From Octopus bimaculoides (taxonomy: Eukaryota): a DNA stretch of 45,991 nucleotides. This document shows positions 1 through 45,991 of this stretch, piece by piece. Position 1 is the stretch's first letter; each line of letters starts with the position of its first letter. Position numbers and translations under genes: made by a program. The stretch is from the NCBI RefSeq assembly GCF_001194135.2, contig NC_068993.1:43235119-43281109 (forward strand), given 5' to 3'. The notes under the pieces are model-generated. The model saw only the letters and a list, made by a program, of their open reading frames with translations, searched no databases and was not told the DNA's origin.

Positions 1-305
1 GGTGGTGGTACAAGTGGAGGTAGTAATGCTGGTGCTGTGGTGGTGGTGGTGGTGGTGGTGGTGGTGGTAATGCTGGTGGTGGTGGTGCAAGTGCCGCTGA
101 AGCTGGTGATGCTGGTAATGTTGTTGTTGGTGGTCGTCGTGGCACTGATGGTGTTATTGGTTGTGGTGGCGGTAGTAGTGCTGCTGCTGGTGCTAGTGGT
201 GGGAATGGTGGTGATGGTGGTGGTGTTGGTAATGTTGACGATGAGGTGAGTTGGTGCAGAATGGAGAAGATCGTCACTGTCGATCATTTCACCATCTGAG
301 ATGAG
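1..305 (-). CDS. Candidate coding exon, Thr/Ser-rich (mucin-like) segment, runs off the window
   Basis: Minus-strand acceptor ...ccttcctatatatttcatttccAG at 306-307. Only phase 0 is open: LISDGEMIDSDDLLHSAPTHLIVNITNTTTITTIPTTSTSSSTTTATTTNNTISATTTTNNNITSITSFSGTCTTTT...; the other two frames stop within 8 codons. Could instead be a cryptic trinucleotide repeat. Confidence 0.45.
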
Positions 306-388
306 CTGGAAATGAAATATATAGGAAGGCAGCACAGAATTGGTGAAGGTCCAACCAATTAATTAACCAAAATTTTACTTTTGCTTAC

Positions 389-539
389 TCGTAATCTTTT
401 AGTCGGGAGGGATAGCTTTCTAGGGTATCTGAGAGCGGTGGTAAGATCAGAGATAGGTATCCTTAAATCCGAAACTTCGATGTTTGTAACAGAATGAACT
501 CCAGTGAAATCACGCAGGGTACCACTTGATATTGTTAAA
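389..539 (-). CDS. Candidate coding exon upstream of the Thr-rich exon
   Basis: Open frame LTISSGTLRDFTGVHSVTNIEVSDLRIPISDLTTALRYPRKLSLPTKRLR ends at CGA|GTAAGC (phase 0), giving an 83-nt GT-AG intron (388-306) in frame with the next exon. The acceptor (ctgcctAG at 540-541) is less certain. Confidence 0.4.
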
Positions 540-789
540 CTAGGCAGCAGATGGTGTCTACTACTCATGTAGGTCACGGCAGGATTTGAACTCAGAACGC
601 AAACACCCGGAACAATTATTGCAAAGTTCCGTCTATTTGCCTCTTTCAATTGATACATTTTATTTTTATGTCAATCTATCCCGATTCGAACTCAGAGTAC
701 ATAGAGTTTGAACAAATTTCGAGCAGCATTCTCTCCGTTACTCTAATGACCAGTTCACCTTCTATTATGAGGTTTTAATGGGTGTGTAA

Positions 790-990
790 TTATTTGACGG
801 TTGTAACTACACGTGTGCCGTTGGCGATTTCTTCTCCATCTTTCGACTTTTCCCTTTCTCCTTTCCGACGAAGAGCTATACTCGAAAGGTCAAACTCTCT
901 CCTTTCACCGAGCGTCTAGATAATACATTTCCTGTACACGCCCTCACATTCGTATTTTTCGTTTTTTTATTTGAATTGTTTGTTTATTTG
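790..990 (+). mobile_element. Penelope-like pseudo-LTR relic with decayed minimal hammerhead
   Basis: Pyrimidine-rich tract followed by an HHR-like motif at 862-894; similar layout to 25042-25330 and 25760-25985. Confidence 0.5.
862..894 (+). ncRNA. Degenerate minimal type I hammerhead motif
   Basis: TTT-CCGACGA-A-GAG-ctata-CTC-GAA-AG-GT-C-AAA. Two deviations (U4C in the core; C-to-G breaking the ACGT helix III palindrome), so probably inactive. Confidence 0.55.
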
Positions 991-1278
991 AATTGACTAT
1001 ATGTGTGCGTGTGTGCTTGTCCGTGCGCACGCGCGCGTGTGTGTGAGTGTGTGTGTGTGTGTATGTATTAGGTTGAGCACAAAGTCTTGTTACGCTTTTT
1101 TTTTATCTCTTTGGGGTACTTTAGTTTTCAATAATTACAGTAAAATGAACTTTAATTTTTTCATTTTAATGAAATTTCTTTTTCGTTCTTTGCAGATTAC
1201 TTTATACTATAGGGGTTAATTTCGTATCGATTCTCCCATTTTAAAATGGGTTTATATTAGACCCATATCAAGCACTGC

Positions 1279-2340
1279 ATGCCATATAAATTCAAAAGTG
1301 GCTCTTCAACAACAGAAACGACAAGAAATATTTGTTCTGTTTAAGTAAATGAAGTTTTAAGTGTCCTGACATACCAAGTTCTGCCAATATTCAGTTTCTG
1401 AAAACCAGAATTGAAGAAATTCCAAAGCATGCTGCCCGAGAGATAGCAAAACAGTTCAATGCGAGTCACATTTGAATCAAAATATCTTCATGATCTAAGA
1501 AAGGTGTAAAATCCTTGTCAGTGGGCCCCTCATCCTCTGACTGCTTCTCAGCTTTATTAAAGTGTTGGCCTCTGCTCGTCATTAAAGAACAGACTTTCTA
1601 CTGATCCTTTCCTGGGTAGGATCATCACAAGCAGTACCGGATTTGCCAGTGTGCTTAGGTGTAAAGGGCCCCTGATCAACGGGGCCCTGTCCAAGTTAGG
1701 GGGCCTCATAACGGGGCCCTGTCCACGTAAGGGGCTTCATAACTTAACTAGTACAGGGCCTCATTTGCCCTAAATCTGGTATTGATCACAAGTGATGAAA
1801 ATTAGGTTCTCTTTTATTAGAGCATACAATGAAACCGGAGAATTCATCTCTAAACAAGGACTACACCCAGAAAAAGTTATACTCTCTGTTTAGAGGGATA
1901 TAAAGAGTGACCGTTATCATGAAGTATTAAATCAAAACTAAATAATGCGAAGTATTGTCGTCAGTTGGAAGTATTGTAGAAAAAACTTTTCAGAAAAAGC
2001 GCCTATCATTGATCACTCATAAAGAGCTGTTGCTCTTACGCGATAATGCAAGATCGCATATTGCCCAAGTCATTCAGGAAAAGATTATAGCCCTAAATAT
2101 GAAAGTTTTGCTTTATTTGCCTTTCTATCCTAACCTTACTTCATTTGACTATCATTTTTTCAGATAATTGCAACAATATTTTGAGGGAAAGCAGTTTATA
2201 AATTGTGAAGAGGTTAAAAATGATATTGAGTGCTGCTTTCTTTCGAAACCTGAAGAATTTTACGCCCGAGGAATCGACAATTTGCCAACTAAATGGGATA
2301 TTAAGTTATCAATTACGAAGCGAAATATTATCTTGATTAA
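1279..2340 (+). mobile_element. Mariner (DD34D-type) transposase pseudogene, interrupted by a MITE
   Basis: Broken frames give WAPHPL (WVPHEL), FLGRIITSDE, LRDNARSH (HDNARPH), LPFYPNLTSFDYHFF (HPPYSPDLAPSDYHLF) and GIDNLPTKW; many stops and frameshifts. Confidence 0.9.
1632..1784. mobile_element. hAT-type MITE (153 bp) nested in the mariner
   Basis: TIRs CAGTACCGGATTT / AAATCTGGTATTG; perfect 8-bp TSD ATCACAAG (1624-1631, 1785-1792); internal 32-bp tandem repeat containing GGGGCCC. Confidence 0.85.
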
Positions 2341-2494
2341 CTACATCAATTATGACCAAAAGAAGCATTTCTTTCTTTCTCATCTTGAAATTCGACAAGA
2401 CTTTCTTTTCTACATGATGCGTGTGAGTGTGTGTGTGGATATATTCTTCTATAATATATATGGGTATGTCTATGTATAGATATATGTGTCAGTG

Positions 2495-2547
<53 letters not shown>

Positions 2548-2671
2548 CTATTACAAGAGAATTAGTTAAACACTCCTCGAAAAGTTATTTATAAAGTAAA
2601 ATATTAGGAATGTTGGTTCATGATGGTTTAAACATTATTTTCATCTTTGTCAATTGCAATGTTATCCCCAG

Positions 2672-2721
2672 ATGTTTGGAAATGAATTATTATTGGAAAG
2701 ATTAGTCCTGTCATTTTCAAT
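2672..2721 (+). CDS. Weak candidate exon (MFGNELLLERLVLSFS)
   Basis: ccccAG acceptor, GTAAGT donor, one open frame; no recognisable homology. Confidence 0.2.
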
Positions 2722-3021
2722 GTAAGTCTTTAATATGATTTCCGAATTACCATTTTTGAGATGTGATTATTGAGACTAAACGTCGTTTGCGTCTTGTCTT
2801 TAAAAATTATATCTGCTAATCTTTGCACCGCGAGACAACAACTGTTGATAAACACAATGGCAAACACATATACATACATATATAGAACACATTCGCGTTT
2901 GCTCACACGCAAACGTATAAAGATTTGCATATCTATTTGTGAGTTCCCTCCACATCGTTTACAAAGCTTTTCTTCTCTTCTAAATTTCTTACTTTGTGAA
3001 AGGATGCATATCTGTATCTGG

Positions 3022-3053
<32 letters not shown>

Positions 3054-3111
3054 NNNNNNNNNNCATTACATTACATTACACAATATTATTTTACATTGTA
3101 TTATAAATTAG

Positions 3112-3147
<36 letters not shown>

Positions 3148-3879
3148 AATACATTATTTATAGAGTATCATAAATTTTGTATGATAACAGCCGATTCATG
3201 TTAACGAACAGTTTCGTGCTAAAGGGCCATTCTAAACTTGAAAGGTTTTTTTAACATGAAACTATTTGGTAATATGATTCGGCTATTATAATACTGTATA
3301 AATGAGATACCCACAGTATTACACAATACATGAGTGTCTACAATTTTAACTTATGAAAAATTTTTGCGTAATTATACATACATATATATATATATTAGGA
3401 AAAGATGCTATCCATAACAAAGGTAACTCCTTATGTAATATTAGTTGCCTTTAGCAAGTATGACATAACAATGCTGCAATGATAAGCTTCTGTTTGTTTT
3501 TTTTTGTCTTTTGACGCAGTGAAGATTTAGTGAAGGAAAGACCAATAATATGTTTGATATAGTTTTCCAGTAAATTACTTAACTGTAAGAAAAAAACATC
3601 GTATATCTTAGAAAACTTCGTAATGGTTTTAGACAGCAATGACCTAGATCATGCGTTCATTTGATAGAGAGGAAACCATATAAAATTGTTTACTGCGATT
3701 GAGGATTTAGGTGTTCAGCGAAACATATTGTAGATTGGAACAGTTTTTAGTCACCTTTCGTATGAATATCCTGTAATTGTAGCTACTATACTGTTGTGTT
3801 TATGTTGTAGACATTCTCTTCGCAAGAACTTGAAATTATGTAGTAATATATGTAATGTTCTTCATTTACTGTAAAAAGA

Positions 3880-4078
3880 AATTTCAAATTTTGGCACAAG
3901 GCCAACGAGTTGGAGGAGGCGGATAGTCGACTACAGTATTTGACTTATTATATCGATCACGAAGGATAAAAGGCAAAGTAGGCTCAGACGGTACTTGGAC
4001 TCAGAACATAAAGAGCCAGAAGAAATTCCGCTAAATATTTTGCCCGGCTTGGTAACGATTCTGCTAGCTCACCACTTC
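3880..4078 (-). mobile_element. tRNA-derived SINE, family B
   Basis: Reverse-strand match to the family-B head and body seen at 23540-23760. Confidence 0.75.
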
Positions 4079-4350
4079 ATTTACTCTATATGATATGAAG
4101 GAAGAACTTCTGTAAAAGAAACATGACACACATGTATTTACGTTTACTGGAATATTTGCTCTTATCAGGAAATGAAATTACCAGATTAAATTTTATACGA
4201 TATTTAACATTAGGTATTTCATTTGCTTTTATTTTTAGTTTGGTCTGAAAGGAGGAGTCTGTTTCTATAGCTTCTGCAGGTTCTCCATGACCGATGACAT
4301 TGGCGTGTTTAAAATTCTTCTTGAAGAATTACAAGAAAAACATACATTTA

Positions 4351-4740
4351 GGCGCAGGCACGGTTGTGTAGCTAAGAAGCTTGCTTTAGAACCACACGAT
4401 TTTGGTTTCAGTCCCACTTTGTAGCACCTTCGGCAAGTGTCTGTTACTATAGCCCCGGACCGATCATTGCTCTGTGAGTGAATTTGGTTGACAGAAACTG
4501 TATCGAAGCCCGTCGTATGTGTTTTTGTTTCTGTGCTTATTTTCCCCTCTACAGCTTGACAACCGGTGCTAGTTTCTTCATGTCTCCATAACTCAACGGT
4601 TCGCCAGAAGAATTTCAAAGAATATGTACCAGGTTTTATAAATTAGCACTGGAGTCAGTCTGTTCGACTAAAAGCCCGTCAAAAGGCGGTGCCCCAGCAC
4701 GGTCACAGTGCAATGACTGAAACAAGTAAAGGATAAAAGA
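4351..4740 (+). mobile_element. tRNA-derived SINE, family A, full length
   Basis: tRNA-like head with B-box-like GGTTTCAGTCCC, GCACCTTCGGCAAGTG core and tail ATGACTGAAACAAGTAAAGGATAAAAG; homologous to 8786-9164. Confidence 0.85.
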
Positions 4741-4903
4741 TGCAAGGAAAAAATTCCATAACGGTGTTGCTCTGGGGAGAAAAGATTGGACTTAGTGATT
4801 ATTGCAAGGTAAGTGAAGCGGACACAATATAGATGACGAGCGAATCGGGATAGCCTGGGTGGAGCTATCACGTAACCAACAAGTTCCAAGGAGCTAATGC
4901 CAT

Positions 4904-4904
<1 letters not shown>

Positions 4905-4974
<70 letters not shown>
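4905..4974. repeat. (AGT)n microsatellite
   Basis: Direct sequence. Confidence 0.95.
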
Positions 4975-4975
<1 letters not shown>

Positions 4976-5825
4976 AAAAAGCAGATAGATTAGCTGTAAG
5001 TTTGTGGACCAGCAGTTAGAGCATGGTTGTTACTGAAAAACTATGAAAAAATCGTAATAAAAACGTGACTAGTTTTTTTGTTTTTTTTGTGAGGAGGTTA
5101 TATCTGTTACAAATATTTTGTAAGTTTATTTCATTGTGTTGGTACAAGCATAGCTCACAGCACACCATAAAGAGCCATACAAGTGACCAATACGCAATAA
5201 AGGCCATGCGAGTAACGAGAATACTATAAAGTACCATCCAAGTGATGAAAAAATGTTTGTCATACATTTTCCCAACGCTTGTGTCATTCACATTAACGGG
5301 TGAACGTAAGTTTAGAAACACGATAGCAGTTAGTTTATGATTTATCTATAAACCTGAACGTATTCCAAAGAGAGCTAAACTAACTAATCCACAGGCCATG
5401 ATCTCTAACAATCCCTTTAGTGTGAGGAATGTTTCTTCATATGTACAGCGTCTTGAGAAGCTATTGATTCTTGAGGGCCTCTGCGTCATTTTAAAAATTA
5501 CAAGTGAGAAACTTTACCGTGTATTTAACTAAGATAGAGAATATCAGGATTTACATAAGAACAAGCAGCTGTTAGGTCTGCAGTAAGTATTTCATCAACG
5601 AAACTGCACAGTGCCAGTGGCCATGACACGCAATTATCAATAATCGAATTCACCAAGCTCTAATTAGTATAATTTCTTCCTATAGGCAAACCCAGCTTTC
5701 TAGAATAAACGATTCGTTCTTTTAGATTGTCAAATGCAAATCCTATATAAGAAAAGTTACTTGTCTTCGAACAAACACATTTATCTCCTTTTAAAAGTAA
5801 GCATTGTGGAACGTTAAATTTTATT

Positions 5826-6492
5826 AATGACTTGTAGGCAAATGATATTTCGTTATACAACCATAATATCCTATAAAGTATATTGAATGTTTTTATAAGT
5901 CAACACCACATTCTACTGCGTTAGCAGTGCTCTTTACATTTATTTTGTTACGGTTATTTTTACAGAAATTATAGCCAGCAATGATTTGTTTTTGTTTTTT
6001 TTTTGCTGCAACGTTTCGTATCCAGACGTCAGATGTAAACAAACAATGAAATCGGAGACAAGATGAGGGATGAGTGTATATGTCATATTTCAGAGGGTTT
6101 TGCCCCTTCATCAGCACCCATATAACCAATTTTCGCCTCCGAACACATTGCTTATTTAGCCACCGCATCCAGTAGTGTTAAGTTATTGGATTTACTAATT
6201 TACATATTCCTGGGGCTGGTATCTAAACATTAATGACTTGTAAGCAAGCGGTATTTCGTTATGCAGCCATAATATACTATAAATTATATTAAATGTTTTT
6301 ATAAGTCAATATCACGTTCTACTGCGTTAGCAGTGCTCTATACATTATTTTGTCAAGGTATTTCAAAAGAAATTATAGCTAGCACTGATTTTTTTTTTTT
6401 TTGCTACAGCGTTTCGTATCGAGACGTCAAATTTAAACAAACAATGAAATCGAAGACAATAATGGGTAATGAGTATATATGCCCTATTTCGG
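5826..6492 (-). repeat. ~400-bp tandem duplication (about 1.6 units) carrying a hammerhead ribozyme
   Basis: AATGACTTGT at 5826 and 6232; identical TTCTACTGCGTTAGCAGTGCTCT in both units; ATGAGT at 6070 and 6469 (period about 400). Confidence 0.85.
6070..6121 (-). ncRNA. Complete type I hammerhead ribozyme
   Basis: Minus strand: ATGGGTG-CTGATGA-AGGGG-CAAAAC-CCTCT-GAA-ATATG-A-CATAT-A-CACTCAT. Canonical core, 7-bp stem I, 5-bp stem II, stem III, AUA cleavage triplet (cut between 6077 and 6076). Distal stem I helix CGGAGGCGA/TTGTCTCCG (6141-6133 with 6061-6053). Confidence 0.85.
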
Positions 6493-8084
6493 GAAATTTC
6501 TTAAGGAAGGGGAAGCAAAATAGTAAGTGGGGTAAAATGGGTAATTCGTATTTCCTAAGGATTTTTTTGTTCATCTGATGCATTTTGTTGCATCACCTTT
6601 TTTCTACTGTTGCGTCATCTTTGAGAATAAAAACTGGACAGCATAGTTGTCGCTGATCAAGTTGAGAGAGCTCATCAAATTGCACCCTTTTCTCAAGAAA
6701 TTTCACCTATTAGATTGCTAATAGAATTTCTAGATAATTTTTGGTATTTAACAATCAATATTCTTTTCTCTGTTGGATTCCAGGTCAATTTTTCCCACAC
6801 TTGTCTCTAATTCGATCATTTTCAGTTTTCAGAAGATGATGACTCAAGTGGGACAAAGTGAATAATGACTGATTTAAATTATATCGTCTCTTTAACGAGA
6901 TTGTGCGTAAATATATCAGGAAGATAACCACTTCAGCATATCATAAAGAAGCTATAGGGAATATTTTATGTTGAGTTTTTAGATTTAGTCGAGTTTCGTT
7001 AATTTCATATCATGTGTCATTTTTCCCTGATCCTCGTTCATTTGACCTAGATATTTTAAACGTATTAATACGTATGAGTCTTTTTACAAATGTCATTCTT
7101 GAGAACTGAAGAAGCAAAATTTACCTTATTCTGCCTTACTCATTTTGTTCCACCTAAATTTGTCTTTTGTACACTCAAAGAGAATGGAGAATATTTTCTG
7201 AAATAGTGTTCTGAATAAGTTTCAGGGCATTTAATGGATTTAATGGATGTATAGAAGATCATTTGCTTAGCTGATATAGTTTTCGTAAAGTAGTGAACAT
7301 TTGTAAAATATATTCTTTTTCCCAAAGCCAAGAATGCAGTAAATATTACTCATTGTGCCCCATCCCATACTGCTTTATTTACTTTTATGCCCAAATAATA
7401 TCTTAAATATCGTTTGCAATATTTCTTTGCGCTTTAAGCATGATATATTTTCATACTAATATTTATCGATAGGAGAATAGCTTTCACAGAAGCTGGATAT
7501 CTTTTCAACTGCAGCAAAGAAAATATAAATGTCGATACATTCAGTTTTCGTTATTCTATAGTTCGCAAAAGCTTTGTCAAACATGAAGATTTTCAGTTAT
7601 AACGTATTTATAACAATAATGTTTTATATATCAGCTTAGATTTGCATCTATGGACTCTTAAATTGAGTGCTAAGGCCTATTTTTAGTCTTGGCATTTATT
7701 ATGCATTTTGTAAATTCTTGTTTATGAGAAATAGCTTTGTTACTAATATTATAATCAAAAGCGTGCCACGTTTGTATTCTAAAATGTCTTCCGATATTCG
7801 CCTAACCATGTCTCAAAGATGGAATAAGATTAGTGTGATACGAAACAAGCTGACAGGTTGAACATAAATAATGACATTTAAGCAAAAATTCTTCCTATTG
7901 CATTGTTACTGGAAACTGCAAAATGTGAAATAAGCATAAGAAGAATATTCTGGGCATAACAAATATGAGGAACTGTTGTGATTTGGAAAAACCGAATATT
8001 AATCAAAAACCAGTGAAATAGAAACGTAACTGTAAACGCTCTCATGCTAATAATATAATACTAGATAAATGGATAGATAGACAG

Positions 8085-8133
<49 letters not shown>

Positions 8134-8785
8134 NNNNNNNNNNNNNNNNNNNNNNNNNNNNNNNNNNNNNNNNNNNNNNNNNNNNNNNNNNNNNNNNNNN
8201 NNNNNNNNNNNNNNNNNNNNNNNNNNNNNNNNNNNNNNNNNNNNNNNNNNNNNNNNNNNNNNNNNNNNNNNNNNNNNNNNNNNNNNNNNNNNNNNNNNNN
8301 NNNNNNNNNNNNNNNNNNNNNNNNNNNNNNNNNNNNNNNNNNNNNNNNNNNNNNNNNNNNNNNNNNNNNNNNNNNNNNNNNNNNNNNNNNNNNNNNNNNN
8401 NNNNNNNNNNNNNNNNNNNNNNNNNNNNNNNNNNNNNNNNNNNNNNNNNNNNNNNNNNNNNNNNNNNNNNNNNNNNNNNNNNNNNNNNNNNNNNNNNNNN
8501 NNNNNNNNNNNNNNNNNNNNNNNNNNNNNNNNNNNNNNNNNNNNNNNNNNNNNNNNNNNNNNNNNNNNNNNNNNNNNNNNNNNNNNNNNNNNNNNNNNNN
8601 NNNNNNNNNNNNNNNNNNNNNNNNNNNNNNNNNNNNNNNNNNNNNNNNNNNNNNNNNNNNNNNNNNNNNNNNNNNNNNNNNNNNNNNNNNNNNNNNNNNN
8701 NNNNNNNNNNNNNNNNNNNNNNNNNNNNNNNNNNNNNNNNNNNNNNNNNNNNNNNNNNNNNNNNNNNNNNNNNNNNNNNNNNNNN
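8134..8785. other. Assembly gap (first of nine large gaps)
   Basis: N-runs at 8134-8785, 10018-11000, 12018-12804, 18756-19014, 23153-23325, 30882-31119, 32028-32197, 41746-42195, 44400-44882; most are flanked by simple repeats. Confidence 0.99.
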
Positions 8786-9164
8786 TTGACTGCGGCCATG
8801 CTGGAGCACCGCCTTATAGTTGAGCAAATCGACCCCAGGACTTATTCTTTGGAAGCCTAGTACTTATTCTATCGATCTCTTTTGCCGAACAGCTAAGTTA
8901 CGGGGACGTAAACACACCAGCATCGGTTGTCAAACGATGTTGGGGGAACAAACACAGACACAAACATATACACACACATACATATATATATATACATATA
9001 TACGACGAGCTTCTTTCAGTTTCCGTCTACCAAATCCACTCACAAGGCTTTGATCAGCCCGAGGCTATAGTAGAAGACACTTGCCCAAGGTGCCACGCAG
9101 TGGGAATGAACCCAGAACCATGTGGTTGGTAAGCAAGCTACTTACCACACAGCCACTCCTACGC
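8786..9164 (-). mobile_element. tRNA-derived SINE, family A, well-preserved copy
   Basis: Head GCGTAGGAGTGGCTGTGTGGTAAGTAGCTTG...GGGTTCATTCCCACTGCGTGGCACCTTGGGCAAG, central microsatellite, tail cut by the gap. Confidence 0.9.
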
Positions 9165-9399
9165 ATATATTGATATCTTTTTATTAATATTTAGCAGAAG
9201 CAACACAGAGACTCACGGGCCGAGAAATATACGTATACTCATACTTAGAGTTCTATTTTAGCTGTTTGCTAGACCAAACCTATGTGGTGAGGGCTGTTAA
9301 ACCAAGATGATGTGAAGTGGTGAACGCTTGGAAAAATGAGCTTTGAGAAGAGACAGATAAAAGCACGTCTTGTCTTTAGGAAGAAAGCGGAAGAAGAGA

Positions 9400-9588
9400 G
9401 AATGTGGTGTATGTGTGTGGGAGAGAGAGTGTGTGCGCGCGCACACACACGCATACACACATGTATGCGTATATAGATGTGTGTGTGAGTGCGTGTATGT
9501 ATATATGTATGTATGTATGCATGCATGCATCTATGTATGCATGCATGCATGCATGCATGTATGTATGTATGTATGTATGTATGTATGT
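9400..9588. repeat. Compound (GT)n/(ATGT)n/(ATGC)n microsatellite
   Basis: Direct sequence; source of several spurious ORFs. Confidence 0.9.
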
Positions 9589-11030
9589 TGATACCAATAG
9601 ATATGCTTGATTAAACGTAATGACACTTATAAATTATTGATGAATTTGTTTCTAGCAATAAGGGAAATACTGTTTTTCTTCTAAAATAAAAAAAAAACGC
9701 CGAGTTTTTTTTTTTTTGCTTGTTTTTTTTATTTGTTTTTTTCTTTTTTTGTTTTTTTTTTCTGCAAAGAGAATTCAAGATCTGACCATTCCTATATTAT
9801 TTCTTAAAGATATTAGCAACATAAAAAGGGATGAATCGTCTTCAAACTAGAATCAAAGCCACGTCATCGGAAACTTCACTCTGACTACTCAGAGTTATTC
9901 ATCTGTTTAATGAAACGTCAACGTTTGTCACAGAAAAAGACGTGGTATGATTTAGAAATTATAATCCAAATTCAATGTTATATATCTACCTCTGCTAATA
10001 TTCTGATGGAAGGTATCNNNNNNNNNNNNNNNNNNNNNNNNNNNNNNNNNNNNNNNNNNNNNNNNNNNNNNNNNNNNNNNNNNNNNNNNNNNNNNNNNNN
10101 NNNNNNNNNNNNNNNNNNNNNNNNNNNNNNNNNNNNNNNNNNNNNNNNNNNNNNNNNNNNNNNNNNNNNNNNNNNNNNNNNNNNNNNNNNNNNNNNNNNN
10201 NNNNNNNNNNNNNNNNNNNNNNNNNNNNNNNNNNNNNNNNNNNNNNNNNNNNNNNNNNNNNNNNNNNNNNNNNNNNNNNNNNNNNNNNNNNNNNNNNNNN
10301 NNNNNNNNNNNNNNNNNNNNNNNNNNNNNNNNNNNNNNNNNNNNNNNNNNNNNNNNNNNNNNNNNNNNNNNNNNNNNNNNNNNNNNNNNNNNNNNNNNNN
10401 NNNNNNNNNNNNNNNNNNNNNNNNNNNNNNNNNNNNNNNNNNNNNNNNNNNNNNNNNNNNNNNNNNNNNNNNNNNNNNNNNNNNNNNNNNNNNNNNNNNN
10501 NNNNNNNNNNNNNNNNNNNNNNNNNNNNNNNNNNNNNNNNNNNNNNNNNNNNNNNNNNNNNNNNNNNNNNNNNNNNNNNNNNNNNNNNNNNNNNNNNNNN
10601 NNNNNNNNNNNNNNNNNNNNNNNNNNNNNNNNNNNNNNNNNNNNNNNNNNNNNNNNNNNNNNNNNNNNNNNNNNNNNNNNNNNNNNNNNNNNNNNNNNNN
10701 NNNNNNNNNNNNNNNNNNNNNNNNNNNNNNNNNNNNNNNNNNNNNNNNNNNNNNNNNNNNNNNNNNNNNNNNNNNNNNNNNNNNNNNNNNNNNNNNNNNN
10801 NNNNNNNNNNNNNNNNNNNNNNNNNNNNNNNNNNNNNNNNNNNNNNNNNNNNNNNNNNNNNNNNNNNNNNNNNNNNNNNNNNNNNNNNNNNNNNNNNNNN
10901 NNNNNNNNNNNNNNNNNNNNNNNNNNNNNNNNNNNNNNNNNNNNNNNNNNNNNNNNNNNNNNNNNNNNNNNNNNNNNNNNNNNNNNNNNNNNNNNNNNNN
11001 ATATATATATATATTAGATAGATAGACTTA

Positions 11031-11110
11031 TGCGTGTAAGTCTTTGCGTGTGTGTCTTTGCGTGTGTGTCTTTGCGTGTGTGTCTTTGCGTGTGTGTCTT
11101 TGCGTGTGTT
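11031..11110. repeat. 14-bp minisatellite (TGCGTGTGTGTCTT)n, about 5.5 copies
   Basis: Direct sequence. Confidence 0.9.
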
Positions 11111-11162
11111 TGTCCCCCACACACCTTTTCACAACCGGCGTTGATGTATTTACGTTCTTGTA

Positions 11163-11354
11163 AAGTTTATGTCTCATTTGTTCGTACATACGTCACACCA
11201 TTGTGGTTGTTTGGAACTTGCTAGTTCTCTGTAGCAAAATACAATAAAATGTTCCCCCAATGATCTGTTATGGTAAAGCATTCAGAATCATTCAATGCAG
11301 AGTTCCAAACAACCATAATGGTGAAGCGTATATAGGAACAAATGATATAAACTT
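11163..11354. mobile_element. Foldback/MITE-like element with ~55-bp imperfect inverted arms
   Basis: Arms 11163-11218 and 11301-11354, about 80% complementary by hand alignment, 82-nt spacer; directly follows a family-A SINE body fragment. Confidence 0.6.
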
Positions 11355-11455
11355 GTGTTTACCATAATTTCTCATATATGCACGCGCGTGCGTGTGCGTG
11401 TGTATGTACGTATGTATGCAGATATATTCGGATACAACTATATATNNNNNNNNNN

Positions 11456-11495
<40 letters not shown>

Positions 11496-11557
11496 TGAGT
11501 GTTTGCTCGCACGTGTATGTAGATACACTTTGAGAATGATAAATAAAGGTATGTATA

Positions 11558-23539: not shown

Positions 23540-24205
23540 AAGGCGGCGAGCTGGCAGAATTGTTAGTACGCCGGGTAAAATGCTTAGCAGTATTTCGCCC
23601 GTCGCTACATTCTGAGTTCAAATTCTGCCGAGGTCGACTTTGCCTTTCATCCTTTCGGGGTCGATGAATTAAGTACGAGTGAAAATCTGGGGTAGGTGTA
23701 ATCAGCTAGTCCCCTTCCCTAAAATTTCAGGCCTTGTGCCTACAGCACAAAGGATTATTATCATTACTATAAGACGACGAACTGACAGAATCGTTAGCAT
23801 GCCGGACAAAACGCTTAGTGACATTTAACCCGTCTTTACATTCTGAATTCAAATTCTGCCGTGGTCATCTTTGCCGTTCGTCCTTTCGGGGTTGATGAAA
23901 TAGGTACCAGCTTAGCACTGGGGTCGATGTAACCGACTAGCCCCTTCCCCAAAATGTCAGGCCTTGTGCCTATAGTAGAAAGGATTATTGTAAGGCAGCG
24001 AGCAGTCAGGATCGTTAACGCGGCGGACAAAATTCTTAGTGATATTTATTCTGGCTCTTTACGTTCTGAGCTCAAACGCCACCGAGGTCTACCCTACTTT
24101 CATCCCTTTCGTGGTCGATAAAATAAATACCAGTTTGGCTCCGAAGTCAATGTAACCCACTTCTCTCTCTCCTTCATCAAAACTGCTGACGTTGTGCCAA
24201 AATTA
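23540..24205 (+). mobile_element. Three head-to-tail family-B SINEs (23540-23760, 23771-23990, 23992-24205)
   Basis: Repeated head (GGCGGCGAGCTGGCAGAAT..., TTCTGAGTTCAAATTC), body CCTTTCGGGGTCGAT and AAGGATTATT tails; the copies are mutually diverged. Confidence 0.9.
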
Positions 24206-24641
24206 GAGGAAAAATTTATTTGGAATTAATGATGTCTTTGTTTTATAATTTTTATGTGGAAATACATTTAAACGTCAATAGATTTGGATATAATCTCTCG
24301 TCATTTAATCCACTTCTTTGCGTGGTGTAATCCATGAATTCTCCACTATCTCTGTATGTATTTCATCGATATCCTTACAGCGCAGCGATCTGTAATCGTG
24401 ATTGGATTCTAAAATAAGACTAACTAACTAACAGTGACCTCATGATTCTCACCAATCACCGAGGTTAATTACTTGAAGTCAAGCTTAAATAAGCAACTCA
24501 GAATAAATGAACATAGTCACTAATTAGTTCAGGCTTATATTATTACGATGCAACGCTTCACCCTGTGTGATGATGTTATATACCTTATATAGTAGTTACT
24601 CAATCGAATGATAAAATCTTTGTAAATGCTGTTCAGATATA

Positions 24642-24785
24642 GATGCAGACTTGGTTGCGTGGTTGAGACGTTCACTTTGGTTTCGACTTCAGTCTCATTG
24701 TGTGGCACCTTGGGCAAGTGTCTTCTACCATAGCCTCGGGCCGATTAATGCCCTGTGAGGGAATTTGGTATACGAAAACTATTTG
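24642..24785 (+). mobile_element. SINE family A head fragment
   Basis: GTGGCACCTTGGGCAAGTGTCTTCTACCATAGCCTCGGGCCGA. Confidence 0.8.
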
Positions 24786-25041
24786 AAGAGCTGTTTTAGA
24801 TAGGTACATAGAGAGAGAGGGGGGAGATAGATATCATGGCTGTGTGGTAAAAAGTCTGCTTCCCAACCACATGGTTCCAGGTTCAGCCCCACTACGTGGC
24901 ACCTTCGGCGAGTATCTTCTACTTTAGCTGAGCAAAGCCTTGAGTCAATTCAGTAGACGGAAACTGATAAAACCCGTCGTATATATGTACATATCTACAA
25001 AAACATATATACATATATATACACACACACACATACATACA

Positions 25042-25330
25042 ATGGCCATTTTTGCTGTCTCTTGCCTTCAAAAACCACATTCTCTATTTTTCTAACACCC
25101 GATCAGTTATATTTTGGCTGTTACGACACGCGTGCTTTTCTCCTTTTCTCCTTTTCACCAGACTATCTGCCCCGCCTCCTTTTCCTCTTCTCTGGACATT
25201 TTTCTCTATCTGATGAGGAGCCATACTCGAAACGTCATATCTACTTCTATTTTTCCATCAAAAACATACACTGATCATCAATATATTCAATGTGTTATCC
25301 AATTGACTTTTGTTGTTTTTTCTCTTATTT
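25042..25330 (+). mobile_element. Penelope-like pseudo-LTR fragment with minimal hammerhead
   Basis: Pyrimidine-rich tract plus an HHR at 25207-25239; homologous layout to 790-990. Confidence 0.6.
25207..25239 (+). ncRNA. Minimal type I hammerhead with intact core
   Basis: TAT-CTGATGA-G-GAG-ccata-CTC-GAA-AC-GT-C-ATA; palindromic ACGT helix III, GUC cleavage triplet. Confidence 0.75.
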
Positions 25331-25498
25331 TTTCCAATCGGTGTTGGTGTGTTTATGTCCCGTAACGTAACGTTTCAGCAAAAGAGCTATATTAGATGTC
25401 AGACTTTAAAAAAATATGTACTGAGATTGATTCGTTCGACAAAAAATTCTTCAAGGCTGAGTCCAAACATGCAGTCTAATGACTGAAACAAGACATAC

Positions 25499-25545
<47 letters not shown>

Positions 25546-25550
<5 letters not shown>

Positions 25551-25687
25551 GTGGCCAAAGGTTTGGAACATGGGTCGGAAAATTAGAATTCTATACCAAA
25601 TGCTCAAATATATATGTTGTATATATTTGAATCGAATTGTACAATTTTAATTACTTTTTTAATGCTCCAAACTTTTGACCACGACTG
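25546..25687. mobile_element. Tc1-type MITE (142 bp)
   Basis: TIRs about (C)AGTCGTGGCCAAAAGTTTGGAGCA, 22/27 match including the TA flanks; inserted at a (TA)n tract. Confidence 0.75.
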
Positions 25688-25706
25688 TATACACACACAC
25701 GCACAC

Positions 25707-25757
<51 letters not shown>

Positions 25758-25759
25758 CA

Positions 25760-25985
25760 AGTCAAATACAAAAACAGCAAATAGAAGTTCAAGGGACCTT
25801 CACATTTAATATTATTCGGCCGACACTCAAAATGAAAAGAATAGTTATAGAGCAAACGTATGCCGTCTCGGACACGTCGGATACTAGAGGAAAGCTAAGA
25901 AAAGGAGGAAAGGATATAAGAAACAAGAAAAGAGAGCCATGGTAAAAAAGAAAAAAAACTCACGCGGATTACTTTCACTTGTTCG
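25760..25985 (-). mobile_element. Heavily decayed copy of the same Penelope-like pLTR family
   Basis: Minus strand: CGCGTG, pyrimidine tract, CCGACG..., then TTTTCATTTTGAGTGTC...ATAATA, paralleling 800-930. Confidence 0.35.
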
Positions 25986-25997
25986 GAACACCAAGAA

Positions 25998-26323
25998 CAG
26001 TGGTTCCCAACTGGGGTGTATATAAGACTTTTGGGGATCCACGCAACAAAATAGTAGATTGGGGATTCACAAAAGTATTATTTTAAGGGCTTCTGAAAAA
26101 ATTTTGCTTTAGATGTTTGTATTGGCATGTATTGCAAGAAACAGGTTTCTTTCTTTACATAGTTCAACCTACACAAATTAATATACAAAAAATGACGAAA
26201 CTGGAATTTTAAAAGAACTATCTATAAAACAAGTTTTTAAACGCCGAATGGCAACGGGGATCCAACAGAATAAAATAGTATTCAAAGAGGTCTATAGATT
26301 AAAAAAATGGTTGGGAGCCGCTG
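25998..26323 (+). mobile_element. hAT (Charlie-like) MITE, second copy
   Basis: CAGTGGTTCCCAAC...GTTGGGAGCCGCTG; colinear with 20954-21302; TSD degenerate (ACCAAGAA/ACCTAAAA, 6/8). Confidence 0.8.
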
Positions 26324-26384
26324 ACCTAAAAGATGAAAGATAAAAAGGTTAAAGCTACTCCCAGAATCTGTGGAGTGTATATTT

Positions 26385-26725
26385 TCCCCTGGACGGAATG
26401 CTGGTCTGCGATAAGATTACTCATTTTCACCAGCTGAATGGACTAGAGCAACGTGAAATGAAGTATTTTGCTCAGGAACATAACACATCGCCCGATCCAG
26501 GAGTTGAAACTACAACCTTATGATCATGCGTTCACCCCCATCACATCGCCAATCACTAAGCCACATGACATAACGCCGATCTGTAGCAAGATTACTCATT
26601 TTTTACCAGCTGGGTGCGTTTTGCTCAAGAACATAATGCCTCGCCCGATCCAGGAATCGAAACCACAATCTTACGATCATCAGTCCAACCCCCAACCCTT
26701 TGGTCACTAAGTCACGTGCCTCCAC
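26385..26725 (-). mobile_element. Two tandem family-C SINE copies (about 26385-26545 and 26575-26725)
   Basis: Duplicated AAGATTACTCATTTT..CCAGCTG..TTTTGCTCA..AACATAA..TCGCCCGATCCAGGA..GAAAC.ACAA.CTTA.GATCAT. Confidence 0.75.
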
Positions 26726-27554
26726 ATTCGGAACACCTGCCTACGATATTATGGAGATACTCGACTTCAAACTGATATGGAAAAAGAATGTTTCAATAAA
26801 TCATCGTACGCGAATAATAACCAGTTTTAATCTTGGTAAAAAAAAACCCAGCAATTTTAAACGACGGGTAAGTCGATACCACCAACCACTGTGCTTTACT
26901 TCTACTTTATTTATATTATCCTAATAAAAAAAATTAAAAATATTTCATTGGTAGCTCGGAACTAAGAATTTTCTGCACCAACATTCTAGCTTTGGTCAGT
27001 ACTAAATAAACTCATAAGTGAGCGGATTTTATAACGTTGAAGCTAAAAGCATTTCTATCGCTCGTTCATTAATGTGAAAATATAAAATAGAAACTAGATA
27101 GATATATTGAAACAAATTGCAAGTGGCAAGAATAGAAGTAGCATATGCGATGATAGCAATCAGTACGTTAAGTGCATGTGTATTAAGTATGATAAGAAAG
27201 ACATTCGAAAGAGACAGAGAGAGAAAGAGAAAGGTATAAGGGTAGAAATGATAGCTCATGTTTCATAAAGATAGTGTAAACACAAGACAGTAGAATGTAA
27301 ATATGGGTAATTACTGGATGTAAGACAAGGGTGGGTTTTGTATTAATAAACGGCAATGCTGAGAAGCGAATGAAAACGAACAAAAACTAATATTGTTTCC
27401 TCTTTCTACTTAGGCGAAAAGCCCAAAATTTACTGCGAAAATGGAAATGAAAATATAGATAGAACTTTCATGCACTTCTCATGAAAAATTAGCAACTTTT
27501 GAGAAACGGTTCTTATATCAGGATCAACACTAAGAAAAACTGAAATAATATTTG

Positions 27555-27982
27555 TTTATCTTTTACTTGTTTCAGTCATTGGACGGCGGCCATTGCATGT
27601 GCACCACCTAGAAAGATTTTAATCGAACAAATCCATTCCAGTACTTAGGTTTGTTTGCTTGTTTGTTTGTTTTTTGTTCATTTTTTTCTTTCTTTTTTCA
27701 AATCTATCGATTTTTTGGCCGAAGAGTTAAGTTACGGGAATGTCGAAAAAAGAAACAACACTTGTTGTCAAGCGGTGGTGGAGGAAAAACACAAACACAA
27801 AGACACACACGTGTATACGACGAGCTTCCACACAGTTTCCGTCTAGTAAATTCACTCATAAGGCGTTGGTTGGCCCGGGGTTATAGTAGAAGACACCCAA
27901 GGTGTTGCGCAGTGGGACTGAACCTGAAACCACATGGTTGCAAAACGAGCTTTTTTTTTACCACACAGCTATGTCTGCGCCC
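27555..27982 (-). mobile_element. SINE family A, full length
   Basis: From the reverse tail TTTTACTTGTTTCAGTCATT to the head CACAGCTATGTCTGCGCC. Confidence 0.85.
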
Positions 27983-28145
27983 ACTGCTTTGTGTGGATGT
28001 GTGTGGGAGGGGGTGTAAGACTAGTTTCTAGATGTCGGTCAGAATTTCCGATCACAAGATTCAGTTGTTTGAATAACTAATCTACCAGTTTCATAGACGT
28101 ACCGTGTGAAATGACTGAGTATTTCAAAGGCATATGCATCTTTAG

Positions 28146-28365
28146 TCCATTAGCATTTAACCCAGCCATATCCGACCCAAATATTCTATCTGTGATATGC
28201 GCAAATCAGCCAGATTCTATCTCTCACACCTACTCTACAATGTCATTCTAAAAATATGTAATCACATCGTCAAAATTTTGATTCTACTAGATAATACTTG
28301 ATTAATTCAAAATAGTGTGAATAAATGAGCATCATATTTGACAAAGTATTCTGAATACTAAAAGG
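28146..28365. mobile_element. piggyBac-type MITE, degenerate
   Basis: Right end CTGAATACTAAAAGG-TTAA; left TTAG-TCCATTAGCATT; TIR 8/12 with TTAA-like TSDs. Confidence 0.5.
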
Positions 28366-28909
28366 TTAATGTAATTCAGGAAAAAACAGACTGACACAGT
28401 ATGTGTCAAGGCCGTACTTTTTGAATTGCTGGTACAATCTAACCGTCCTTCAATTCATCCAGAGAACTGATCATTTTCCGTCAAAACAAAATATAGATCG
28501 ACTCAAGACTATAGAAAATCAAAACAAAAAAAAAACGACAGTCGCCTAAGATGTCACACAGCAGAATCAAAACCGAAATTTTTTAACGACTCGGGCTAGG
28601 CCCCAATTTATTTACAGTACAAGTGATAACGCTGTATGACTTTTACAGCTTTCTCATGAGTATTGGCAGAGTAAATGAGATGAAATAGCTTCAACCGAAA
28701 AATCAAGATTACATCGTCCGCTTGACTTGACTTGCCGCAAGATTGTCTTAATTCTGGTTGAAATAACGCAGACAGTAGTCTAAACTTTCAGCTCATATTT
28801 CGTTACCTATTGTTTCAGAGATCAAATTACATCAGGGTTGACTTTATAATCTTTTTGTCTCTCAATAAATAAAACAAATATACAAATCGATGAACCATGT
28901 CTTTTATAG

Positions 28910-29112
28910 TTTATCTTTTACTTGTTTCAGTCATTAGACTGCGGCCACACTGGAGCACCGCCTTGAAGGGATTGGTTGAACAAATCGACCCCAAGTATTT
29001 ATTTTCTTTTGTCTATGCTAGGTATATCGAATCTCTATCGGATCTCTTTTTGCTGAACCGCTAGATACGGCGACGAGAAGAGACCAATATTGGCAGTCAA
29101 GCGGTGGCGGAT

Positions 29113-29143
<31 letters not shown>

Positions 29144-29307
29144 AGACGGGCTTCTTTCAGTATCCGTCTACCACATGCACTCACAAGGATTTAGTCGGTT
29201 CGGGGCTATAGTAGAAGACGCTTGCCCATGGTGCCGCGTAGTGGGACTGAACTCGGAACCATGTAGTTGGGAAGCAAACTTCTTACCACTCAGCCACGCC
29301 TGAGCCT
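28910..29307 (-). mobile_element. SINE family A, full length
   Basis: Colinear with 8786-9164. Confidence 0.9.
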
Positions 29308-29387
29308 ATATCATCACACTTAGCCATGTCACCACAATTAATCCCAAAATAAAATCAGAGTTCAGTATATAATTATCGATGTCACAA

Positions 29388-29397
29388 AGTAGTAGTA

Positions 29398-29455
<58 letters not shown>

Positions 29456-29486
29456 CAACAGCAGCAGCAGCAGCAGCAGCAGTGGC

Positions 29487-29521
<35 letters not shown>

Positions 29522-29555
29522 CAGCAGCAGCAGCAGCAGCAGTGGCAGCAGCAGC

Positions 29556-29587
<32 letters not shown>

Positions 29588-29628
29588 CAGCAGTAGCTGC
29601 AGTAGCAGTAGTAGTATTAGTAGTAGTA
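29388..29628. repeat. (AGT)n/(AGC)n compound trinucleotide repeat with higher-order duplication
   Basis: Direct sequence. Confidence 0.95.
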
Positions 29629-29685
29629 TCGGGAAGGAGTTCATCAAGACTAATATTTCTCCATGAATATTATTATTATTATTAA

Positions 29686-29689
<4 letters not shown>

Positions 29690-29728
<39 letters not shown>

Positions 29729-30035
29729 TATTCAAGGCAGCACTGCCTGGAATTGAACTCGGAATCTTGGGGTTAGTAGCCCGCGATTAATAGACAGAGA
29801 ACACCACTGGAAAATACAAAAACTAAAAGAAGCAGCACATATACTAGGACACAATAACCTCTTAAGCAGACCTAGTTCAGATATGTGTAGAATATGGGAA
29901 CCAGTATAAAGGAAGGATGCAAAAATATTAGGTTTATAAGCCCTAGAATTCACTCCATAATTGCCTACGGGCATATAACGTAATAGCTAACAGCGCGGGC
30001 TACTAATCTCAAGATGCCGAGTTCAATTCCAGGTT
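29690..30035 (+). mobile_element. Penelope-like element 3' fragment: GIY-YIG C-terminus with inverted tRNA-like arms
   Basis: Frame from 29787: LIDREHHWKIQKLKEAAHILGHNNLLSRPSSDMCRIWEPV*RKDAKILGL*. Inverted 40-bp arms at 29746-29785 and 29994-30033 (37/40). Confidence 0.7.
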
Positions 30036-30044
30036 TCATTCACT

Positions 30045-30397
30045 GGGCATGTAACCATTCTGGAGCATCACCTGGAAAATATGGTCAAGCAAATCGACTA
30101 CAGTACTTTAAAAGGTTAGAGCTTATTCTACCGGCTTCTTTTTTGCCGAACAGCTAAGTTATGGAGACGTAAACAACACGAGTTGCCAATCGGTAAAGTG
30201 GAGGCAAGCAAAAAAAATACACACCCATACGAGATAGATAATTTTGATACAAGGCCAGCAATTCTGAGGTGTGGGATTATCATTAGTCGATATTCTCGGC
30301 AGGATTTGAACTCAGAACGAATAGAATTGCCTCTAAGCATTTTTCCCGACATGCTAACGACTCTCAGAGCTCGTCGCCTTTCTGTCAGCTCGCCACC
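30045..30397 (-). mobile_element. Family-A SINE tail (30045-30195) and family-B SINE (30240-30397)
   Basis: Reverse matches: TTTTGCCGAACAGCTAAGTTA; GGATTTGAACTCAGAACG...CAGCTCGCCACCTTA. Confidence 0.75.
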
Positions 30398-31221
30398 TTA
30401 CCTGTGCCTATAAATTGATTATATTTTCACTAGCGTTATGACCAGAGCTCTAAGACAAGGAACACAAACTCTGTAACGCCACGTCAACACACAACGACTT
30501 TTATGGCTTTTTTTTTATTTCGCTTAGCGCTGTTGACATCGCTTTAAAAGACACAAATGTCAACATAACATTTTTTCAGAAGGAAAAACATTTCTCCCTT
30601 CTGAATTCAAAGCTATTTTACAAGAATTCAGTCTTTCACAACAAAATGCTGCATCAACACGATAAATCTACAACCAGGAATAATAGAAATATTTCGTGTC
30701 AACGACGCGGATTCTACATAGTTCATCCACCCGCTAGGAGAACCAGGGAAATCTTATACAAATTACATGCTACAGTCTTGAAAGAAAAAAAAAAGGGGGA
30801 CTTATTAGATAAATTTCCTAGTGCCTGATAAAGAGAGAGGCTTGCTCAATTACGGTTGAGTACACATTCATACCCCACCCCNNNNNNNNNNNNNNNNNNN
30901 NNNNNNNNNNNNNNNNNNNNNNNNNNNNNNNNNNNNNNNNNNNNNNNNNNNNNNNNNNNNNNNNNNNNNNNNNNNNNNNNNNNNNNNNNNNNNNNNNNNN
31001 NNNNNNNNNNNNNNNNNNNNNNNNNNNNNNNNNNNNNNNNNNNNNNNNNNNNNNNNNNNNNNNNNNNNNNNNNNNNNNNNNNNNNNNNNNNNNNNNNNNN
31101 NNNNNNNNNNNNNNNNNNNATTAGCGACGGAAACAGTATTAATACCAAAAGATAATCTTTATATCCAACTTAGCATAGATGCTTCCGTTTTCCATGTTCT
31201 TACAAGGCCTCCATGTTAAGT

Positions 31222-31306
<85 letters not shown>

Positions 31307-33031
31307 ACAAAGAATGAAGCTGTATTATCAACGATTTGATTAGTTACATGTGTTCCAAACAGACTAGTACAACTAACTGATACACATTGCAAATATCAAT
31401 CGACCCTTACATATATAATCCACTAAAGGTCCAAAGAGAGAGAGGGATTATGTACCATACAACTAACTACTAAATATCATTATACTAAGAAAATCTGATA
31501 AGCATTTCTCTCCCACTATCTTTGACTGGGACACTGGTCAGTTAAGTACCAGTCTGTCTGTTTGAGTTTTACTGTTATGAACCCTACAACGTATACAAAT
31601 TTTGGCAAAAACATCATGAATGTTGGTAAAAATAGAATGGCACTTAATTTCCCTCTCCATTAAATGAGGTATCGATTAAATATGTATATTTCTATTTGCA
31701 ATGTACATCAATTGGTTGTGTCAATCTATCTGAAACGCATGCAGCTAATTAAATAGTTTATAATGTTTCTTCCTTTTTGTGTTTCCTTTCTATATTTTTT
31801 TTTCTAGTATATTTTATCAATATACCAAATTTATTTGGTGTTCGACTCTCAGATTTACAAACTAGACATGCTACAAGAAGTGAATGACAACCTATATAAA
31901 TTGCTGGGACCTTAATGAAACAATTTAGCAAGCTGATTTGTACAGAGTACTGAAAAATATATTCGTCTCGATTTATTTAATCCCTATTTTCTTTCACTTT
32001 ATATAAATATATATATATATATATATANNNNNNNNNNNNNNNNNNNNNNNNNNNNNNNNNNNNNNNNNNNNNNNNNNNNNNNNNNNNNNNNNNNNNNNNN
32101 NNNNNNNNNNNNNNNNNNNNNNNNNNNNNNNNNNNNNNNNNNNNNNNNNNNNNNNNNNNNNNNNNNNNNNNNNNNNNNNNNNNNNNNNNNNNNNNNNTAT
32201 ATATGTATATATATATATATACATGTATGTGTGTGTGTAGATATATACACACACACGAGTGCGTGCATACATATGTATACATACAAAAGTTGAACTCTGA
32301 AAAGAACAGACACGTGATCAATTTAGAGAATGCAGAATGCAGTGGATTTTACCTTTAAAGCTAAATGGAGAAGGCAACGGACGTGTTTTAGTCTTATGAG
32401 ACCTTCTCAGCAAAACATATTCACCTCAGCTGGCAAGGTCCATGTGATCAATTCACTCTATGGCATAAATAAGACACTACCTTCATTTTATTTCGCTGGC
32501 AAAACAATCCAATGAGGTGTTTTACCTTAGTCATATGCATGTGTGTGTACTTGTTATTAAAAATCTTTGGATCACTCCATTTTAATGCATGATTTGTGCA
32601 TTATTTATAAATTTAGAATAATATTCCTGCGGTCGACAAATTCAAAACAAGCTATTTCCAGCCATTTAGAATAAAGAACTTGAAGATAATTCTGAGAGTG
32701 AAAAAAATAATATTTAATCCATAATCGTTAGTTCGATAAAATATATTTTGTCGTACTAACGACTATTGATTAGATATTTTAAATTTATAATAATAAATGT
32801 TCGCTTTCTGATGTCTTTAACATGACATAATATATTCGTTATGAAAGCTGCAATCTTCGACTTTTAGAACAATCTCTATAGTTTTAGCATATAAAGACAG
32901 AAACTGTTATCTCTTTCACCTAACTAAACTAAGAACATTTACATGTGAGATAATAAGACCTGATAGATTAGAAAAATCTTATTTATTAGATCACTTGTAG
33001 CCTATGAATATCTTTAAATTTTTCTTTTCAG

Positions 33032-33090
33032 GATTTTATGCAGAATTGCAATCACATCACCCATCTAATCTCGCTGCTTTGAAACAATAA
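33032..33090 (+). CDS. Candidate terminal exon (xFYAELQSHHPSNLAALKQ*)
   Basis: Strong acceptor tctttaaatttttcttttcAG, phase-1 open frame to TAA at 33088-33090; product not recognised. Confidence 0.3.
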
Positions 33091-33739
33091 AATCACAGCT
33101 TTATTTGAATTAAATAGCTACGAGCAGATCTGATTTAAAGCATTAATTAAATATCAAACTTAAAATTATATAAAAATTTTTAGACAATCATGGTGTACAC
33201 GAGAAAGTTATGAAGCAGATAATCACGCCATAAAATCTGCTTAAAAATCTTCATTGCATTCTTTGCCATAAATCAAAAATGTTTGCTTTAAAAGCGAAAA
33301 CAAAAGAAAGGAAAAGAATGATATTAAAAGAATCATGTACACGGGTAAAGTACCCACATTAAAAAATTGCCCGTCACATGTCAAGGCTAATCAACTACTA
33401 CTCGTGCGAATATATTCATAAAATAGTTAAAACTGCAAAGCGATATAATTCTTTTTGAAATATTTTAGTACTAAAGGAAAATATCTTAGATCAAAATAGC
33501 ATGTAATACCGTTTAAATAATCGCATAGGTGCACTCTCTTGAATAATTCAGTATAAAAAGCTACAATTGGCTAAGTCAATAGGTATTGAACATTCGATTG
33601 AGAGCTTAATGGTTTTTAGTCTGCGTTGTGTTAATAAAAAGTACCATCTCGAGTCCAAGGATTCATAGAAATAGTTACCTGGTTTCTATGTCGTATGAGT
33701 AACCGAGATCACGACACTCCCTCTGAACGGGGTCCAAAC

Positions 33740-33870
33740 TGATTGAAATGGAGTAACAGAAAATTAAGTGTTTTGCTCAAAAACATAACGCCGGACTCGA
33801 TCTGGGGAATTAAAACCACGAACTTGCGATCGTGAGTGAAATTCCCTAGCCACTAAGCAATGCGTACTCA
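33740..33870 (-). mobile_element. SINE family C
   Basis: Reverse head CCCTAGCCACTAAGCAATGCG and body TTTTGCTCAAAAACATAACGCC. Confidence 0.7.
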
Positions 33871-34573
33871 CGTGTCTATAAACCACGGCTGTTATCTTAC
33901 ACATAGCTCAGTTAAAATGAGACCATGGCGATTTTTTCGCTAGCTTGCAATGATGACTGCAGGTTTCCAGTGTGTGTCTCTTTTACGGTGATAGGCCGTC
34001 CTAAATGAACTTCCTTTTCATATACTAAATGCAAACGACGGCGACGACGGCAATAATGATGCTGATGATGATCATGATAAAGATGATAATGAAGTTTAGC
34101 TCCAGTCAGCGCTGATTGAGCACACTTATAATAAAATGTGCACCATTATGACCACCCTACTTGTTTAGGAACATCCACTACAACCTTATCTCATGCTTCC
34201 CATTTTATTGATGATGGTAAGATGTTATTTGAAAGATAGTAGGCTACAGTTTCTAGTAGGTCGAAAAACCATGCAGAGGATGTGTCATTTTGGTGTAATT
34301 GGTCACGTGATCGCGAATAACTGCAAATGAAGTTTCATTGGCACCTCACGAACGCCACCTACCATTCAATATCAAATCAACGAGGTACCCTCAACTCAGT
34401 TGCTCGACGTGGAAGAGATAGTAGCCAAATTAGTCTCAAATAACCCCTTAATGTCTTATACACTATGTTTGAGAAACAGAAACGAGAAGGCTGTGGCTAA
34501 TGTTTTGATCATCGGTCTGTTTAAACAGGCTGACCTATGGTCAAACAGTAACCTATACAATAAAATACTTGTA

Positions 34574-34968
34574 AAGTTGACCTCGGTGATATTGTAACTC
34601 AGAACGTTAAGGGCCAGAAGAAATACTGCTAAACGTTGTGTCCGACATGCTAACGATTCTGCTAGCTCCCCGCCCCGGACTGATGCACTAAAATATATAA
34701 GTATCGTATATTTCATCGGAAGTGCATTGATTTCAATACATAAGGAACATAAAGCAGCAAACTGACAGAATTGTTAGCACACCAGGCAAAATGCTCAGCG
34801 GCATTTCGTCCGTCTTTAGGCTCTATCTTCAAATTCTGCCGAGGTCGACTTTATCTTTCATCCTTTCGGGGTCGATAAATTGAGTACCAGTTGCCTACTG
34901 GGGTCGATCTAATCGCCTGGCCCCTCCCTGAAAATTTCGGGCCTTGTGCCTGGAGTAGAAAAGGATTG
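34574..34968. mobile_element. Head-to-head family-B SINE pair (34574-34674 minus; 34751-34968 plus)
   Basis: Inverted heads separated by about 76 bp. Confidence 0.8.
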
Positions 34969-35164
34969 ATATACTAGTTGAAGACTGAAGTCAATGTAAT
35001 CGACTTACGCCCTTCCACGAAATTGCTGGCATTGTGCCAAAATTAGAAACCAATATAAGCAAAATAATAAAAACACTTTAAAATGGAATATTAGGAACAA
35101 AATCTTTTCTTTTTTTTTTTCAATATTTTGGCTTTAATAAATCCTAATCGGGATTTATTCTTTG

Positions 35165-35689
35165 GCTTGCTTCAGTCATTGGACTGCAGCCATGCTGGAA
35201 CACCGCCTTAAAAAGATTTAGTCGAACTAATTGATAGAGCCCAGTACTTAATCATTTTAAAATCTGCTAATTATTCTATCGACATTTTTTTTTTTTGATA
35301 AATGACTATGTTACAAGGACGTAAACAAACCAACACTTGTTCGAGTGGTGTGAGGACAAGCACAAAGGCACAAACATACACACAGGGGGTGATAGACAGA
35401 TACATACGAGTGTGTATATGTGTATACATGTACATATATATANNNNNNNNNNATATATATATATATAAAGCAGGCTTCCATACAGTTTCCATCTACCAAA
35501 TTCACTCTCAAAGCAATAATCGTCCCGGGGCTATAGTAATCTATATTATATATATTAGTATATATATAGTAAATATATAGTATAGATTACTATAGTAAAA
35601 ACTTGCCCAAGGTGCCACGCACTAGTATTAAACCCGAATCCACATGGTTGCGAAACGAACTTTTTAACCACACAGCCGTGTCTGCACCT
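35165..35689 (-). mobile_element. SINE family A with expanded internal microsatellite
   Basis: From the tail TTCAGTCATTGGACTGCAGCCATGCTGG to the head ACCACACAGCCGTGTCTGCACC. Confidence 0.8.
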
Positions 35690-36229
35690 ATGACAAATAA
35701 GAGAAACTGCAATGCATAGTAAACTGCAAATGACATTAAAACCATTATGACACACGCAGAGACACATCGAAGCATAGCAACGATGCATGGTCTCTGCGTT
35801 ATTCAAATAATGTATTTAACTGTTGACAGTTGAGAAGCTCATTGCAATTGTTAATCTTTGATTGCAGGAATAATCGTTTCTTTTGATACCAAGCGTACCG
35901 ACATTTCTATCAAAAGCCTTGGGTAGTAACTGCAAATTTTGTATCTGACATATGTCGAGACGTCTTTTAACAGACAAGGCTTGCCACGTCTATGTGCTGT
36001 TCTAATTTGTAAATGTAACGATTTACTGTCTAACTTATGAATGTATTCTCCGTTTGATTTCAATATCATAGTCCACACATGCACAGAAAGCCAGTAACGT
36101 TGCTATAAATGGATGTTTTATCCGACTGCTTCCGACAGAGCAAAGGAAGTTAAAAGCGAACAAGGGTCAGGCAGTAGTTATTGACAATTTGAAAGTTTCA
36201 AGTTGAATAATACCAATTACCAATAATTT

Positions 36230-37350
36230 AAGCGGCAAACTGGCAGAGTCACACATCCGTCGGACAAAATGCCTCATTGTGTTTGTTCTGAGTTTCTATG
36301 GTCTAAGTTCAATTCCCGCCCACGTCAAGTTTCCTTTTTGTCCATTAGAGGCCGATATAAAAATCAATGCCAATACAAGGTGGCGGATTGGTTAAGTTGT
36401 AAAAACGTCGGCCAGAGTGTCTTGTGGTGTTTCTTTTCCTTTTTGGCGTTCTGTGTTCAAATCTTACCATGGCCTGCAAGGGTAGTGAACTTAACTCATC
36501 GACCGTTTGGAATTTTGAATGCCCTGTTACGACAAAGTCCCAGATATCTTCCTCCCATCCTTCTTCGCACCAGTCACGGACGGCCTATAAAAGGTCGCTG
36601 GTTTGGCCTTTGTTCTCGACGAAAAGATAAAAAGAAATAATTATTACAATAATCCTTTCTAATTTTGGAACAAGACCAGCAATATAAAAGGGAGAAATTT
36701 GTGGATCAGATCGACTCCAGTACTTGAGTGACACTTTTTTTTTTTTTTTTTACCGACACCAAAACGATGAATAGCGAAGTTGACCTCGGCAGAATAAGAA
36801 CTCAGAACATAAAGAGACAGAAGAAATACTGTTATACATTTTATCCAACGTGCTGACGTTTCTGCCAACTCGCCTACTTATATAGTATTAATAATAATAT
36901 AATACCAGTCGATTACATCCACCCCAGTATTTAATTGGTACTTATTTCATCGACCCTGAAATGATAAAAGGCAACATCGACTTCGACGGAATTCAGAACG
37001 CAAAGACGGATGTAATGCCGCTAAGCACTTTTGTCCAGCGTGCTACCAATTTTGCCAGCTCGCCGCCTTACTTTTATAAAACCAAACTAGTAACTATTTA
37101 CATTTCCTATTTTCATTACTTGAAGAAGTATTTTTTCAGCGATTTGGTTTCGATTCGCGGTTGAAGCAATTTGATATTACGCGTATAATTTAATTAATTT
37201 AGATTTAGGAGGGTGTAGTTGATTAAACCAACCGCAGCACTAGACAAGTATTTATTTTATCAACCCCATAATGGTGAAAGAAGAAAGATGACCACGGCGG
37301 AATTTGAATTCAGAACGTAAGGAGCCATAACACACTCTAACATTCAACCA
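36230..37350. mobile_element. Cluster of five diverged family-B SINE pieces (plus 36230-36500; minus 36650-36875, 36903-37068, 37200-37350)
   Basis: Recurrent GGCAAACTGGCAGA, GACCTCGGC and AATTTGAATTCAGAACG motifs on both strands. Confidence 0.7.
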
Positions 37351-38239
37351 ACTCACCACATCCGTACTAGAAAATGATTTATGACATTAAGTTCTAAAAG
37401 TTGTATCCCTTTTCTGTCTAATTTATCTGGAATACTTTGTATTTGGCCGAAAAGACCCCTAATTTTAAATAATATAAGCAGCAAACGCGTTATGATCTCA
37501 TCAAGCCGAGGGGGTTTCCTATCAGTATTTCATTTAATGTAATACTACAAATACACTCGAAAATATATAATCGTCCCAAAATATTATTAATATTCATGGT
37601 TTTATGCGTCAAATAAGAAATCAATTAAAATATTACTTACTCTGAGAACAGGAAAATGATTTTGTTTTTATCGATTTGTAAGAGTTTTGACTTCTTTTAA
37701 GAAGTTTCTCTTTCTGCAGTTTTAGTTTACACTAGGTTCTGTATAAAAGAACATTTATCTTAATTATGAAGTTCCAGTTAAATTAGGAAAGGAAAATAGT
37801 TGCATTAGCTCTAAATATTTAAATAGTGTTGCTTTAGGGGATAAATGCTTAGAGCCCAGCCAAATGCTTCAAGGGAAATGTGTACATGAGAGTTAAATTC
37901 CCTTTATGCTATGCTCTCAAATAACGGAATCAATACATATATATATCTAACAGAAAATCAATTAAATTATTTGCAGATTACATCAAGTGAGGTACTTGCC
38001 TTGACTCTCAACACTACCTCACTAAGTATATTACATATTACAAACATATTTGACTAACAAGAAATGTTCATTCATTTTTTTTTTTGTAGTTACAAGTTAA
38101 CATGCCTCCTACATAATTTTATAAATATATTGTATTTACTTTTGTAATTTTATATACGTGTGTATTTCACACATACTTAAAGTTCAATGTTCTTCACATT
38201 TCAAAAATATTAAAAGAAGGCTAAAACTAGTTTACAGAT

Positions 38240-38245
38240 AGATGG

Positions 38246-38316
<71 letters not shown>

Positions 38317-38510
38317 CACACACACACAAACAGACACACAAATATATATATACAGATATACAGATATATATAAATATATGTGTGTGCGTATGTGTGTATG
38401 TGTGTGTGCGCGTGTGTGTGTGTGCGCGCGTGCGTATGTGTGTGTGTTTTTGTGTGTGTGTTTGTATGTGTGCGTGTGCGTGCATACATATACATATGTA
38501 TGTATATATG
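38240..38510. repeat. (GATA)n plus (CA)/(GT)n compound microsatellite
   Basis: Direct sequence. Confidence 0.95.
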
Positions 38511-39540
38511 GAAGTGTAATAGAAAATCTAGAAATTAACTAGCATAATGAGGTTTCATTTTGAAAAAATATTATGTTTCTCTCGAAACTCTTCATAAAAA
38601 GTGGACTTCAAAAGGAATATTTAGGAAAAGAAATCCGTAATAAAACCGGTTGTAATACAACCCTTAGATCAGATGGGAGTGGGGTGAGGGAAAAAAATGG
38701 CCGATGAGACGAAATTAATATTAGTTGAAGCCTGTAAATTTGAGTCAATCTTATTTTTAGTTTGATATTAAAATTTGAAATGTCAGATGCAGAGACTTTA
38801 TTTTAAAACATATTATATAAAAAAAAGAAATTACATTATTGAATTATCATTTGCTAACTGAATATGATTCAGTCAAAAGGTGAACATTAATAGCAATGCT
38901 GCAACAAGGAGTTGTCGTCTGCTGACTGTATGAGACCGAAAGCCTGCGTCAAGACAGAAAATGCCGAACAGATTAGATTTAAAACACTTCATTAAAGAAT
39001 CATGAGTGAGAATGGTGAAAAAAAAATTATAATGTCCACGAATTTTAAATGAAAATGTAACCATTATAACATCTTACTCTCTCACCCTCTTGTATCATTT
39101 CACTCTTAGTGATACGATAATACAGTGTGAGTCGACTGATTAAAACATTCACATTCTAGCCACGGAACAAACAGGTTTAGTTTCATGTATTAGAAAGCAC
39201 GGTTTTATGTAAAACGTTATGGGAAGAAGGAGTTAATGTGACATTAAACATTTCTTTTTGCTTTTCTCTTTATTTCTTTTCACTTTTAAATACCGAATTG
39301 TGCCTTGAATGTCGATTTGATAAACAGAATAAACTTTCGATTTGACAAATGGAGATAAATTTGCGATTAAATAGACGAAGATGAACTTGCGTAAATTATA
39401 ATTATGTATCTCATATATAGGGGAAACTAACTTTTCACAAAAGGCAAGAGGTCTTGTTTTATAANNNNNNNNNNTGCATACATACATGCATACATACATT
39501 CATACATGCATACATACATACATACATACATACTTACATA

Positions 39541-40090
39541 CTTCAATAACATTGTAAGCACAACGGACTTGATATAATTTGTGATAGAGAAGAGAAAGTG
39601 TGCACAGTTGTGGAAATTAACTGCACAGCGGATGTTAACATAAAGCTGAAGATTAATGAAAAAGAGAACACCTATACTGAACTATTGAGAAATCTGCAGT
39701 TACTCCATCCAGATTACAAATTCAGGTTATACATGTAATTATTGGGGCCTTGGGATATGTAACACACTGCCTAAATACTAATCTTGAGAAATTGGGCTTC
39801 TCAAAACCAGAAAGGAGAAAGCTACTTCGAAGATTACAGATCCATTTCATCACTGAAACTGTAAAAATCTGTAAAACTTTATCATTTAAGTGTATATGAG
39901 CATGTCTAGATATGCAAATATATGCATGAGAATACACACATAAAGCAAAAGACACAAATACATACATACATACATACATACAAACATACCCTGTGTTGAT
40001 GTTGAAATTCCAATGAAGGTGCCTTGAATATAAGTTAGAAACCGGCTCTTTCTCTATTGGCAAAAAATCTTGAAATAAAACTGAACAATG
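39541..40090 (+). mobile_element. 5'-truncated RLE-type non-LTR retrotransposon flanked by (CATA)n
   Basis: From 39556: KHNGLDIICDREEKVCTVVEINCTADVNIKLKINEKENTYTELLRNLQLLHPDYKFR, frameshift near 39728, then IHVIIGALGYVTHCLNTNLEKLGFSKPERRKLLRRLQIHFITETVKICKTLSFKCI* (TGA at 39897-39899). This is a decayed PD-(D/E)xK layout. The 3' UTR ends ...AACTGAACAATGA then (CATA)n. Confidence 0.8.
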
Positions 40091-40200
40091 ACATACATCG
40101 ATACATACATACATACATACATACATTCATACATACATACATATACACATACATACATGCATACACATATATATACATGCATACACGCACATACATACAT

Positions 40201-40267
<67 letters not shown>

Positions 40268-40456
40268 GTGTGTGGGGGGGGACAAACAAGTAGAAGTAGC
40301 ACTTCTTAATTTTTCTATTGGCAATAGAGCAAATTCAGAACTGTTCAACTGTTCGACTCCGTATATGTGTCCATATGCATTATATATGCATTGTACTTGG
40401 TGATATAGTCCTCTGCTTTTCTTTGTTTTTCTTTTTTTGCAGATATATTTAAATAA

Positions 40457-41040
40457 GATGCAACGCGTGACCTATCTGATTTCCCATGAGAACAAATTGT
40501 TGAATCGCGTTTGGCTGCAGCGTCAGTTTCTAAAGCTGATGAATTGTTTAATGTTTCGAAACGTACAATCTTAAAATTATGTTAGCATTCCAAAACGAAG
40601 GTAAAAGTAGCTCTGACATGCATGATTCTGGACAGAAGGTAAAGCTCATAGAGAAGAACTGAAGAACAGTGAAACATATTGTCTCTAAAAATCATAGAAT
40701 TGCGGCAGCATAAATTACAGCAGAGCTTCAACTTCACCTTGCCAACCCAGTATCAATCAAAACTGTTTGTCGTGAGCTCCAAAAAGCTGGATACCAAGCT
40801 GGGTTGCATGTGTCAAACTTCTACGGTCCACTATCAACATTGATAAGCGGAAATAATTGCGTCTCCACTATCAAAAGTAGTCATTGGCTCAATGAAATGA
40901 TATCAGCTCTGATGTATCGTCATTCGCTAAAGCGAGTTTAACGTGAAGAATGGCACAAAATTCCACAAACACTCGTTGCGAATCAATTTTACGACATTAA
41001 AACTGAGACCGATGTCAAAGTGTTGTGGTGGACACCTCCA
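40457..41040 (+). mobile_element. Tc1-like transposase pseudogene with internal deletion
   Basis: DLSDFP*EQIVESRLAAASVSKADELFNVSKRT...RTVKHIVSKNHRIAAA*ITAEL...PVSIKTVCRELQKAG...SSDVSSF (SDES) directly followed by C-terminal REEWHKIPQ; the DDE middle is missing. Confidence 0.8.
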
Positions 41041-41259
41041 AGTGAGAAGTGGGCTGTTCTACTACTGATAAATAGTGGACAGACACAGCAAGCAAGCAGT
41101 GTAAGTCACAGGTTTGATCCCTGTGAGTTGAATTGTGAGTTAAATTGTTATATAGTTGTTGAAGGTCTCCCGTAAGGGTGAACCTATTTGTGGAATATCA
41201 TTGTTAAACTGTTGAATTGTTGTTGCTGTTTTTGTCTGTGAAATTACAATTGTTTTCTT

Positions 41260-41700
41260 CCCCATTCATGGGCGAGGTAGACAAGAAGCAGAGGATGGAG
41301 TGCGAACCAGTTCCAGCCGGTAGCTATGCTTCAGCCACTGGAAAAAGTTTGGCAGCTGACGTGTTGCAGGTACGAGAGATAAACATGGAGCAGAGGAGGT
41401 TAAAGGAGTTCAACAGACTCATAGAGAAAGATGGAACCAGTTTGAGGGAGGAAATATGGCACAGTGGAGGTAAGGTTCGCTAGTGAACAAGACGCGATAA
41501 ACCACTCAACTGTGACGCTAAGGACACCAGAGTGGGCACATCTGCCGACTTAATGTGGTGTGGCAAATGAGTCGCTAGAGTAAAGATTGGCAGAGTACAC
41601 CCGGAGATTGAGGAGGCGTGGCTGGTGGCAGCCATCCTGTATAATATGGAGGAGGACGTGAAGGTGTTGAAAGCGACGAGGACGACAGAGGTAAACTCTG
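41260..41700 (+). mobile_element. Coding-like relic, possibly a LINE ORF1 (RRM-type)
   Basis: GC- and purine-rich; near-continuous frame with a few stops: ...SYASATGK...ARVKIGRVHPEIEEAWLVAAILYNMEEDVKVLKATRT; family not securely recognised. Confidence 0.4.
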
Positions 41701-42603
41701 TGTGTGTGCGTGTGTGTGTGTGTGTATACATAACATACATATATANNNNNNNNNNNNNNNNNNNNNNNNNNNNNNNNNNNNNNNNNNNNNNNNNNNNNNN
41801 NNNNNNNNNNNNNNNNNNNNNNNNNNNNNNNNNNNNNNNNNNNNNNNNNNNNNNNNNNNNNNNNNNNNNNNNNNNNNNNNNNNNNNNNNNNNNNNNNNNN
41901 NNNNNNNNNNNNNNNNNNNNNNNNNNNNNNNNNNNNNNNNNNNNNNNNNNNNNNNNNNNNNNNNNNNNNNNNNNNNNNNNNNNNNNNNNNNNNNNNNNNN
42001 NNNNNNNNNNNNNNNNNNNNNNNNNNNNNNNNNNNNNNNNNNNNNNNNNNNNNNNNNNNNNNNNNNNNNNNNNNNNNNNNNNNNNNNNNNNNNNNNNNNN
42101 NNNNNNNNNNNNNNNNNNNNNNNNNNNNNNNNNNNNNNNNNNNNNNNNNNNNNNNNNNNNNNNNNNNNNNNNNNNNNNNNNNNNNNNNNNNNNNNCTGTA
42201 GTATCTAATATATTTAATTTGTTTACTCCCGTAATTGCCTCTGTGTGTGTGTGTGTGTGTGTGTGTGTTGTTTATTCATCAACCCCGGAAGGTTGAAAAG
42301 CAAAAGTTGACCCCGATTGTAATTGAACTCAAAGCACGAAATGCCAGAATACATAATACAAAGTATTTCGCCCGACGCTTTAACGCTTCAGTAAATTCAC
42401 CAATATTGGGATGGGTGTTCTTAGTATGCGAGAGTTTACGAAATTTGTAATAAATCAATGAGGTAGTTTGTTCTGGTTGAGGGGAAAGTATTAAAAGGGT
42501 GACTTGTTTTGCATGTTCAGTGGCTCATTGGAATCTATACAGCATCTCCAAAGATGAAGCAAACATTCTTTCGTATTACTAAACTATTATTTGCACATCG
42601 AAA

Positions 42604-43045
42604 GGTGGCTGATTGACCGTGAAAGAGTCGGAAAAATATACCTTGCGGTATGTATTTCTTTCTACTTTCAACGATCTGAATTCAAATCCCGCTGAAGTCA
42701 AGGTGGTTTTTCATCGTTTTGGCGTCGATAAAATAAAATGCGTTAAGTACCGGGGTCGATATAATAGATTAAAACCGTCCCCATCAAAACTTGCCGGACT
42801 TGTGCTTTGATAGAAAAAGTAGGTGCAGGCATGACTGTGTGGTTAAGAAGCTCGCTTTGCAATCACGTGGTGTCGGGTTCAGTCCCACTGCGCGGCACAT
42901 TAGCAATGTTTTCTACTATACTCACGTGCCGACCAATGCCTTCTGAATGAATCTGGAAGAGAGAAACTGTGTAGAAGCCCGTAGCGTATGTGGTATTCCA
43001 GCATGACCGTAGTCCAAAGACTAAAACAATTAAAAGACAAAAGAA
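42604..43045 (+). mobile_element. Family-B SINE (42604-42810) followed by an internally deleted family-A SINE (42821-43045)
   Basis: CTGAATTCAAATCCCGCTGAAGTCAA; GGGTTCAGTCCCACTGCGCGGCAC head joined to the CCAGCATGACCGTAGTC tail. Confidence 0.8.
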
Positions 43046-43661
43046 AATAATTAGAATATTGTCAACGCAGATACGAATACAACATTCATGTCATAATTAA
43101 CCAGTAACAACAGCAACAACGAACAATTCCACAAGAACCTCACAGATAACATCTTCAAATTGTGGTCGCTCACGTGACATCGTATTGAACAATATTTTAA
43201 CTTTTTTTTATTTTTTCTATTTTTGGGGAGGTTTTTTATTGTTAATAGATAAAGAAAATTTTAATCTCTCGTCTTTAGCGAATAAAAAGACAGAGAATCA
43301 TTATTTATTTAATTCTAAGAAATGTGATGAATGATTGAAATAAATCAATTTCCTAGTGCTTGGTTTGTTATTTCAGGCAGGTTTAAATTAAAACAAAACA
43401 ATCATATCTACATTTGTTGTTATTGAGAACTTAAGACGTATTTTATTTTCATTTCGAAGATTGATTTCGAAGTGGGATGGAAGAAACACTACGTTGTTAA
43501 ACGAAATACCTTGCGGCATATAGCACGGTTCTCCACCATCTAATTTCAAATCCTACCAGATTAAACATTATTTTCTATCCTTCTGTGGTTAATAAAATGA
43601 AATACTTGTAATGTACTGGTCTACCACGAGGTCCAGTCCTTGTTGTGGTATTGGCGCTTGT

Positions 43662-44050
43662 ATGCCTCAATGATTGTAAGAGCTATAAGAACGGAGTGGA
43701 AGCTTCTGATAGCGTCTACCATGCTGGACAGGTCAAAGGATACAGGGCAGCTTATTATACAGAACTTCTTCTCAGGAGTAAAAAAAAGGGAGTTTGTGTA
43801 GGGCCAATACCCCTACCTAAAATGAAATTTTAAAATAATGCAAAATCACAGAAGCATCGATAGCAATTCAAAATCAGCAAAACGTGGGAGAAGGCCTTTT
43901 CTCACGAAAACATCTCCAGACACATAGATGAGGATGGCTCCACTTCTTAATGAGGGAGTGACCCTGATAGCCAAGAGTCGGGAACAGTGGAGAAAGTTGC
44001 AGATGACCTATGATCAATAGGTAGGTAAGGGTTTAAGTTAATAAGTAATG
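43662..44050 (+). mobile_element. RTE-like relic: 5' UTR-like motif and ORF C-terminus/3' tail about 390 bp apart
   Basis: CATGCTGGACAGGTCAAAGG motif (recalled from RTE 5' regions); GVTLIAKSREQWRKL (cf. AxDRxxWRxL) and a TAAG-like tail. Confidence 0.45.
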
Positions 44051-44141
44051 TACTAGTGTCTACATAGTTGATAATTTCCTTACTTCAAATCTAAAGCCTA
44101 GTAACTCTATCATAAATAGAATTAATACATTATTTATAGTT

Positions 44142-44375
44142 GGCGATCGGCGATATTCTTCGGCTCGAGAGTGACGTTGCTTGGGAACGCAGCCCAAAGC
44201 GGATGATAATCTCCATCCAAGGCTAAATACGGGAACGAGTCCGATAGCCGACAAGTACCGCGAGGGAAAGCTGAAAAGAACTTCAGAGAGAGAGTTGAGT
44301 TTAAGAGACCATGTAACCGCCAAGAGGTGCTGCCCTCGACTCGAACGAGACAACCCACCGAACTAAAACATATAT
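44142..44375 (+). pseudogene. 28S rRNA: 28S rRNA fragment(s), diverged and apparently permuted
   Basis: TTGCTTGGGAACGCAGCCCAAAGCGG...CTCCATCCAAGGCTAAATAC...CGATAG.CGACAAGTACCG.GAGGGAAAG.TGAAAAGAACTT..AGAGAGAGTT is the conserved LSU segment between D1 and D2. 44331-44373 resembles the 28S 5' end (ACCCGCTGAATTTAAGCATAT). Confidence 0.85.
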
Positions 44376-44882
44376 ATGTATGTATATATATATATATATN
44401 NNNNNNNNNNNNNNNNNNNNNNNNNNNNNNNNNNNNNNNNNNNNNNNNNNNNNNNNNNNNNNNNNNNNNNNNNNNNNNNNNNNNNNNNNNNNNNNNNNNN
44501 NNNNNNNNNNNNNNNNNNNNNNNNNNNNNNNNNNNNNNNNNNNNNNNNNNNNNNNNNNNNNNNNNNNNNNNNNNNNNNNNNNNNNNNNNNNNNNNNNNNN
44601 NNNNNNNNNNNNNNNNNNNNNNNNNNNNNNNNNNNNNNNNNNNNNNNNNNNNNNNNNNNNNNNNNNNNNNNNNNNNNNNNNNNNNNNNNNNNNNNNNNNN
44701 NNNNNNNNNNNNNNNNNNNNNNNNNNNNNNNNNNNNNNNNNNNNNNNNNNNNNNNNNNNNNNNNNNNNNNNNNNNNNNNNNNNNNNNNNNNNNNNNNNNN
44801 NNNNNNNNNNNNNNNNNNNNNNNNNNNNNNNNNNNNNNNNNNNNNNNNNNNNNNNNNNNNNNNNNNNNNNNNNNNNNNNNNN

Positions 44883-44929
<47 letters not shown>

Positions 44930-45130
44930 GTTAACAGATAAATATAAATATAAATGTCTTATAATTAGATATTTTAAAGATTGTAAATTTGAAGCGTTTA
45001 CACTCTAGATTATCAGTAAATATAAGGTTCACTTTTAGCAAAAATATACCTTTGTCTTGTGGAAAATTAGGAATGAAAACTATGGGATTACCAATTGCAT
45101 GAAAATATGCGTTAACATTATGTGTGCGCA

Positions 45131-45320
45131 AAAGCGGCGAGCTGGAAGAAACGTTGCTACGCTGATTGTAGTGCTTAGCGACATTTTGACCATCCTCACG
45201 TTTTGCGTTCTAATTCCACCTTTCGAGGTCGATAAACTAAATGGCAGTGGATAAACTAAATGGCAGTCGACTTACCCGCTCCCTCGGAACTGCTGCCTTA
45301 TGCCAAAATTTGAAATCAAT
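45131..45320 (+). mobile_element. SINE family B with an internal 19-bp tandem duplication
   Basis: GCGGCGAGCTGGAAGAAACG head; GATAAACTAAATGGCAGT repeated at 45231 and 45250. Confidence 0.75.
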
Positions 45321-45528
45321 ATCATGAGTGTGAAGACAAATATATGTGTATGTATACATAAGCACACACACACGCAAATACATTTATACATCAATCAATT
45401 AATCAATCATCTGTTCAAAAGACATCTGACAAACGGTCTTGCTTTCTGTTTGAAAAATGGCGAAAAAAATTATTTTGACCAGGAAACCCTGGGTAGCTCT
45501 ATTTAACAAGATTTGTTTTTATAATAAC

Positions 45529-45569
<41 letters not shown>

Positions 45570-45991
45570 TACATCGGCAGAGATAATCTTTAGATAATTG
45601 ACAAGATTTCTTACAAACGAAATACGTTATGTTTTGTTTTGTTTTTGTTTGTTTCTTTTTTGTTTTGTTTTGATTTTGTTTGTTTTTTTTGTTTTTTTTT
45701 TCTTGTGTGGGGATGTAATTACAAAAGCAAAAAACGAAAAGTTTAAAAAAAACAACAGAAGCAAAGAAAGCACATGGAAACAAGCAACGTAGATTTTTTT
45801 TCAAAATATCAATAATTCCAACTTTAAATAAATTGTGAGAAGGTACAATCCAATTAAAATAAGGAAATAAAAGACATAATCAAGCATAATTGTTGTTTGA
45901 TTGAAATGTTACATATAATTTCTTTTTCAATTAGTTTGTATATTGTTTGAAATTCAAAGCTAACTTCTTCCTTTAATCGGACAAAAACCAC

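What the first reader, a model, noticed from the sequence alone, without database searches (positions are those of the whole stretch)
5826..6492. Intact type I hammerhead ribozyme in a ~400-bp tandem repeat: candidate cephalopod non-LTR retrozyme
Seen: a 52-nt minus-strand motif (6121-6070) with every canonical core nucleotide, a 7-bp stem I, a 5-bp stem II, a stem III (4 bp plus GAC loop, or palindromic for dimer use) and an AUA cleavage triplet. Stem I continues past an internal loop into a 9-bp distal helix, as in natural fast-cleaving type I HHRs. The motif sits in a non-coding, AT-rich unit repeated at about 400 bp. The upstream copy keeps only the 3' half of the ribozyme, and both units share an identical ACTGC-gtta-GCAGT hairpin. 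Established: metazoan non-LTR retrozymes are tandem monomers of a few hundred nt, each with a type I HHR, that yield linear and circular RNAs; Penelope pseudo-LTRs also carry HHRs. Inference: this is a relic copy of a retrozyme-like family. I do not know of one described from octopus, but I could not check.
Basis: partly seen in the sequence, partly recalled or inferred. Interest (0 to 1): 0.85.

Follow-up and report, generated by a model that had tools for sequence, protein, structure and literature searches.

The report
Hammerhead ribozyme relic in 400-bp repeat
A self-cleaving hammerhead ribozyme motif really is present inside a one-and-two-thirds-copy, 400-bp non-coding repeat. It looks like a decayed copy of the ribozyme-carrying mobile elements (retrozymes, relatives of Penelope-like elements) already known from many animals, so it is a plausible but fairly ordinary find.

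Summary
The motif is real. Minus strand 6121..6070 fits a type I hammerhead descriptor: CUGAUGA / GAAA / UA core, helix I 7 bp, helix II 5 bp, helix III 4 bp plus a GAC loop, cut site 6077|6076. It is the only such hit in the window. Random sequence of this composition gives about 40 per Gb at loose stem lengths and none in 250 Mb at these lengths.

Helix I continues into 10-bp and 13-bp helices. The resulting 125-nt hairpin has z = -5.15. Two copies are predicted to form a double hammerhead through a near-palindromic helix III.

Caveats:
- The "tandem repeat" is only 1.67 units: a copy truncated inside the ribozyme, then one full 406-nt unit, 13-16% diverged.
- No Rfam hammerhead model scores it, even at E <= 10.
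- The usually conserved G10.1-C11.1 pair is A-U, and helix III is all A-U.
- No other copy exists in the window.
- No relative could be reached in any collection, so copy number, covariation, expression and the "cephalopod" label are untested.
- No RT or GIY-YIG remnant lies within 3200-8130.

Best reading: an inert relic of a non-LTR retrozyme or Penelope-derived non-autonomous element, that is, a new member of a known kind. Interest is modest.

The parts
6070..6121 (-). Type I hammerhead ribozyme motif. Helix I 6121-6115/6076-6070; CUGAUGA 6114-6108; helix II 6107-6103/6096-6092 with loop CAAAAC; GAAA 6091-6088; helix III 6088-6085/6081-6078 with loop GAC; A17 = 6077; predicted cut 6077|6076.
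   Evidence: Sequence read. Only descriptor hit in the window. Shuffle and random-sequence expectations. Pair map. Not recognised by Rfam.
6036..6158 (-). Long imperfect hairpin that extends helix I: 2 bp (6127-6126/6068-6067), 10 bp (6142-6133/6061-6052) and 13 bp (6158-6146/6048-6036). It would hold the two ends of a cleaved monomer together.
   Evidence: RNAfold MFE -41.1 kcal/mol, z = -5.15, 0 of 200 shuffles as stable. The hammerhead-competent fold is -37.9.
5823..6228 (-). One full-length repeat unit (406 nt, 35% GC) with the complete hammerhead at unit positions 108-159. No ORF has homologues.
   Evidence: Self-BLAST and repeat finder. ORF list, protein search and Pfam. GC.
6229..6490 (-). 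5'-truncated upstream unit (262 nt). It starts at the position of G12, so it keeps only GAAA, a damaged helix III and the 3' strand of helix I (6490-6469). Relic cut-site equivalent at 6476|6475.
   Evidence: 84% identity to 6091..5823 over 270 columns. Substitutions: 21 transitions, 13 transversions; p = 0.13, JC 0.14.
5915..5928 (-). Conserved 5-bp hairpin ACTGC-GTTA-GCAGT (as written on the + strand) in the full unit. An identical copy lies at 6321-6334 in the truncated unit.
   Evidence: Exact pattern search: two matches, 0.01 expected.
5984..6004 (-). Internal A-rich tract of the unit (A10-C-A5-C-A3). Its counterpart, A15, is at 6389-6403 in the truncated unit. It is internal, not a 3'-terminal poly(A) tail.
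   Evidence: Sequence read and copy alignment.

Best explanation
This is a decayed, partial-dimer insertion of a small non-autonomous retroelement that carries a type I hammerhead ribozyme. In other words, it is a non-LTR retrozyme, the class now argued to derive from Penelope-like element terminal repeats.

How the family would work (inferred from the known class):
- Multimeric minus-strand transcripts cut themselves 3' of the A in ...AUA|C at each ribozyme.
- Cutting most likely uses pairs of neighbouring ribozymes. The weak, near-palindromic helix III (AUAUGACAUAU) would zip into one 10-bp intermolecular helix, a double hammerhead.
- The roughly 400-nt monomer ends (5'-OH and 2',3'-cyclic phosphate) are held together by the 32-36-bp extension of helix I. 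A host tRNA ligase joins them into a circle.
- A retroelement reverse transcriptase copies the circle or multimer. Insertion then gives tandem pieces with arbitrary start and end phases.

At this locus:
- The upstream unit was truncated inside the ribozyme, at G12, so only one complete hammerhead remains.
- A transcript could be cut once at most (6077|6076). No unit-length or circular RNA can arise from this locus alone.
- The two units differ by 13-16%, so the insertion is old and probably inert.

Shown here: the motif, its predicted folds, the repeat architecture, and the absence of coding capacity and of neighbouring RT/EN remnants. Inferred: self-cleavage, dimer use, circularisation, retro-mobilisation, and the existence of other copies.
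For: - Complete type I descriptor fit with core CUGAUGA/GAAA/UA. This also satisfies the CUGANGA/GAAAY/RUH rule used by the field (PMC7229834 supplement). It is the only hit in the window.
- Chance expectation is 0.003 per window at looser stems and none at these stems in 250 Mb.
- Helix I continues into 10-bp and 13-bp helices. The 125-nt region has z = -5.15, 0 of 200 shuffles.
- The dimer cofold gives the double-hammerhead form with an intermolecular helix III: -89.1 kcal/mol against 2 x -41.1.
- The unit is about 400 bp, head to tail, 33-35% GC, with no homologous ORF. This matches the published class: 150-450 bp, low GC; mussel units are 350-390 bp.
- The upstream copy's 3' strand still pairs with the single 5' strand over 36 bp. 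Both substitutions in helical positions are C to U opposite G.
- Helix sizes of 7/5/4 bp are canonical-like. The minimal PLE type has helix I 4-5 bp, helix II 7-8 bp and no helix III.
- A 5'-truncated copy followed by a full copy is the partial-tandem arrangement typical of PLE-type insertion.
- No RT or GIY-YIG signal in six frames of 3200-8130.
Against: - No Rfam hammerhead family scores the region: not at gathering score, and not at E <= 10 on 1.6 kb or on 121 nt.
- A covariance model built from four experimentally validated retrozyme hammerheads gives only 10.1 bits. That is E about 1 over the window, rank 4, although it aligns in the right register.
- The 10.1-11.1 pair is A-U, whereas G-C is described as highly conserved. 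The 15.2-16.2 pair is U-A. Helix III is all A-U. The hammerhead fold is 3.2 kcal/mol above the MFE.
- Only one locus and 1.67 units are available. There is no second copy in 46 kb, so there is no covariation evidence.
- The part of the ribozyme present in both copies is no better conserved than the rest (6 differences in 27 nt).
- The whole 400-nt monomer is only marginally more stable than shuffles (z = -2.0).
- No relatives were found in any reachable collection. This is uninformative, because the source genome is evidently not in them.
Confidence: 0.68

Rival explanations
1. It is a terminal repeat (pLTR), or a solo or deleted remnant, of an autonomous Penelope-like element rather than a separate non-autonomous retrozyme family. 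The hammerhead would then be the ordinary PLE ribozyme. The partial tandem would be the usual PLE insertion structure with the ORF lost.
For: - PLE insertions are typically a 5'-truncated copy followed by a full copy, forming pLTRs that carry hammerheads.
- Retrozymes and pLTRs are reported to be phylogenetically intermingled.
- Octopus genomes, if that is the source, carry Penelope families.
- A possible short duplicated 'tail' lies 75 nt upstream, at 6551-6536.
Against: - No RT or GIY-YIG remnant in any frame of 3200-8130 at E <= 1.
- The unit is only 406 nt, with the two copies directly abutting.
- Metazoan PLE hammerheads are usually minimal: no helix III, helix I 4-5 bp, helix II 7-8 bp, an extra base after A9, and G10.1-C11.1. 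This motif has none of those features.
Confidence: 0.15
2. It is a chance hammerhead look-alike inside a local 400-bp tandem duplication of ordinary non-coding DNA. There would be no ribozyme family and no self-cleavage.
For: - Single locus, no covariation, no Rfam hit.
- The two core-adjacent pairs (10.1-11.1 and 15.2-16.2) are the A-U/U-A types favoured by an AT-rich background, not the conserved G-C/C-G.
- Extrapolating the simulation (about 40 per Gb at stems 5,3,3, multiplied by roughly 0.38 for each of 5 extra pairs) gives about 0.3 look-alikes per Gb at this stringency. A genome-wide reader could therefore meet one.
- Another unrelated tandem duplication exists in the window at 23521-24161.
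Against: - The joint occurrence of a stringent motif, a unit of retrozyme size repeated head to tail (about 3% of this window is in such duplications), and a 123-nt helix I extension with z = -5.15 is far less likely than any one of them alone.
- Genuine hammerhead elements number hundreds to many thousands per genome in animals that have them.
Confidence: 0.12
3. It is a structured hairpin repeat with some other role, such as a small-RNA precursor or satellite. Its apical region would only coincidentally resemble a hammerhead.
For: The strongest statistical signal is the long hairpin. The unit also has a second conserved small hairpin.
Against: - Given a hairpin, the apical 38 nt still has to supply CUGAUGA, a 5-bp helix II, GAAA, a helix III closed by A-U, and UH flush against the stem. 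My estimate is about 1e-9 per hairpin (inference).
- There is no Rfam miRNA or snoRNA match near any gathering score.
Confidence: 0.05

Closest known systems
Metazoan non-LTR retrozymes (Cervera & de la Pena, NAR 2020, PMC7229834), e.g. the Mytilus galloprovincialis 350-390-bp repeats
   Same: - Type I hammerhead in a head-to-tail, AT-rich, non-coding unit of a few hundred bp (406 nt here).
- Helix I closed by a long self-paired region.
- Short, near-palindromic helix III.
- Arbitrary phase at the array ends.
- No LTR or ORF.
   Different: - Only 1.67 units and one complete ribozyme.
- A-U instead of G-C at 10.1-11.1.
- Helix I, II and III of 7, 5 and 4 bp, against the canonical 6, 4 and 1-2 bp.
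- No sequence similarity to the published coral, mussel or axolotl units beyond the core.
- No evidence of copy number or circRNA.
Penelope-like element pLTR hammerheads (Cervera & de la Pena, MBE 2014, PMC4209133)
   Same: - Type I hammerhead associated with a retroelement repeat.
- Partial-tandem insertion architecture.
- Presumed dimeric action.
   Different: - PLE motifs are usually minimal: no helix III, short helix I, long helix II, an extra base after A9, and conserved G10.1-C11.1.
- They flank an RT/GIY-YIG ORF.
- None of this is seen here.
Newt/axolotl satellite 2 hammerheads (HHR_Amex1/2)
   Same: - Units of 330-350 bp.
- Weak helix III that works through a double hammerhead.
- HHR_Amex2 also has a non-G-C pair (a U.U mismatch) at the base of helix II and cleaves slowly as a monomer.
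- The A-rich 6-nt loop 2 (CAAAAA in Ax330, read from its published sequence) resembles CAAAAC here.
   Different: - Vertebrate elements with tens of thousands of copies.
- Their helix III is 1-2 bp with a strictly palindromic loop. Here it is 4 bp with an odd 3-nt loop, which gives one A.A mismatch in the dimer.
Schistosoma Sm-alpha hammerhead-bearing non-autonomous retrotransposon
   Same: Canonical type I hammerhead in a short, non-coding, repeated retroelement of an invertebrate.
   Different: Sm-alpha is described as dispersed and SINE-like with a very active ribozyme (my recollection). Here there is a single decayed locus of unknown activity.

Membership tests
Hammerhead ribozyme, type I | Catalytic core C3-U4-G5-A6-N7-G8-A9, G12-A13-A14, A15.1-U16.1, H17 | tested here: met
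   CUGAUGA 6114-6108, GAAA 6091-6088, U6078, A6077.
Hammerhead ribozyme, type I | Three helices around the core, with helix I open-ended and helices II and III capped | tested here: met
   Helices of 7, 5 and 4 bp. Descriptor hit. The enforced hammerhead fold is -37.9 against an MFE of -41.1 kcal/mol.
Hammerhead ribozyme, type I | Conserved G10.1-C11.1 pair at the base of helix II | tested here: not met
   A6107-U6092. The alternative register with a bulged A gives G.U. The feature is described as highly conserved in PMC4209133, but the axolotl HHR_Amex2 family has U.U there.
Hammerhead ribozyme, type I | Match to the curated covariance model (Rfam Hammerhead_1 and related families) | tested here: not met
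   No hammerhead family is listed at gathering score or at E <= 10, even on 121 nt.
Hammerhead ribozyme, type I | Loop 1 / loop 2 tertiary contacts | tested here: inconclusive
   An internal loop (UUAU / C) follows helix I, and loop 2 is the 6-nt CAAAAC. Loop 2 resembles CAAAAA of axolotl Ax330. The specific contacts cannot be judged from one sequence.
Hammerhead ribozyme, type I | Mg2+-dependent self-cleavage at H17 | not testable with these tools
   Needs in vitro transcription of 6160..6036 as a monomer and as a dimer.
Non-LTR retrozyme | Head-to-tail repeats of about 150-450 bp, each with a type I hammerhead | tested here: inconclusive
   Period 399-406 bp but only 1.67 units. The second unit is cut inside the ribozyme. 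TRF reports no array. The draft assembly has 13 N runs, so a collapsed array cannot be excluded.
Non-LTR retrozyme | [quoted passage not shown] | tested here: not met
   There is one complete motif. The upstream copy lacks CUGAUGA and helix II.
Non-LTR retrozyme | Low GC, with no ORF, LTR, PBS or PPT | tested here: met
   33-35% GC. The longest ORF is 91 aa with no homologue and no Pfam hit. PBS and PPT were not specifically searched.
Non-LTR retrozyme | Highly self-paired monomer RNA | tested here: inconclusive
   The 125-nt hammerhead arm has z = -5.15, but the whole 400-nt monomer has z = -2.0, with 4 of 100 shuffles as stable.
Non-LTR retrozyme | Multi-copy family in the genome, with covarying hammerheads | not testable with these tools
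   There is no other copy in the window. The source genome is absent from the reachable collections.
Non-LTR retrozyme | Expression as linear and circular RNAs of unit length | not testable with these tools
   No transcriptome access.
Penelope-like element pLTR | Repeat flanks an ORF with RT and GIY-YIG endonuclease domains | tested here: not met
   Six-frame Pfam scan of 3200-8130 at E <= 1 finds no RVT or GIY-YIG. The search is limited by the N gap at 8134-8785.
Penelope-like element pLTR | Minimal hammerhead: no helix III, helix I 4-5 bp, helix II 7-8 bp, an unpaired base after A9 | tested here: not met
   Helices of 7, 5 and 4 bp, with helix III present.

The most novel reading that the evidence does not exclude
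The source genome (possibly a cephalopod) harbours a live, so far undescribed retrozyme family. Its hammerhead would natively use A10.1-U11.1 and U15.2-A16.2 next to the core, and the family would produce abundant circular RNAs of about 400 nt. This locus would be one dead copy of it.
Probability: 0.2. Interest if true: 0.45.

Novelty: new member of a known kind. Interest (0 to 1): 0.3.

Why it matters
If the family is real and multi-copy, it would add a lineage to the list of animals with hammerhead-bearing circRNA retroelements. It would also add a natural variant with A-U at the normally G-C 10.1-11.1 pair, which bears on the proposed metal site at A9/G10.1. The element class, its mechanism and its link to Penelope-like elements are already described, including in molluscs. 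This locus itself is a truncated, diverged relic. It therefore matters mainly as an annotation and as a seed sequence for a genome-wide search.

Tried and rejected
- **Rfam.** Three runs (whole window at gathering score; 1.6 kb and 121 nt at E <= 10) gave no hammerhead. The only hit was an LSU rRNA fragment elsewhere.
- **Own covariance model.** I built it from the four validated retrozyme hammerheads in the PMC7229834 supplement. It over-fits their stem sequences. The candidate aligns in register but scores 10.1 bits, E about 1, so the test is uninformative.
- **Reaching other copies through ORF calls.** The 91-aa ORF across the ribozyme has no relatives among 5.8 billion proteins.
- **Pattern and back-translated scans.** Scans of metagenome, viral and prokaryote genome contigs found nothing.
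- **Identifying the organism.** None of the following names the organism, so 'octopus' stays unverified.
  - The LINE RT remnant's exact product is not on record.
  - Its best relatives are 70% identical proteins on unnamed ENA contigs, plus one Amphimedon entry.
  - The abundant SINE-like repeat has no protein hits.
  - ARAGORN finds no tRNA.
- **A third, decayed ribozyme piece upstream (6582-6536).** A 16-nt repeat is suggestive, but the alignments are not better than shuffles.
- **Target-site duplication.** Only AAATTT is found near both ends, which is too short and AT-rich to count.
- **Bacterial promoter/terminator scan.** Irrelevant for a eukaryotic locus.
- **Poly(A)-tailed SINE reading.** Rejected, because the A-rich tract is internal to the unit and the array does not end at it.

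Full report
**1. The observation**

On the minus strand, 6121..6070 reads AUGGGUG-CUGAUGA-AGGGGCAAAACCCUCU-GAAA-UAUGACAUAU-A-CACUCAU. A descriptor scan required four things:
- CUGANGA;
- a capped helix II flush with the core, followed by GAAA;
- a capped helix III closed by A15.1-U16.1, followed by H17;
- a helix I formed by the two flanks.

The scan finds this motif and nothing else on either strand of the 46-kb window.

| Element | Coordinates |
|---|---|
| Helix I | 6121-6115 / 6076-6070, 7 bp, one G.U |
| Helix II | 6107-6103 / 6096-6092: A-U, G-C, G.U, G-C, G-C; loop CAAAAC |
| Helix III | 6088-6085 / 6081-6078, four A-U pairs; loop GAC |
| Cleavage site | A17 = 6077, cut 6077\|6076 |

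Chance expectation:
- First-order Markov shuffles of the window give 0.003 hits per window at minimal stems (5,3,3) and 0 of 300 at (7,5,4).
- 250 Mb of random sequence of this composition gives about 40 per Gb at (5,3,3) and none at (7,5,4).
- Extrapolation (my estimate) gives roughly 0.3 per Gb at this stringency. The motif alone therefore sits near the genome-wide chance level for a multi-gigabase genome. The context has to carry the rest.

**2. Context**

Helix I does not stop at 7 bp. After a small internal loop it continues through three further helices:
- 2 bp;
- 10 bp (6142-6133 / 6061-6052);
- 13 bp (6158-6146 / 6048-6036).

Folding results:
- The 125-nt segment folds at -41.1 kcal/mol against -25.0 +/- 3.1 for shuffles (z = -5.15, 0 of 200).
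- Enforcing the hammerhead fold costs 3.2 kcal/mol.
- Two copies co-fold into the classical double hammerhead. AUAUGACAUAU forms a 10-bp intermolecular helix III with one A.A mismatch. The energy is -89.1 against 2 x -41.1 kcal/mol.

**3. The repeat**

- 6490..6229 matches 6091..5823 at 84% over 270 columns. Substitutions alone give p = 0.13, JC 0.14, with 21 transitions and 13 transversions.
- The 137 nt at 6228..6092 occur once. The period is 399-406.
- The locus is therefore a 5'-truncated unit that begins at the position of G12, followed by one full 406-nt unit: 1.67 units in all.
- TRF does not call it.
- There is no other copy, even a diverged one, in the window.
- The array is 33% GC and the unit 35%.
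- Its longest ORF (91 aa) has no homologue and no Pfam domain.
- The hairpin ACTGC-GTTA-GCAGT is identical in both units.
- The A-rich tract is internal to the unit, so this is not a poly(A)-tailed SINE.
- Six-frame Pfam scanning of 3200-8130 shows no reverse transcriptase or GIY-YIG remnant.

**4. What speaks against a bona fide, active ribozyme**

- No Rfam hammerhead family reports the region, even at E <= 10 on 121 nt.
- A covariance model built from four experimentally validated retrozyme hammerheads (PMC7229834 supplement) aligns it in the right register. It gives only 10.1 bits, not significant over the window. That model is dominated by the stem sequences of its four seeds, so I count this as uninformative.
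- The 10.1-11.1 pair is A-U, whereas G-C is called highly conserved (PMC4209133). The 15.2-16.2 pair is U-A, which is allowed by the GAAAY/RUH rule. Helix III is all A-U.
- A natural precedent for a non-G-C base of helix II exists. It is the axolotl HHR_Amex2 family, with about 60,000 motifs, a U.U mismatch there, and slow cleavage as a monomer.
- The portion of the ribozyme present in both units is no better conserved than the rest of the unit.

**5. What it most likely is**

Size, base composition, lack of coding capacity, head-to-tail arrangement with arbitrary phase, and a type I hammerhead embedded in a long self-paired arm all match metazoan non-LTR retrozymes (PMC7229834; mussel units are 350-390 bp).

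Helix sizes of 7/5/4 bp are canonical-like. They do not match the minimal Penelope pLTR type, which has no helix III, a short helix I, a long helix II and an extra base after A9.

A truncated copy followed by a full copy is also the usual Penelope-type insertion product. [quoted passage not shown] The two readings therefore overlap.

By that preprint's own criterion (two consecutive complete hammerheads), this locus is not an active retrozyme. With one complete ribozyme it could be cut once at most, and it cannot give a circle. Its 13-16% inter-unit divergence marks it as old.

**6. What could not be done**

The decisive test is genome-wide copy number, covariation and association with RT/EN ORFs.
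- the window's own ORF products are not on record;
- relatives of its LINE remnant are only 70% identical and sit on unnamed ENA contigs;
- its abundant SINE-like repeat has no hits;
- pattern and back-translated scans of the metagenome, viral and prokaryotic collections were empty.

The cephalopod attribution is therefore unverified. The literature held here describes Penelope-like elements in octopus genomes but no hammerhead or retrozyme survey of cephalopods.

**7. Verdict**

| Reading | Probability |
|---|---|
| Relic of a retrozyme or PLE-derived hammerhead element | about 0.68 |
| Same thing, but a pLTR remnant of an autonomous PLE | about 0.15 |
| Chance look-alike in a local duplication | about 0.12 |
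| Other hairpin RNA | about 0.05 |

It is a new member of a known kind at best, and interest is modest (0.3).

Noticed in passing
window 4349-4521, 8968-9170, 11551-11691, 24688-24994, 27777-27985, 29103-29314, 35473-35690, 42818-42992: A SINE-like interspersed repeat of about 170-200 bp, present in at least eight copies at 74-87% identity on both strands. ARAGORN finds no tRNA-like gene, and its ORF translation has no protein hits.
   Followed up: partly
window 23521-24161, with relatives at 34760-34967 and 36754-37069: A second tandem duplication (period about 233 bp, 75% identity) of a dispersed repeat. It has no hammerhead descriptor hit.
   Followed up: partly
window 22114-22807 (-): Remnant of a LINE-type reverse transcriptase C-terminal region (zf-RVT-like, ORF 22416-22748). 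It is 76% identical at the DNA level to TE-rich contigs of ENA assemblies ERZ25066843 and ERZ25073763. The only named relative is from Amphimedon.
   Followed up: partly
window 44093-44265 (+): An isolated fragment of eukaryotic LSU rRNA (67.8 bits, model positions 104-358), 134 bases from the N gap at 44400-44882. It could be an rDNA pseudogene fragment or an assembly artefact.
   Followed up: no
window 6582-6536 (-): About 75 nt upstream of the truncated unit, ATACGAATTACCCATT repeats the unit's ATACTCATTACCCATT (14 of 16). It is preceded by CAGATGAA...GAAATA, which is reminiscent of a decayed hammerhead core. It may be a third degraded piece or a Penelope-type duplicated 'tail'. The alignments are not better than shuffles.
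   Followed up: partly
window 2168-2476 (+): The ORF translation (…FYARGIDNLPTKWD…) looks like the C-terminal end of a mariner-family transposase. This is my reading only; Pfam gave no hit.
   Followed up: no
window-wide (N runs at 3054, 8134-8785, 10018-11000, 12018-12804, 18756-19014, 23153-23325, 30882-31119, 32028-32197, 41746-42195, 44400-44882 and others): There are 13 runs of N (4235 bases), mostly flanked by microsatellites. This is a draft short-read scaffold, so tandem arrays may be collapsed or truncated.
   Followed up: no
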